Assembly: GCA_963736855.1 (NCBI GenBank)
Contig: CAVTQK010000015.1
Coordinates: 288,001-352,000, forward strand
Direction: 5' to 3'
DNA: 64,000 nt
Source of the DNA: an uncultured delta proteobacterium
GTDB taxonomy: Bacteria > Desulfobacterota > Desulfobacteria > Desulfobacterales > UBA2156
The notes beneath the pieces were generated by a model. It saw nothing but the letters and a program-made list of their open reading frames with translations, was not told the DNA's origin and made no database searches. This document shows positions 1 through 64,000 of the stretch, piece by piece (positions within the stretch are counted from its first letter, which is position 1; every line of letters starts with the position of its first letter). A program made the position numbers and the translations under genes.

Positions 1-1195
1 ATGGCCTGCCGACGGCGCTTCGACAGAGGAAGCGGCGAGGAGGGTCCGCTACGAATTTTTCCAAGCGGTCTCCAGGATCCACGGATACCCAAAAGTCGCA
101 CTCGGCCATCACGCCGGGGATAATGCAGAGCTTTTCCTAATGCGTCTGATGACTTGGAGCGGGCCGGCAGGAGTGTCCGGCATCCCTCCGGTACGGGAGG
201 ATGCCCAAAGCGGCGGACGGATCATCCGCCCTCTTATCCGATGCACCCGAGAGGAGATCTTATCTTACCTCGCGCGTCAGGGGATCGGTTTTGTTGAAGA
301 CGGCACCAATTTCTCCATGCGCTATTTCCGGAATCAGGTCCGCCGCTGGCTGCTCCCCGAATTGAAGTCCCGGTTCAACCCCAAGGTCGAAGCTGCCTTG
401 AACCGGTTTTGCGCCATTACCGCTGCGGAAGACGAATGGATGGCTACCCTTACGGAACCGATATTTCGATCGGCCGTGATCCGGGAAGAGGGGGGTGTCT
501 GTGTCCTTTCCGTGAAGACCATACTCGAAACTCCGGTGGCAGCCCAGCGACGTATCCTGCGGATGGCCATAGAAAAGATCAAGGGGGATCTTAGACGCAT
601 CACCTTTGATCATGTGGAAACAGTCCGGTCCTTTTTGTTGCAGGGCATGTATGGAAGATGGCTCCATTTGCCCGGCGGGATCCGGATCGTTTTGGAGAAG
701 GACGGACTCGGGATTCACAAGGATATCGGCCCCTGCCGCAAGGGACCGGGTTTAAAAAATGGCAAGGCGGAAGCTTCCAAAACCGATTTCCGATATATTA
801 TCGACGGCCCCGGCATCTACCCTATTCCCGAAATCCGAAAGACGCTGATCATCTCCTGTATGAACACCAACGAAGTTGGGGACATTCATAGCGTCGGAAA
901 GGACGCGGCGGTTTTCGATGCCACAACCCTCACCTTTCCTTTGACCCTCAGGAGCTGGGTCTCAGGTGATCGGTTTTTTCCCTTGGGCGCATCCGGTAGC
1001 CAGAAGGTTAAAAAGTACTTTATCGATCATAAGATTTCCATCAATGAGCGCACGGGATGTCCGGTGCTGATTTCCCGGGGGCGAATCGCCTGGATTGCGG
1101 GGCATCGTATCGGGCACTGGGTGCGGGTGACCGAATCCACCCAAAAAACGGTTCGGGTGGAACTATCGCTTGATTTACCGGAGAAAAACGGTTAA
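1..1195 (+). CDS. tilS: tRNA(Ile)-lysidine synthetase, 5'-truncated by window edge
   Basis: Frame open from base 2: STEEAARRVRYEFF...ALGHHAGDNAELFLMRL; IIRPL, D.TN....YFRN.VR; TilS C-terminal domain; directly upstream of ftsH. Confidence 0.95.
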   Translation, partial: WPADGASTEEAARRVRYEFFQAVSRIHGYPKVALGHHAGDNAELFLMRLMTWSGPAGVSGIPPVREDAQSGGRIIRPLIRCTREEILSYLARQGIGFVEDGTNFSMRYFRNQVRRWLLPELKSRFNPKVEAALNRFCAITAAEDEWMATLTEPIFRSAVIREEGGVCVLSVKTILETPVAAQRRILRMAIEKIKGDLRRITFDHVETVRSFLLQGMYGRWLHLPGGIRIVLEKDGLGIHKDIGPCRKGPGLKNGKAEASKTDFRYIIDGPGIYPIPEIRKTLIISCMNTNEVGDIHSVGKDAAVFDATTLTFPLTLRSWVSGDRFFPLGASGSQKVKKYFIDHKISINERTGCPVLISRGRIAWIAGHRIGHWVRVTESTQKTVRVELSLDLPEKNG

Positions 1196-1311
1196 ACTTC
1201 TTTAATTAATCTTTTTTGGCAGAGACGGAAATTCACGTTCTTTCAAGACATTCTGAGTTTTAGCGTCTGCCAAAGGGTCTTTCATCAATTCCGTCAGGAG
1301 GTAAAAACCTT

Positions 1312-3195
1312 TTGAATCCGTTCCAGAAAAATCTGGCATTGTGGATTGTTATTACTCTATTGATGGTTCTGTTGTACAACCTGTTCAGCCAGCAGCGCCT
1401 TTCCGAAACGAGCATCAGCTACTCTGAATTCATGTCCAAGGTGGAAGAGGGCCATATTGCCGAAGTGATCATTCAGGGTCAGGAGCTTTCCGTGACCGAC
1501 GACACCCGGAAACGGTTCACAGTTTATGCACCACAGGATGCGGAATTGATCCGAACCCTTCGGGACAAGGGAATCGCCATCAGCGCCAAGCCTCCCCAGG
1601 AATCCCCCTGGTACGTCTCCGTGCTGGTATCCTGGTTTCCCATGATCGTTCTCATTGCCGTCTGGATTTTTTTCATGCGACAGATGCAGGCCGGCGGAGG
1701 TAAGGCTCTGTCCTTCGGCAAGAGCCGGGCACGGCTCATGTCCGACCAGTCTGCCAAGGTGACTTTCCAAGACGTAGCCGGCATCGACGAGGCAAAGGAG
1801 GAGCTTCAGGAGATCATCGAGTTTTTAAAGGACCCGAAGAAATTTACCCGCTTGGGCGGTAGGATCCCCAAAGGCGTGCTGCTCATGGGTTCCCCAGGCA
1901 CCGGGAAGACGCTTCTGGCCCGCGCCATCGCCGGGGAGGCCGGGGTTCCGTTTTTCAGTATCAGCGGCTCCGATTTCGTGGAGATGTTCGTCGGCGTGGG
2001 GGCGTCCCGGGTCCGCGACCTTTTCGTCCAGGGGAAAAAGAACGCCCCCTGTATCATCTTCATTGATGAAATCGATGCGGTGGGCAGGCATCGGGGAGCT
2101 GGTCTGGGAGGAGGGCACGATGAGCGGGAACAGACCCTCAATCAACTCCTGGTGGAGATGGACGGGTTCGAATCCAACGAAGGAGTCATCCTGATTTCCG
2201 CGACCAACCGGCCCGATGTCCTCGATCCGGCCTTGCTGAGACCCGGCCGGTTCGATCGCCAGGTGGTGGTTCCGCTTCCCGACATCAAAGGCCGGGAGAT
2301 GATTCTCCAGGTCCACATGCGCAAGGTTCCGGTGGCGCCGGATGTCAAAGTCACCATTCTGGCCAAGGGGACCCCGGGTTTTTCAGGCGCCGACCTGGAG
2401 AACCTCGTCAACGAAGCCGCTTTGCTGGGGGCCAAGCGCAACAAGGAAAAGGTGGACATGCTGGACTTCGAGGACGCCAAAGACAAAGTTTACATGGGGC
2501 TCGAAAGAAAATCCAAAGTGGTCCGCGAAGAAGATCGTAAGACCACCGCCTACCATGAAGGAGGGCATGCCCTGGTGGCGCGTTTCTTGCCCGAAACGGA
2601 TACCGTAAACAAGATCACCATCATCCCCAGGGGGCGTGCCGCCGGAATCACATGGTTTCTCCCCGAGGAGCGGGATTTCAAATACAAGGATCAGCTCGAA
2701 AGCGAACTTTCCGTGGCCTTCGGGGGCCGGGTCGCCGAGGAGATCGTTTTCAACCGGATCAGCACCGGCGCGGCCAATGACATCAAGCAGGCCACGGTCC
2801 TGGCCGAAAAGATGGTTCGTTCCTGGGGGATGAGCGAGGTCCTCGGGCTCTTGTCTTATGCCAAGGGAGAGGAGCACATTTTCCTGGGAAGGGAGATCGC
2901 CCAGCATCGGGATTACTCCGAGGCAACGGCTCAGAAGATCGATGCCGAGATCAAGAAACTGATAGATAGGGCATATGAGCGGGCCAAGGCCGTCCTGAGC
3001 GAAAACCTGGATGTTTTGCACAAACTGGCCGAGCTCCTTCTGGAAAAAGAGACCGTTTTGGGCAGCGAGCTGGATCAGATGATTCTTTCCATGAGGCCCG
3101 GGATCAAGCTTCCTTACCGACCGGGCGAGGAAGCGGGAGCGGAAAAGGCCGGCAGTGCAAAAGGCTCTACGGATGCGGCGGGCGTGGCCGTTTGA
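1312..3195 (+). CDS. ftsH: ATP-dependent zinc metalloprotease FtsH
   Basis: Two TM helices, [25 protein letters not shown] zinc motif; TTG start with AGGAGG RBS. Confidence 0.98.
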
Positions 3196-4103
3196 ATCCT
3201 CTTTTCGAGATGACCTGGGGATCGCGCCGGATGACCTTGGGTGAGACCACCAGGGTCATGGGGATCGTCAATATAACCCCGGATTCGTTTTCAGACGGGG
3301 GAAAGTTTTTCACTTTCGAATCGGCCGTTTCTCAAGGGCTCTCGCTGGCTCAGGCAGGGGCGGACATTCTGGATATCGGAGGCGAATCGACCCGGCCCCA
3401 TTCCGATCCCGTTCCGGCCGATGAAGAGATCCGCCGGGTGGTTCCGGTCATCCGGGCTCTTTCAGGTCGCATCGACATCCCTATTTCCATCGATACCACC
3501 AAGGCAGCGGTGGCCCGGGCCGCCATCGAAGCGGGTGCTTCCATAATCAACGACGTGAGCGCCCTGCGTTTCGATCCCGATATGGCCTCCGTGGCCCGGG
3601 AGTCCGGTGTTCCTGTGATCTTGATGCACATGCTTGGAACCCCCAAGACCATGCAGCACGCCCCCTACTACGAGGACGTGACCCGGGAGATATTTGCTTT
3701 TTTGGACAGCGCGATCCATTTCGCTCAGGAAAAGGGAATCCCCAAAAGTCTTCTCATCGCGGACCCGGGGATCGGTTTCGGCAAAACCCTTATCCACAAT
3801 CTGACCCTGATCGCCGAATTGCGGACGTTTCATGCACTGGGAGTTCCTCTCCTTGTGGGCCCATCGAGAAAAGCATTCATCCGCAGGCTCCTCAAAGGGA
3901 AGAGCGACCGGGAAATCCGACCCGATATGCCTGAAGTGGAGATCGGCACCCAGGCGGCTGTTGCGGCTTCCATTATGAACGGCGCCCATATCATTCGGGC
4001 ACACAACGTTAAGAACACCCGGAGAACAGCCTTGATCGTCGATGCCATCGTCCATGCTCCTATGCAGCCGTCCGGCGGTTCCTCCATTGGCGCCGCTTCA
4101 TAA
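3192..4103 (+). CDS. folP: Dihydropteroate synthase
   Basis: MGIVNITPDSFSDGG, IGGESTRP, DPGIGFGK, SRK motifs. Confidence 0.97.
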   Translation: MNPLFEMTWGSRRMTLGETTRVMGIVNITPDSFSDGGKFFTFESAVSQGLSLAQAGADILDIGGESTRPHSDPVPADEEIRRVVPVIRALSGRIDIPISIDTTKAAVARAAIEAGASIINDVSALRFDPDMASVARESGVPVILMHMLGTPKTMQHAPYYEDVTREIFAFLDSAIHFAQEKGIPKSLLIADPGIGFGKTLIHNLTLIAELRTFHALGVPLLVGPSRKAFIRRLLKGKSDREIRPDMPEVEIGTQAAVAASIMNGAHIIRAHNVKNTRRTALIVDAIVHAPMQPSGGSSIGAAS

Positions 4104-4158
4104 ACCCAAGAGACGAATCACGCCTGCCGGTCTTTTGCTGAAGACGGAGGATCCTTTC

Positions 4159-5061
4159 TTGAGTCGGAAAAGCCGATGGTTCCGGCTGCGGTACCTGTTG
4201 TTCCTTTGGATCGTTCTCTTGGCATCGGGGTGTTCCCGGATCATTGAGGCGGATCTTTTCGTACCCGTCCGGCTGGAAGGCCTCCCCAACGGCATGATCC
4301 TGGTGGAGAGCCCGGTAAAAGGAATCGAAGTACGCGTCCGGGGTCCTGAATCCCGAATCAAATCCATTCAAGGGGGCCGGATCGGGTACGCGGTGGACAT
4401 GACGGCGGCCCGGCTGGGAATGCAGTCCATCCCCATCAATCCGGCCCGGATTCAACTTCCCATGGGTGTCTCGATTGTCGGCTTCTCGCCTAAAACCCTG
4501 GCTATAGAGTTGGCCCGGGAGGCCCAAAAGGCCCTCGGCGTAACGGTGGCCCTTTCCGGAGAACCGGCGCCGGGGAGAGAGGTCAGGAGCGCCTATCCCA
4601 AACCCTCCACCGTGATCGTGCGCGGTCCCGAGGGAATCATGGAGACTATCGAGACCGTGGCCACAAAAGCCATCGATTTAACCGGTGTCGCCGAGTCTTT
4701 CCAGAAAGAGATCGCCCTCGAAATTCCCGACGGCATGGTATTGGACACTCCTTCCCAGGTGATCACAGCCCGGATTGAAATCGGCGAAAAGATCGTTACC
4801 CGACAGCTGAAAGAGGTGACGATCATCGGAAAGGGAAGCCCTTTCCAATATCGGATTGTGCCGGCGACCATCGATATCGAGATCAAAGGACCGGTCCACT
4901 TCCTGGATGAACTTGAACGGAAGGGAGGGATCAAGGTGTTCATGGATCTTGTTGGGCTGAAACCGGGGGTTTATCCTCGCCGTGCTGCCCTGACGCTTCC
5001 CCCGGAAATCACCTTGGTGGGGACAAAACCGGAAATTTTCACCGTCACCATATACAAATAG
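4159..5061 (+). CDS. YbbR/CdaR-family membrane-anchored protein
   Basis: N-terminal hydrophobic anchor and three YbbR-like repeats (V.VRGP twice, IEIKGP); likely TTG start at 4159 after GGAGG. Confidence 0.8.
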   Translation: MSRKSRWFRLRYLLFLWIVLLASGCSRIIEADLFVPVRLEGLPNGMILVESPVKGIEVRVRGPESRIKSIQGGRIGYAVDMTAARLGMQSIPINPARIQLPMGVSIVGFSPKTLAIELAREAQKALGVTVALSGEPAPGREVRSAYPKPSTVIVRGPEGIMETIETVATKAIDLTGVAESFQKEIALEIPDGMVLDTPSQVITARIEIGEKIVTRQLKEVTIIGKGSPFQYRIVPATIDIEIKGPVHFLDELERKGGIKVFMDLVGLKPGVYPRRAALTLPPEITLVGTKPEIFTVTIYK

Positions 5062-5102
5062 GAACGTCCATGATTTGATGCTTTTCTCACACGAACAAGT
5101 AT

Positions 5103-5167
5103 TGACGGCTTCGTAAAAAGGTTTTGTGAGCGGCGCGAGAAAAATCGACCTTTTTACGATTTCATCA
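5103..5167. repeat. Short palindromic MITE/REP-like element
   Basis: Ends TGACGGCTTCGTAAAAAGG ... CCTTTTTACGATTTCATCA, flanked by GTAT on both sides; related ends at 43636-43826. Confidence 0.7.
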
Positions 5168-5226
5168 GTATTGACGCTTGGATAACAAATCGTGAATCGT
5201 GATCAGTGAAGAGGGGAGGGGACGAA

Positions 5227-6063
5227 ATGCTTTTCGTCATCGATGTGGGAAACACACATACCGTCTTGGGGATCTACAAAGGGGATATACTGGTCGGAAA
5301 CTGGCGAGTGCACACCGAAAAAGAGACCACCGAAGATGAAATCAATATCCTCATCAACAACCTATTCAGTCGGGACGGCATCCGCTTCGGCGATATTCAA
5401 AAGACGATCATCTCCTGCGTTTTCCCACCCCTTGTAACGATTCTGGATGCTTTTTGCAGGAAATACTTAGGACATGCGCCCCACTGGGTGGATGCAAAAT
5501 CATACCCCGCCATGCCGGTACGCCTCCGAAATCCGGCGGAGGTCGGGGCCGACAGGATCGTCAATGCCGTGGCGGCCTATGAAAAATATAAAACCAGCCT
5601 GGTGGTCATCGATTTCGGAACCGCCACCACCTTTGATGTCATATCGGAAAAGGGGGAATATTTGGGCGGAGCCATCTGCCCCGGCATTTACATTGCCTCC
5701 GATGCCCTGTTTCGGGAGGCGTCCAAGCTTCCTCGCGTAGAAATCTTTACGCCCCCGGAAACCGTCATCGGCAAGGATACCATCGGGTGCATTCAATCCG
5801 GTATCATTTACGGTTACGCCGGGTTGGTAGACGGAATGGTCGCGAAGATAAAAAAAGAGATGGGCGGCAACCCCCGGGTGATCGCCACGGGGGGCCTGGC
5901 CCACCTCATGTTTAATGTTTCCGAGGTCATCGAAGCGGTGGAACCCACCCTGACACTGGAGGGTTTAAAAATCATCAGCGAAAGCCTTGAAGTTCCTGCC
6001 TCCGGAGAATCAGGGGTAAATCAGGAATCGCGATCCAGCCCGAAGGCGGTATGCAGCGCCTGA
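5227..6063 (+). CDS. coaX: Type III pantothenate kinase
   Basis: [31 protein letters not shown] motifs. Confidence 0.96.
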
Positions 6064-7241
6064 ACGGCCAGCTCCGCATATTTTTCCTCGATGACGCAGG
6101 AGATCCGAATCTCGGAGGTGGTGATCATCATGATATTGATGTTTTCCCGAGACAGGGCCGAAAACATCTTCGCCGCAACCCCCGAGTGGCTGCGCATTCC
6201 TACACCGGTGACGGAAACCTTGGCGATATTCTCATCCCCGATGACCTCCTTGGCGCTGATCTTCCGGCCCACTGCTTTGGCGATTTTCATGGCTTCGCGG
6301 TAATTGGCTTTGGGCACGGTGAAGGTCAGATCCGTCTTTCCGCCGGAATGGGGGTTCTGGATGATCATATCCACGATGATGCCGGCTTCTCCGATGGGCG
6401 TCATGATCTTTGCCGCAATCCCCGGCTGATCCGGTACCTGTTTTAGAGTGATTCGGGCCTCGTTCTTGTTGGAAGTCACACCGGTGACCACTATCTTTTC
6501 CATATCGGCATCCGCATTGACGACCATGGTTCCCTCCTCTTCACTGAAAGACGATCGCACATGAACGGCGACGTTGTATTTTTTGGCAAACTCCACCGAA
6601 CGGATCTGCAGCACCTTTGCCCCGAGACTCGCCATTTCGAGCATCTCGTCATAACTGATCCTGGGAAGCTTTTGGGCCCTCTTGCAGACATTGGGATCCG
6701 CCGTGTAGACCCCATCTACGTCCGTGAAGATTTCACAGACATCGGCCTTGAGAGCTGCGGCGATGGCCACCGCCGATGTATCTGATCCGCCCCTCCCCAG
6801 CGTGGTGATGTTTCCATCCGCATCGCACCCCTGGAACCCGGCCACCACCACGATATGCCGCTGTTTTAAAAAATCACGGATGCGATTGGCCCCGATGTCG
6901 TGAATCCGGGCGTTTCCGAACGCCGCGTCTGTGTGAACCTCGGCCTGGAAACCGAGCAGGGATACGGCCGGGTAATCCATGGATTTGAGCAGCATGGCCA
7001 GCAAAGCAGCTGTGGTCTGTTCACCGGTGGCCAGGAGAACATCCAGCTCCCGCTTATCGGGTGTATCGGTGACCTGTTGAGCCAACTGGATCAGGCCGTC
7101 CGTGACCCCGGCCATGGCCGAAAGAATGATCACCACATCGTGTCCCTGATCGTAGTCCCTCACGACCCGGCTTGCGACATTGCGAATCCGTTCGATGTCG
7201 GCAACCGATGTGCCGCCGAATTTCTTGACGATGAGTGCCAT
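6021..7241 (-). CDS. lysC: Aspartate kinase
   Basis: [29 protein letters not shown], two ACT domains. Confidence 0.97.
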
Positions 7242-7401
7242 AAGCTTAACCTCTTGTATCCGATCTATCGGGTCTTTGGTTTGTTCTGAATCATGTTTTG
7301 CAGTTCAAGCCTTAAAATTCACAATTGATGATATATGATCGCATCGTTTGCATGATGCGGATTTGAGAAATGCATATAATAAAGGACGTCGCTGGATTTT
7401 C

Positions 7402-7821
7402 CTAGATTTGGATGATTTGTCTTTCGGTGTCCGAAACGATTTCGAATCGGAGGGTCAAATGGTCGCCCAAATAGTTTGCGGACAATTTTTCCCCCCATTC
7501 CACGGCCACTACGGCCCGACCATCCAGAATCTCATCAAGCCCCAGGTCCTCCAGATCGATCAGCCGGTCCAGCCGATACAAATCCACATGGAAAAGGGGA
7601 AGCAGCCCCCCTTGATGCTCGTGGACCAAGGCAAAGGAAGGGCTGGTCACTTCGGTTTCCCCGGGGATTCCCAATCCTTTGGCCAGCCCCTGGACAAAGA
7701 CCGTTTTCCCGCTTCCCAAATCTCCGGTCAGAATAAAGGTCATGGGCGCATCCAGCGCCGACCCTAAAGTTTCCCCCAAAGCCCGGGTCTCCTCAGGGGA
7801 ACGCGTCGTTATACGGATCAT
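7402..7821 (-). CDS. tsaE: tRNA threonylcarbamoyladenosine biosynthesis ATPase
   Basis: C-terminal 139 aa of ORF 7402..8802: MIRITTRSPEET, GDLGSGKT, SPSF, HVDLYRL, VEW. Confidence 0.93.
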   Translation of the reverse strand: MIRITTRSPEETRALGETLGSALDAPMTFILTGDLGSGKTVFVQGLAKGLGIPGETEVTSPSFALVHEHQGGLLPLFHVDLYRLDRLIDLEDLGLDEILDGRAVVAVEWGEKLSANYLGDHLTLRFEIVSDTERQIIQI

Positions 7822-9371
7822 AAAAAAGTGGTTTCCCGGATCTGAGCCGGGATCATGGCCATCACATCCGATGCCAGGTATCCGAAGGGCCCCCGACCCC
7901 TGAAAAGGGCATCCGCCGCCGCGCCGTGCAAATAGACTCCTGCCATCGCCGCTTCTGCGGGCGCCAACCCCTGGGCGATCCACCCAGCGATCATGCCGGT
8001 GAGCACATCCCCCATCCCGCCCGAGGCCATCCCCGGGTTCCCGGTAGGGTTGATCCAGAGGGCGCCGTCTTTCTGCGCGATCACCGTTTTGGCCCCCTTG
8101 AGGACCACGGTAACCCCATACGCCTCGGCAAGGCTTCGGGCCGATCCCGCCCGGTCTTTCTGGATTTCCGCCGAAGTCTTGCCCACAATACGCCCCATTT
8201 CCCCCGGATGCGGCGTTAAGACGATTTCCGCTTTCTTCTGTTTTAAAATATCCATGCATCCGGCCATGCAGTTGAGCCCGTCCGCGTCGATGACCAAAGG
8301 AATAGGGCACACCCGGACCAGTCCGCAGACCAGCTGCACCGTTTCGTCCGCCGTCCCGATTCCCGGACCCAGCGCCAGGCAGCTTTTGCCGGGCAGAAGG
8401 CCCAGAACCGCATCCATGGCCGAGTCGGTGAGGATGCCGGGCGCGATCTCCGGCAGCGGCGCGGTCATCGCTTCGAGGACCTGCGGCTCCACCGTCGCAT
8501 CCAGGCTTGCCGGAATACCCAGGGTTACCAGCCCTGCGCCGGTCCGCATGGCCGCCATGGCTGTCATGGCAGCAGCCCCCGTTTTCCCGATTGCCCCGGC
8601 CAGCACCAGCACATGCCCGGTCTTTCCCTTGTGGGCATCGGGGGGACGTTTTCGGATAAACGATCGAATCCGCTCGGCGGTGAGCAGGTGTATCTTCGGT
8701 CCGACCCTGGCCGTCACATGCAAAGGGATGCCAATGTCCACGACCCGAAGCTCGCCCGTGTAATTGGCCCCCGGAAACAGGACGCTTCCGATTTTGGCGC
8801 ACCCGAATGTAGCGGTGGCCTCGGCATGGATGCAGGTTCCTCTGGGATGCCCCGTATCCGAATCGAGTCCGGAGGGGATGTCCACGCTGAAGGTCGGCCT
8901 TTGGCTGTTGTTGACAAATTCGATGACCTTCTTGAATAAGCCTGCCACATCCGATTTCAAACCGGTCCCCAGCAGCGCATCGATCCAGATATCGATTGCG
9001 CGCAGTCGGTTTTTCACTTTTTTAAAGGCGGCATCATCCGGCACCTCTGCCACCGGAACCGCCAGACGAAAAAGAAGTTCCAGGTTGGATGCCGCATCCC
9101 CTTTCACAGCCTCGCGCTTTGTAAAAAGAAAGACCTCAACATCGATTCCCTTGTGGGCCAAAAGGCGGGCCATGACGCATCCGTCCCCGCCGTTATTTCC
9201 CCTTCCGGCCAGAATCCCAACGCGCTTTCGGTCCACCTCGGGAAAGCGTTCCAGAAAGAAATCAACGGCCCCCCGGCCTGCATTTTCCATCAGAATCCGG
9301 CTCGGTATCCCCACTTCTTCGATGGTCAACCGATCCATTTCCTGCATTTCGTCGGCGGTCACCAGGATCAC
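7818..9371 (-). CDS. nnr: Bifunctional NAD(P)H-hydrate epimerase/dehydratase
   Basis: YjeF_N motifs (LMENAG, GNNGGDG, DIPSG) plus kinase-like domain (HKG..G, DADGLN, LTPHPGEM, GG.GDVL). Confidence 0.96.
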   Translation of the reverse strand: MILVTADEMQEMDRLTIEEVGIPSRILMENAGRGAVDFFLERFPEVDRKRVGILAGRGNNGGDGCVMARLLAHKGIDVEVFLFTKREAVKGDAASNLELLFRLAVPVAEVPDDAAFKKVKNRLRAIDIWIDALLGTGLKSDVAGLFKKVIEFVNNSQRPTFSVDIPSGLDSDTGHPRGTCIHAEATATFGCAKIGSVLFPGANYTGELRVVDIGIPLHVTARVGPKIHLLTAERIRSFIRKRPPDAHKGKTGHVLVLAGAIGKTGAAAMTAMAAMRTGAGLVTLGIPASLDATVEPQVLEAMTAPLPEIAPGILTDSAMDAVLGLLPGKSCLALGPGIGTADETVQLVCGLVRVCPIPLVIDADGLNCMAGCMDILKQKKAEIVLTPHPGEMGRIVGKTSAEIQKDRAGSARSLAEAYGVTVVLKGAKTVIAQKDGALWINPTGNPGMASGGMGDVLTGMIAGWIAQGLAPAEAAMAGVYLHGAAADALFRGRGPFGYLASDVMAMIPAQIRETTFL

Positions 9372-9386
9372 GGCATATTCCCCTTT

Positions 9387-10106
9387 TTATAATCTTTTGA
9401 TCAGCTCCACCATTTCCCGGACCGCGCGTTCCATGCCCACCAGGACCGCCCGGGAGATGATGCTGTGGCCGATTGAAAACTCGTCGATTTCCGAAACCCC
9501 TTTAAACCATGCGATGGTATGATAGCACAGCCCATGCCCCGCGTTGACTCCCATCTGCAACGACTTGGCGCGCTTGGCGACGCCAAGGATTTCCGAAAAA
9601 GCGGCGTTCCGTTTTTCCGGTGTGGGCGCATCGCAGAAGGCGCCGGTGTGAATCTCGATGATGTCGGCGCCCGCCTTTTTGGCCAGGTTTACCTGGGTCA
9701 TGTCGGGATCGATGAAAAGACTGACCGGGATTCCTTCCCGCTTCAACTGCGCCACGGCTTTGGATACGGTCTTACCATGCCGGGTCAGGTCCAAACCTCC
9801 TTCCGTAGTCAGTTCCTCGCGCTTTTCCGGAACCAGGGTCACAAGAGCCGGCTTGATTTCGGAGGCGATGCCGATCATCTCCGGCGTGGCCGCTATTTCG
9901 AAAATCATCTTGGTGGAAATGATCTCCCGGATCACCCGGACATCTCGATCCTGGATATGACGGCGATCCTCCCTCAGATGAACCACCACTCCATCCGCAC
10001 CCGCCAGCTCAACCAAGATCGCCGCCGCCACAGGCTCCGGGTACCGGGAACCGCGCGCCTGTCTCAACGTCGCCACATGATCCACATTTACGGCCAATCC
10101 TGACAT
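9387..10106 (-). CDS. pdxJ: Pyridoxine 5'-phosphate synthase
   Basis: VNVDHVATLRQAR, HLREDRRHIQ, PEKREELTTEGG, NAGHGL, IGHSII. Confidence 0.97.
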   Translation of the reverse strand: MSGLAVNVDHVATLRQARGSRYPEPVAAAILVELAGADGVVVHLREDRRHIQDRDVRVIREIISTKMIFEIAATPEMIGIASEIKPALVTLVPEKREELTTEGGLDLTRHGKTVSKAVAQLKREGIPVSLFIDPDMTQVNLAKKAGADIIEIHTGAFCDAPTPEKRNAAFSEILGVAKRAKSLQMGVNAGHGLCYHTIAWFKGVSEIDEFSIGHSIISRAVLVGMERAVREMVELIKRL

Positions 10107-10405
10107 GGAGCACCTCCCCTTGATATCACTATCTTTTTCGCGAAGCATTAATAATAAAGGACCAAGAAGTCAATCGATAATCCTTCTGATTTTTGTCCCT
10201 GAAGCGGCCGGCCTCAGCCGAATGCAGTCGGCAATTGCGCTGAATGCAAAAAATGGTTCAGCTCATTTTTCGCTCCTTTTTTTCAATTTTGCCCCGATTT
10301 TAATCTTTGCGCGCACCCCTCCTTCTCTAAATGAACGCCAGTCTTAGAATTCTCAATCCTCGTTTGATGTTGAACGCTTCCTCGGTTAAATGATCCTTCG
10401 GAATT

Positions 10406-10600
10406 TGAGGTGGTCAAGTAAAAACGGACACGCCGTTAAGCAACCTCTGCCCAAGTCAAGTCAGTTTCAAAGTCCTTTGGGTTCCTGTAACCCAGAAATG
10501 AATTCCGACGCTGGCTGTTGTAGAACATCTCGATGTACTCCACCATGTCGCCTCTGAAATCGTCACGGGTACGGTGGAGTCGATCTCCGACCCATTCTCT
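10406..10600 (-). mobile_element. IS3-family remnant: transposase C-terminus plus right inverted repeat
   Basis: Minus frame EWVGDRLHRTRDDFRGDMVEYIEMFYNSQRRNSFLGYRNPKDFE*, followed by GTGTCCGTTTTTACTTGACCACCTCA ending in CA. Confidence 0.85.
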
Positions 10601-10605
10601 TCCCC

Positions 10606-10779
10606 CGTGTTTCTGAATTTATATCCCAGAAGCTGGATTGAATTACGCTACAGGTCATGAGGTCAACCGGATCACATCCCTATTGAAAAATCCATCGACA
10701 ACATTCTATAATGATCCTATTATCCTCATGACCTGTAGCGTAATTCCCCCCTGATCTGGGTCATTGGTTCAGAAACGCG
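10606..10779. repeat. ~175-bp nested inverted repeat with perfect 23-bp arms (10640-10662 / 10724-10746)
   Basis: GAATTACGCTACAGGTCATGAGG and its exact reverse complement; outer arms CGTGTTTCTGAA/TTCAGAAACGCG and CCCAGA/TCTGGG; inner arms GGATCA/TGATCC. Confidence 0.95.
10683..10712 (+). promoter_or_regulatory. Candidate sigma70 promoter inside the inverted repeat
   Basis: TTGAAA (10683-10688), 18-nt spacer, TATAAT (10707-10712). Confidence 0.55.
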
Positions 10780-10900
10780 TCGTGTAATATAAAATATTTA
10801 CATAACATGCCACAATGTAATAGAATTTGTTTAACTGCTTTTGAGATCGCCACCTTATTTCACATTTGTGAACATATTATTTAAACTGCCCAATATGTAG

Positions 10901-11020
10901 TGAAGCTCCCCGCCTTAAAAGGCGGGGAATCTTATAAGAGCATGGATGAGGATTGCATCCCCCTAGCCCCAACCGCACTCATCCCCGCCATGAATGGCGG
11001 GGCATTCTGCGGGTTTTTTT
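10901..11020. mobile_element. Non-autonomous IS200/IS605-like end element with two GC hairpins
   Basis: TCCCCGCC-ttaaaa-GGCGGGGA (10907-10928) and CCCCGCCA-tgaa-TGGCGGGG (10983-11002), followed by a T run; no ORF. Confidence 0.6.
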
Positions 11021-11077
11021 AATAAAAAAGCCTATTTTGGACAATAGTGAAGATTTATAGTGAAATGAGGTAATGCG

Positions 11078-13771
11078 ATGACTATCCGTAATCTTGATTT
11101 CATGTTCAACCCCTCTTCGGTCGTACTGGTGGGAGCGAGCCAAAAACCTGGCTCCATCGGTGCCGTCCTTGCTCGAAATTTGGTGAGTGGCGGCTTTAAA
11201 GGCGACATCTTTCCCGTTAATTCGAAATACAAGACCATAGAAGGGCTTCGTGCCTATCCTGATTTGGACAGTTTACCGAAAACGCCGGATCTTGCCGTGA
11301 TCGCCACGCCGCCGGATACTGTTCCGCAGCTGATTGAAAAACTCGGCAGACGGGGTACCCGGTCAGCGGTGGTTATATCGACCGGATTCCGCGAAGGCGA
11401 CAGCAAAAAAGGACAACAGTTGTGCGCCCGAATGCTCGACTCGGCCCGTCCCCATCTGCTGCGCATTATGGGCCCCAACTGCTTGGGGATCATGGTACCC
11501 GGGGTGGGCCTTAATGCGAGTTTCGGCCATGTCCAACCCCTTAACGGAAATATCGCGTTTGTCGCCCAGTCGGGAGCGGTTCAGACCTCTGTACTTGACT
11601 GGGCCACGTCGAAGGGAATCGGGTTTTCACATTTTGTGTCCGTGGGCAACATGTCCGATGTCGATTTCGGGGACATGCTCGATTATCTGGCCGCCGATTT
11701 TAGTGCCCAAGCGATCCTGCTTTACATCGAGAACGTTACCCATGCCCGTAAGTTCATGTCTGCGGCCCGGGCGGCGGCCCGGATGAAACCTGTGGTCGTG
11801 GTCAAGGCCGGACGCCATTCCGAGGGCGCCCGAGCCGCCGCTTCCCATACCGGCGCATTAGCCGGCGCCGATGAAGTTTACAATGCCGCCTTTCAACGGG
11901 CTGGGATGCTGCGGGTGATGGACATGCAGGCCCTCTTCGATGCCGTAGAAACCTTGGCCATGTCTCACCCGTTTCCAGGAGATCGTCTGGCCATTTTGAC
12001 CAATGGCGGCGGCATAGGCGTGCTGGCCACCGATGTTCTGATCGATAAAAAGGGGCGCCTGGCCGAGCTGTCTCCCGAAACCATCGCCCGTCTGAACAGT
12101 GTGCTCCCGGACACATGGTCACATAATAACCCGGTGGACATCGTTGGCGATGCCCCGCCGGGTCGCTATATCGATGCGTTAAAGGCACTCCTCGAGGATA
12201 AGGGTGTGGATGCCTTGCTTGTTTTAAACTGCCCTACGGCAGTGGCCTCAAGCACGGAGGCCGCCTGGGCGGTGGTCGACACGCTGAAAGAAAGCGGTTC
12301 AAAGGCAGGTTCCCGGGGAATTTTCACCAGTTGGCTGGGGATAGATTCCGCCCGCGAGGCCCGCAAAATATTTGCCGAAAACAGGATTCCGACCTATGAA
12401 ACACCGGCCGAGGCGGTTCGCGGATTTATGCAGATGGTTCGCTACCGCCGTAGCCAGGAAATGCTGATGGAGACACCAACCAACATCCCGGAAGTCTTCA
12501 AGCCAGAAACGGATAAGGCCCGAGGGATTGTTAACAAGGCGTTATCTCAAGGCTGTATCTGGCTGACCGAGACTGAGGCAAAAGCCGTTCTGGCCGCTTA
12601 CAAAATCCCCGTGGTCCAGACATACGAAGCGGCTACACCCGAACAGGCAGGTGAGATTGCCGCCAAGCTGGACGAATCAGTGGCGTTAAAGATCCTATCC
12701 CCGGATATTACCCACAAGTCGGACGTGGGGGGTGTGGCATTGAATCTTACCTCTGAAGAAGCGGTGAAAAAAACCGCACAGGTCATGAAGGAACGAATCC
12801 GCGAGAGACTACCCGATGCGACGATATCAGGATTTACGGTACAGCCGATGGTGCACCGCCCCAACGCCATGGAACTGATTGTCGGGGTCAGTGATGATAT
12901 ACAGTTCGGTCCGGTGATTCTGTTCGGCCAGGGCGGTACGGCCGTGGAGGTGATTCAGGATAAGGCCATTGCCCTGCCACCGCTTAACATGCAGCTTGCC
13001 CGAGAAGTAATGAGCCGCACGCGCGTATGCCGCCTGCTTGAAGGTTACCGTGGCAAGCCGGCCGCAGATTTGGACAGCATTGCGCTGACCCTGATCAAGG
13101 TGTCGCAACTGATCAGCGATATCGCAGATATCGCTGAACTGGATATCAATCCGCTGCTTGCCGATGAACAGGGGGTGGTGGCACTGGACGCACGCATTAA
13201 GGTGGTCAAATCGCATCTGCCCGCTGCACAACGACTGGCGATTTGTCCTTACCCCAAGGAGCTTGAGGAGACGCTCAAACTTTCCGATGGCCAAACGCTG
13301 CTGCTTCGCCCTATACGGCCGGAGGACGAACCGGCGTTTCAAGCGCTTTTCTCCAGACTCTCCATGGATGAGATCCGCATGCGATTTCTGCATGCCATGA
13401 AAATATTATCTCATAACATGGCGGCGCGTTTGACCCAGATCGATTATGACCGGGAGATGGCACTGGTCCTTTGCGAGCAGACCACTCAAAAAGAACCGGA
13501 GCTTCATGGAGTGGTACGAATTGCGGCGGATCCGGACAACGCACGCGCGGAATTCGCTATTCTCATTCGCCGCGACATGACCGGCATGGGCTTAGGCCCG
13601 ATGCTCATGCGCCGCATTGTCGATTACGCCAAGAAACGGGGTATCGGTGAGATTTTCGGGGAAGTGTTGGCCGAGAACAGGTCCATGTTGAGGATCTGCG
13701 AGGCTTTCGGATTTAAAACAAGACGCGATCCGGAAGAACCCGGTGTTATGATCGTTTCATTGGCGCTGTAA
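11078..13771 (+). CDS. Pat/YfiQ-type protein lysine acetyltransferase (NDP-forming acyl-CoA synthetase domains plus C-terminal GNAT)
   Basis: CoA-binding fold, GPNCLG, QSGA, AASHTGALAG, NPVD, HKSDVGGV ATP-grasp, DINPL; GNAT part LRPIRPEDEP...LTQIDYDREMA...AEFA...G.GLG. Confidence 0.92.
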   Translation: MTIRNLDFMFNPSSVVLVGASQKPGSIGAVLARNLVSGGFKGDIFPVNSKYKTIEGLRAYPDLDSLPKTPDLAVIATPPDTVPQLIEKLGRRGTRSAVVISTGFREGDSKKGQQLCARMLDSARPHLLRIMGPNCLGIMVPGVGLNASFGHVQPLNGNIAFVAQSGAVQTSVLDWATSKGIGFSHFVSVGNMSDVDFGDMLDYLAADFSAQAILLYIENVTHARKFMSAARAAARMKPVVVVKAGRHSEGARAAASHTGALAGADEVYNAAFQRAGMLRVMDMQALFDAVETLAMSHPFPGDRLAILTNGGGIGVLATDVLIDKKGRLAELSPETIARLNSVLPDTWSHNNPVDIVGDAPPGRYIDALKALLEDKGVDALLVLNCPTAVASSTEAAWAVVDTLKESGSKAGSRGIFTSWLGIDSAREARKIFAENRIPTYETPAEAVRGFMQMVRYRRSQEMLMETPTNIPEVFKPETDKARGIVNKALSQGCIWLTETEAKAVLAAYKIPVVQTYEAATPEQAGEIAAKLDESVALKILSPDITHKSDVGGVALNLTSEEAVKKTAQVMKERIRERLPDATISGFTVQPMVHRPNAMELIVGVSDDIQFGPVILFGQGGTAVEVIQDKAIALPPLNMQLAREVMSRTRVCRLLEGYRGKPAADLDSIALTLIKVSQLISDIADIAELDINPLLADEQGVVALDARIKVVKSHLPAAQRLAICPYPKELEETLKLSDGQTLLLRPIRPEDEPAFQALFSRLSMDEIRMRFLHAMKILSHNMAARLTQIDYDREMALVLCEQTTQKEPELHGVVRIAADPDNARAEFAILIRRDMTGMGLGPMLMRRIVDYAKKRGIGEIFGEVLAENRSMLRICEAFGFKTRRDPEEPGVMIVSLAL

Positions 13772-13793
13772 GGGTCGAGGGATTGGAGAGAGG

Positions 13794-14048
13794 CTACGGG
13801 TTGATTTTCGATTTCAAATACGCGATGCAGCCCTTTAATGTTGCCAGCTGCGGGTAGTCTTCCTCGGGGATTTCTACTTTAAGCTGTTCTTGAAGCGCAA
13901 CAGCGAAGTTCATAAAATCGACTGAATCGAAATCGAACTGGTTGCGTAATCGATCGGCGGGATCGAGGTTCTCAATATCAGCTTCCGGCGCAATCTTACC
14001 GATAAGGTCCAGGGCCACTTTCTTGATTTGATCTTCGGTCAACATCAA
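13794..14048 (-). CDS. Acyl carrier protein
   Basis: 84 aa, acidic; FDSVDF phosphopantetheine-Ser motif; IPEEDY..L.TL. Confidence 0.85.
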   Translation of the reverse strand: MMLTEDQIKKVALDLIGKIAPEADIENLDPADRLRNQFDFDSVDFMNFAVALQEQLKVEIPEEDYPQLATLKGCIAYLKSKINP

Positions 14049-14369
14049 TCAGACTCTCTGTTTGAGTTTTATTGTTCATAAAGCTTTATTTTATTATTAT
14101 CGGTCAGGCACTAATTAGGGCATCCTAACTTTGAGCAGAGATCGCGTCAAGAGTCCTGAGGCGGTAAAACTGCTCACAGGACCTTGACGGCTGCCGGCAT
14201 GCAATTCCTCCACACTCAATCCCGTCTCCCCACAGCCCTTTCTGCCTATAATGATTGGACTCTTGCCCCTGGACAGAATAGTATAGGATGAGGGCAAGAA
14301 AGGAATAAAAAGATGATGAATAAGGATATGGGAATAGAGAGTATCAAGACAGAGTGAGATGGTAATGGA

Positions 14370-14655
14370 AGTGAGGTCTGGAGGGTCCCGCAATGGAGGT
14401 GAGCGTAACGAACCGGAACGAAGGGACCCTTCGAAGGGGTCCCCTGGGGTGGTGTTTCCCGGGCTTAATTGCCCGAGCACGGATGTGCCTGGATCAAGTT
14501 GAGGCATGTTTAACTACCCGGCACAGGCAAGGGGAGAAGGGGAAATTGAACGGGCTGGCGCCCAAGAAAAGGCGGAGGAAGGCAAACCTTGTCAATACTC
14601 TTGCCGAGAAGGTGAGATCGTTGGAGGCAGAGAAGCGACCACAGCGTAAGAGGCG
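14370..14655 (+). pseudogene. Degenerate IS3-family transposase OrfA fragment
   Basis: GERNEP-like leader and LTT..RQGEKGKLNGLAPKKRRRKANLVNTLAEKVRSLEAE, resembling IS3 OrfA C-termini; frames broken. Confidence 0.6.
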
Positions 14656-17349
14656 ATGGAGCGAACGTTTTCTATGAGAATTCACCAACTTCAAATTGAA
14701 GAGGCTCTTCACAGCCTTCGGAGTTCTGTCACGGGGCTTTCTGTCGATGAGGCGCAAAAGCGACTGGCTGAATTTGGTCCAAATCTCATAGAGCGCTTTA
14801 GAAAGGAGCACCTTGCGTTAAAACTGCTAAAGGAATTCACGCACTTCTTTGCCGTTATCCTGTGGTTGGCGGCAGGCCTGGCCTTTTTTGCAGAGTGGAG
14901 CGAGCCTGGCCAGGGGATGCTCACACTGGGTTTCGCGATCGTGGGCGTCATTGTGATCAACGGTTTCTTTTCATTTTGGCAAGAATACCGCGCAGAAAGA
15001 GCGGTCGCGGCTTTGCAGAAGCTGCTCCCCCAACTGGTTAAGGTATTGCGCGATGGGAATGCTTCCCAGATACCGGCCTCCCAATTGGTTCCGGGAGACA
15101 TTATTTTCCTATCGGAAGGCGATGACATTCCAGCGGACTCCAGACTGATCGAAGCGTTTGGTGTGCGTGTGAATAACGCGACGATTACTGGAGAGTCCCT
15201 TCCAAAGGGCAGAGACACGCATGAAAGCCACGAGGAGGAGTTGCTTCAGGCCAAGAACGTCGTCTTGGCCGGGACAAATATGGTTGCGGGGGATGCGAAG
15301 GCCCTAGTATTTGCCATAGGCATGAGGACTGAACTCGGTAAGATCGCTCACTTAACGCAGACGTCAAGCGAAACGCCATCCCCGCTTCAGAAAGAGATCG
15401 CGTATGTGAGTCGAATCGTGGGGATTCTGGCTGTTGGGTTAGGGGTCCTTTTCTTTTTTATCGGTCGTGGAGTGGGGCTGTCGTTTTGGGGGAACTTTAT
15501 CTTTGCCATCGGAATCATTGTGGCCAATGTTCCGGAGGGACTTCTTCCCACCGTTACGCTTGCACTTGCTATGGCCTCGCAGCGGATGGCCAGGCGAAAT
15601 GTCCTGGTTCGTCATCTTCCGGCGGTCGAAGCTTTGGGTTCGGCTACAGTGATCTGCACGGACAAGACTGGGACACTGACAGAAAATCGGATGGCGGCGC
15701 GAGAAGTTTTTTCCCCTTCCATGAATCAACCCTGCCATCTGAATGAGGTTCTTCAAAGAAAGAATTTATCCCCAATCCTTTATTACGCAGCATACCGGTG
15801 TCAGAATCTTAAGAGATCAGGAAATGGCAGTCCGGGGCAATGGCTGGGTGATCCCACGGAGATTGCCCTGGCTGAAATGGCTCGAAAGGCTATTCCTGAA
15901 CTGAAGGATTCACCTATGGTAGATGAAGTTCCTTTTAGTTCGGATCGAAAATATATGTCCACACTTCATCAAGAAGCGTCTGGTCTTGTCTTGTATTCCA
16001 AAGGCGCTTTGGAGACCCTCTTACCCCTTTGTTCCGGAATTCAGCTTAAGATACCCGAGCGTCTTGAGGCCGATACTCGATATCGTCTTTTAAAGGTCGA
16101 AGCAGAAATGGCCAGGCGGGGTTTGCGGGTACTTGCTTTTGCTTATCGCCCGGTTCCATCAAGCTATTCACGGGAGTGCCTTGAGGAAGACTTGATTTTT
16201 TTGGGTCTGGTGGGGTTAGAAGATCCGCCACGCAAGGAAGTCCCTCAATCCATTCAGAAATGTCGTGAGGCAGGTATTAAGGTGATCATGATCACCGGGG
16301 ATCATCCATATACAGCCGAAGCCATCGGTCGAGAAATCGGGATGATTTCTTGCAAAGATCCTGTTGTGGTGACTGGCGTAACGCTGAGAAAAACCTCGGA
16401 GACAGAACTTCAACTTCTCTTGAATGCTCCTGAAATCATTTTTGCTCGTGCAGACGCAGATCAAAAGATGAGGATTGTGATTGCTCTTAAGAAAAAGAAG
16501 GAGGTTGTTGCTGTGACGGGCGACGGAGTGAATGATGCCCCGGCGCTCAAGTTGGCCGACATTGGAGTCGCCATGGGAGTAAAAGGGACGGATGTGGCAA
16601 GAGAGTCTTCAGATATTATTCTAATGGACGACAATTTTTCAAGCGTCGTGGCAGCCATTGAGGAGGGGAGAGCGGTTTTTTCGAACATTCGGAGTTTCAT
16701 GACCTACATTTTGACTTCCAACATCCCAGAAATCATTCCTTATCTGGGTTTTGTCCTTCTCAAAATTCCCCTCGCCCTGACCATCATCCAGATCTTGGCC
16801 ATCGATTTGGGGACAGATCTCTTTCCCGCTCTTGCGCTTGGAGCAGAAAAACCGGATCCGGATGTCATGAAACGCCCCCCGCGACCTCGTAGCGAACGGT
16901 TGTTAAACAGGCCTCTCTTCTTTCGGGCTTATCTGTTTCTTGGGTTGATGGAAGCAGCCGCATCTCTGGCGGTGTTCTTCCACGTGTTATACGGAGGAGG
17001 ATGGCGATTTGGAGGAATGTTGTCCTATTCAAACCCACTCTATCTTCAGGCCACTACTGCGGCACTGAGTGCAGTGATTGTGATGCAGGTGGCAAACGTG
17101 TTTATGTGCCGGAGCGATCACAAATCCGTCTTTTCATTTTCGTTGTTGAGCAATCCGCTGATCTTGTTCGGGATTGCCATAGAAGCGGTTATCATCTTGT
17201 TGATTGACTATACGCCCTGGGGCAATCTACTCTTTGGCACAGCCCCGATCTCATGGGATGTATGGCTTTTCATGGTTCCCCTTGCGGTCGGAATGGTTAT
17301 GGTGGAGGAAACCAGAAAATGGATCTATAGGCGTATTCGCTTTCCCTGA
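14656..17349 (+). CDS. Cation-transporting P-type ATPase, P2C (Na+/K+-ATPase-like) signature; start 14656 or 14674
   Basis: TGES, ANVPEGLLPTVT, DKTGTLT, KGA, TGDGVNDAPALK, LTSNIPEI, ILAIDLGTD. Confidence 0.95.
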   Translation: MERTFSMRIHQLQIEEALHSLRSSVTGLSVDEAQKRLAEFGPNLIERFRKEHLALKLLKEFTHFFAVILWLAAGLAFFAEWSEPGQGMLTLGFAIVGVIVINGFFSFWQEYRAERAVAALQKLLPQLVKVLRDGNASQIPASQLVPGDIIFLSEGDDIPADSRLIEAFGVRVNNATITGESLPKGRDTHESHEEELLQAKNVVLAGTNMVAGDAKALVFAIGMRTELGKIAHLTQTSSETPSPLQKEIAYVSRIVGILAVGLGVLFFFIGRGVGLSFWGNFIFAIGIIVANVPEGLLPTVTLALAMASQRMARRNVLVRHLPAVEALGSATVICTDKTGTLTENRMAAREVFSPSMNQPCHLNEVLQRKNLSPILYYAAYRCQNLKRSGNGSPGQWLGDPTEIALAEMARKAIPELKDSPMVDEVPFSSDRKYMSTLHQEASGLVLYSKGALETLLPLCSGIQLKIPERLEADTRYRLLKVEAEMARRGLRVLAFAYRPVPSSYSRECLEEDLIFLGLVGLEDPPRKEVPQSIQKCREAGIKVIMITGDHPYTAEAIGREIGMISCKDPVVVTGVTLRKTSETELQLLLNAPEIIFARADADQKMRIVIALKKKKEVVAVTGDGVNDAPALKLADIGVAMGVKGTDVARESSDIILMDDNFSSVVAAIEEGRAVFSNIRSFMTYILTSNIPEIIPYLGFVLLKIPLALTIIQILAIDLGTDLFPALALGAEKPDPDVMKRPPRPRSERLLNRPLFFRAYLFLGLMEAAASLAVFFHVLYGGGWRFGGMLSYSNPLYLQATTAALSAVIVMQVANVFMCRSDHKSVFSFSLLSNPLILFGIAIEAVIILLIDYTPWGNLLFGTAPISWDVWLFMVPLAVGMVMVEETRKWIYRRIRFP

Positions 17350-17387
17350 TCCGGATCAACCGCAACCAAAAGCCTCTTACACAGCGA

Positions 17388-17558
17388 CATGATGTGCAGA
17401 AAAGACGCAGCGATGAGAACCCCTGCCGCGAAACACATGAAATAGGTTGTATTGTGATGTTCCCAGCCGGAAAAGCGTCGGATCGTGTAGATGCCTAGGG
17501 ACGTAACGAACGCCGCCAGAGTGCTGGTGGTAAATGCCGTCCAGAAGGTATTTTGCAT
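17388..17558 (-). pseudogene. ZIP-family metal transporter, N-terminal fragment
   Basis: TM1-TM2 only (AAFVTSLGI...FMCFAAGVLIAASFLHIM); similarity appears to end just past the ATPase stop codon. Confidence 0.65.
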
Positions 17559-17584
17559 GCCTTATATTCTTACTGGCTTGCGGC

Positions 17585-17974
17585 TTACTTTTTTGGAGTT
17601 TCCGACGAAGTTGGAACCAGCCCGGACGATGCAAACTGCTCCAGCGCCTCCAGCGCCTCGCATGCATAGACCACCGCCGGTCCGCCACCCATCATAATGG
17701 AGATACCCAGGGTCTCCAAAATCTCCTGTCGGGTGGCGCCAGCCCGGATGGCATCATGCACATGGTAGGCAATGCATCCTTCACACCGGGCCGTGATCCC
17801 GATGCCCAATGCGATGAGCTGTTTTATTTTGGCGTTAAGAGCGCCTGGCGCGGTTGTCGCGCCGTTGAGTTGGGCAAACGCCGACATGGGGCCGCGCAGC
17901 TCTCTCGCCAATTTGGCCGACAACTTTTGCAAATGCTCATAAAATAGAGGGTACTCGTCCTTCATTTCGTGCAT
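17585..17974 (-). CDS. Carboxymuconolactone decarboxylase/AhpD-like protein
   Basis: GALNAKIKQLIALGI...RCEGCIAYH...GATRQEI.E...MGGGP; CxxC motif. Confidence 0.9.
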   Translation of the reverse strand: MHEMKDEYPLFYEHLQKLSAKLARELRGPMSAFAQLNGATTAPGALNAKIKQLIALGIGITARCEGCIAYHVHDAIRAGATRQEILETLGISIMMGGGPAVVYACEALEALEQFASSGLVPTSSETPKK

Positions 17975-18041
17975 CTCCTCTTAGAGCAAGGCGCGGCCGA
18001 TGGCTGAAGACAACGTCCGGTCAGCCAACCAGCGGCCGCGG

Positions 18042-18305
18042 CTATAAAGAAAAGCGGATCACCGCGTCGCGGGCGGAGAGGTAATCGAGCATTTCCGATA
18101 GGGTATTGAGCTTCCCATAATCCGACTCGGGAACGGTGACGCCGAGCTCCTCATCGATGCGGATAAAGAAATTCAGGGCATCGAAAGAGTCGATATCGAG
18201 TGTTTTGCGTATGTTTTCGTCCGGCGCCAGGGCGCTTGGGTCCGACTCGGGAGCGATCCGCTTGAGTATCCCGAATATGACGTTTTTGATCTCATCGTTG
18301 TTCAT
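18042..18305 (-). CDS. Acyl carrier protein
   Basis: [20 protein letters not shown]...[12 protein letters not shown]...[12 protein letters not shown]; start overlaps the E2 stop. Confidence 0.88.
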
Positions 18306-19590
18306 AGCTTTGAGGGCTCCTGAAGGTGGCGGTTCAAGGCATCGAGGAACTGGGCGCCGCGATGGCCGTCGGTGGCCCGGTGGTCCGCTGCAAGGGTCGC
18401 CGTCAGGACCGGCCGCACCCCGAGCATGCCGTTTTCGGCCCAGGGTTGCTCCATGGTCTTGCCGAATCCGACCAGGGCCACCTGGGGCGGGTAAATGACC
18501 CCGTAAACCGTCTCGACCCCGAGGTCGCCCAAATTGGTGACGGTGACGGTGGCATCCGTCATCTCGGAACTGCGCAGCCCTCCGGATCGGGCGCGCATAA
18601 TAAGGTCCCGCAGGGTCGACATAAGTTCGTCCAGACACTTTTCATCCGCGTTTAGAATGGCCGGTGCGATCAGGCCGCCCTGCCGCAGTGAGATCGCAAA
18701 ACCGATATGGATCGCTTCTGATATCTGATGACGGTCCTCGATCCAGTAGCCGTTGAGTTCCGGCACATCCCCCAGGGCGAGCGCCACCGCTTTGATGAGC
18801 GGAACGACGGGCAATATCCGATCCTTGATCGGGCGCTTGATATTTTCCGATTCCAGCCAACGCAAGGTGCGGCTCATATCGATGCCGTGTCTGGAGATAG
18901 TAGTGGGGAATTTCCCGCTTGGAGCGCGCCATGGTCGCTGCGATGGCCCGTCGCATGGCAGTCTGATAATCTTTGGCGGCGGGCTTTTCAGCAACCGGGG
19001 CACTGGGGGGCACCCCTTTTTGTGGTGCTGCGCTCCGCTTTTCTTCGATCGGCGTCGGAGCGGTCTTTTCCAGGGGCTGAGATAGCGCCGTTGCAGCGGC
19101 CCTTTTAACATCCTCCGCACTATCGCGCCGTCCGGCCGGTTCCCGCAAGAGTGGATAGATCAACGAAGCTCTCGGCAGCCAGCTTGCGTGCATAAGGAGA
19201 GGCTTTGACCCGTCTGGCGCCTGCGGCTGGAAGAGATGGCCGTGATTTCTCTTTTTCCAGCCCGGGTGCCGGCTCCGGCACACCTTCGCCTCCCGCCGGC
19301 GCCTGGGAAGCCTCCTTGGGGGGCGCTTTATCCGGCGCTGAGGCCTTTGGTTCGGCCTCTGTTCGAATGATGGCCATGATCGTGCCCACTGCAACCCTTT
19401 GGCCCGGTTGGACGAGAAGCGCTTCAATGATGCCGTCTTCGTACACCTCGATCTCGATGGCGGCTTTATCGGTCTCAATGACGGCGATGACATCCCTCCG
19501 TTTGACATGGTCACCGGGTTTTACCCGCCATTCAAGAAGCGTGCCCGCCTGCATATCCGAGCCCAAACTGGGCATGCGAAATTCAACCAT
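18302..19590 (-). CDS. pdhC: Dihydrolipoamide acyltransferase E2 (frameshifts near 19135 and 18890)
   Basis: Lipoyl domain [38 protein letters not shown], spread over three frames. Confidence 0.88.
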
Positions 19591-20588
19591 TGGCGCCCAC
19601 CATTTTTCGGACGAGGTCTACGATCTTATCCGTCTGCGGCAGGACCGCCTCCTCCAGGTGCCTGGCGTAGGGCATGGGTACTTCAACACTGCAGAGGCGC
19701 TCGACGGGAGCGTCCAGCTCGTAGAAGGCGCCCTCCATGATTCGCGCGCCGATCTCGGCCGAAATGCTTCCGCTGCGCCATCCCTCATCCACAATGAGCG
19801 CACGGTGCGTCTTGGCGACCGATTCCAGGAATGTCTTTTCATCCAGCGGGCGCAGCGTGCGCAGGTCGATGACCTCCGCTTCGATCCCTTGCTTGGACGA
19901 GGATTTCCGCCGCATCCAGCGATTTGTAGAGGCTCGCCGAGTAGGTGATGATGGTGATATCTTTTCCGGCCCTGCGCACACGGGCTTGATCGATATCTAC
20001 CGCACCGGCATCGGCGGCAAGCGTCCCTTCCAGGTTGTAAAGCCCGCTGTTTTCAAAGATGAGCACCGGGTCCGGGTCCTGCAGAGCGGTCCAGAGCATG
20101 CCGCGCGCGTCCTCGATGGTGGCCGGGCTGAGCACTTTGATGCCTGGGATATGGGCATACCAGCCCTCGAGGGAGCGGGAATGCTGGGCCGCCAATTGCC
20201 GGCCGCCGCCGGTCGCCATGCGGATGACGATGGGGACATTGAACTGTCCGCCGGACATGTAAAGATAGACGGCGGCGGTGTTGATGATCTGGTCGGCGGC
20301 CAGCAGGCTGAAGTTGACCGTCATGACCTCCACGATGGGGCGCATGCCGCCCAGGGCCGCACCGATGCCCGCGCCCACGAACCCGGATTCGGAGAGCGGG
20401 GTATCGCGGATCCTTTCCGGGCCGAATTCTTCGAGCAATCCTTTGCTCACCGCAAAGCACCCCCCATACCGGCCCACATCCTCTCCCATGAGGAAAACCC
20501 GTTCGTCTTTTTGCATGGCCTCCCGGATGGCTTCGCGCACGGCTTCACGGTAGGTGAGCTTTCGCAGGTCCATATCGCCGATGGTCAT
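19583..20588 (-). CDS. pdhB: Pyruvate dehydrogenase E1 beta-like (frameshift near 19895)
   Basis: GEDVG.YGG, DTPLSE, AAQHS; then [12 protein letters not shown]...LDAPV.R in the next frame. Confidence 0.9.
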
Positions 20589-21554
20589 GGCATCCTCCGT
20601 TCCGAATAGACGAAGCGAGTCAGATCTTCGAGCGGCTCCCAGGTGCATGCCTCGGCAAAGGCGACGGCTTCGTTGATCTCCCGGGCCACGTCGCGCTCGA
20701 TCTCTTCGATGTCGACATCGCCAAGGAGTCCTTCACTTTTCATCTTCTGCGTGAAGGTCGCGATCGGGCAGCGCTTTTTCCATTCCTCGACTTCCGCTTT
20801 GGTTCGATAGAGCTCCGGGTCGTACATGGAGTGGGCCCGAAAACGATAGGTGCGGCATTCCAATAAAAACGGTTTCCCATTGGACCGAATCGCCTCGGCC
20901 GCCTTTTTCGCAGCCGTCTCGACCGCCAGAACATCCATGCCGTCCACCGCCGCTGAAGTCACGTCGTAGCTCGATGCCTTGCGGGCGATATCCATGACGG
21001 CACTGTTCGTATTTCAGCGCCGTGCCCATGGCGTACAAGTTGTTTTCGCAAACGAACAGCACCGGCAATTGCCACAGGGAAGCCAGGTTCAAGCTTTCAT
21101 GAAACTCCCCCTCGGCGACAGCGCCTTCGCCGAAAAAGCAGCATGTGACGCGCGGTTTTTGCTGCATTTTGTCCGCCAGGGCCAGACCGACCGCAATGGG
21201 AAGACCGCCGCCGACAATGGCATTTCCTCCATAAAACCTCGTTTTGTCATCGAAAAGATGCATGGAACCGCCTCGACCGCGGCTGCACCCTTCCTGTTTT
21301 CCGTACATTTCCGCCAGAATAGCACCCGCGGGAACGCCCCGTACGAGCGCATGGCCATGTTCGCGATAGGTGGCCACAATGGCGTCCTCCTGAGTCAGCG
21401 CTTCCAGGACGCCGACGGCCACTGCCTCTTCTCCGTCATAGAGGTGCAGAAATCCGCGTATCTTCATGGCGCTGTAAAGTTCGGCGCATTTTTCCTCCAG
21501 ACGCCGGATGCGAATCATGGCGCGCAGCAGGTGCAATGCATGATCGCGGTCCAC
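20585..21554 (-). CDS. pdhA: Pyruvate dehydrogenase E1 alpha-like (frameshift near 21000)
   Basis: [24 protein letters not shown]...ENN ThDP motif, [11 protein letters not shown]. Confidence 0.9.
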
Positions 21555-21590
21555 CGCGTTCGTCTTTGATTTTCAGTGCACTTTTGGTTT

Positions 21591-23359
21591 TCATTCTGAA
21601 TCCTCCAGTGTCGAGAGGTCACCTTCGGGCAGACCCAACTCGCGGGCCTTGAGCAACCGCCGCATGATCTTGCCGGCCTTGTTTTTGGGAAGGTTCGGCT
21701 TGAAATCGATCTCTTTGGGTGCCACGGCCGAACCGAGCTTTTTACGGGCAAAACCGATGAGTTCCAGGCGTAGTGCATCGCTGGGTGCGATTCCCGGCTT
21801 GAGGGCTGACAAACGCTTTGACGATTTCCCCGATGAGCGGGTCCGGCTTTCCGATAACGCCTGCTTCGGCAACGGCGGGGTGCTCCATGAGCGTGCTTTC
21901 GACTTCGAAGGGGCCCACCATGTGGCCGGAGGTCTTGATGATGTCATCGGCGCGGCCCACGAACCAGAAGTATCCGTCCGCGTCGCGTTTGGCCAGATCT
22001 CCGGTCAGATACCAGCCTCCGACGAAGCACTTTGCGGTAGCGCTCCTCGTCGTGCAGGTAGCCCCGAAACATGGATGGCCAGCCCGGCCGGAGCGCCAGT
22101 TCACCCTGGACGTCCGGCTTCTTTGATCACTTTGACGGTATCTTTGTCGATGCGCTGGACGATGGCTGCCTCGATTCCGGGAAGCGGGCGTCCCATGGAA
22201 CCGGGCCGGATCTCCATGGCAGGAAAATTGGCGATCATGATGCCGCCCGTTTCCGTCTGCCACCAGTTGTCATGGATCGGCAGCCCCATGGCCTTCAGTC
22301 CCCAGACCACGGCCTCGGGGTTGAGCGGTTCGCCGACGCTGTGAATGACGCGCAGGTGACTCAGATCGTACTCGCGGGCCGGCTCGATGCCCAGGCGCAT
22401 GAATCTGCGGATGGCCGTGGGCGCCGTGTACCAGACGCTCACCTTCTGGGACGCCAGGATTCGGCACCAGCGCATGGCGTCGAAATCCGCTTCATCGACG
22501 ACGTTGGTGATTCCATGCAGGAGAGGCGAAATGATGCCATAAGAAGTTCCTGTCACCCATCCGGGGTCGGCCGTGCACCAGAAGACATCGTCCGGGTGAA
22601 AATCCATGACATATTTGCCGGTCATGTAATGGATGAGTGCGGCGCTGTGCGCATGGAGGGCGCCTTTGGGCATGCCGGTGGTGCCGCTGGTAAAGTGCAG
22701 GAACGCGATATCCTCCGGGTCGGTCGGTGGGATGCAATAGGTGTCGGAAGACTCCGCCATGAGCCTGGGCAGCGACAGGAGACCGTTTCCCAAATGGTCC
22801 TCGGCATCCACCAGGAGCACATGCTTGAGCTTGGGCAGGGTGTCCATCAGCTGACTCACCTTCTGCCGGTAGTAACGTTCGGTGGTCAGCAGGATTTTCG
22901 CATCCCCTCGGCTCAGCCGCTGATAGATGGGCTCCGGACCAAAAGCGGAGAAGAGGGGACAAAAGACGCTCGTGTTTTTGAGGATTCCCAAAGCGGCGAT
23001 GTACAGTTCGGGAATGCGGCCCGCCAGAACACGGAGACCGTATCGCCCTTGCCGATTCCCAGTCCTTTGAGAATATTGGCAAAGCGGTTGCTCTGCCCTT
23101 TCAGCTCGCCATAGGTGAAACTCACGGATTGCCCCATCGCTCCCAAGCCATCGCAGGGCCACGTGGTCGCGAAGCCGTCCTTCGGCATGACGATCGACCG
23201 CTTCGTGAGCGATGTTGAGCCCTTTGCCCTCCGGAAGCCCCTGCAACTCACCGCGGATGGTATCCCAGGAAAAATTGGCAAAGCGTAGTCGGCATAATCC
23301 AGGAGATTCGGAACAGTCTTCCATGATTCCGGATGCTTTTGAATAGAGGTCCAAAGCAA
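21591..23359 (-). CDS. acsA: Acetate-CoA ligase (AMP-forming), about six frameshifts
   Basis: [71 protein letters not shown] across frames. Confidence 0.88.
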
Positions 23360-23509
23360 GTTCGCACCTCGCTCAATGCTGTCTTAAAAAAGGGGTGCGT
23401 CGTCTTTGGTCATTATAGATAACGATAAACGGGAACTTGTTTTTTATGAAAAGAACTATGGCAGAGGTATGCTGGTGTGTCAATGTCTACAGATGTGGGA
23501 CCTACATGA

Positions 23510-23527
23510 AAAGATGAATTCATCTTT
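23510..23527. promoter_or_regulatory. Perfect 18-bp palindrome upstream of acsA; candidate operator
   Basis: AAAGATGAATTCATCTTT, ~150 bp upstream of the acsA start. Confidence 0.4.
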
Positions 23528-23731
23528 CAGCAATATCCGCGCAAAAGCGTGCATCAGATGAAAAGCGCAGGTCACGTCCTGTCAAGGTTCCTCGGAGTCG
23601 GCTTGCAGGAGCTGATTTCAAACCACCTCAAGCTGCGATAGTCAGCGGAAGAAATTGTCTGAAATCACTCATCAACTGTAAAAGAAAAGCCAAAGCTGCT
23701 GCCCATGCCGGGAACAAATAAAGTAACCCGC

Positions 23732-24142
23732 CTAAAGTCCCTCTATTTTCTCGGCTATAATTTTCGGCAGGGGTATGGCCTTCCAGGAATGATCGATGGC
23801 CACAAAGGTGACGCTCCCTTCGGCAACCAACCGAGTCTCCGGAGGGCGGTAAAATTGAAACTGAAAAACAATGGCCTTTTCCTTGACTTCTTTGATCGAG
23901 GTGTGCATTTCAAGCATATCACCATAATAGGCCGGTATAAAAAAGCGGCAATCCGCCGCGACTTTGGGCATGCCGAATTTTTCTTCCTGGTTGCGAAAAA
24001 ATGTTTTCGGTGACATCCCTATATGGCGCAAGAATTCTTCAATTCCTTGATGAAAATAACGAAAATAAGCAACAAAATAAACAACGCCATACGGGTCGGT
24101 ATCGCCGAAGAGAACATGTACTTCGGTTTTATGAATAAGCAT
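23732..24142 (-). CDS. Acyl-CoA thioesterase (YbgC/4HBT hotdog family)
   Basis: VLFGDTDPYGVVYF..YFRYF; C.F..PA.YGD; AGGAGG RBS. Confidence 0.88.
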   Translation of the reverse strand: MLIHKTEVHVLFGDTDPYGVVYFVAYFRYFHQGIEEFLRHIGMSPKTFFRNQEEKFGMPKVAADCRFFIPAYYGDMLEMHTSIKEVKEKAIVFQFQFYRPPETRLVAEGSVTFVAIDHSWKAIPLPKIIAEKIEGL

Positions 24143-24239
24143 GTTACACCTCCTGTAAGGAGACCTTTGAAAATTTAGCCGGATTCCAGGTGCGGCGATT
24201 TTGAGGAATTTTTAAAAAGAATTTTATCGGAAACGTGCT

Positions 24240-24583
24240 TTACTGAGCTGTTGGACAGTGCCGCTGAGCTTTTCGACAAGCACTACAAGTCTCGAAAGCA
24301 GATGGAGGGCCACGTCGATGAGCTCTACCGGCAAATCGGCCAGCTCAAGGTGGAAAACGATTTTTTAGCACGAAAGCTCGGCTTATGAGCCAAAAGCAGC
24401 GCAGGCAGATGATTGAACCTGAGCGTCTCGAGCCGAGCATTTCACAACAGTATCAGTTGTTGGGTATAAGCCGCTCGTCGTTCTATTATGTCCCACGGCC
24501 GATGGATTCCGAAGATTTGGAGCTGATGCGGCTGGTATTACCTACGTTCCCATCAGGCTGCCCAAACAACGGGGTCCACCGCA
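24240..24583 (+). mobile_element. Internally deleted IS3-family element
   Basis: OrfA end (ELYRQIGQLKVENDFLARKL*), OrfB start (SISQQYQLLGISRSSFYY.P...EDLELMRL), then directly an IRR-like CTGCCCAAACAACGGGGTCCACCGCA. Confidence 0.85.
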
Positions 24584-24638
24584 ATTTTATATAAATTTTG
24601 TTTATCAGTTCAGTTTTGAAAATATGAACAGTATTTTT

Positions 24639-26669
24639 TTATTTATCCCCCTTTTCAATAATTCTAACATCCGCCACCAGCACCCCGTCCGGATAGACGA
24701 AGACCGGATTAAGATCGATTTCAACGACTTCGGGATGGTCTTCGGATATACGCGCTACAGTCAACAGGCAGTCTGCCAGTGCCTGTTCATCCAAAGCCGG
24801 CCGGCCGCGATAGCCGGAAATAAGCCTGTAGCCTTTGATTTCACGGATCATGGTCAATGCATCTTCCTTTGTCAAAGGCGGAAGCCTGAGGCGCACATCC
24901 TGGAAAATCTCCACCATGATACCGCCAAGGCCGAAAAGAATCACCGGGCCGAATTGAGGATCGCGATTCATTCCCACAATGATCTCCAGTCCGGGTGGCG
25001 CCATTTTGCTTACCAGTACGCCATACACCTGTGCTTCGGGATTGACGCGTTTCACAGCCGACAGCAACGCATCATAAGCTTTTTCAACCGCTTCAGCAGA
25101 ATTTAGATCAAGCTTTACCCCTCCTATATCGCTCTTGTGTAGAACGTCCGGTGAGCTGATTTTGAGCGCCACCGGGAATCCTTGTTCCTGAGCAATCTGA
25201 ACGGCATGGGCCCGGCTGTTCGCCAGCGCAAACTCGGTACAGGGCAAGCCTTGTTCGGCAATTCGCGAAAAGGCCTGATGAAGCGGCAGTTGACGACCGG
25301 CCGCCGGAACGATTAGCGTCGGTTTCTGTGGCGGATCCAACATTTTTCGCTCAAGCACCTGGGCCAGCGCCTTTATTCCGCGTTCGGGAGTGGGAAAGAC
25401 CGGAATTCCTTTAAGATGCATGAGTTCACGTTCGTGGCGTTCGACGTCTGCACCCCCATAAAAGATAATCAGTTCATTGGAATCGGGTGTCACGACACGG
25501 GAGGCGTCTTCTACCGGGTCTCCGAAGATCAACCCCAGGGTGTCATAGTGCTTTCGGGTGACCTCAATGACATCACCGAACATTTGAGCAGTGGCATCAC
25601 CGGTGAGATCAATGGGGTTGGCCTTGATGGCATGGGCCGGGATGAGGGGCGTTATCTCCTCCACCAACTCTTGGGGCAGCGGCGATACGTTTAAGCCTTC
25701 TTGTTCGGCCTGATCCGTTGCCAGAATCGCAGCACCTCCGGATGTGGTGATAAAAAGAATACGATTGCCCTGTGGTGGTTTCAGATACGCCAAGGCCTTG
25801 GCGTAGTCATAAAACTCTTCCGCCGTGTAAGCCCTGCAAATTTTATATTTTGAAAAAAGAGCTTCATAAATGGCATCAGCACCGGCCAAGGCCTTGGTAT
25901 GGGACTCGGCTGCCACCTTTCCTTTCGGCGTACGGCCGGACTTTAGAACCACAAGGGGCTTTTGAAGCTGTTCCACCGCATGAATGAACCGTTCGGGACG
26001 TTTGATCCCTTCGATATATGCAGCAATGACCTCGGTGTTGGGGTCCTGATTGAAATAGGCAATAAGGTCGGTTTCATCGACGTCGGCCCGATTGCCCATG
26101 CTGATGAAGCTTGAAGTCCCCAGTTTATCCTCGGATAACCAGTCCATCATGGCAGCACCGACCGTGCCGCTCTGGGAAATAAGTGCGATCTTGCCCTGGT
26201 AAGTCAGCAGCGGCCAGGACGCACACAGGGGATGATGGGGATTGTTTACGCCCTGGCAGTTGGGTCCGATGACACGGACGCCGTACGTTCGGGCATTTTC
26301 AACCACCTGCTGCTGAAGTTCTTCTCCTTCAGGCCCGGCCTCGCTAAACCCGCCGGTAATAATCACCACAGCCTTTATACCGGCTTCACCGCATTCCCGT
26401 ACTGTCCCGGGAACGAATCGGGCCGGGATGATGATGACGGCGAGATCCGGTGCTTCGGCAATATCTTTGACACTCACATGGCAGGGAATATCCAGAATGG
26501 CGTCGGCTTTGGGGTTGATGGGGTAGACATTCCCCTTAAAGCCGCTGTCCAGTATATTTTTCATGATTTCATGGCCCAGTTTGCCCGGGCTTGTCGACGC
26601 ACCGATAACGGCAACGCTTTTGGGTTTCAAAACGGCGTCCAATTGGCTAATGAGATTCGCTGCCGGCAT
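24639..26669 (-). CDS. ADP-forming acyl-CoA synthetase, fused alpha-beta
   Basis: PKSVAVIGAS, GPNC.G, SQSG, ESHT phospho-His, NPIDL, HKSDIGGV, DLNP; no GNAT domain. Confidence 0.92.
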   Translation of the reverse strand: MPAANLISQLDAVLKPKSVAVIGASTSPGKLGHEIMKNILDSGFKGNVYPINPKADAILDIPCHVSVKDIAEAPDLAVIIIPARFVPGTVRECGEAGIKAVVIITGGFSEAGPEGEELQQQVVENARTYGVRVIGPNCQGVNNPHHPLCASWPLLTYQGKIALISQSGTVGAAMMDWLSEDKLGTSSFISMGNRADVDETDLIAYFNQDPNTEVIAAYIEGIKRPERFIHAVEQLQKPLVVLKSGRTPKGKVAAESHTKALAGADAIYEALFSKYKICRAYTAEEFYDYAKALAYLKPPQGNRILFITTSGGAAILATDQAEQEGLNVSPLPQELVEEITPLIPAHAIKANPIDLTGDATAQMFGDVIEVTRKHYDTLGLIFGDPVEDASRVVTPDSNELIIFYGGADVERHERELMHLKGIPVFPTPERGIKALAQVLERKMLDPPQKPTLIVPAAGRQLPLHQAFSRIAEQGLPCTEFALANSRAHAVQIAQEQGFPVALKISSPDVLHKSDIGGVKLDLNSAEAVEKAYDALLSAVKRVNPEAQVYGVLVSKMAPPGLEIIVGMNRDPQFGPVILFGLGGIMVEIFQDVRLRLPPLTKEDALTMIREIKGYRLISGYRGRPALDEQALADCLLTVARISEDHPEVVEIDLNPVFVYPDGVLVADVRIIEKGDK

Positions 26670-26810
26670 CGTTTACCCCCTTTGGTGATAACTGAGTAAT
26701 TACAAAAGCAAAAAAGTGCAGCAAAAACTTCTTATTTATTTGAAAGCAACTCGTGAGGCCTGCATTTGGAGATGCGACTCAAAAGACCTGATCGGTTGGC
26801 TTCCCATCCA

Positions 26811-27221
26811 CTATCGAGTTTTTGCTTTTTCGGCCTTTTTTGCCACCCGGTTGTTGAACTTTTCGGCATTGATGATAAAACGTATGTGGACGGCCTCGCC
26901 AATCTTCTCCACTTCGTCATACCCCTCCACTTCAAAGGTCAGTTTGCTGCCGTCGATTTCTGTCAGTTTGGTACTGAATCTCACCTTCATTCCCAAAGGA
27001 GTTGCAGCCATATGCTTGAAATTCATCCCGATCCCAACGGTTTGCTCACCTTTGCCAAGATAAGGGAGAACCAGGTCTGCGCAGACCTCTTCAATATGTC
27101 CCACCATGGCGCGTGTGGCATAGACATCGGGCACATGAGGATAAACTTTTTGTGCTGACATATCTTCAGTGGTTTCCCGTTCGATTTCATGGGTCATGCC
27201 GGCCTTGAGCGCTTCAGTCAT
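26811..27221 (-). CDS. FlK-like (fluoroacetyl-CoA type) thioesterase
   Basis: VYAT..MV..IE, TVG....KH.AATP.G, H.RFII; Thr/Glu/His triad present. Confidence 0.85.
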   Translation of the reverse strand: MTEALKAGMTHEIERETTEDMSAQKVYPHVPDVYATRAMVGHIEEVCADLVLPYLGKGEQTVGIGMNFKHMAATPLGMKVRFSTKLTEIDGSKLTFEVEGYDEVEKIGEAVHIRFIINAEKFNNRVAKKAEKAKTR

Positions 27222-27322
27222 GTTTTGCCTCCGTGAAGAATTGAATGGTTCATAATTACTGAATGAGAATCATGAATTTTATCCCAATTTCTTTATGTCA
27301 AGTCAACAGTCATTTGATCTGC

Positions 27323-27519
27323 TTAACAACAGTCTTCAACCTGAAGTCCTTCAATGCGCCCGAACTCCTTTGCGTTGTGGGTTACGAGGATGCCTTTGTT
27401 TGATATTGCAACTCCGGCAATCAGCATGTCGTATAGACCAACGGGCATTACTTTCGGCTCGAGGTTAATATGGACGAATCCTGAGCATTTTCCCTCGTCA
27501 TAACCAATCAGGATGTTTA
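27323..27519 (-). pseudogene. vapC: VapC/PIN toxin C-terminal fragment
   Basis: Not in the ORF track; reads ...MPVGLYDMLIAGVAISNKGILVTHNAKEFGRIEGLQVEDCC*. Confidence 0.8.
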
Positions 27520-28264
27520 TTACGATATTTCAACGTCTGCTCCCGCAACCAGGCCGTACAGGCTTTCCTGCAGATGGGGGTGACTCATCAATTGATTCCC
27601 GGTTCCGGATAGTGTGATCTTTCCTTCCTCGAGAAGATATGCCTTGGTCGCAACATTAAGAATCCTGCGCACATTTTGGCCGGCCAAAAACAGGGTAAAT
27701 CCGCGACGGCGTATCCGTCTCAGTGTGTCGCACAGCCGGGAGACATCCTTTGGGGCGAGCCCGAGAAACGGGTCGTCCAGCAAAAGGAGGCGGGCCCCGC
27801 TCATCAGACCCCGTGCCACGGTCAGCATCCGTTTCTGACCGCCGCTTAAAGTGCCGGCCAGTTTCCGACGCTTTTCCGCCAGGACCGGGAAGATTTCGAA
27901 TACGAAATCGAGCCGGTCGTTTTTTTGTTCCCGGAAAAGATAGGCGCCGATTTCCAGATTTTCCAGTACATCCATCACTGGAAAAACCTTCATGCCCTCC
28001 GGAATATAAACAAGTCCCCTGCGAACGACTTCATGCACGGGAAGCTTCTGAATCTGTTCATTTTCATAGGTGACGACGCCCTGAACCGGACGGATGAGAC
28101 CCGCAATTGATTTCATCAGGGTGGTTTTCCCGGAACCGTTGAGCCCGACAATGCGAAACGATCTGCCCGGGATAAACCGTTAAATTTACCTGCGAAAGTG
28201 CCTGGATGTCACCGTAGTTAACGGTCAGGTTGCATACGCTCAGCATTGGTTTGAGAATTTCCAT
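27520..28264 (-). CDS. LivF-like ABC ATP-binding protein (frameshift near 28150)
   Basis: Walker A split across frames; LSGGQ; LLLDDPFLGLAP. Confidence 0.85.
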
Positions 28265-28310
28265 ATTTTGCTCATTATCTGTTGATTCGCTTTTCTATAG
28301 GCATAAATTT

Positions 28311-29054
28311 CTACTCGTGCTCCTCCTCATGACGCATGCCGAGATACGCCTTTATTACTTTACGGTTTTTCATCATCTCCTTGGGCGGTCCCTCGGCAAT
28401 TTTTTCGCCGAAATCCAAAGCAATCAGCCGGTCCGACACTTTTAAGCTCAGGTTGAGAAAGTGGTCGATGATCAGCACCGTGACACCCATATCACGAACC
28501 CTTAGAACCAGCTTCACAGCTTGCTTCACGGCCACCGGGCTAAACCCGGCCGCCACCTCGTCCAGCAAAAGGAGCCGTGGCCGTGTGGCCAGCGCGCGGG
28601 CCAGATCCAGCCGGCGCAGTTCGCTGAGTGTTAGATCCCCGGCGAGCGTATCGGCTTTGTGCGCGATATCCACCATTCCCAGAAGTTCCCGTGCCGTGTC
28701 TTTATCCTCTCTGCGAGGGCGCAGGTAGAACTCTTTGCCAAAAACGCACCCCACGATGACATTATCCAGGGCCGTCATTTTTGCGAACGGCCGGGAGGAT
28801 TGAAACGTTCTGCTGATTCCCAACCGGCATATCGCGTGCGGTTTAAGGCCGGTAATTTCCGTACCGGCAAATATAATTCTGCCGCTGTTGGGTTTGAACC
28901 GGCCGCTGATCAGATTGAACAGGGTCGTCTTTCCGGCCCCGTTGGGCCCCACCATTCCGACGACCTCACCTTCTGTGATGGAGAAGTCAATTCCATTCAA
29001 AGCGTGGATTTCGCCGAATGTTTTGGTAACGTTATGCAGTTGCAGAAGTATCAC
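28311..29054 (-). CDS. LivG-like ABC ATP-binding protein
   Basis: GPNGAGKTT, RTFQ, LLLDEVAAG, V.KAYLG; GTG start overlapping the permease stop. Confidence 0.88.
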   Translation of the reverse strand: MILLQLHNVTKTFGEIHALNGIDFSITEGEVVGMVGPNGAGKTTLFNLISGRFKPNSGRIIFAGTEITGLKPHAICRLGISRTFQSSRPFAKMTALDNVIVGCVFGKEFYLRPRREDKDTARELLGMVDIAHKADTLAGDLTLSELRRLDLARALATRPRLLLLDEVAAGFSPVAVKQAVKLVLRVRDMGVTVLIIDHFLNLSLKVSDRLIALDFGEKIAEGPPKEMMKNRKVIKAYLGMRHEEEHE

Positions 29055-30073
29055 GGCGCTTTCCGTATACTCCCCCAAAAGCCTCGGGGCAGGTAGATGA
29101 TAATCAGGACGAGTACTGCGCCATATAGAAACTCGTGGCCCGCAGGGATCAGGGGATGAAATATGAATTGGTCCACCGGATAGAGGATCAGTGCTGCCAG
29201 AGCGGGACCGACAATTGTAAACCGGCCTCCGCAAAGGGCAAAGATCATCGGGGCGGCTGAAAAATGGATACCATAGACCAGATCGGGCCCGATATAGCGT
29301 ACCATGTGTGCATAACAGGCACCGCTGACACCCGCGAAAAATGCGCTCACCAGCAGCGAGAACAAGCGAAATCTTTCAATCCGGATACCGAGGGATTGCG
29401 CCGCGATCTCCTCTTCTCTGATAGCCTGTAACGCCATCCCCAGGTTGGAATGAAATATAAATCCCACTAGACCCGACAAAAAAAGGACATGGATAAGGAC
29501 GAGATAATAAGAAGCGGCAACACTGGAGCCGATGTGGATATGCCATGAACCCAGGTGCAGGGACGGCAACCCAGGCAATCCGACCAGTCCGAGAGAACCC
29601 CGTGTCAGCCAGTCCCAGTTGTCGGTGATGACTCTGGGTATCTCCACAAAGGCGAGGGTTGCCAGCGCAAAGTAAGCACCCCTCAGCCGCATGCAGATCA
29701 GACCCATGACCAGGCCAAGACCGGTGGACAGCAGACCGCCCAGGGGTATGGTGAGCCAGGGTGAAATCCCGGATTCGAGACTGAGCAGGGCGGATGTGTA
29801 AGCGCCCGCACCGAAAAAGGCTGCATGTCCGAGAGAGATTGAACCGCTGATTCCCAGGATATTCCATGCAAGCGCCAGTGTGGCAAGGAGCAGAGCGTGG
29901 GTAAACACCTGTAAGATGTAGTCGTCGTGCCGAACCAGAACGGGCAGCAGAAGCAGAACAAAGAAAAGCAGCACGAGGCCGCCTTTATCGAGTTTCCATT
30001 GCTTAACTCTTGATATCGATTTTTTTTCTTTAGAAAAAGAAATTTTTCTCTCTGGTTCTTCTCCATTTTGCAT
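29051..30073 (-). CDS. LivM-like ABC permease
   Basis: SLGHAAFFGAGAY, LRGAYFALATLAF, AIREEEIAAQSLGI. Confidence 0.9.
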   Translation of the reverse strand: MQNGEEPERKISFSKEKKSISRVKQWKLDKGGLVLLFFVLLLLPVLVRHDDYILQVFTHALLLATLALAWNILGISGSISLGHAAFFGAGAYTSALLSLESGISPWLTIPLGGLLSTGLGLVMGLICMRLRGAYFALATLAFVEIPRVITDNWDWLTRGSLGLVGLPGLPSLHLGSWHIHIGSSVAASYYLVLIHVLFLSGLVGFIFHSNLGMALQAIREEEIAAQSLGIRIERFRLFSLLVSAFFAGVSGACYAHMVRYIGPDLVYGIHFSAAPMIFALCGGRFTIVGPALAALILYPVDQFIFHPLIPAGHEFLYGAVLVLIIIYLPRGFWGSIRKAP

Positions 30074-30081
30074 CGTATTTT

Positions 30082-30951
30082 TCACTGCTCTCCTTTTCCG
30101 AGGATGCCGTGGGGTTTGAAGAACAGAAAGGAAATCAGCAGAACGGCGCCGACCATTTCGCGCCAACTGGCGCCCAGCAGAATCACCGCCGCCGATTCCG
30201 CCAATCCCAGGATCCATCCCGCTAAAATGACCCCGCGCATACGGCCGACACCCGCAAAAATGGTAATTGTGACGGCCAACAGGGTGACACCATGCCCGGT
30301 TGATGGATAGAGATAGTGTGTTGCGCCGTAAAGTGGTCCTGCCAGTCCGATGAGTACGGCCCCCAGGCTGAAGGCGACAGTCCCCATGGCCTTGGTATGG
30401 ATACCGGCAAGTGAGGCCGCTTCCTTGTCCTGGATGGTGGCTCTCAGCGCCTTGCCCAGGTAGGTGCGATTCATGAGCAGTGAGAGCAATCCGATTACAA
30501 CTAGGGATAGGAGAAGCAGTATGAGCTGGCTGTTACTGATGTAAGCGTCAAACAGAAAGAGCCCTTTTCCAAAGGCAGGTACCCGAATGAGCCGATAATC
30601 ACTGGAAAAAAGGAAGAGCATGGCGTTTTGAAGAAGAATGACAATGCCGAAGCTCAGTACAATGGAATTCAGTTCCCGTGGAGCGCTGAGTCGTGAAAAA
30701 AGGCGTTGGAGGACAAAGCAGGCGACGAGCATAACGATGACGGCGGCAGGGAATGTCATCAGAAAAGGGATGGACCATGTCTTCCAGAGCCAGTAGGCCG
30801 TGTAGCCTGCCAGCACCAGCAGTTCACCGTGCGCAAGATTGAAGTTACGGGTTACACCGTAAATTAAGGCGAATCCCAGAGCGATGAGGGTATAAAATGA
30901 ACCCAGGGAGATTCCCGAAACGAGTGCTGTGGTCCACATTATTACACTCAC
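30082..30951 (-). CDS. LivH-like ABC permease
   Basis: LIALGFALIYGV...NLAHGE, GKALRA..QD.EAA.L.GI. Confidence 0.9.
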   Translation of the reverse strand: MSVIMWTTALVSGISLGSFYTLIALGFALIYGVTRNFNLAHGELLVLAGYTAYWLWKTWSIPFLMTFPAAVIVMLVACFVLQRLFSRLSAPRELNSIVLSFGIVILLQNAMLFLFSSDYRLIRVPAFGKGLFLFDAYISNSQLILLLLSLVVIGLLSLLMNRTYLGKALRATIQDKEAASLAGIHTKAMGTVAFSLGAVLIGLAGPLYGATHYLYPSTGHGVTLLAVTITIFAGVGRMRGVILAGWILGLAESAAVILLGASWREMVGAVLLISFLFFKPHGILGKGEQ

Positions 30952-31021
30952 TTTTGAGGGGCGGCTTGGTTTTTAAAGCATACAGACATGTTGCAGGTCA
31001 TAAGGTGTAGTAATATAAAGA

Positions 31022-32260
31022 TCATTTCCTTTGATCCCAGCCAGGCATGGGATAGATTGCCGTTGCGGTTGCTCGTTCCGGTGGATAGACCGCTTCGATT
31101 TTACCTTTCCGGATTTGAACAACCAAGTGATTGTAGTGTTTAGGGTCTCCCTCTGAGTCAAAGACCAGGCGTTCCATGGGAAGCGCCATGTCAATTTCAG
31201 AAAGCATCCGGCGAATATTATCGCCGGTGAGCGGCATATGGCGGTTCACGACTTCCCGGATGGCCCCAATCAGGGCCCGGGCGGAAGTGTAGCCGTGCAT
31301 GTTTGTTGTATTAGGCTGCCGGTCGAACATTCGGCGAAATCTTTGGACAAATGCATCTGACGTTTTTTCCGTACCCGGGAGCGTGAACTCCGGCGCCCAG
31401 GCGGATGTGCTGAACAAGTATTCAGCATCGTCACCCATTGCCTGCATAAAGCTTTCATATGCAATGCCGAAAGGGCCGATGTAGGCTTTGGGGCTTACCC
31501 TGTTTTCCTTGAGCTGGCGTATCAGCAATATGTGGTCCGGGGTGAAACCTCCGGAGATGATGACATCAATCTTCATACTGGCAAGCTTGCCGATCAGCGG
31601 TGTGAAATCGGGTGTGCCGGGACGAAATTTTTCCATGAGAGCCACGGTGATGCCGCGGGATTGGAGGCAGGCTTCCAGGTCCCGGGCAAGTTCCGTAGAT
31701 CCGGGGGTCGACGCGTGAATGATGGCCAGCCGTTCGGGGTGAAACTGTTCGGCAAGGGCGCCGCAGAGCGGTTCAACGAACCCCTGAAGCCTGGAAACCC
31801 TGAAAAAATAGGGGTTTTTATTCATTACCAGTTCTTTTTGGAGGCTCGCACTGGCCACATAGGGGGTCTTATACTTTCGGGCCACCTCGCTGATGGGTCC
31901 CACCAGGGAATCCACGTAACCACCTGTAATTGCTATTACTTCAATTTTACCGCATAATTCTTCAGCCCTGGAAATAGCCACATCCGGCAGGCTCTGATCA
32001 TCACGGGAGACAAGCTCCAGCCGTTGACCGCCGATACCGCCGGCTTCGTTTGCTTCGGCCAGTGCCACTTCCACCCCCTGGTGGATTTCAAGGCCCTGCT
32101 GGACGAATTTTCCGGAGAGCGGGTTGATTTCACCGATCTTTATGTTCGATGCCGCGCCAGATTCACTCAAAAAGGATGAAATCAATAAACATATAGCGAG
32201 AGCGAGGTGTTTAAAAAGGAGGAAAAAAAAGTTTCGATAATTTTCAGGATTTTTTTTCAT
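31022..32260 (-). CDS. LivK-like periplasmic solute-binding protein
   Basis: Signal peptide; IKIG...PLSG; N..GGI.G; DDQS.P; DFTP. Confidence 0.9.
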   Translation of the reverse strand: MKKNPENYRNFFFLLFKHLALAICLLISSFLSESGAASNIKIGEINPLSGKFVQQGLEIHQGVEVALAEANEAGGIGGQRLELVSRDDQSLPDVAISRAEELCGKIEVIAITGGYVDSLVGPISEVARKYKTPYVASASLQKELVMNKNPYFFRVSRLQGFVEPLCGALAEQFHPERLAIIHASTPGSTELARDLEACLQSRGITVALMEKFRPGTPDFTPLIGKLASMKIDVIISGGFTPDHILLIRQLKENRVSPKAYIGPFGIAYESFMQAMGDDAEYLFSTSAWAPEFTLPGTEKTSDAFVQRFRRMFDRQPNTTNMHGYTSARALIGAIREVVNRHMPLTGDNIRRMLSEIDMALPMERLVFDSEGDPKHYNHLVVQIRKGKIEAVYPPERATATAIYPMPGWDQRK

Positions 32261-32380
32261 GGCTGAAACCTCCGATATTCACTATTCGGTGTTCGATATT
32301 CGAAATTGAAAATAGTACAATAACACCGGCGCTTCACATTAAGGTGATAAAAACATGACTGCACGCTTATATCTGAGGCA

Positions 32381-33340
32381 TTATGAAAGCGTTATCATGG
32401 ATCCCACGCTGTTGAGCACAAACCGGGAGGAAAATTCTTTCTGGAATCGCTGAACGGCCTTCCATCCCGTACAATGCATGGGCACAATGACCTCCGGATC
32501 CATATTTTTCAATTCCCGGATCGTGTCGTCATGGATCTTTTCGAAAAACGGCCCGGAGAGATGAAATCCGCCTAGGACCGCGTGAACCTTCTCTTCTCCG
32601 GTGGTTTTTTGTGCAAACATGACCGTATTGACGATACCGGCGTGCGCGCAGCCGGAGATGACCACCAATCCCTTGTCCTTGAGTTTTACGACAATCGCCT
32701 GGTCTTCGGTGATGGGATCATGCACGAATTTTCCATCTTTCTCCAGAAGCGCGTTGGGCATCCCTTTTTCAAAACCTGTTTTGCGTTCCACTTCGCCAGT
32801 GACCATGATCCGGTCGTCTGCAATCAACGTGGGTGTTTTGCTTTCAACAAGTTCGACGTTTTTCTGTTTCAGGTCATCCCGCACCAGGGTTCGGGGCCAC
32901 AGTCGCTTGCTTCCGTCGGGTGCCGCGGTATACCGGGGATACACAAAGGCGCCGGGATGAAGCACCAGCGGAATCCGGCCGGGCATTTTATCGAGAATGG
33001 GGTACAGGGCCCCGGTGTGGTCCATGTGTCCGTGACTGATGACAACGGCCTCGATTGCTTCACTGTTGACCCCCAGAAGTTCCATGTTGTGCGGCACGCC
33101 GACTTTGGTGTAGCCCGTGTCGAAAAGGATGGTGTTTTTCCTACCTCCGCTATAAATGGTAATGAGCAGTGACAGACCGTGCTCCGCCAGCAGCGTATCC
33201 GCCAGAATATTTCCGCCTTTGGCCAGCGGCGGCCGTGTGACGATCTCTGAAGGGGGTAAGAGAAGATCAACGTAATTGTCAATCAGCGTGGTGATCTCGA
33301 CACGTTCCGCAGGTTTTATTGAAACCGGCAAACTGTTCAT
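32381..33340 (-). CDS. MBL-fold metallo-hydrolase (COG1237-like)
   Basis: AEHGLS, LFDTG, SHGHMDHTG, SGCAHAG, GGFHL, PMHCTG. Confidence 0.9.
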   Translation of the reverse strand: MNSLPVSIKPAERVEITTLIDNYVDLLLPPSEIVTRPPLAKGGNILADTLLAEHGLSLLITIYSGGRKNTILFDTGYTKVGVPHNMELLGVNSEAIEAVVISHGHMDHTGALYPILDKMPGRIPLVLHPGAFVYPRYTAAPDGSKRLWPRTLVRDDLKQKNVELVESKTPTLIADDRIMVTGEVERKTGFEKGMPNALLEKDGKFVHDPITEDQAIVVKLKDKGLVVISGCAHAGIVNTVMFAQKTTGEEKVHAVLGGFHLSGPFFEKIHDDTIRELKNMDPEVIVPMHCTGWKAVQRFQKEFSSRFVLNSVGSMITLS

Positions 33341-33545
33341 CGTTTTTCCTCCTTTTTATATAAAATCACGAAGCGATTTTATATATATTTCAATTATATT
33401 TATGTAAAGAGATTTGTCCCAAAATCTGCGATTGGTTTTGTCCAAGGCAGTGTGATGGTTTTGGTATCCACTCTTGACGACCGACCCCAACTGCAGGATA
33501 TACTGAGGCCATGGATATCTGCACCATCGGACCGGCTATTTAAAA

Positions 33546-34817
33546 ATGCTTCAAAACCGATATGATGTTGTCATAATCGGCGCAGGCCCCGCGGGTCTTA
33601 TCGCCGCCATTGAATGCGGCCGTCCTGCAAAATCCTTGCTCATTCTCGAAAAAATGCCAAAGCCCGCCCTGAAGCTGAGGATATCCGGCAAGGGACGGTG
33701 CAACATCACAAATAGCGCGGAGATAAAGGAATTTATTGCACATTTCGGCAAGAACGGTAAATTTTTACGGCATGCCTTTGGCAAGTTTTTCAATACGGAC
33801 CTGCTGAACTATTTCGAGGATCTCGGCATTCGCTTCAAGCTTGAACGAGGCGGACGATACTTCCCCCGGAATGACAATGCCCTGGAAATTGTCGATGCCT
33901 TACTCGGCAAAGCTAAAAAACTCAACATTCCCATTGAAACGCATTCCGAAGTAACCGCCATAACAAAACTCCCCAACGGGGAATTCAGCCTGACCATCCG
34001 TCACGCCGCCCCCGGTCCGAATACCCCCCCTGACCGGATGACGGTAAAAGCCGGCAAGGTTCTTCTGGCGACCGGGGGAAAATCTTATCCGAAAACCGGT
34101 TCCAGCGGGGGGGGCTATCCCCTCGCTTCCCGGCTGGGCCATACCATTACACCGCTTTCCCCTTCGCTGGTCCCCATGACGACAGCCGGCGATATTGCTG
34201 GAAAACTTAAAGGGTTGTCCCTGAAAAATGTCAGCGCGAGCGTCTGGTGTGAAGGCCGAAAGGCTGCCGAGCGGTTCGGAGAAATGGTCTTTACGGATGA
34301 TGGTGTATCCGGTCCGATTATACTCTCTTTAAGTCGGACAATCGTATCGCACCTGAATAACAAACGGAGCGTAAAGATTGTTATCGATTTAAAACCCGCG
34401 CTGGAGCATCAAGTGCTTGATCAGCGACTTTTAAGGGAAATCGACCAGTACGGCAGAGAGGAATTTAAATCACTGCTGAAACGGCTCCTGCCGATGAAAT
34501 TCATCCCGGTTTTTATTGAAAAGCTGGGGATACCGGCAGAAACGAAACTCAGCCAGCTCCGTCTTCAGGACCGCAGGCGGCTGCGGCTGCTGCTCAAAGA
34601 GTTTGCGCTGGAAGTCAGCGGGTGCCGGTCGTTTGACGAGGCGATTGTCACGGCCGGAGGCGTCAGTATAAACGAGATCGACCCGCGCACCATGGAATCA
34701 AAACTGGTGAAAGGGTTATATTTCGCGGGAGAAATTATCGACATCGATGCCGACACCGGCGGTTTCAATTTACAGGCGGCGTTTTCAACAGGCTGGCTGG
34801 CCGGGCGGTCCATGTGA
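33546..34817 (+). CDS. HI0933/BaiN-family flavoprotein
   Basis: [45 protein letters not shown]....[12 protein letters not shown]. Confidence 0.93.
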
Positions 34818-34827
34818 GGGAATCGGT

Positions 34828-35172
34828 TTGGCCCGTTTTGATGTTATTATCATCGGCGCAGGCGCTTCGGGCCTGATGTGTGCCGGCACCGCCGGCAGAC
34901 GGGGACGCCGTGTGCTCGTTCTCGAAAAAAATAGCCGAGTAGGGGAAAAAAGCCTGATATCCGGCGGCGGAGGGTGCAATTTTACCAAACTTTATATTGA
35001 ACCCGGCTGTTTTATTTCAGCGAATCCGCATTTCTGTAAATCCGCTTTAAAGCGTTATACCCAGCAAGGACTGTATTTTATCGGCGAGGTCGTCGATGTC
35101 ACCGGTCATCTGGGCGGCTTTAATTTTCAGTGGGCCTGGTCATCGGGGGTTGCGGCTGGGCAGAACGCATAA
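34828..35172 (+). pseudogene. Second HI0933-family gene with large in-frame internal deletion
   Basis: N-terminus (IGAGASG...ISGGGGCNFT...NPHFCKSAL.RYT) joined directly to the C-terminus (GLYFIGEVVDVTGHLGGFNFQWAWSSG). Confidence 0.75.
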
Positions 35173-35192
35173 AAAAACCTGCTGCGGTTGCG

Positions 35193-35903
35193 ATGACGAA
35201 ACGATTCAATTCAAATACGAGGTACCTGCCGAAAGGGCTTGTGATTCTTTACGAGGACCGGGATATTCTGGTGGTGGATAAGCCGGCAGGTCTCCTGACG
35301 GTCGCTACGGAAACGGATAAACTGCGCACGGTGCACTTTGCTCTGACGGATTATATCCGCAAGGGCTGCGCCAAGTCACGAAAACAGCTTTTTGTCGTAC
35401 ACCGGCTGGACAAGCAGACTTCAGGGGTACTCATCTTTGCCAAGACTGAAACGGCCATGCTCAACTTGAAGAATGGGTGGAAGAAAACTGAAAAAGAATA
35501 TCTGGCGGTGGTTCACGGCAGGCTTGCGGAACACTCCGGCACTGTTACGTCATACCTGACGGAGAACAAGACGAGCCAGGTTGTTTACAAGACGACCGAC
35601 ACTACAAAGGGGAAGCTGTCTCACACCACCTATCAGGTGCTCCGGGAGACAAGGAGATTTTCCCTGCTGGAAGTCCATCCCTTGACCGGGCGAAAGAACC
35701 AGATCCGCGTCCATCTCGCCGATCTCGGTCACCCGGTTGTTGGCGACCGAAAGTACGGAAAAGCCAACGAGCGCTATGACCGCATGGCACTGCATGCCCG
35801 ATCGATCAGCTTTAACCATCCCTTCAGCGGCAAGCGTCTCTTTTTTGAAGCGGAAGTGCCGGAATACTTCAACAAGCTTGTGGGCAAAACAGTTGACAGA
35901 TAG
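35193..35903 (+). CDS. RluA-family pseudouridine synthase
   Basis: DKPAGLL, VHRLDKQTSG, TGRKNQIRVH, GD.KYG, LHA. Confidence 0.93.
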   Translation: MTKRFNSNTRYLPKGLVILYEDRDILVVDKPAGLLTVATETDKLRTVHFALTDYIRKGCAKSRKQLFVVHRLDKQTSGVLIFAKTETAMLNLKNGWKKTEKEYLAVVHGRLAEHSGTVTSYLTENKTSQVVYKTTDTTKGKLSHTTYQVLRETRRFSLLEVHPLTGRKNQIRVHLADLGHPVVGDRKYGKANERYDRMALHARSISFNHPFSGKRLFFEAEVPEYFNKLVGKTVDR

Positions 35904-35905
35904 AG

Positions 35906-36170
35906 ACTATGAAAGATTTTTAGTTCGGCGTAGAAGCCCACACTCTGCGGGTGTGGTCATGTGGGATTAGCTGTGCCGGTCCCGCATGGGTACGGCCTAA
36001 AAAGCCGCTCACTGCTATCCTTGAATCGAGTTGTAGCCGCAACGTCGAAAACAAGGAGGTAGCAGTGAGCAGATTTCGCAAGTTATCAAACACGATATGG
36101 CATTGTCAGTATCATATTGTCTGGGTTCCGAAATATCGATTCCACATATTGGATGGATCGTTGCGCGAAT
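35906..36170 (+). mobile_element. tnpA: IS200-type element: left end and truncated tnpA (GTG at 36065)
   Basis: MSRFRKLSNTIWHCQYHIVWVPKYRF; subterminal hairpin CCACAC/GTGTGG; leader stem-loop covering the RBS. Confidence 0.85.
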
Positions 36171-37274
36171 TTACTTCGCGGCTCGGCTTATGGGCAAACG
36201 CACATGAAAGGTCGTGCCGATTCCGATCTGGCTTTCGACGGTTATATCGCCGCCGAGTTTCTTCAGAATACCATAGCAGATGGATAATCCAAGTCCGGTC
36301 CCTTTCCCGACAGGCTTGGTTGTAAAGAAGGGATCAAAAATCCTGTCTATTTGCGCATCGGGAATACCTTGGCCATTATCGCTTATATCGATCAACACCC
36401 AATTTTCTTGAATCCTTGTTTGAATTTCGATGACACCTTCGGCTGGTCCAATGGCGTCCACAGCATTGTTGAGGATATTCAGAAACATCTGCTGCATTTC
36501 GGAAGGAGAAGCCTTAATCATAGGCAGAGAAGGCTCAAATCTGGTTCTAATTACAATTTTGCCGGATTGCAGACGACGCCGGTATGTTGTTACCAATTCT
36601 TCGATTAGGCTGTTGATTTGCACTTCAAAGATCCGTGGGTCGCTTCTGCGAGCAAAACTCAGGAGTTTGTGTGTAATTTCCTTGCAGCGCTCTCCCTGAG
36701 TTTTGATTTTCATCAAGGAGTGTTTCAACTCGTCTAAGTTCTCATTGCGGCTGAAATCTCCATCCTTAAGCAAATCATCAATCCAGCCGGCCTCTTCCAC
36801 CATAATGGCGACCGGGTTGTTGATCTCATGGGCGATGCCGGCCGCGAGATCGCCGATAGGCCCCATAATCTGATCGATTTCCGCATTCCGGATGCGGTCC
36901 TCGTGCTCACTCTTGCGGCGATAGGCCTTAGCGATCTTTTCAACCAGAATTTTGGTGTCGACCGGTTTGAAAAGGAAATCATAGGCACCGAGCTTCATGC
37001 CCTCGACAGCGGTCTCAAGAGTGCCATGGCCCGTTAACATGATCACTTCCACAAGTGGAAGTTTCTTTTTAATCTCACGCAAAGTTTCGAGCCCGTCTAT
37101 ACCGGGCAACATTACGTCTAGGATTACCACATCAATTCTGATGTCATCCAGCAACTTCAAAGCCTCATCACCGGTATATGCTTTGGAAACCGTAAATTCC
37201 CGGAGGGTAAGACGTTCCGCAAGGAAGTTAACCATCTCTACTTCGTCATCAACGAGGAGCACTCTGATATTCAT
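36171..37274 (-). CDS. Hybrid response regulator/histidine kinase (REC-HisKA-HATPase)
   Basis: [45 protein letters not shown]. Confidence 0.93.
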
Positions 37275-37606
37275 AGCTTATTCCTATAGCGGGAACTAAA
37301 AGACTACCGCCTGAAAAACGGATGATGGTAAGATTTTCCTTTTCGCGATTTGATGTATCTCAGAAATCGTCTTGTATGTCAACTTTTAGCAGGCACTTTA
37401 TATTGTGGAGGATTTCGTGGTGGTTTTAGGGGGATCGGTCGGTTATGCCGGACGAGTCGATGATTCCTGAAAAATCCTGAAAATTCGAGTCATTTTCACC
37501 GAGAATTGCTGTAAGAAACCCTCTCAAATAGACACGGGAGGACTTTTATGCTAAATTTTTTTTAAGGCACGCATCCGAAAAACCCGTTAACCGAAAGAAG
37601 AAGCCC

Positions 37607-38612
37607 ATGACACACTCCTTTAAAGCCATGGTGGTGACGGAAAATCCGCCGGGCACCTTCACCCGCCGAATCACCCAAAAAAGCATCGCCGAACTTCCAA
37701 CGGGGGACGTCTTGATCGAAGTCCGTTTTTCCTCCCTCAACTACAAGGACGCTCTTTCTGCAATCGGGAACAAGGGGGTCACCCGGACTTATCCCCACAC
37801 CCCGGGAATCGATGCCGCCGGCATCGTTGTGGAGGGAAAAGGGAGCGATTTTTCTCCAGGGGATCCGGTCCTGGTCACCGGATACGACCTGGGTATGAAC
37901 ACCTCGGGGGGCTTCGGACAGTTCATCCGGGTACCCGCCGACTGGGTGGTCCGTCTCCCAGAGGGGCTTTCCTTAAAACAAAGCATGATTTTGGGGACTG
38001 CCGGATTTACCGCCGGCCTTTCGGTGAGCAAGATCGTCGCCCACGGCATCCAGACCGGGACAAGGAAAAATCCTGGTGACCGGCGCATCCGGCGGTGTCG
38101 GGAGCATGGCCGTCGCCATCCTCTCCCGAATCGGGTACTCCGTCGCTGCGGCAACCGGAAAAATCGAAGAAGCTGATTTTTTTAAAAGCATCGGAGCATC
38201 GGAAGTCATCCCTCGGGAGGAAATCAAAGACGCGCCCCAAAAGGCGCTCCTCAAAGAACGATGGGCAGCCGTTGTGGATACGGTGGGAGGGGAATATTTG
38301 GCCGCCGCGCTCAAGACCACCGCTTACCGGGGCGCGGTCACTTGCTGCGGGAACGTGGCTTCGGCATCACTTTCCCTCACCGTGTACCCTTTTATTCTAA
38401 GGGGTATCACGCTTTACGGCGTCGATTCGGCCAACAACCCCATGGCACTCCGAAAAGCTGTCTGGGAAAAGCTGGCCGGCCCGTGGAAACCGGATTCTCT
38501 TTTCCGGATCGCTCATGAAATATCGCTCAGTATGCTGGATTCTTATATCGATCGGATCCTCGAAGGAAAACTGAAAGGAAGAACAATAGTCAACTTCCAA
38601 AGCAGTCTATAA
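37607..38612 (+). CDS. YhdH/AcuI-family (acryloyl-CoA reductase-like) oxidoreductase, frameshift near 38060
   Basis: SSLNYKDAL, PGIDAAG, GTAGFTA, then VTGASGGVGS and PFILRG.TL.GVDS. Confidence 0.88.
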
Positions 38613-38634
38613 AACGCCGACCCCAAACCGCTCA

Positions 38635-39756
38635 TCAATCCAGGCGCTTCCGGAACCGGTTCACCGCTCCTGCAAAAACCACTCCCCCTAAAACAGCCAG
38701 TTCCAGGAGCTGGGGCCACAATACGCTCATTCCGGTCCCTTTAAGGAAAATGCCCCGGATGATGACCAGAAAATGCCGCAAAGGATCCAGGTGGGTGAGC
38801 CACTGTACTGCCAAGGGCATGTTGGCGATCGGAAACACGAAACCGGAGAGCATGAAAAAGGGGAGGATAAAAAAGAAGTTGGTCATCATTGCCTGCTGTT
38901 GGGTTTTGGACACCGTGGAGATGAAAAGACCGATACCCAATGTGCTCAGCAGAAAAAGTCCTGTCGACCCCAAAAGCAGTAGTGCACTCCCCTCCATCGG
39001 AATCCGAAACCAGAGGATGGCAAAGGCGATCACCATAATCATCTGAGCCTGAGCGATGAGGATGAAGGGAATGGTCTTGCCTAAAATCATCTCCAAAGGC
39101 CGCAAGGGGGTCACGATGAGCTGTTCCATGGTCCCGGCTTCTTTTTCCCGAACGATAGCCATGGACGTCAAAAGGAGAGAAAGGAGCATCACCAAAAAAG
39201 CCACGATACCCGGCACGTAGTAAAACTGGCTGTCCAGATTCGGGTTGTACCAGGTGCGCACCCGAAGGTCGATTTCACCGAATTCGATCCTGCGGCGAAA
39301 GCGATCCCTCAACAGGCGCGTCCCGAACTCGTCCATCACGATGGAGGTATAAGCTATCCGGACAGCGGCCATGTTGCTCATGCTGCCGTCCACATGAACT
39401 CCGATGGCCGCGGTCTTCCCTTTGCGCACCGTGGCCTGAAAGTCCGGGGGGATCCAAATGCCCACGTCCACCCTTCTTTGTAGAAGCAGGCGGTCAAGAT
39501 CCTTAGGATTCTCGAGATGAAAAAGGATCCGGAAAGTCGGGTTGGCGTCGAAGGATTCCAGGAGTCGCCGGCTTTCCGGAGTCTTCGAATGATCCACCAC
39601 TCCCAACCGGATGTCCCTCACATCGGTGGTAACCACATATCCGAAAAGTACGATCTGGATCAGGGGGGCAAGGACAAGGATCGGCCAGTTTCTCTTGTCT
39701 CGAAAAACCTGAATGAATTCCTTGCGTACCAATTCCCTGATGCGGAGCCAACTCAT
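38635..39756 (-). CDS. ABC-2 exporter permease (YbhR-like)
   Basis: KEFIQ.FRD, YNPNL.S, REKEAGTMEQL.VTP, LSGFVFPI.NMP. Confidence 0.9.
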   Translation of the reverse strand: MSWLRIRELVRKEFIQVFRDKRNWPILVLAPLIQIVLFGYVVTTDVRDIRLGVVDHSKTPESRRLLESFDANPTFRILFHLENPKDLDRLLLQRRVDVGIWIPPDFQATVRKGKTAAIGVHVDGSMSNMAAVRIAYTSIVMDEFGTRLLRDRFRRRIEFGEIDLRVRTWYNPNLDSQFYYVPGIVAFLVMLLSLLLTSMAIVREKEAGTMEQLIVTPLRPLEMILGKTIPFILIAQAQMIMVIAFAILWFRIPMEGSALLLLGSTGLFLLSTLGIGLFISTVSKTQQQAMMTNFFFILPFFMLSGFVFPIANMPLAVQWLTHLDPLRHFLVIIRGIFLKGTGMSVLWPQLLELAVLGGVVFAGAVNRFRKRLD

Positions 39757-39757
39757 T

Positions 39758-40891
39758 TCACAACCCCTCTTTTTTCAGGGCCCGGATATTGAGGCCCAGA
39801 AGGATCCCCGTCATAGCCGCAAGGACCGCAAAATTTTGCCACATCTGCAGAAAGGAAAGGTGCCTCAGGTAGAGCCCGTTTAGGATATCAATATAATAGG
39901 TCGCCGGTATGATACGTGTGACGAGCTTGAGGAAAACGGGCATGTTCTGCTGAGGGAAGACAAAGTCCGAGAGCAGCAGGGAAGGAAGGTATGTTAAAAG
40001 GATGGCCATCTGGTTGGCAACAAGCTGGGACTTGGTTTTGATGGAAATCAACAGACCGAGGCTGATGGCCACCGAAATGTAAATCATCGACGCCAGGATC
40101 ATGAGCCAGAAGCTCGACTTCATGACCACGCCGAAAAGGACCTGACCCATGAGAATGGCCACCAGCACATCCACCAGGGCGATGAACCAGTAACAAACGG
40201 CCTTGCCGAAAAAAAATTCCGAAGCCCGGATGGGTAGCGACCGGATGGTTTCCATAGTCCCGTTTTCGTACTCCCTGGCGATGACCAGAGAGGTCAGAAG
40301 CGCCCCCACGATCATGATGATGATGGCGACGATCCCGGGGACGATGAAATTTTTACTTTCCAGTTCTTCGTTGAACCAGACCCGGATCCGGGCCTCCACG
40401 GGGGCTTGGATAGGCTCTTGACCCTGACGGTTCAGAAAAGTCACCAATCGGTCTCGATTCCAGCGTCCCACGACGGTGGTGATGTAAGCGCGCGCGTTTC
40501 CGGCGTAGTTGGGATCGCTGCCGTCGAGGATCACCTGAAGGGGGGAGTTCTTTTCGGCTTTCAGATCGGCGGTAAATCCCGGCGGGATGATGATGCCCAT
40601 CGCGGCAAGATTGCCGTCAAGATGCCGGGTCAATTCTGCAGTGGACTCCGGGTACAAGACCACATCGAAATAGATCGAAGCATTTAACCGACGGATCAGA
40701 TCCCGGCTCTCCGGCGTATGCTCATGATCCACTACGGCTGTCGGGATGCGGTCCACGTCCAGGCTCAGGGCGTATCCGAAGAGCAGAATCAGCAAAAAAG
40801 GGATGAAAAAGGCCAGGTAGAGGCTTCTAAAATCCCGGATCAGGTGAAAATATTCCTTGCGAGCAATGGCCGCAATCTTCCGGAAGCTCAC
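39758..40891 (-). CDS. ABC-2 exporter permease (YbhS-like)
   Basis: KE..HL.RD.RS, LFGYALSLDV, WFN.ELES, AREYENGTME. Confidence 0.9.
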   Translation of the reverse strand: MSFRKIAAIARKEYFHLIRDFRSLYLAFFIPFLLILLFGYALSLDVDRIPTAVVDHEHTPESRDLIRRLNASIYFDVVLYPESTAELTRHLDGNLAAMGIIIPPGFTADLKAEKNSPLQVILDGSDPNYAGNARAYITTVVGRWNRDRLVTFLNRQGQEPIQAPVEARIRVWFNEELESKNFIVPGIVAIIIMIVGALLTSLVIAREYENGTMETIRSLPIRASEFFFGKAVCYWFIALVDVLVAILMGQVLFGVVMKSSFWLMILASMIYISVAISLGLLISIKTKSQLVANQMAILLTYLPSLLLSDFVFPQQNMPVFLKLVTRIIPATYYIDILNGLYLRHLSFLQMWQNFAVLAAMTGILLGLNIRALKKEGL

Positions 40892-41634
40892 GGTGTGCTC
40901 CGACGCATCAGTGCCACGAAGGCATCGTTTAAATCCGCATCGGGCCTGTCCGGAAGAGCCTTTCGGATGATATCCGACGGACGGCCCATAGCGGCGATTT
41001 TGCCGACGTCGATCATGACGACGCGGTCGCAGTGTCGGGCCTCATCCATGTAATGGGTGGTGACGAAGACGGTGACCCCTTCTCCGGTGAGCCGTCGAAT
41101 GAATTCCCAGAAGTGCCGGCGGGTGATCGGATCGACTCCGGAGGTCGGCTCATCGAGAAAAAGGAGTTGGGGCCGATGAAGGAGTGCACACCCCAGCGCC
41201 AGCCGCTGTCGCCAACCGGGCGGGAGTTCCCGCGCGGGTCGATCCCGGACGGATTCCAGTCGGGTTGCATGAAAAACCCATTCCATGCGCTCTTTCCATA
41301 AGTTTGTCGGCACCTCGTAAATGCCGAGAAAAAAGCGAATATTTTCCATCGGGGTCATGTCCAGGTACAGCGAAAATTTCTGAGACATGTATCCGATGGA
41401 GCGCTTGATGCGTTCTGATTCGGTGAAAATGTCGAATCCGGAAACATGTCCGCTGCCGCTGGTGGGAGTGATGATGCCGCACAGCATGCGGATCGTCGTC
41501 GACTTTCCTGCACCGTTGGGGCCCAAAAAACCGAAGATCTCACGGGATTGAACGGAAAAAGAGACATGATCCACAGCCGTAAAGCTGCCGAACCGCTTGA
41601 CCAGGTTCGTAACGGATACGGCTTCAGAGTGCAA
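40888..41634 (-). CDS. ABC exporter ATP-binding protein
   Basis: GPNGAGKST, GYMSQKFSLY, LDEPTSGVDP, TTHYMDEA. Confidence 0.92.
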   Translation of the reverse strand: MHSEAVSVTNLVKRFGSFTAVDHVSFSVQSREIFGFLGPNGAGKSTTIRMLCGIITPTSGSGHVSGFDIFTESERIKRSIGYMSQKFSLYLDMTPMENIRFFLGIYEVPTNLWKERMEWVFHATRLESVRDRPARELPPGWRQRLALGCALLHRPQLLFLDEPTSGVDPITRRHFWEFIRRLTGEGVTVFVTTHYMDEARHCDRVVMIDVGKIAAMGRPSDIIRKALPDRPDADLNDAFVALMRRSTP

Positions 41635-42418
41635 ACCGCTCCTCCTTCAGGCGCGGGTCCGCACTTTGGATGCGGTGGACCATCGCTTCTTCCAGGCTGG
41701 AAAAGCCGCTCCGAATCTCAACGGGCGGGGCATCGGCAATAATTCGAGCTTCGTGCAGAACCAGCAGACGGTCGCATCTTTCCCCCTCATCCAGGTAGGC
41801 CGTAGATACCAGGAGGGTCATCCCTGCGGTTTTCATCTCTGTCAAAATCTCCCAGAACTCCTGCCGGGATACCGGGTCTACCCCGTTGGTCGGTTCGTCC
41901 AGGATCAACATCCGCGGTTCATGGATCAGCACGCAGGCCAAGCCCAGTTTCTGTTTCATGCCACCCGACAGGTCCCCGGCTTTTCGATGGACAAAGGGTG
42001 TTAAATTGGAAAAGCCGAGATACTTCTCCCTTCGTCGGACACGCTCGGCTCCGGTGATACTATAGATATCCATGAAGAAATCGAGGTTCTCGTTTACGGT
42101 GAGGTCCGGGTAGAGACCGAACCGCTGGGGCATATAACCGATCATCGCCTTGACGGAAGATCTCTGGGACACCACGTCCATGCCGGAAACGACGACACTT
42201 CCCGAGGTGGGAGAGGTCATGGTTGCGATGATGCGAAGCAGGGTGGTTTTGCCGGCGCCGTCAGAGCCGATCAGTCCGATGACCGCTCCTTCGGCTACCG
42301 AAAAGGAGGCGTCGGAAACAGCGACGACCGCACCGAAGGTCTTGCTGACGTTCCTTGCAACGATTATGGCTTCAGCGGTTTGAAGGCCGTCTCCGGGAAG
42401 ATCATCGAAACCAGGCAT
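41624..42418 (-). CDS. ABC exporter ATP-binding protein (start uncertain)
   Basis: GSDGAGKTT, LSGGMKQKL, LDEPTNGVDP, STAYLDE. Confidence 0.9.
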   Translation of the reverse strand: MPGFDDLPGDGLQTAEAIIVARNVSKTFGAVVAVSDASFSVAEGAVIGLIGSDGAGKTTLLRIIATMTSPTSGSVVVSGMDVVSQRSSVKAMIGYMPQRFGLYPDLTVNENLDFFMDIYSITGAERVRRREKYLGFSNLTPFVHRKAGDLSGGMKQKLGLACVLIHEPRMLILDEPTNGVDPVSRQEFWEILTEMKTAGMTLLVSTAYLDEGERCDRLLVLHEARIIADAPPVEIRSGFSSLEEAMVHRIQSADPRLKEERFAL

Positions 42419-43568
42419 CGGCAGGGGTCCCGGGCTTGAGTTCGAAATCGGGATTGGGGATGGAAAGTTTCACCATGAAGACGAGTTTGACCCGTTCCTT
42501 ATGTGTCTGGATGATTTTGGGGGTGAACTCGGCCTGGGGGGAAATGTAGGTTACCGTCCCGGAAAATACCCGGTCAGGAAAGGTATCCACCTTTACATCC
42601 GCCTTTTGCCCGGGCCGGATCTTGCCGATTTCCGTCTCGTCCACGAACACCTTCAGGTCCACCCGGGACAGATCGGCCACGGAAAAGACCTCCTGGCCGG
42701 GGGTTACCACCTCTCCGGGTTCGATGTTCCGGCTGATCACGATGCCGTCAAAAGGCGCCGTCAGTTCCGTGTACTTCAGTTGAACTTCGCCAAGCCTCAG
42801 CGCGGCTCGGGCCGCCTCGACCTGGGCGCTTGCCGCGTTCACTTCTTTTCCCAGGGCTTCGATCTTTGCCAGATTGCTTCGGGCAAGCTTCAACATCGCC
42901 TGACCCTCGGCAAGCCGGGATCTGGCGGCTTCGATCTCCTCGACCCGGAAACCCTCCTCGGCCTGTTTCAGCGATTCCCGGGCGCGCAGATGTTCTTTCA
43001 AAGCCGTTTCGAATCGCAGGGTTGCGATGTCCTTAGCGGACTCGGACACCGCCTTGCCTGAAAAGAGTATATCGTAGCGCTGTTTTTCCTTACGGGCCAG
43101 GTCCAGGCTTGCCTCCGCGGCTTCAACTGCCAGCCTGGCCTTTTCCACATCCTGGGTTCGATATCCGCTCTCGAGGGCCTTGAGATTCGCCGAAAGGGTG
43201 GTAACGCCGGCCTCGGCCCGTGCCACTTCCGCCGGCAGGACCTTTCGGTTGACGGCAAGTTCCACTTCAAGCCGTTCCCGATTCGATTCGGACCGGCGCA
43301 AGTCCGCGGCAGCCTGATCCTTCCGGGCCAGGAAATCGTCCGGATCGAGGGTTGCCATCGTCTGCCGGGAACGGACTGCCTGGCCTTCGTCCACCAAAAC
43401 CCGGGACACGCGGCCGCTGACCTGAAATCCGATGTCCGACGAAACGGCATCGAGTGTGCCCGAATAATACAGTTCCGCGGACCGACGTCGATACTGCCCC
43501 CAAAAGACCAGGGCTCCCACGCCGAACAGCAAAACCAAGAAAGCTCCCAGTATCACGCGTTTTTTCAA
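42402..43568 (-). CDS. HlyD/YbhG-family membrane fusion protein
   Basis: N-terminal TM, long coiled coil, APFDG.V, AEFTPK.IQT..ERVKLVF, LKPG.PAD. Confidence 0.9.
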   Translation of the reverse strand: MKKRVILGAFLVLLFGVGALVFWGQYRRRSAELYYSGTLDAVSSDIGFQVSGRVSRVLVDEGQAVRSRQTMATLDPDDFLARKDQAAADLRRSESNRERLEVELAVNRKVLPAEVARAEAGVTTLSANLKALESGYRTQDVEKARLAVEAAEASLDLARKEKQRYDILFSGKAVSESAKDIATLRFETALKEHLRARESLKQAEEGFRVEEIEAARSRLAEGQAMLKLARSNLAKIEALGKEVNAASAQVEAARAALRLGEVQLKYTELTAPFDGIVISRNIEPGEVVTPGQEVFSVADLSRVDLKVFVDETEIGKIRPGQKADVKVDTFPDRVFSGTVTYISPQAEFTPKIIQTHKERVKLVFMVKLSIPNPDFELKPGTPADAWFR

Positions 43569-43635
43569 GGCGCACCCCCTATGGATGGGAGGCAATGTAT
43601 CCTTTCCTTGTCTCGATTTCAAGAAGAGTCATTTT

Positions 43636-43826
43636 TGATGGTTTCGTAAAAAGCTTTTGCAAGCGAGATTTGAGCATTTTCGGAAAAAGAGATGCGAACG
43701 GCTGAGCGTTAATAATTTCAAGCTGTGTGAGGCGCTTGCGCCGAGTTCTTGAAATTTAGAGAAACCGTGAGCATCTCCCGAAAATGGTCACGAAGCGAGC
43801 AAAAATAGCTATTTACGATTTCATCA
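43636..43826. mobile_element. ~190-bp hairpin MITE-like element
   Basis: Ends TGATGGTTTCGTAAAAAGCT / AGCTATTTACGATTTCATCA; nested stems CATTTTCGG/CCGAAAATG, GAGATGC/GCATCTC, AATTTCAAG/CTTGAAATT. Confidence 0.75.
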
Positions 43827-43937
43827 TTCTTCAAACCCCGGCTTTCCGTGTTGACGGTCATATCTTCCATTGATATGAAACCCGAGTCGGATTGTCTTGT
43901 TTTCGCAGTTTTCTTTAGCAAGAAAGACGGAAAGCAA

Positions 43938-44525
43938 ATGCTCAAAAACATGCTGAAACGGCTGGGCTGGCCTGCCGACCATATGTCCTTCAAACAGATC
44001 ACCCAGGAATTGTACCGACGCTGGTTTCAGGAACCCCCGGTTGATCTGCCGGGCAAAAGAACTCTGGGTGCGGCTTCTGCTGCGGGCATCGTCTTTGCTC
44101 TGGCAAGAGAAGGAAACCTTAAAGCCTTGTCCTGGGCAGAACCGAGTGCCGGCTTACCGGAAGACACCCCATTGCCTGAGGAAAAAACCCTTTTCTTTCG
44201 TGATTCAAAGTTTATACCCTATCCTCACACGGATCGTCGGAAAACGTCCCGGCTGCCTGGAAAAGACGTCGTCTGCTGGTCTATCCCTGAAAAAGAATGC
44301 GGTACCGGCTGGCTCGTGGATTACTCTTCCGGAGGTATTGCTTTCATCACCGAACAAGAGAGATCCCTCAGAGTCGGAACTGACCTTTTCGCCCAAATCC
44401 AGAGCCGTGCCAACAAGATCCTGGAACTTGGGTCTGGGACGGTGGTGCGCCTCGAGACGTTGACGCCCGATCTCTCCCTGGTCTGCCTTCGCCTCGGTGC
44501 CCAACAACATGGACAGATCCAATAA
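43938..44525 (+). CDS. PilZ-domain protein
   Basis: C-terminal DRRKTSR (RxxxR) and DYSSGG (DxSxxG) c-di-GMP motifs. Confidence 0.75.
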   Translation: MLKNMLKRLGWPADHMSFKQITQELYRRWFQEPPVDLPGKRTLGAASAAGIVFALAREGNLKALSWAEPSAGLPEDTPLPEEKTLFFRDSKFIPYPHTDRRKTSRLPGKDVVCWSIPEKECGTGWLVDYSSGGIAFITEQERSLRVGTDLFAQIQSRANKILELGSGTVVRLETLTPDLSLVCLRLGAQQHGQIQ

Positions 44526-44541
44526 TTTTTAAGGAATATCC

Positions 44542-45614
44542 TTGAGCGCGCATCGTTTTTCAACAAAGACCGAAAAGCCCCTTTCCTGGACCTTGATACT
44601 GGTCCTGTTCCTTTTTGCATGCGGGTTTGTGGTCCCGCCTGCCTGCACCGGTCAAATCTACCAATGGCAGGATGAGACTGGTGCGCGTCATTTTTCCGAC
44701 TGCCCTCCACTGGATGACCCGATCAAGGTTCTGGGAGATGAAAAAAGCACGAGTGAACCGTCTTCCGGATCTCCTTCTCTAAAGACTGAAAGCCATGCAG
44801 GGCGGGATGCTTCTCGTAAAGCAAAAGGCGTTTTCTGGAGGATCGAAAGATCCGGTTTGCGTCCCAGCTTTCTGATGGGGACCATCCATGTCGAAGATGA
44901 GCGGGTCTTGCAACTGCCACCGGCCGCCGAGGCGGCCTTCAACGCCGCCGACGCGCTGGTGCTGGAACTAATCCTCAACGAGGTCGCCGTTTTCAAGGCT
45001 GCCGCCGCCATGATCTATATGGACGGCACGGATCTAAAAGCGGTTCTCGGGGAAGATCTTTTTGCAAAAACCGCTGCGGCCATGAAAGACTATGGGCTGC
45101 CGGAAATCGCGCTGAGACGGATGAAGCCCTGGGCGGTCATGTCCGTCCTCACCGTGCCTAAGCCCAAAACCGGCAATTTCCTGGACCTTTCACTTTATCG
45201 CCGTGCGGTTCAATCCGGGAAAAGCGTTTACGGGCTTGAAACCGTGGAAGAGCAGGTCGGTGTCCTCGAATCTCTTCCCCTTAAAGACCAGATCGAAATC
45301 CTTCGGGAAACCCTCGATCAGTTCGAAGTTCTGCCCCGGGTGTTTTCCACCATGATCGAAATGTATCTTGCCGGCAATCTTGATGGACTTGCAGCGCTTT
45401 CGGAACGATTCATTCAGACTCAGGATCGGGGGTTGGTGAAGCGGTTCCTTTGGAGCGCCTCAACGATAACCGGAATCTGCGTATGGTGGAACGCCTGCAG
45501 ACCTACCTGGAACAGGGAAATGCGTTTGTGGCCGTCGGCGCCCTGCACCTTTCCGGAGAAAACGGCTTGCTGCGCCTGCTTGAAGCACGGGGTTACACGG
45601 TTCTTCCCGGATGA
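44542..45614 (+). CDS. TraB/GumN-family protein with N-terminal DUF4124-like domain (frameshift near 45450)
   Basis: IYQWQDETG..HFSD.PP; SFLMGTIH, GLETVEEQ; alternate frame RN.RM...AFVAVGALHL.GE.GLL.LL..RGY. Confidence 0.85.
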
Positions 45615-45632
45615 TTCAGGGCATATGGATAT

Positions 45633-45663
45633 AAAAAAAGCCGGTCGTTGGGACCGGCTTTTT
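45633..45663. terminator. Bidirectional intrinsic terminator
   Basis: AAAAAAAGCCGGTC-gttgg-GACCGGCTTTTT between convergent genes. Confidence 0.85.
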
Positions 45664-45688
45664 GAATGCTTCTCTAAAACAGAGATCG

Positions 45689-47186
45689 TTAATTCACGAC
45701 CACAATCTTTCCGGCGTCCTGGCCGTCCGAATCGTTGTTCACCCGGTTTGCATCATCAAAGTCGAGGATCACCCCTAAATAATGTGTTCCGGGAGCGACA
45801 CTCTCAGGGATGCTCACCAGGGGCACCGTCACCTCCACGGAAGACAACGGAACAAAAGAGGCCACGAAGGTGTGTCGCTGGATCAGGGTATCCGAGGCAG
45901 AGATGTTTTCATTGTTCGATAGATAGACATTGGCATTCACGGTCCCGCTCCAGGCGGCCGACGACGTGTTGTGGGCCAGATAGGTCATTTCCATCTGTCG
46001 GCCGTCGGAAGCTCCGATCGCCTTGGCAGAGACATAAACCGGGGTCAGATCCACACTTGCCGGAGCCGAAGCGCCGGTCCAGCTTCTGATTGCGTTGAAC
46101 TGACCCTCATCCATCGTTGCACAGCCGGTAATTGTCTGGCGATCGCTGATGGATAAGATGGCATAAACAATCCTTGCACCAGTGTCGGTGTAATAAACAT
46201 ATTCGCTGCTGCCGCTGTGTCCGCCATAACTGGGCTTCAGAAAATACACCTGCTTGGGTAAATCGCTGTAATAGCCGTCATTATAGCCATACCGATAAAA
46301 CAGTGTGTTTCCGGTAAAACCATAGGCCGCCTCTGCAGGATATCCTCCGTTATTCCAAAGGGTACCTAGGTAAAAGTTTTGATCCGTGGTGTATCCGAAT
46401 CCATGCCACCCGGTTGCAGAGCCGATGGGCCGATCCAGGGCGATAACACCTATGTCCCAGTTGAAATCCCCATAGGTGATCCACCCCACGAAAGACAGAA
46501 ATGTTCCAGAAGCCGCCGATCCGTAAGGCGCCCAGTTATCCCGGTAGCCCGGGGTTACCACGATCTGACTGGCCCAGGCTCCCCCGCTTCCGTTATTAAC
46601 GCAATGACCTGCAGTAATGGCATAAGACGGCTGAATCAACGTCCCGGAGCATACATAGTTTCCATTCGGGAAGGTCATGAACAGCTTGGTCAGAACACTC
46701 CAGGGGTATTGCTCGGTATTTCCAACCGCTACAATGTCGGTAAATGATTCCAGGGAATTCTGCAATCGACTTTCGGCATCTGTACCGAGCGATTGATAAC
46801 GCCCGATGCCGGCGACGGTGTGCATCAGCGAGCCGACCGATCCGGAAACGGCTGCAGGATTCAAAACCGTTTCTTTACCGGTCTTGGGGTCGTAGGAAAC
46901 GATCTGCTTCAACAGTTCTGGGATCGACCCCTTGGGCGGCAGCGGGTTGTTTTGTCGGAAAGGGTATCGGCATGGGAAGGTAGCCGGAAAGGTCTTTAGG
47001 GAGGGGATTGACATTCCGCATCGCGCCTTCGTTTCGGGATGAGACTCCGGCAACCACCGTATCATCCACCACCGATGCCACCACCGGAACGACCCGAAGA
47101 ACCTCTGCGGCAGGCAGCGCATTTGGAAGAATCAGACCTGCCAGCAACAAGGGCAATAGACCCACAATACATGATTTCCGAACCAT
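45689..47186 (-). CDS. Secreted V8/trypsin-like serine protease with propeptide and C-terminal Ig/CARDB-like domain (frameshift near 46920)
   Basis: Signal peptide; CSGTLI, TAGHC, WDIGVI, GGHSGS; YLS.N..IS.SD and PGT.YLGVI.D. Confidence 0.85.
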
Positions 47187-47244
47187 AATATCCTCCTTCC
47201 TTTGTCTTTTCAGGGTGCTCAGATGAACGGGTAGCGGTCTTGTC

Positions 47245-47625
47245 CTATTGGGTTGACCCGGGACCCTTCTCTTTTTGCTCTTGTGTCGATGTTTCCTGCG
47301 GTGAAGCAGTAGGTTTTGAAAGCTCTTGGGGATTCTCGCCCGTTTTAACAGGGGGGTTTGCCATTGGATTCGGGATCGGCATGGGTTTATAATCCTGGGG
47401 GTTGATGGGCAGTTTCTGGTCTTTTTCGTCTGCCAATACCCCGGTCCCGGTTCCTCCCTGGGTGACCGTGCCCGATGGCTGACCCGATTGGGTCCCCGCG
47501 TCCTTTTGGGATTGGGAACACCCGGTTGACGCCATCACGCCAAGGATTAGAAAATAGGTTAGAAGACCTGTCATCAAGGGGCTGAAGAAAAAAAGCAAAT
47601 GTCTTCTCCTGGAAGTGTTGTCCAT
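47245..47625 (-). CDS. Small Pro-rich putative lipoprotein
   Basis: Hydrophobic leader ending ASTGC; low-complexity Q/T/G/P body; co-oriented upstream of the protease. Confidence 0.65.
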   Translation of the reverse strand: MDNTSRRRHLLFFFSPLMTGLLTYFLILGVMASTGCSQSQKDAGTQSGQPSGTVTQGGTGTGVLADEKDQKLPINPQDYKPMPIPNPMANPPVKTGENPQELSKPTASPQETSTQEQKEKGPGSTQ

Positions 47626-47990
47626 GGGAAATCATCCTTTCGGGAAAGATTTTGCCGGTTTGCGGCTTCCAACTAAAATTAACTTGCAGGTATCAATGTA
47701 ATTTTTTACTTTAACAGGTCGGAATTGTCAAGAAAAATGACACGTCCTATAAAAAAAGCATTCTCCCTGGAAAAACCAGCGACGTATCGGCTCATTCAGG
47801 GCTTGAAACATACGACGCACATGGATAAGAATAAAGCGTAGATACTTCTGTTGCCGGTGCATTAAGATTTCAATCTCCAAGTTGCCATAAAGGTGAAATC
47901 GGAAAAAGGCGGAGAAAAATCAGCATCCAGTTTCCGAAGCAAGAATAACAAAATGTCTAAAATCTCTTCAGCCATGGAAAGGACGGCCCA

Positions 47991-49333
47991 GTGAAGCCCA
48001 TCGTCGCCATCGTCGGGCGTCCCAACGTGGGAAAATCCACGTTGTTCAACCGGATCACCCATAAACGGGACGCCCTGGTGGATGGCATTCCCGGTGTCAC
48101 CCGGGACCGGCACTACGCGGATGCGGCGTACGACGAACGGGAATTCACTCTGGTCGATACCGGCGGTTTCACGGACGCGGATGCAGAGGGGTTTGCCGCC
48201 GACATCGTCGAACAGATCGCGGCGGCGGTGCAGGAAGCCGATGTGGTCATCCTGGTGCTGGATGGGAAAGGAGGCATATCCCCTTTTGACCATGACGTGG
48301 TGCGTTTCCTGCGACCGGCACAAAAACCGCTCCTTTTTGCCGTCAATAAGATCGACGGCCCTGACCAGGAAGACCGGCTCCACGATTTCCACGCCCTTGG
48401 AGCCGACACCCTTTTTCTCTTTCGGCCGAACATGGATACGGCATCCACGATTTCATGGACCGCCTCATCTTGGAGCTGGATCGGATCGAGACCAAGCCCG
48501 AACCGGATTTCCCGGAAGCACCCATCAAACTAGCCGTAGTGGGAAAACCCAACGTGGGAAAATCCTCACTCATCAACCGGCTTCTCGGAGAAGACCGTTT
48601 GCTCGTCAGAGACACGCCGGGAACCACGCGGGATGCCATCGACTCCTTGCTTCGAATAAATGAAAAAGCGTATTTGTTCATCGACACGGCCGGAATCCGC
48701 CGCAAGTCAAAAGTCGACGACAAGCTGGAAAAGTTTTCCGTGATCAAGGCGCTCAGAAGCCTTGAACGGTGCGATGTGGCCCTGGTGATGCTGGATGCCG
48801 AAGAAGGGGTGACCGATCAGGACATTCGGATCGCCGGATATGCCCATGAACGGGGATGCGCCATCCTTTTGCTTTTCAACAAATTCGACCGGGTTCAAAA
48901 GGACACCGGATCGGCCCGGAAACTGGTCCAACGCCTCCGTTCAGAGACCAAGTTTTTAGGTTTTGCACCGATTTTATCGGTTTCAGCCAAAACCGGTTTC
49001 CGGGTCAAACGGATCTTCGATATGGTCGATGAAATCTATCGGCAATATTCCCTCCGCACCGGAACCGGAACGGTCAATCAGATTTTCCAGGAAGCGGTTG
49101 AAAGAAAGGAACCGCCGCTTCATCAGGGCCGACGAATCCGGTTTTATTACGCCACCCAGGTATCCACCAAACCCCCCACATTCGTTGTTTTTGTCAACTA
49201 TCCCGAGGCGGTCCACTTCTCCTATAAGCGATATCTCATCAACCGGATCCGGGACAGGAGCCGGCTCGATAAAACCCCCATCCGCATCCTGTTCAGGAAG
49301 CGCACCGGAAAAAAACGCCGTGGATCTGTTTGA
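47991..49333 (+). CDS. der: Ribosome biogenesis GTPase Der (frameshift near 48415, probably a sequencing error)
   Basis: Two G domains: GRPNVGKS/DTGG/NKID and GKPNVGKS/DTAG/NKFD; KH-like PPTF...Y.RYL.N. Confidence 0.95.
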
Positions 49334-50687
49334 CATCCAAAAGGAACGGGAATCCCCGGATCATGTCCCTTTGGCGGAACGGATGCGGCCGAAAAGCCTC
49401 GATGAACTCATGGGGCAGGATCACGTGACAGGATCCGGAGGATTGATCCGGCAGGCCGTCGAGAAGGACCGGATCTTTTCCATGATCCTGTGGGGGCCCC
49501 CCGGATGCGGCAAAACCACCCTGGCCAGAATCATCGCCCGTCAGACGCGCTCCCATTTCCTCCAGTTTTCGGCCGTCCTCTCCGGCGTCAAGGAGATCCG
49601 TGCGGTAATTGACGAGGCGCGGGTCCAGCGACTTTCCGGAAAAAAAACCATCCTTTTCGTCGATGAGATCCACCGATTCAATAAGGCTCAACAGGACGCC
49701 TTTTTACATCACGTGGAAAGCGGGCTGATTACCCTGATCGGCGCCACCACGGAAAATCCGTCCTTCGAGGTGATTCCTCCTCTGCTTTCCCGGTGCCGGG
49801 TCATCACCCTCAAGGCCCTCTCTGAGGAAGCCATCGGCCGGATCATCGACCGAGCTCTTTCCGATGATCATGCGGTCCTTGCAAAAATAGGCATACTTTT
49901 GGAACCGGAAGCCCGCAATCATCTGATCCGCATCGCCGACGGGGATGCCCGTTCAGCCCTCAACGGCCTGGAGCTGGCCGCATCGGTGGTCTTTCCTCAA
50001 ACCCAGGGTTTAAAGACCGAAAATAGGATCATAATCCGCATCGAAGACCTGGAACAGGCTCTCCAGAAAAAGGCTTTATTATACGACAAGAGCGGGGAGG
50101 AACATTACAACCTGATATCGGCCTTGCACAAAAGTTTAAGAGGAAGCGACCCGGATGCGGCCATTTACTGGCTGGCCCGCATGTTGGCCGCAGGGGAAGA
50201 CCCGCTTTACGTCGCCCGAAGAATGATCCGATTTGCGGCAGAGGATATCGGCTGTGCCGATCCCCAGGCCCTGACCCTTGCCGTGAATGCTATGGAGGCA
50301 TTCAAGTGCATCGGACCTCCGGAAGGAGAGCTGGCGTTGGTCGAAGCCGCTGTTTATCTGGCCACAGCTCCAAAAAGCAACAGTCTTTATACCGCCTACT
50401 CAAAAGCCCGGAAGGCTATTCAGGAGACCGGCGCTCTGCAGGTCCCCCTTCACATCCGGAACGCCCCCACACCCCTCATGGAGGCCTTAGGGTATGGAAA
50501 AGGGTATCGGTACGCCCATGACTTTGAAAACGCCGTTGTCGACCAGAATTATCTTCCGGATTTACTCAAGGGGAGACGTTTCTACCATCCTACGGGGAGA
50601 GGACACGAGGCGACCATCCAGAAACGCCTGGAAACGTGGCAGGCTCTTTTGAAAACCGGGCAAAAGGAGCCCAAAGAAAACTCCTAG
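49320..50687 (+). CDS. rarA: Replication-associated recombination protein A
   Basis: [70 protein letters not shown]. Confidence 0.96.
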
Positions 50688-50691
50688 CGTT

Positions 50692-51477
50692 TCAACCCGG
50701 ATCCTGGGTATCAAAGACAAATCTGCATAGTGGCCCTTTCCGGACGGAAGGACCTTCCGGATAAAAAGTCTGTTCCACGAAAACAACTCGGCCGACATGC
50801 TCTACCAGGACGACCGTGGAGGAGCGTGTCCCGTAAGTGGGGCTTTGGATGAAGATGGGTGAAAGGATCCGTTCCCATTCAAGACCGGCCCCGGTATCCG
50901 GAAGATCGGCATCCGGTGGTTGCTCACGATCCTGAAGAACCCAAAACAGCCTTTTTTCCATTCCTTCCTCGCCGCCGCCGATCGCTTCGCCGAACAGGCG
51001 GATGCCTCGGCTTACTTTGGGCCAGGGAGTGTCAAGGAGTCGATTACTTAAACCATGGATCCCGGGGGAGATCTGTCGGATGCCGTCGCCCCGGCTGGAA
51101 AAACAGAAAAGACCGTAGCTGTCGCCCGTAATCAGATTGAAGGCGTTGTAGGCATCTTTATTCTTTGCCACGCGTCGGAGGTAGGTTTCGGCGGACGAAT
51201 TTTCAAATAAAAACCGGCTGACCAGCATTCCCCGGGATTTCGCCTCGATGCAAAACGATTTTGGATCCCGGTAATTGGTCACGGCGGCAAGGCGTCCCTT
51301 ACGGGTCATTCCAAGCCAAGTCCCTCCCAACTTCAAGTCGCGCCCGGCCAGAATATAGGGGGCTTCTTCCCAGAAGACCGCTGCTTTCGTAGGGCGGTCG
51401 TAGAACTCGTCCCGGTTGGCCGCAAGGATCAGCCGATATCTAGGATGGGCCTTATATGCCAGCAGGATCAGACACAT
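50692..51477 (-). CDS. NRDE (TANGO2-like) family protein
   Basis: MCLI...AANRDEFY.RPT, GGTWLG, SRG.LV, LSN..LDTPWPKV, YGTRSST. Confidence 0.93.
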   Translation of the reverse strand: MCLILLAYKAHPRYRLILAANRDEFYDRPTKAAVFWEEAPYILAGRDLKLGGTWLGMTRKGRLAAVTNYRDPKSFCIEAKSRGMLVSRFLFENSSAETYLRRVAKNKDAYNAFNLITGDSYGLFCFSSRGDGIRQISPGIHGLSNRLLDTPWPKVSRGIRLFGEAIGGGEEGMEKRLFWVLQDREQPPDADLPDTGAGLEWERILSPIFIQSPTYGTRSSTVVLVEHVGRVVFVEQTFYPEGPSVRKGPLCRFVFDTQDPG

Positions 51478-51480
51478 GGA

Positions 51481-52344
51481 TTATCCGTCATGTGCGTCCG
51501 GATTTTTTGCCTCTATGGCATTATAAATATTAATAAATTCATATAGTTCAATGGTTTCCGCCCGACGTTTCGGATCGATTCCGGCACGATCCAGGATCTG
51601 TCCGGCCATTTCCGCGTTCAAGCCCAGGCCGCCCTGGGACAGGGCGTTTTTCAGGGTCTTGCGCCGCTTTCCAAAGGCCGCCTGGACGATTTTAAAAAAC
51701 TGCCTTTCTGCCTCGGGTTCAAGCGGGGTTTCTTCATGAAAAACGATCTCCACAACCCGGGAATCCACCCTGGGCCTTGGGAAAAAAAGGGAGGAAGAAA
51801 CATCGAGCAACCCCCTGACCCTTGCGCAATACTGGATCAGGACCGAGAGCCTCCCCCGTGTTTTTTTACCCGGCAATGCCGTGATCCGGTCGGCGACTTC
51901 CTTCTGGAGCATCAAGACGGCCCTTGAAATTCCCTTTCTAACACCAACGAGTCGTACAAGGATCGAACTCGAGATGTTGTAGGGAAGGTTTCCCAGGACC
52001 ACCAGCTTTTCCCCGGCCGCATCGGCGAATTTTAAAATATCCAACTTCAGGATGTTTTCTTCAACAATTGTGACGTTGGTGAATCCATGAGATGATATTT
52101 CGGCTTTAAGCAGGTCGATCAGCCGTCGATCCGTTTCCACTGCGATCAACCGCCCGGCACGTCCGGCAGCCGGAACCGTCAATGCTCCCAGGCCGGATCC
52201 GATTTCCAGAACCGTGTCACCGGTTCCGATTTCAGACAGCAAAACAATCCGCTCCGCCGCTTTCGGATCGGTCAGGAAATGTTGTCCGAGCGTTTTTTTC
52301 GCCCGGATATTTTGGGTGTGGAGCAATGTCCTGGGTGAGGTCAT
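51481..52344 (-). CDS. rsmA: 16S rRNA m6,2A dimethyltransferase
   Basis: KK.LGQHFL, LEIGSGLGALT, NLPYNISS, MLQKEVA.R, F.P.PRVDS, AF..RRKTL.N. Confidence 0.96.
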   Translation of the reverse strand: MTSPRTLLHTQNIRAKKTLGQHFLTDPKAAERIVLLSEIGTGDTVLEIGSGLGALTVPAAGRAGRLIAVETDRRLIDLLKAEISSHGFTNVTIVEENILKLDILKFADAAGEKLVVLGNLPYNISSSILVRLVGVRKGISRAVLMLQKEVADRITALPGKKTRGRLSVLIQYCARVRGLLDVSSSLFFPRPRVDSRVVEIVFHEETPLEPEAERQFFKIVQAAFGKRRKTLKNALSQGGLGLNAEMAGQILDRAGIDPKRRAETIELYEFINIYNAIEAKNPDAHDG

Positions 52345-52583
52345 AGATGATAAAGTCCTTTGAGCATTCACCATAAAAAGCGCTGCTTTGCATGTCAAGA
52401 AAATTGAGTTTTTTTCACAGGTTGGGAAATAGCAGGATCTGCACCTGAATTGTTTAATTCCAGATGTCATCCTCGCCAGGTTTTTCCAAAATACTTGAAA
52501 TGTATAATTTTATATGTTAGCCAAAGACCTTTTGACTTTTCATGCCCATCATTTGACACTCCGCGCGAAAGGATGCGACCCCG

Positions 52584-53018
52584 ATGACGGCGAAAAAAGA
52601 ACTGCAACTGGCATACGGGATAGGCATTGTCTTCCTGGTCATAGGGATCCTCAGTTATGCCGCCTTTTCCGCCAAACCGCCAGAGGAGCCGGTTCGAATC
52701 ATGTTCAAGGTCACGGCCGGCAAGGTCTTTTTCACCCATAAGACTCATACGGCTGAAGGCGGATATGGGATAGACTGTTTCACCTGCCACCATCACCCGG
52801 AAGGTGACGATGCGGCACTAAGGGCCTGTGGCGACTGCCACAGTCCGTCGGAAGAAAGAAAAACCGCATCCGCAAGCTGCCGGGAATGTCACGATGAAGG
52901 AGAACTGGACAGCGAGGAGACTCCGAAGCGTGCCGATGCCTTCCATGATCAGTGCACCGGATGTCATAAGGAAAAAGATGCGGGCCCCAAAGAATGCTCG
53001 GAATGCCATGTCCTGTAA
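52584..53018 (+). CDS. Membrane-anchored/periplasmic multiheme cytochrome c3-family protein
   Basis: N-terminal TM; V.F.H..H; five CxxCH motifs (CFTCH, CGDCH, CRECH, CTGCH, CSECH). Confidence 0.92.
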   Translation: MTAKKELQLAYGIGIVFLVIGILSYAAFSAKPPEEPVRIMFKVTAGKVFFTHKTHTAEGGYGIDCFTCHHHPEGDDAALRACGDCHSPSEERKTASASCRECHDEGELDSEETPKRADAFHDQCTGCHKEKDAGPKECSECHVL

Positions 53019-53081
53019 GGACCGAATGGATTCAACAGCGATGCCCATGAAGACCGAAGGGAAGAACCGAAGGAGTCATCC

Positions 53082-54374
53082 ATGATCAAACGATCCTTTC
53101 TGGGGCTTTTGAAGCCGAAATTTGAAGTGCAGCGGATTCCTCTGGCGCCGGCTGAAATTCAGGAGATTCCGATTCCGAAGCAAGTCACACTCATGTTGAA
53201 AAAGCCGAAGGATCCGATACACGCAGCCGACACGGTGGCCCTTGCCAAAGGGGATCCGATCCATACCGGCCAAAAAATCAGCCTTTCTTCGGACAGCAGC
53301 ATCTATGTGATCTCATCGGTCACCGGAACGGTCAGCGATGTGTCGCCTTTCGCCGGGGATTTCGGAACCACCTACATCGCCATCTCCATCGATGTTACAA
53401 AAGAGGATGTTTTTGACGAGGCTTTTACTGACCGAGCCAAAAGCCCCGACCTGGCTTTTTCCAAAGAATACCTCCAAGCCTTGCCGGGAAGCCCGCCCTT
53501 TTCGGCTTTTTTCGATAAAGAAAAGCCGATACAAATCCTTTGCATCACAGGAATCGATGCGGATATTCTTTCTATGACCCGGCGGTACGTCCTGCTTCAT
53601 CAAATAAGCGAACTCAGAAAGGGGATCCAGGCGCTCAAAGGGATCACACAGGCCGATCGGATCGTCCTTGCTGTCCCTCAGAACACAGACTCGGAAATCG
53701 GCGACCTGGGCGCGGATGTCCGGGTGGTTGACGCCGGATACCCCGATACGCTCCCCCCACTGTTGGCACGGAAGCTTTTCGGGCAGACGGTGCCGGCTGA
53801 AAAGACCTGCGAAGACCTTGGAATCACATTTTTCAGCGCCGAAGCCGTGGCCGCTCTGGGAGGTGTTTTGGAGAGCGGGAGATGTCCGGTTAATAAAGTC
53901 CTGACCGTCACCGGAAAAGACGAAAGGCCAATCATGGTCTCGGCGCGGATCGGAACTCCGGTCAAAGAGATTTTCAGCGCGCTGGGAATTACCACGGGCA
54001 ACCTCGATCGTATCGTCTTTGGCGGTCCAATGACCGGGTCGGCCATCTATTCCGAGGACCAGCCGATCCTGCCCGACACCGACGCAATTCTGCTTCAGGA
54101 CAGGACCCGGATTCCTCCCGTCTCCCATTATCCTTGCATCAACTGCGGCGAGTGTATACGCATCTGTCCTGCTAAGATACCCGTCAATATGCTTGTGCGT
54201 TACCTCGAAGTCGGACGATACGACGAGGCTGCGGACCTGTATGATTTGCATTGCTGCATCGAGTGCGGCCTGTGCAGCTATGTCTGTGTTTCAAGGATGC
54301 CGATCTTCCAGTATATCCGCCTGGGGAAGCATGAACTGAAGCGGATGCATGCAGTGGGGGTCAATCATGCCTGA
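53082..54374 (+). CDS. rnfC: RnfC-like subunit (divergent)
   Basis: RIGTP, FGGPMTG, CINCGEC..ICP, CIECGLCSYVC; position in the operon. Confidence 0.85.
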   Translation: MIKRSFLGLLKPKFEVQRIPLAPAEIQEIPIPKQVTLMLKKPKDPIHAADTVALAKGDPIHTGQKISLSSDSSIYVISSVTGTVSDVSPFAGDFGTTYIAISIDVTKEDVFDEAFTDRAKSPDLAFSKEYLQALPGSPPFSAFFDKEKPIQILCITGIDADILSMTRRYVLLHQISELRKGIQALKGITQADRIVLAVPQNTDSEIGDLGADVRVVDAGYPDTLPPLLARKLFGQTVPAEKTCEDLGITFFSAEAVAALGGVLESGRCPVNKVLTVTGKDERPIMVSARIGTPVKEIFSALGITTGNLDRIVFGGPMTGSAIYSEDQPILPDTDAILLQDRTRIPPVSHYPCINCGECIRICPAKIPVNMLVRYLEVGRYDEAADLYDLHCCIECGLCSYVCVSRMPIFQYIRLGKHELKRMHAVGVNHA

Positions 54375-55327
54375 TCAGAAAAAATTCATCGTTTCCCACG
54401 CCCCGTTCTGGCACGACGGAAGCAACATAACCACCCGGAGCTATCACACTATGATCGCTGCCCTGCCCGCGGCGATCTTTGGAGTGGTCCGTTACGGCAT
54501 TCCGGCCATCGGGGTCATCTCCCTGGCGGTTTCATCAGCAATCATCTGGGAATACCTGATAAACCGAATCACTTGCAGGCCGGTCACCATCGGAGACGGG
54601 AACGCGGCGCTCATCGGCCTCCTTCTGGCCATGCTGCTCCCAGCCACATCCCCCTGGTGGTTGGTTGTCATTGGAACGTTTGTGGCCATAGTCGTCGGCA
54701 AACAGATTTATGGGGGCATCGGGGGAAATCCGTTCAATCCCACGCTGGTGGCTATTGCCATTCTCTTATTGTCCTGGAAAGACCTTTTGGACTTCGATGA
54801 AGCCCTCCTGAATTATGAATTCAATTTTACCATGACTTACCCCCTTGCCGACCTTAAAGCATTTCGGCACTTCGGCTGTGGAGGGTTTCACCACGGGCCA
54901 GCTCTTGCTGGGAAATCAAATCGGAGGCATCGGCTCCACCTTCGGTCTAGGCCTGATCGCGGGGGGGATTTATCTGATCTTGCGAGGGTTTATTCGCTGG
55001 GAAATTTCCGCTTCTTTTCTGGCAGGAATCCTGGTCACCTCCCTGATTTTCAACCTTGTAAACGGAGCCCGTTACGCTGGCCCGGCCCTTCACCTTTTCT
55101 CCGGCTATACCCTGATCGGAGCGTTTTTCCTGGCCACGGAAGACTCTTCATCCCCGGTGAACTTTCTTCCGATGTTGCTCTTCGGGGCCGGAGGCGGAAT
55201 TCTGACTGTGCTTATTCGAAACATCGGCGTCCATATCGATGGTGTGATGTTCGCCCTGCTCATCATGAACATCGCCAATCCGCTTCTGGATAAAATCAGA
55301 CCCAAGGCACTTGGAAAGGTGAGCTGA
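54367..55327 (+). CDS. rnfD: RnfD (frameshift near 54855)
   Basis: MIAALPA, GLLLAMLLP, KQIYGGIG.NPFNP, GGIG, GAFFLATE.SSSP, FA.L.MN...PL.D. Confidence 0.9.
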
Positions 55328-55328
55328 C

Positions 55329-55922
55329 ATGCGCGAGATGATCAAAATGGTGGTTGTGCTGACCGTCCTGTGTGCGTTTTCCGGCGGTCTTCTCGCCGCA
55401 CTTCGCGACGGAACCAAAGAACGGATCGAAATCCAGCAACTGGAATTCGTCAAGGGACCGGCCATTCGCAAAATCCTCGAAGGGGCCTCCAACGACCCGA
55501 TCAAGGACCGGTTTAAAATAAAGGCCGGGGAAACCGAAAGGACCTTCTTCGTCGGCATGTTCGACGGAAAACCCGCTACCGTGGCCTATGAAGCATCCGG
55601 AAAGGGGTTCGGAGGGGAAATCGGAATGATGGTCGGCGTAAACCTTGAGGATGACAAGATTGTGGGGGTAGGGGTCACCACTCACAGCGAAACCCCCGGG
55701 ATCGGGGCCAGGGCCCAGACCGACCCAAAGTTCGCCAGCCAATTCAAAGGCCTGCTGCTTACCGAGGAATTGAAGATCAAAGGAGACGGCGGAAAGATCG
55801 ACGCCATCTCCGGGGCCACCGTCACCTCAAAAGGGGTGACTGCCGGCGTGAACGATGCCGGTAAGTTCTATAAAGAAATCAAACCTCAACTTGCCGAAAA
55901 AGTAAAATCCTTCCAAAAGTAG
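55329..55922 (+). CDS. rnfG: RnfG
   Basis: GFGG.I, H.ETPG.G, DAISGATVTS FMN-attachment motif. Confidence 0.95.
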   Translation: MREMIKMVVVLTVLCAFSGGLLAALRDGTKERIEIQQLEFVKGPAIRKILEGASNDPIKDRFKIKAGETERTFFVGMFDGKPATVAYEASGKGFGGEIGMMVGVNLEDDKIVGVGVTTHSETPGIGARAQTDPKFASQFKGLLLTEELKIKGDGGKIDAISGATVTSKGVTAGVNDAGKFYKEIKPQLAEKVKSFQK

Positions 55923-55932
55923 GGAGTCATTC

Positions 55933-56526
55933 ATGGCAAAAACACTAACTCAGGAGTTCACCAAGGGCCTTTGGGCCGAGATTCCTCCGTTTCGGCTTGT
56001 GCTCGGATTGTGTCCGACACTGGCCGTGACGAAAACCGTGGAAAACGCCATCGGAATGGGGATTGCCGTCATCTTCGTACTGACCGGCTCCAATATACTG
56101 GTTGCAGCCCTCCGTAAAATTATCCCGAATAAGGTAAGAATCGCCTGTTTTATTATCGTTATTGCCACCTTTGTCATCGTCGTCGAGCTCCTGATGCAGG
56201 CATATACTTATTCTCTTTTCTTGAAGCTCGGCATTTTTATTCCACTCATTGTTGTTAACTGCATTCCTCTCGGAAGGGCCGAGGCCTTTGCCTATAAAAA
56301 TGGTATTGCCGCATCTACGGCGGACGGACTCGGACTCGGTATAGGATATGCCCTCTCGCTTACCGTCCTGTCCGCGGTACGGGAAGTTTTCGGTAACGGC
56401 ACCTTTTTGGGAACGACGGTTTTCGGCTCGTCTTTTCAGCCGTTCAAATTCATGGTGGAAGCCCCGGGGGCATTTGTCTGTCTCGGATTGATGCTTTGCA
56501 TTATGAACGCCATGGGAAAGAAATAG
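55933..56526 (+). CDS. rnfE: RnfE
   Basis: LGLCPTLAVT, FIPLIVVNC..LGRAEAFA, PGAF. Confidence 0.95.
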   Translation: MAKTLTQEFTKGLWAEIPPFRLVLGLCPTLAVTKTVENAIGMGIAVIFVLTGSNILVAALRKIIPNKVRIACFIIVIATFVIVVELLMQAYTYSLFLKLGIFIPLIVVNCIPLGRAEAFAYKNGIAASTADGLGLGIGYALSLTVLSAVREVFGNGTFLGTTVFGSSFQPFKFMVEAPGAFVCLGLMLCIMNAMGKK

Positions 56527-56536
56527 GAGAAGGTTC

Positions 56537-57112
56537 ATGGGCGATTACATCCAGATGATCATTGGTTTTATTCTGGTCAACAACATTCTGCTCATGCAGT
56601 ACCTGGGAAACTGCCCGTTTCTCGGGACATCCAAACGGATGGAAACGGCCGTAGGAATGGCGATGGCGGTGGTTTTTGTTCTGGTCATGGCGGGCGCCAT
56701 CACCTGGGCCACCGAAATGTATCTGCTTAAGCCACTGGGCCTTGAATATCTGCGGACCATGTCCTTTATCGTGGTGATCGCGTCGCTGGTCCAGTTTGTG
56801 GAGATGTTTTTGAAAAAGAGCGTCCCGGCACTCTACACGGGACTTGGAATCTATTTGCCTCTGATTACGACCAACTGTGCGGTATTGGGCGTTTGCCTGA
56901 TCAACATCAAAGAAGAATACAATTTTATGCAGACCATCGTTTCCTCGTTTGGTTACAGTTCCGGCTTCGGATTTGCCCTGATCCTCTTTGCGGGTGTCCG
57001 GGAACGCATACTTCTGGGCCGGGTTCCGAAGGCCCTTCAGGATACTTCAATCGGATTGATCACGGCTGGAATGCTCTCTCTGGCGTTCTTCGGTTTCAAG
57101 GGGATGATATAG
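56537..57112 (+). CDS. rnfA: RnfA
   Basis: NN..L..YLG.CPFLG.S, LVQFVE, LPLITTNCAVLG. Confidence 0.95.
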   Translation: MGDYIQMIIGFILVNNILLMQYLGNCPFLGTSKRMETAVGMAMAVVFVLVMAGAITWATEMYLLKPLGLEYLRTMSFIVVIASLVQFVEMFLKKSVPALYTGLGIYLPLITTNCAVLGVCLINIKEEYNFMQTIVSSFGYSSGFGFALILFAGVRERILLGRVPKALQDTSIGLITAGMLSLAFFGFKGMI

Positions 57113-57121
57113 GAGGAAGGT

Positions 57122-59188
57122 ATGACTGAAGCGCTTGCCTTTATGCTGGGCCTCGGTGTGATCTGTGGATCCATCCTGAGTATTGCCTCAAAAATATTCT
57201 ATGTCTATGAAGATCCGAGAAAGGCGGAAGTCGAGGGGTTTTTAGCCGGAGCGAACTGTGGAGGATGTGGCTTTGCAGGGTGTGCCGCCGCCGCCGAAGC
57301 GGTCATAACCGGAGAGGCGCCCTCCAGTGTCTGTATCGTGGGGGGGCCGGAATCCGCAGCCAACGTGGCCCGGGTCATGGGCGTGGATGCCGGAACCGCC
57401 GAACCCAAGCTCTCTTCCAGTAAATGCGATGGCGGAAACCGTGCGGAAGATAGTTATTTTTACGTGGGAGTCGACTCCTGCCAGGCCGTATCCGCCTTTT
57501 TCGGAGGGAAGAGGAAATGCGACGTCGGATGTCTTGGATATGGAGACTGTGTACGGGCCTGTCTTTTTCACGCAATCAAAATCGGCCCGGAAGGGTTTCC
57601 CGTCATCGACGAAAGAAAATGCGTGGGCTGCGGAGCGTGCGAGCGTGCCTGTCCCAAACAGGTCCTTTCCGTAACCACGATCAGAGATCGGTTGTTGCAC
57701 TTCAACCGGGAGGACGATTGCCTGGCCCCCTGTCAGCAGACCTGCCCGGCCCAGATCGACATTCCTCTCTACATTGCCCAGATCAAAAATGGGGATTACG
57801 AAGGGGCGGTAAGGACGATTCGGGATCGAAACCCGTTGCTTCTTTCCTGCGGCAGGGTCTGTCCACATCCCTGTGAAAATTTTTGCCGTCGGGGAATCGA
57901 AGATGAAGCGGTCTCCATCAACCAGCTGAAACGCTTTGTGGCGGATCGGGAAATGAATTCCGGCAGCCGGATCTCCATCCCCTGTGCCCCGCCCACCGGC
58001 AAGAAAGTGGCGGTTATCGGCGGCGGTCCGGCCGGGTTGACCTGCGCTTATTTCTTGAAGAGGCTGGGTCACAACGTCAGCATTTACGAGGCCATGCCCA
58101 AGCCGGGGGGTATGATCCGTTACGGAATTCCCGAATACCGGCTCCCCAAAAAAGTTCTTGACTGGGAGATCGAAGGAATCCTCAATCTCGGAATCAGGGT
58201 CCATACCAATGTCAAACTGGGAATCGATTTTGATATCCCCTCTCTGGTCGCCGGAGACTATGACGCCATCTTCCTGGGCGTCGGCGCATGGAAAGACTAC
58301 TCGCTCAAGATTGAAGGTGAAGACCTCTCCGGGTGCCATACCGGAATCGATTTTCTGTCTCGTATCGCTTCCGGGGAATCTGTCCCCATTGGAAAGAGGG
58401 TGGCGGTGGTCGGCGGCGGCAACACGGCCATCGACTGTGTCCGCACCCTGATAAGACTCGGCGCCGAGGAGGTCTCCATCCTTTACCGACGGACACGAAA
58501 AGAGATGCCGGCCAATGTGGTGGAAATTGAAGCAGCGGAACACGAAGGGGTCAAATTCATCTTCCTTGCCGCGCCGGTCAGAGTTCTGGGGGATGATCAG
58601 GGAAGGGTTGCCCACCTGGAATACCTCAAGATGGAGCTTGGTGAACCGGATGCCAGTGGAAGGCGCCGGCCGGTCCCGATAAAAGGATCCGAAACTCTTC
58701 TTCCGATCGACATGGTAATTTCCGCCATCGGTCAAGAGCCCGATATGACCTTCAAGGGAGAAGGAAAACGAGCCCAATCGCTGAAAACCACACGATGGAA
58801 TACCATCGCGGTCAATCCTGAAACCTTGCAAACGAATATACCGTATATTTTTGCGGCAGGCGATGCTGCCACCGGACCTTCACTTGTCGTGGACGCCATC
58901 GGGGGGGGAAGACAGGCGGCAAGATCGATCCACCTCTATTTAAGCGGCAAAGCGGTCACCCCACCGGAGAAGTCACTTTTCAAACGCCACATTCCAGGCA
59001 CCCTTTTCGATTCCGTTCCCGGAATCCGCAAAATTCCGAGGGTGCCGATGCCCGAGTTGCCTGTCGGGGAACGGGTCTATTCCTTCGTTGAAGTGGATCA
59101 GGTCATCTCCGAACAAGACGCCAAAAAGGAATCCTCCCGTTGTCTGAATTGCGGTAGAATATGCTACGACAAGGATGTAGCGGCATAA
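57122..59188 (+). CDS. rnfB: RnfB fused to a GltD/NfnB-like FAD/NAD(P)-dependent oxidoreductase
   Basis: GANCGGCGF.GC, GCLGYGDC, CVGCGAC; then APCQQTCP, CGRVCPHPCE..C, GGGPAG, YGIPEYRLP, GGGNTA.D, YRR. Confidence 0.92.
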   Translation: MTEALAFMLGLGVICGSILSIASKIFYVYEDPRKAEVEGFLAGANCGGCGFAGCAAAAEAVITGEAPSSVCIVGGPESAANVARVMGVDAGTAEPKLSSSKCDGGNRAEDSYFYVGVDSCQAVSAFFGGKRKCDVGCLGYGDCVRACLFHAIKIGPEGFPVIDERKCVGCGACERACPKQVLSVTTIRDRLLHFNREDDCLAPCQQTCPAQIDIPLYIAQIKNGDYEGAVRTIRDRNPLLLSCGRVCPHPCENFCRRGIEDEAVSINQLKRFVADREMNSGSRISIPCAPPTGKKVAVIGGGPAGLTCAYFLKRLGHNVSIYEAMPKPGGMIRYGIPEYRLPKKVLDWEIEGILNLGIRVHTNVKLGIDFDIPSLVAGDYDAIFLGVGAWKDYSLKIEGEDLSGCHTGIDFLSRIASGESVPIGKRVAVVGGGNTAIDCVRTLIRLGAEEVSILYRRTRKEMPANVVEIEAAEHEGVKFIFLAAPVRVLGDDQGRVAHLEYLKMELGEPDASGRRRPVPIKGSETLLPIDMVISAIGQEPDMTFKGEGKRAQSLKTTRWNTIAVNPETLQTNIPYIFAAGDAATGPSLVVDAIGGGRQAARSIHLYLSGKAVTPPEKSLFKRHIPGTLFDSVPGIRKIPRVPMPELPVGERVYSFVEVDQVISEQDAKKESSRCLNCGRICYDKDVAA

Positions 59189-59208
59189 AAAAGCTGGATA
59201 TCATTGAT

Positions 59209-59499
59209 GTGGAACGTCTTCTCGGACGAGTGACCGAAGATCCGCAGAGCATACACGAGGAGGTCAAAGAGGTCTTTTCGATCCTGGCGGATACCACCCT
59301 CGATTTCAGGGACCGGAAACTGAAGGAGTTTGGAATTACCGTCACGGTGGAAGATGTTCGGATCGCTTTAAATTGGCTTTTAGCTTATTTTCGTTCCGGC
59401 CAAATTCCACAAACCGATCACCAGATCAGGCATGACCTTTTCGAGACATGGATAACCCATCTCAAAGCGGCTGAAAAAAGCACCTCCACCGACAGTTAA
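59209..59499 (+). CDS. Hypothetical protein (start uncertain)
   Basis: Open frame filling the gap between rnfB and rluD; plausible helical composition. Confidence 0.5.
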   Translation: MERLLGRVTEDPQSIHEEVKEVFSILADTTLDFRDRKLKEFGITVTVEDVRIALNWLLAYFRSGQIPQTDHQIRHDLFETWITHLKAAEKSTSTDS

Positions 59500-59500
59500 A

Positions 59501-60493
59501 CTACCCTTTACGATCCCGCGTGTTTTTATCCTGCAGCATGGATTCCCTTAAGGAGCCGATCAGTTCCTGCATGTCTTTGGGGATGGGGGCTTCGAATTGA
59601 ATGGGTTCAAGGGTCGTTGGGTGGATGACCCGAAGCCGCCAGGAATGGAGCATCTGACGCTTGACGGCATGAAGAACGTTGGCCTTAAGGGGGATTTGTT
59701 TTGCCCGTTTACTTCGCTTGCCGTATAGCGTATCTCCCGCCACCGGATGCCCTAACATCGCGCAGTGCACCCGGATTTGGTGTGTCCTCCCGGTTTTCAA
59801 TTCGATTTCCAGGAGCGTCGCGCCGGAAAAGCGTTCCCGGATGCGCCATTCGGTCTGCGCGACCCTCCCCTTCGGGCTCACTGTGGACATGCGCTTGCGA
59901 TCCCTGGGGTGCCGGCCGATGGGAAGCGAGATGCTTCCTTCATCCGATTCGATGGCACCGCAGACGACGGCCAGATAACATTTGATCACCTGTCGGGACT
60001 TGAACTGGCGGACCAGATGTTGGTGCGCATCCGAAGTCCGGGCCACCAAAAGCAGCCCTGAGGTATCCTTATCGAGCCGGTGAACGATCCCAGGGCGGGC
60101 CGGATCTCCCACTTTTTGGATTTCAGGATAACGGAACAAGAGTGCGTTGACCAGTGTTCCTGTTAGATGTCCCGGGGCCGGATGGACGACAAGCCCCTGG
60201 GGCTTGTTCAACACGATGAGCGTTTTGTCTTCATAGACGACATCGAGATCTCGAGGTTCCGGCAAAAGGGATTGTTGGGGCAAAGCGAGGATTATCCCGC
60301 TGATACGATCTCCTTTTTTGATCCGATATGCGGGTCGTCGCATGGCTCCATCCACACGGATCTGGCCTGAAAGGATCAGACGCTGTGCCTGGGTCCGGGT
60401 GACGCCGGGGATTTGTGTGGCAACATATGCGTCAAGACGGACCGCTTTTGCTTCTTCGGCAACGGTAATGCTGAAAGAAGTTACGCCCGTCAT
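59501..60493 (-). CDS. rluD: 23S rRNA pseudouridine synthase (S4 plus RluA domain)
   Basis: RLD.Y S4 domain, NKP.GLVVHPAPGH..GTLVNAL, RPGIVHRLDKDTSG, TGRTHQIRVH. Confidence 0.93.
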   Translation of the reverse strand: MTGVTSFSITVAEEAKAVRLDAYVATQIPGVTRTQAQRLILSGQIRVDGAMRRPAYRIKKGDRISGIILALPQQSLLPEPRDLDVVYEDKTLIVLNKPQGLVVHPAPGHLTGTLVNALLFRYPEIQKVGDPARPGIVHRLDKDTSGLLLVARTSDAHQHLVRQFKSRQVIKCYLAVVCGAIESDEGSISLPIGRHPRDRKRMSTVSPKGRVAQTEWRIRERFSGATLLEIELKTGRTHQIRVHCAMLGHPVAGDTLYGKRSKRAKQIPLKANVLHAVKRQMLHSWRLRVIHPTTLEPIQFEAPIPKDMQELIGSLRESMLQDKNTRDRKG

Positions 60494-60512
60494 GGCGACT
60501 TACAAGAAAAAA

Positions 60513-61061
60513 TTACTGGGGTGAGAACAAGGATTCGATTTCGGAGAGGATCGTTTTTTCATCCGTATTTTTTGCGGTCGACAGCTCTTTTACCAGAAGA
60601 CCTTGGGCAGTATCGTAGAGTTTGCGTTCGCCGAAGGAAAGATCCTTTTCGAGCTTTAAAAGATAAAGATCCCTGAAGACTTTGGCCACATCATAAAGTG
60701 ATCCGGTCTTGATCTTTTCCATGTATTCTCTGTATCTGCGGTTCCAGGTCTGATTTTCCAGCGAGGCGTCCCGCTCTTCCTGCATGACTTGGTAGACTTT
60801 TGGAATATCATTTTCACTGATGACATCCCTCAATCCTACCGATTGTACATTTCGGGTCGGAATCATGATCACCATGCCGTTTTCGAGGACTTTCATAATG
60901 AAAAAATCCTGTCTTTCTCCATTGATCACGCGGTTTTCAATGGCGTCGATCCGACCCACACCATGGGCGGGATAAACCGCCAGATCTCCAACCTGAAAAC
61001 AATCGACTCTTGGATTGCCGATGAACGTGTCGACTCTTACCTCACCTTTGCTTTTGCCCAT
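60513..61061 (-). CDS. carD: CarD-family transcriptional regulator
   Basis: F.VGD..VYPAHGVG.I, VGLR, WNRRYR...EK.KTG, LSFGERK. Confidence 0.95.
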   Translation of the reverse strand: MGKSKGEVRVDTFIGNPRVDCFQVGDLAVYPAHGVGRIDAIENRVINGERQDFFIMKVLENGMVIMIPTRNVQSVGLRDVISENDIPKVYQVMQEERDASLENQTWNRRYREYMEKIKTGSLYDVAKVFRDLYLLKLEKDLSFGERKLYDTAQGLLVKELSTAKNTDEKTILSEIESLFSPQ

Positions 61062-61137
61062 ACCATCTCCGCTTGATCTGTTGAAAATACGCCGTTATTG
61101 ATCTGTTTACCACAGCTTCCCACCGGGATCAAGCGAT

Positions 61138-61175
61138 AAAAAAGGATTGGCGCAACTTTGCGCCAATCCTTTTTT
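61138..61175 (-). terminator. Intrinsic terminator downstream of hppA
   Basis: AAAAAAGGATTGGCGCAA-ct-TTGCGCCAATCCTTTTTT. Confidence 0.85.
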
Positions 61176-61198
61176 GAAGGTTTAAAGAAGATGCCGGC

Positions 61199-63211
61199 TT
61201 AAAGTAGGAACGGCACCATCAGCAAGGCCACGACGTTGAGGATCTTGATCATCGGGTTCACAGCGGGACCGGCGGTGTCCTTGTACGGATCGCCTACGGT
61301 GTCGCCGGTGACGGCCGCCTTGTGGGCATCGCTTCCCTTACCGCCCAGATGACCGTCCTCGATGTATTTTTTCGCATTGTCCCAGGCCGCACCGCCCGTG
61401 GTCATGGATATGGCCACAAACAGCCCGGTCACGATGCTACCGATCAGAAGACCTCCCAATGCCACCTTGCCCAACAGGAAGCCCACCACCAACGGAGCCG
61501 CGACGGGAAGAAGAGCGGGAATCATCATCTCTTTGAGGGCAAACTTAGTGACGATATCCACGCATGTCCCGTAGTCGGGTTTGGCTGTGCCTTCCATGAT
61601 CCCAGGAATTTCCCGGAACTGTCGCCGAACCTCTTCGACGACCGCGCCGCCGGCTTTTCCTACCGCTTTCATGGCGATGGAGGCAAACAGGTAAGGCAAT
61701 AATCCGCCGATGAAGAGACCGATGATGACGTTCACATCTCCGAGATCGAACCGGATGGCACCGCCCTTGCCTCCTTTGACGGTGAACTCATAGACATAGC
61801 AGGCAAAAAGAACCAGCGCCGCCAACCCTGCCGAACCGATGGCGTACCCCTTCGTGACGGCTTTGGTGGTGTTTCCGACCGCATCCAAAGGATCGGTGAC
61901 GGCCCGGACACTCTCGTCCATGTTGGCCATTTCCGCGATACCCCCGGCATTGTCGGTGATCGGGCCGTAAGCATCGATGGCAATGACCATGCCGGTCATG
62001 GACAGCATGGCCATGGCCGCAGTGGCAATTCCATAGATTCCGGCAAAATGGAATGCCGTATAGATACCGACGCAGATCGCCAAAACGGGCAGGGCAGGGG
62101 ATTGCATGCTTAGGGCCAAGCCTGCAATGATATTGGTGGCATGCCCGGTGGTGGATGCCTCGGCAACCGCTTTAACCGGGGCATATTTGCCGGTATAGAA
62201 TTCCGTGATGATCACGATGATCACGGTGAGCAGAATACCGACCATGGATGAATAGAAAATGGCCATGGGTGTGATGTTTTCAAGCCCGACCATGAGTTTT
62301 CTGGACGCAAAATAAAACCCGATGATAGCTATAATGGCGGAGCCGAACATCCCTTTATACAGGGCGCCCATGATGTATTGGCTTGCACCGAGACGGACGA
62401 AAAAGACCCCGATGACCGAGGCGATGATGGAAATGGCACCGAGCACCAAGGGAAATTCAGTGGCAATGGCAATCTTGGGGAACATGAGGTGGCCCATCAG
62501 CATGGCAGCCACAGCCGTGACGGCATAGGTTTCGAACAGGTCCGCGGCCATGCCTGCACAATCCCCAACGTTGTCTCCCACGTTGTCGGCGATAACCGCC
62601 GGGTTTCTGGGGTCATCCTCGGGAATCCCGGCCTCGACTTTCCCCACCAGGTCCGCGCCCACATCCGCGCCCTTGGTGAAGATACCGCCGCCTAATCGCG
62701 CGAAAATGGAAATGAGGCTTCCGCCGAAGCCCAATGCCACCAGCGCGACGACATCACGGGTAAAGTGGTAATAACCAGAGACGGCGGTCAGGGCAAGGCC
62801 CGCCACGATCATGCCGGTGACTGATCCTCCTTTGAAAGCCAGGGACAATCCGGCAGCGAGCCCTTTCTTGGCGGCTTCAGCAACCCGCACGTTGGCAATG
62901 ACGGAAACCCGCATCCCGATGTATCCGGCCGCATAGGATGCGACGGCCCCAATTAAAAATCCGACGGCCGTTTTGGCGCCCATGAATACCAAAATGATGG
63001 CGAAAATGACGATACCGGCAATCGCCACGCTTTTCAGCTGCCGGTTCAGATAGGCGATGGCGCCTTCTTTAATTGCGGCAGAGATCTCCTGCATCCGCGC
63101 GTCTCCGGCAGGTGATCCTTTGACGATACTGGCGACGATCATCGCATAAGCCACACCCACAAGACCCACAAACGCGCAAACCAACGGTATGTTCTTGACT
63201 ACATAATCCAT
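61199..63211 (-). CDS. hppA: Membrane-bound pyrophosphatase, K+-independent signature (likely H+-pumping)
   Basis: [36 protein letters not shown] (Lys at the K+-dependence position), [14 protein letters not shown]. Confidence 0.95.
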
Positions 63212-63230
63212 TCTTCCCTCCGTTTTTCCG

Positions 63231-63812
63231 TTAGCGTGAAACCTTTGTTTTGTTGTTGTTAAATCGGTTCATTCCCTCCTTCGTGCCGTGGCAGAGGATG
63301 CATAGGACCGCCTCTTTTGCCTTTTGAACGACTTTCTCCAGAATCGCACTTTCATCCGGACCAAAGTCTCCCAGCACATAATCCGTAACGCTTGTCGCAC
63401 TCTCTGGACGCCCGATACCCACACGGATGCGAATGAACCGGTCGCTTTCCAGGGCATCCATCAGCGACCTGACTCCTTTGTGTCCTCCATGCCCTCCTTT
63501 CTCTTTAATTTTTATGTTTCCGAGAGTGATGTCGATGTCATCGTGGATCACCAAAACCGCTTCACTCGATATATTGAAATCGTTACACAACCGCCGAACC
63601 GATTGACCGCTTCGATTCATATACCCCTGGGGTTTTGCGAGGATGACGTCGTATCCCTCAATGATTCCGGTTCCAAAAACAATCTTCTCCGCCCTTTGGT
63701 TGATCGGGATTGAAAATTGATCTGCCAGTGCGTCAAGAACCTTAAAACCGGTATTGTGGCGGGTTTTCCGATACGCCTTTCCGGGATTTCCCAGCCCGAC
63801 CACCAGATACAC
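63231..63812 (-). CDS. pth: Peptidyl-tRNA hydrolase
   Basis: [38 protein letters not shown]. Confidence 0.95.
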
Positions 63813-63840
63813 GCATCCGTCCTCATCGATAGGTTCCGGT

Positions 63841-64000
63841 TTAAGCTTTCCCTGTGGCGGGTTCACCGGTTTCTTCTTCGGCCGCACCCTCTTCAACTGC
63901 CTCTTCTTCGGCTTTTTCTCCCGGTTCGGGTTCCGCCAACTTCGGAGTGACCACGGTCACCACTGTATAATTGGTTTCAGCCGGTATCTCGATATGACCC
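63841..64000 (-). CDS. rplY: 50S ribosomal protein L25/Ctc, 3' end only
   Basis: ...HIEIPAETNYTVVTVVTPK followed by an Ala/Glu-rich tail; directly upstream of pth. Confidence 0.75.
   Translation of the reverse strand, partial: GHIEIPAETNYTVVTVVTPKLAEPEPGEKAEEEAVEEGAAEEETGEPATGKA

Follow-up and report, generated by a model that had tools for sequence, protein, structure and literature searches.

A mobile acsA-pdh-ACP cassette and a possible CoA-free route from pyruvate to acetate

How does a pyruvate dehydrogenase (PDH) operon with its own acetate ligase and acyl carrier protein (ACP), and with no gene for dihydrolipoamide dehydrogenase (E3, lpd), dispose of its acetyl groups and its electrons? 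This question is raised by a locus in a 64,000-nucleotide stretch of DNA from an uncultured delta proteobacterium (contig CAVTQK010000015.1), the whole of which is called the window here. The first-pass annotation had proposed chiefly that an AhpD-like protein encoded behind the ACP replaces E3, and secondarily that the dedicated ACP, rather than CoA, may receive acetyl from E2 and Acs.

Gene layout and broken frames

The window sequence confirms the annotated minus-strand order acsA, E1a, E1b, E2, ACP and CMD/AhpD-core protein, and all six genes are real. The acsA gene (21591..23359, minus strand), which encodes an AMP-forming acetate ligase of the PRK04319 type from an ACP-linked clade, is followed on the same strand by pdhA for E1 alpha (20585..21594; best family TIGR03182; ThDP motif GEGA...ENN), pdhB for E1 beta (19583..20588) and pdhC for E2 (18302..19590), with one lipoyl domain (ETDKA), a peripheral-subunit-binding domain (PSBD) and a catalytic domain. 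The dedicated ACP (18042..18305, minus strand) keeps its Ser site within DIDSFDAL, its start overlaps the E2 stop, and its relatives are 81 aa long. Stop/start overlaps join all five of these core genes; those from E1a to ACP had been noticed before, but the one between acsA and E1a had been missed. The small CMD/AhpD-core protein (17585..17974, minus strand; CxxCxxxH) is set apart, 68 nt downstream of the ACP, with its own ribosome-binding site. The motifs GEGA in E1a, ETDKA and DHRATDG in E2, and CEGC in AhpD are all present, and E2 thus keeps the lipoyl Lys and the HxxxDG motif as first described. GEGA is equally real but not diagnostic: Glu occurs in 11 and Asp in 35 of 46 cassette E1a sequences, and GEGA was rejected as a sign of altered chemistry.

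Also in the window are a second ACP of the same family (13794..14048, minus strand; 37% identical to the cassette ACP) and, convergent with it, a Pat-type protein (11078..13771, plus strand), which combines NDP-forming acyl-CoA ligase domains (SHTG His kept) with a C-terminal GNAT and belongs to a clade whose distribution in the phylum follows that of this ACP family. A candidate sigma-70-like promoter lies upstream of acsA (23455..23483, minus strand; TTGACA-17-CATAGT, extended TG), a weak signal with 4 such sites against 2.5 expected, and the promoter and terminator scan of the locus was close to chance level. No clear conserved FNR box was found upstream of the window copy; matches occur in some proteobacterial copies only.

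The reading frames of acsA, E1a, E1b and E2 each fall into several pieces, and the stop of the ACP is displaced. The breaks are 14 small indels (12 insertions and 2 deletions) within 5.3 kb, with 7 insertions in acsA, 2 in pdhA, 1 in pdhB and 3 indels in pdhC, while the flanking frames of the 897-aa pat and an ATPase are open. Such a density would fit a decayed pseudo-operon in the window, whatever the cassette does elsewhere. We consider this improbable: the aligned parts hold no in-frame stops, of the 589 family-invariant sites covered just 3 are altered, a level also seen in intact kin, and contigs that match without a single substitution over 233 and 272 bases depart from the window in these indels alone. 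Since, in addition, closely related short-read contigs are listed as lacking 13 of the 14 indels, assembly error is likely to be the cause.

Spread of the cassette, E3 supply and the AhpD-like protein

The acsA-E1a-E1b-E2-ACP unit is a mobile cassette that is widely spread and sits in stress islands. A neighbourhood survey found the ACP directly behind an E2 in 106 of 109 loci examined, and acsA in 49 of 50 loci with enough upstream DNA. The cassette occurs in Desulfobacterota, Acidobacteria, Cyanobacteria, Alpha- and Betaproteobacteria and Actinomycetota, and only 6 of 401 genomes within the window's phylum carry it. Frequent neighbours are genes for USP, Hsp20, CBS, Crp/Fnr, PEP synthase and alcohol or D-lactate dehydrogenase, and lipB or lplA stands behind the ACP in 5 of 95 loci. 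The open literature searched yielded no description of this cassette. In Rhodococcus a USP-GNAT fusion precedes acsA, and one plasmid locus is preceded by two AMP-binding genes. Among 20 longer ACP matches, none of the 11 inspected was counted as a natural fusion: in the E2-ACP cases the catalytic His motif is missing before the ACP and they look like frameshift products, and three are AcsA fragments joined to ACP.

The description of the locus as lacking E3 is true of the operon but untrue of the genome. No lpd was found within the operon in any of 28 loci with long flanks, and in 2 loci lpd itself stands behind the ACP. A search of the window genome found two lpd genes above the TIGR01350 cut-off, in the contexts sucA-sucB-lpd and E2-lpd-lipB-lipA, the latter also supplying lipA, and lpd is present in 19 of 20 other cassette genomes.

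The AhpD gene lies behind the ACP in 18 of 95 loci, and those that could be placed on the tree all fall in one branch, two members of which have lost it; the remaining 77 loci, including all 7 plasmid copies, have no AhpD there. AhpD is a late add-on of one Desulfobacterota-centred sub-lineage. A self-contained pyruvate-fuelled system for thiol or peroxide reduction, with AhpD in place of E3, would draw on several observations. The AhpD-core domain scores above cut-off (41 bits against TIGR00778; cut-off 27.8) and has its CxxC and His; 5 of 201 genomes of the class sample have a close homologue, each being the window genome or one with AhpD beside ACP or Pat; and the genome has 5 AhpC/TSA matches. 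A mycobacterial E1/DlaT/AhpD/AhpC system using pyruvate has been reported, as cited in PMC7437000. We nevertheless regard the replacement of E3 as highly improbable, given the lpd genes of these genomes and the narrow, partly reversed distribution of AhpD. All of the AhpC/TSA matches lie outside the window, no ahpC or other peroxiredoxin gene being linked to the cassette in the window, and the genome has 7 CMD matches. In addition, the Glu of the KELIA motif, which we take to be the proton relay residue of AhpD, is Gln in 14 of 15 sequences and Glu in the 4 solved relatives shown. At most, AhpD would be a side outlet for dihydrolipoyl electrons. An accessory pyruvate-fed thiol relay alongside E3 in the AhpD sub-lineage is compatible with the preferred reading given below, if rather unlikely, and would by itself be a minor variant of a known system, of a kind described before in mycobacteria.

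The acetyl acceptor and the direction of AcsA

Cassette E2s keep the catalytic equipment of the family: the lipoyl Lys is present in 75 of 75, a PSBD-like motif in 72 of 75 and the catalytic His in 79 of 79, and the window E2 has the catalytic Thr, His and Asp. What differs is the CoA site. A. vinelandii E2 Arg450, which is salt-bridged to the 3'-phosphate of CoA (bioRxiv 10.1101/2020.07.24.212647), lies 17 residues past the Pro in the PH motif, as counted on a 1EAA alignment. In a comparison of 79 cassette with 62 other E2s (one open-ended row left out), this position is Leu or Ile in 79 of 79 cassette E2s, Leu in the window copy, and Arg or Lys in 59 of 62 others; the other 3, one of them in the window genome, likewise have no Arg there. 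The C-terminus is also shortened, by at least 2 residues in the window E2: 72 of 79 cassette E2s have 26 residues from the catalytic His to the end, and all 61 others with a measurable tail (one was unmeasurable) have at least 28. The C-terminal hydrophobic residues of E2 make the trimer-trimer contact (bioRxiv 10.1101/2020.07.24.212647), and the CoA site is oriented towards the inside of the core (PMC8626477). These tails suggest that the cassette E2 probably does not assemble beyond the trimer; the CoA face, usually buried within the core, would then be exposed.

The modelling of E2 with ACP that the first-pass annotation had suggested gave a predicted complex. Three E2 catalytic domains with the ACP scored 0.64, against 0.01 for the best of 3 controls, and passed a mark attained by 116 of the 157 solved pairs and by 2 of the 215 mismatched ones, although the run used our own alignments and three copies, unlike the calibration of the tool. 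Contacts agree between runs at 92% or more, and partner pLDDT is at least 83. In the predicted complex, ACP Ser40 touches E2 Leu248, Pro249, Val250 and Asp344, and the interface includes E2 Leu234, the Arg450 position. Cassette-specific residues were not significantly enriched in the predicted interface (5/16 versus 34/217, P = 0.14). A fold search with the ACP returned ordinary ACPs (15–26% identity), with no E2-ACP complex among the matches listed.

The acetate ligase is tied to the ACP in its own right. All ACP-linked AcsAs fall on one side of a branch with an SH-aLRT of 100, the AcsA tree being, like the E2 cassette tree, a quick tree. AcsA and ACP are kept without pdh genes in 5 loci, and 4 of the genomes concerned have no E2 at E ≤ 1e-20; the AcsA-ACP pairs in these E2-free genomes need another loader, or AcsA itself is the loader. 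Intact cassette AcsA copies score above the PRK04319 cut-off, and in 40 of 40 AcsAs both the WW of the acetate pocket and the catalytic Lys are retained. The residue aligned with Arg526 is Met or Leu in 40 of 40, and is also changed in some relatives not linked to an ACP. Because an Arg aligned with Salmonella Acs Arg584, which we take to be a CoA contact, is kept in 40 of 40, cassette AcsA may still use CoA.

Our preferred reading is that E1 likely decarboxylates pyruvate, that the acetyl group is predicted to go from E2 to the ACP of the cassette in place of CoA, that AcsA would work backwards, turning acetyl-ACP, AMP and PPi into acetate and ATP, and that the host E3 encoded elsewhere likely reoxidises the lipoyl arm. 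The irreversible E1 step could drive this private carrier to almost full acetylation while leaving the CoA pool free, and near-full acetylation would favour ATP formation in starved, low-oxygen cells. Transfer from E2 to ACP, taken alone, is quite probable. The secondary proposal of the first-pass annotation has thus gained ground, through the CoA-site changes, the predicted complex and the AcsA-ACP pairs without pdh genes. To the whole route, in which both the action of AcsA on ACP and its direction are inferred, we give a probability of about 0.4. The fuller picture of a CoA-free pyruvate-to-acetate pathway of dormant or hypoxic cells, with a trimeric E2, an ATP-forming AcsA and Pat-type or AhpD plug-ins in some lineages, is a shade more tentative. 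One Flavobacterium locus with E1-E2-ACP and no acsA counts against the route.

Alternatively, E1/E2 (from pyruvate) and AcsA (from acetate and ATP) could be two loaders of one ACP, with acetyl-ACP consumed by something else, most plausibly by a Pat-type lysine acetyltransferase, or by a fatty-acid or some further acyl-transfer pathway whose genes lie elsewhere. Acs normally works in the forward direction, and AcsA-ACP pairs also occur in genomes with no E2. Members of a close Pat clade (GNAT identity of 59% or more) were found in 15 of the 27 genomes with this ACP, among them all 4 that are E2-free, and in only 3 of 201 phylum genomes, each of which has the ACP. Moreover, pat, acsA and acp form one run at locus L236, Pat and a second ACP lie on the flanks of the cassette both in the window and at L013, L037, L240 and L241, and the Rhodococcus USP-GNAT fusion points the same way. 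However, the other 12 of the 27 genomes, all with a full cassette, have no close Pat, no consumer gene stands constantly beside the cassette among the loci examined, and Pat acetylates Acs, which gives pat another reason to adjoin acs. We view two loaders with a separate consumer as possible but doubtful.

The canonical catalytic residues would also suit an ordinary second PDH that makes acetyl-CoA together with Acs, the ACP being a bystander or an octanoyl donor for E2 lipoylation. The lipB or lplA genes behind some ACPs agree with this, the Arg450-position Arg is missing in some other E2s too, and new invariant arginines could bind the CoA phosphates. Yet that Arg is lost in every cassette E2, Ser40 of the ACP docks at the CoA face in the prediction, and the ACP accompanies AcsA even where lipoylation would have no E2 or E3 as its target, which makes an ordinary PDH improbable. 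A flow in the opposite sense appears less probable still: AcsA would make acetyl-ACP, E2 would acetylate the E3-reduced lipoyl arm and E1 would release acetaldehyde or acetoin, spending NADH under low oxygen. E2 chemistry is reversible, the neighbours are of hypoxia type and alcohol dehydrogenase genes adjoin some copies, but each turn would cost two ATP equivalents in energy-short cells, the best score of E1a is with the pyruvate dehydrogenase family, and the E2-free AcsA-ACP pairs would be left unexplained.

PDH is the textbook source of acetyl-CoA, and databases label such genes plain acsA and pdhABC. If true, the preferred route via acetyl-ACP would add a new branch to central metabolism, in a module present in sulfate reducers, cyanobacteria, proteobacteria and actinomycetes. 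With AcsA reversed, it would add a substrate-level route to ATP for low-oxygen survival, and a source of acetyl-ACP that bypasses CoA could serve pathway engineering.

Comparison with known systems

The mycobacterial AhpC/AhpD/DlaT system, fed by Lpd or E1, likewise has an AhpD-core CxxC protein beside a lipoylated E2 and E1. In contrast, the cassette AhpD is a single-core protein of 129 aa (closest structure 5DIK) with Gln for the motif Glu and no adjacent ahpC, and is absent from most cassette copies. The trimeric actinobacterial E2p (AceF/DlaT) resembles the cassette E2 in the predicted loss of the trimer-trimer knob-and-socket contact; in AceF/DlaT a three-residue insertion folds the helix back (bioRxiv 10.1101/2020.07.24.212647), whereas in the cassette E2 a shortened tail would lead to the inferred trimer.

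Acs1 of Syntrophus aciditrophicus, of the same enzyme class as cassette AcsA, is a precedent for ATP from an acetyl thioester, AMP and PPi. ATP formation by this AMP-forming Acs has been demonstrated, and depends on high PPi with no cytoplasmic pyrophosphatase (PMC4992975). Acs1 uses acetyl-CoA and has a Salmonella-type CoA loop, whereas cassette AcsA is of the shorter B. subtilis AcsA type, and tied to ACP; the bias-setting loop of the Syntrophus enzyme (PMC13404658) is missing from this AcsA type.

The canonical alphaproteobacterial/mitochondrial PDH, with heterotetrameric E1 (PdhA/PdhB), E2p and Lpd, shares with the cassette the E1a and E1b families, the lipoyl domain, the PSBD and the catalytic Thr/His/Asp. 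The E1a motif G[DE]G...NN is present, the window E1 pieces, as fragments, score under the cut-offs, and the closest solved E2s are mammalian E2p. The cassette differs in having no lpd in the operon, with E3 available in trans, in its coupled acsA and ACP, in the replaced CoA 3'-phosphate Arg and in a probably clipped C-terminal knob.

Similar chemistry is that of QncN/QncL/QncM (quinocarcin) and SclQ1-4 (scleric acid), in which a ThDP E1, a lipoyl-E2 and a dedicated ACP place a two-carbon acyl group onto the ACP (PMC6335953). The cassette likewise co-encodes E1, lipoyl-E2 and a dedicated ACP without E3, and docking at the acceptor site is a prediction. Those systems use a ketose donor, form glycolyl-ACP and feed an NRPS in a biosynthetic cluster that has its own PPTase. 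No NRPS/PKS genes are annotated beside the cassette in 6 of 7 plasmid loci, and none lie beside the window copy. Compared with these systems, the cassette has no constant NRPS/PKS neighbour, and is distinguished by a PDH-like E1, a coupled acetate ligase and its residence in the stress islands of many phyla.

Organization and distribution of the cassette

The genes for AcsA, E1 alpha, E1 beta, E2, the acyl carrier protein (ACP) and a CMD/AhpD-core protein extend from 23359 to 17585 on the minus strand. The first five are linked through stop/start overlaps, and ahpD lies 68 nt further on with a separate ribosome-binding site of its own. All motifs named in the first-pass annotation are found in the window sequence. 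The four large genes (acsA, E1a, E1b and E2) are broken into pieces, and alignment with six intact relatives reveals 14 indels of one or two bases, 12 of which are insertions. Among the matches listed, 13 of the 14 indels are absent from the short-read contigs of public runs, and some of these contigs show no substitutions against the window over 233-272 bases. Family-invariant sites are altered at 3 of the 589 covered, comparable to intact kin, and the aligned parts of the window copy contain no stop codons, as in intact kin. We read the indels as probable assembly errors. Real recent decay is a less likely alternative; the indels cluster within the operon. Because the window genes are split, protein analyses used intact relatives, mainly locus L011.

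Several further features surround the operon. A perfect 18-base palindrome (about 23512-23529), upstream of the promoter candidate, was not found in the examined upstream regions of relatives. Upstream on the same strand (23732-27221) are genes for two thioesterases, one YbgC-like and one FlK-like, and for another NDP-forming acyl-CoA ligase, none of them seen as a constant cassette neighbor elsewhere; the sequence upstream of the thioesterase gene (about 24200-24600) resembles by eye a remnant of an IS3-type transposase. A ZIP-transporter fragment directly follows ahpD (17325-17558). A 154-base stretch at 14504-14659 is missing from the contigs of two runs, and a short ORF in this region, which has no NCBIfam match, looks by eye like a group II intron gene start.

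ACP comes after an E2 gene in 106 of the 109 loci examined; where the DNA extends far enough, 49 of 50 loci also have acsA upstream. Carriers include Desulfobacterota MAGs, an acidobacterium, a cyanobacterium and a Flavobacterium, whose copy is without acsA and has a D-lactate dehydrogenase-like gene after ACP. Plasmid copies are found in Desulfotalea, Methylocystis, Rhodococcus, Leisingera, Burkholderia, Streptomyces and Cupriavidus. An intact cassette is encoded by Desulfotalea psychrophila DP_RS15965-15985. The higher G+C content of the cassette (0.595 vs 0.538 for the window) and its rarity in the phylum (6 of 401 sampled genomes) are as expected of a mobile unit. On several annotated plasmids its neighbors encode universal stress, Hsp20, CBS, BON and Crp/Fnr proteins, PEP synthase and alcohol dehydrogenase; such neighbors are typical of low-oxygen or dormancy islands. 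In Rhodococcus, the sequence upstream of the cassette encodes USP-like domains fused to a Pat-type GNAT (L025:2740-4251). A sister ACP group (DSMDFLDIVMELRK; loci L274, L276-L279, L281 and L284) occurs in clusters of the order fabF-acp-two phytoene-desaturase-like genes-fabG-fabZ-fabI, some of which hold genes that look like oleABCD; these clusters resemble those proposed for unusual (ladderane-type) lipids.

The E2 acceptor site and the carrier protein

According to the Bruch preprint (bioRxiv 10.1101/2020.07.24.212647), Arg450 of A. vinelandii E2 is salt-bridged to the 3'-phosphate of CoA, and the 24- or 60-mer is built by C-terminal hydrophobic residues. We counted the Arg450 column on the 1EAA alignment (His610 = chain residue 216), 17 residues past the Pro of the PH motif. 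The equivalent in L011 E2 is Leu234, and the column holds Leu or Ile in all 79 cassette E2s vs Arg or Lys in 59 of 62 other E2s; the window E2 itself shows the same Leu. Position 248 is Leu in 79/79 cassette E2s vs Thr, Ser or Gly in 62/62 others, and the tail past the catalytic His has 26 residues in 72 of 79 vs at least 28 in all 61 measurable others. These contrasts hold after thinning at 85% identity, and the catalytic Thr/Ser, His and Asp are retained. Since the CoA site is oriented to the core interior, as described in PMC8626477, a trimeric E2 would open this site to a protein.

The cassette ACP has a normal four-helix carrier fold (predicted, pLDDT 91.7). Predicted with three E2 catalytic domains, a type of complex outside the tool's calibration, it scores 0.64 vs 0.01 for the best control; 116 of 157 solved pairs and 2 of 215 mismatched pairs attain this mark. 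Contact agreement between runs is at least 92% and partner pLDDT at least 83. In this model, ACP Ser40 contacts E2 Leu248, Pro249, Val250 and Asp344, and the interface includes Leu234 and the cassette-specific Arg291; enrichment of cassette-specific residues in the interface is not significant (P = 0.14). The prediction supports putative ACP binding at the E2 acceptor face, in line with the earlier suggestion that E2 may load acetyl onto ACP.

AcsA, Pat and the supply of E3

The cassette AcsA belongs to the B. subtilis type, and 40/40 sequences keep both Trp residues of the acetate pocket as well as the catalytic Lys. A quick tree with 46 rows places all ACP-linked AcsAs on one side of a branch with SH-aLRT 100: 20 from cassettes, five paired with ACP without pdh genes and one with ACP on a different contig. 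In four of these genomes, which are 89-100% complete, neither an E2 (at E<=1e-20) nor an lpd above cut-off was found. The retention of ACP after loss of E1/E2 suggests that AcsA may work on ACP. The pairs without pdh genes (L233-L236 in G063, G131, G250 and G302; L273, a second locus in G268) are accompanied by a Pat-type gene, whether next to the pair, close by or at another place in the genome, and several adjoin ATP synthase, antiporter and CBS genes. L236 is an E2-free locus of the order pat-acsA-acp.

Pat, which joins NDP-forming acyl-CoA ligase domains to a C-terminal GNAT, retains the SHTG His of these ligases. Its close clade is present in 15 of the 27 ACP-bearing genomes tested. A close-clade pat and another ACP gene lie in the window at a distance of 4 kb from the operon; the two are convergent (11078-14048), in a block inverted relative to the operon. 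In L013, L240 and L241, a pat and second-ACP block directly follows ahpD.

The window genome (estimated completeness 100%) contains two lpd genes above the family cut-off, in the contexts sucA-sucB-lpd and E2-lpd-lipB-lipA, together with another lipA and a single phosphopantetheinyl transferase match. It also has an lpd-like gene split in two (C16:33796-35219) and an AceF-like E2 (C18:15425-16378) that is without the Arg450 equivalent and has DC replacing DG after the catalytic His. Elsewhere, lpd is above cut-off in 19 of 20 other cassette genomes (14/15 in one set and 5/5 in another). None of the 28 loci with long flanks has lpd within the cassette locus; among 95 loci, ACP is followed by lpd in 2 and by lipB or lplA in 5. 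The E2 keeps the lipoyl Lys in 75/75 and a PSBD-like motif in 72/75. E3 from elsewhere in the genome is thus available to the cassette; as the lpd genes may also serve other complexes, their presence shows availability, not use.

The first-pass annotation had proposed that AhpD may replace E3, a proposal that finds no support in these lpd genes or in the survey of neighborhoods. In a sample biased to the window's kin, ahpD is the gene after ACP in 18 of the 95 loci whose downstream sequence is long enough, and in 0/7 plasmid copies. When the E2s of 65 cassette rows are placed in a quick tree, all 11 AhpD-bearing rows belong to one 13-member branch (SH-aLRT 92), two members of which are without AhpD. 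A close homolog occurs in 5 of 201 genomes of the class sample, beside ACP or Pat. The protein is a 129-residue single-core form (nearest structure 5DIK), and its motif Glu is replaced by Gln in 14/15. This restricted distribution and the Gln substitution indicate that AhpD cannot be the general reoxidant. A role as an accessory relay is possible; a system of this kind, E1/DlaT/AhpD/AhpC, is reported from mycobacteria (Maksymiuk 2015, as cited in PMC7437000).

Proposed route and comparison with known systems

Most simply read, a private carrier shared by two enzymes, without a third that is constant, would be loaded by one of them and unloaded by the other. E1/E2 would load acetyl from pyruvate and, since decarboxylation by E1 is irreversible, AcsA would be the unloader, forming ATP from AMP and pyrophosphate; NADH made by the host E3 would require a sink. 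We give this whole route a probability of about 0.4. It is doubtful, though conceivable, that E1/E2 and AcsA are both loaders supplying Pat or another consumer: the close Pat clade is present in all four E2-free genomes and in three of the 201 genomes sampled from the phylum, each ACP-bearing, but is absent from 12 full-cassette genomes, so Pat is not an obligatory consumer of acetyl-ACP. An ordinary CoA-using PDH is unlikely; three non-cassette E2s likewise are without the Arg450 equivalent, but its replacement is uniform among cassette E2s. Reversed flow through the cassette is very unlikely, and AhpD in place of E3 is highly improbable given the narrow occurrence of ahpD and the wide occurrence of lpd.

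The cassette is a real, widespread and apparently unstudied variant of PDH, and its interest lies in the ACP link, not in AhpD; no description was found in the openly accessible literature. It differs from canonical PDH in that its E2 is without the CoA-binding Arg. Syntrophus Acs1, as described in PMC4992975 and PMC13404658, makes ATP out of acetyl-CoA together with AMP and pyrophosphate at an ATP/AMP ratio of 0.17, whereas the cassette AcsA would use acetyl-ACP. The cassette appears to work similarly to QncNLM and SclQ1-4, in which, according to PMC6335953, an E1/E2 set charges an ACP with a two-carbon unit. However, it is not a member of this group, for it is without an assembly line, its E1 is of the PDH type and an acetate ligase is coupled to it.
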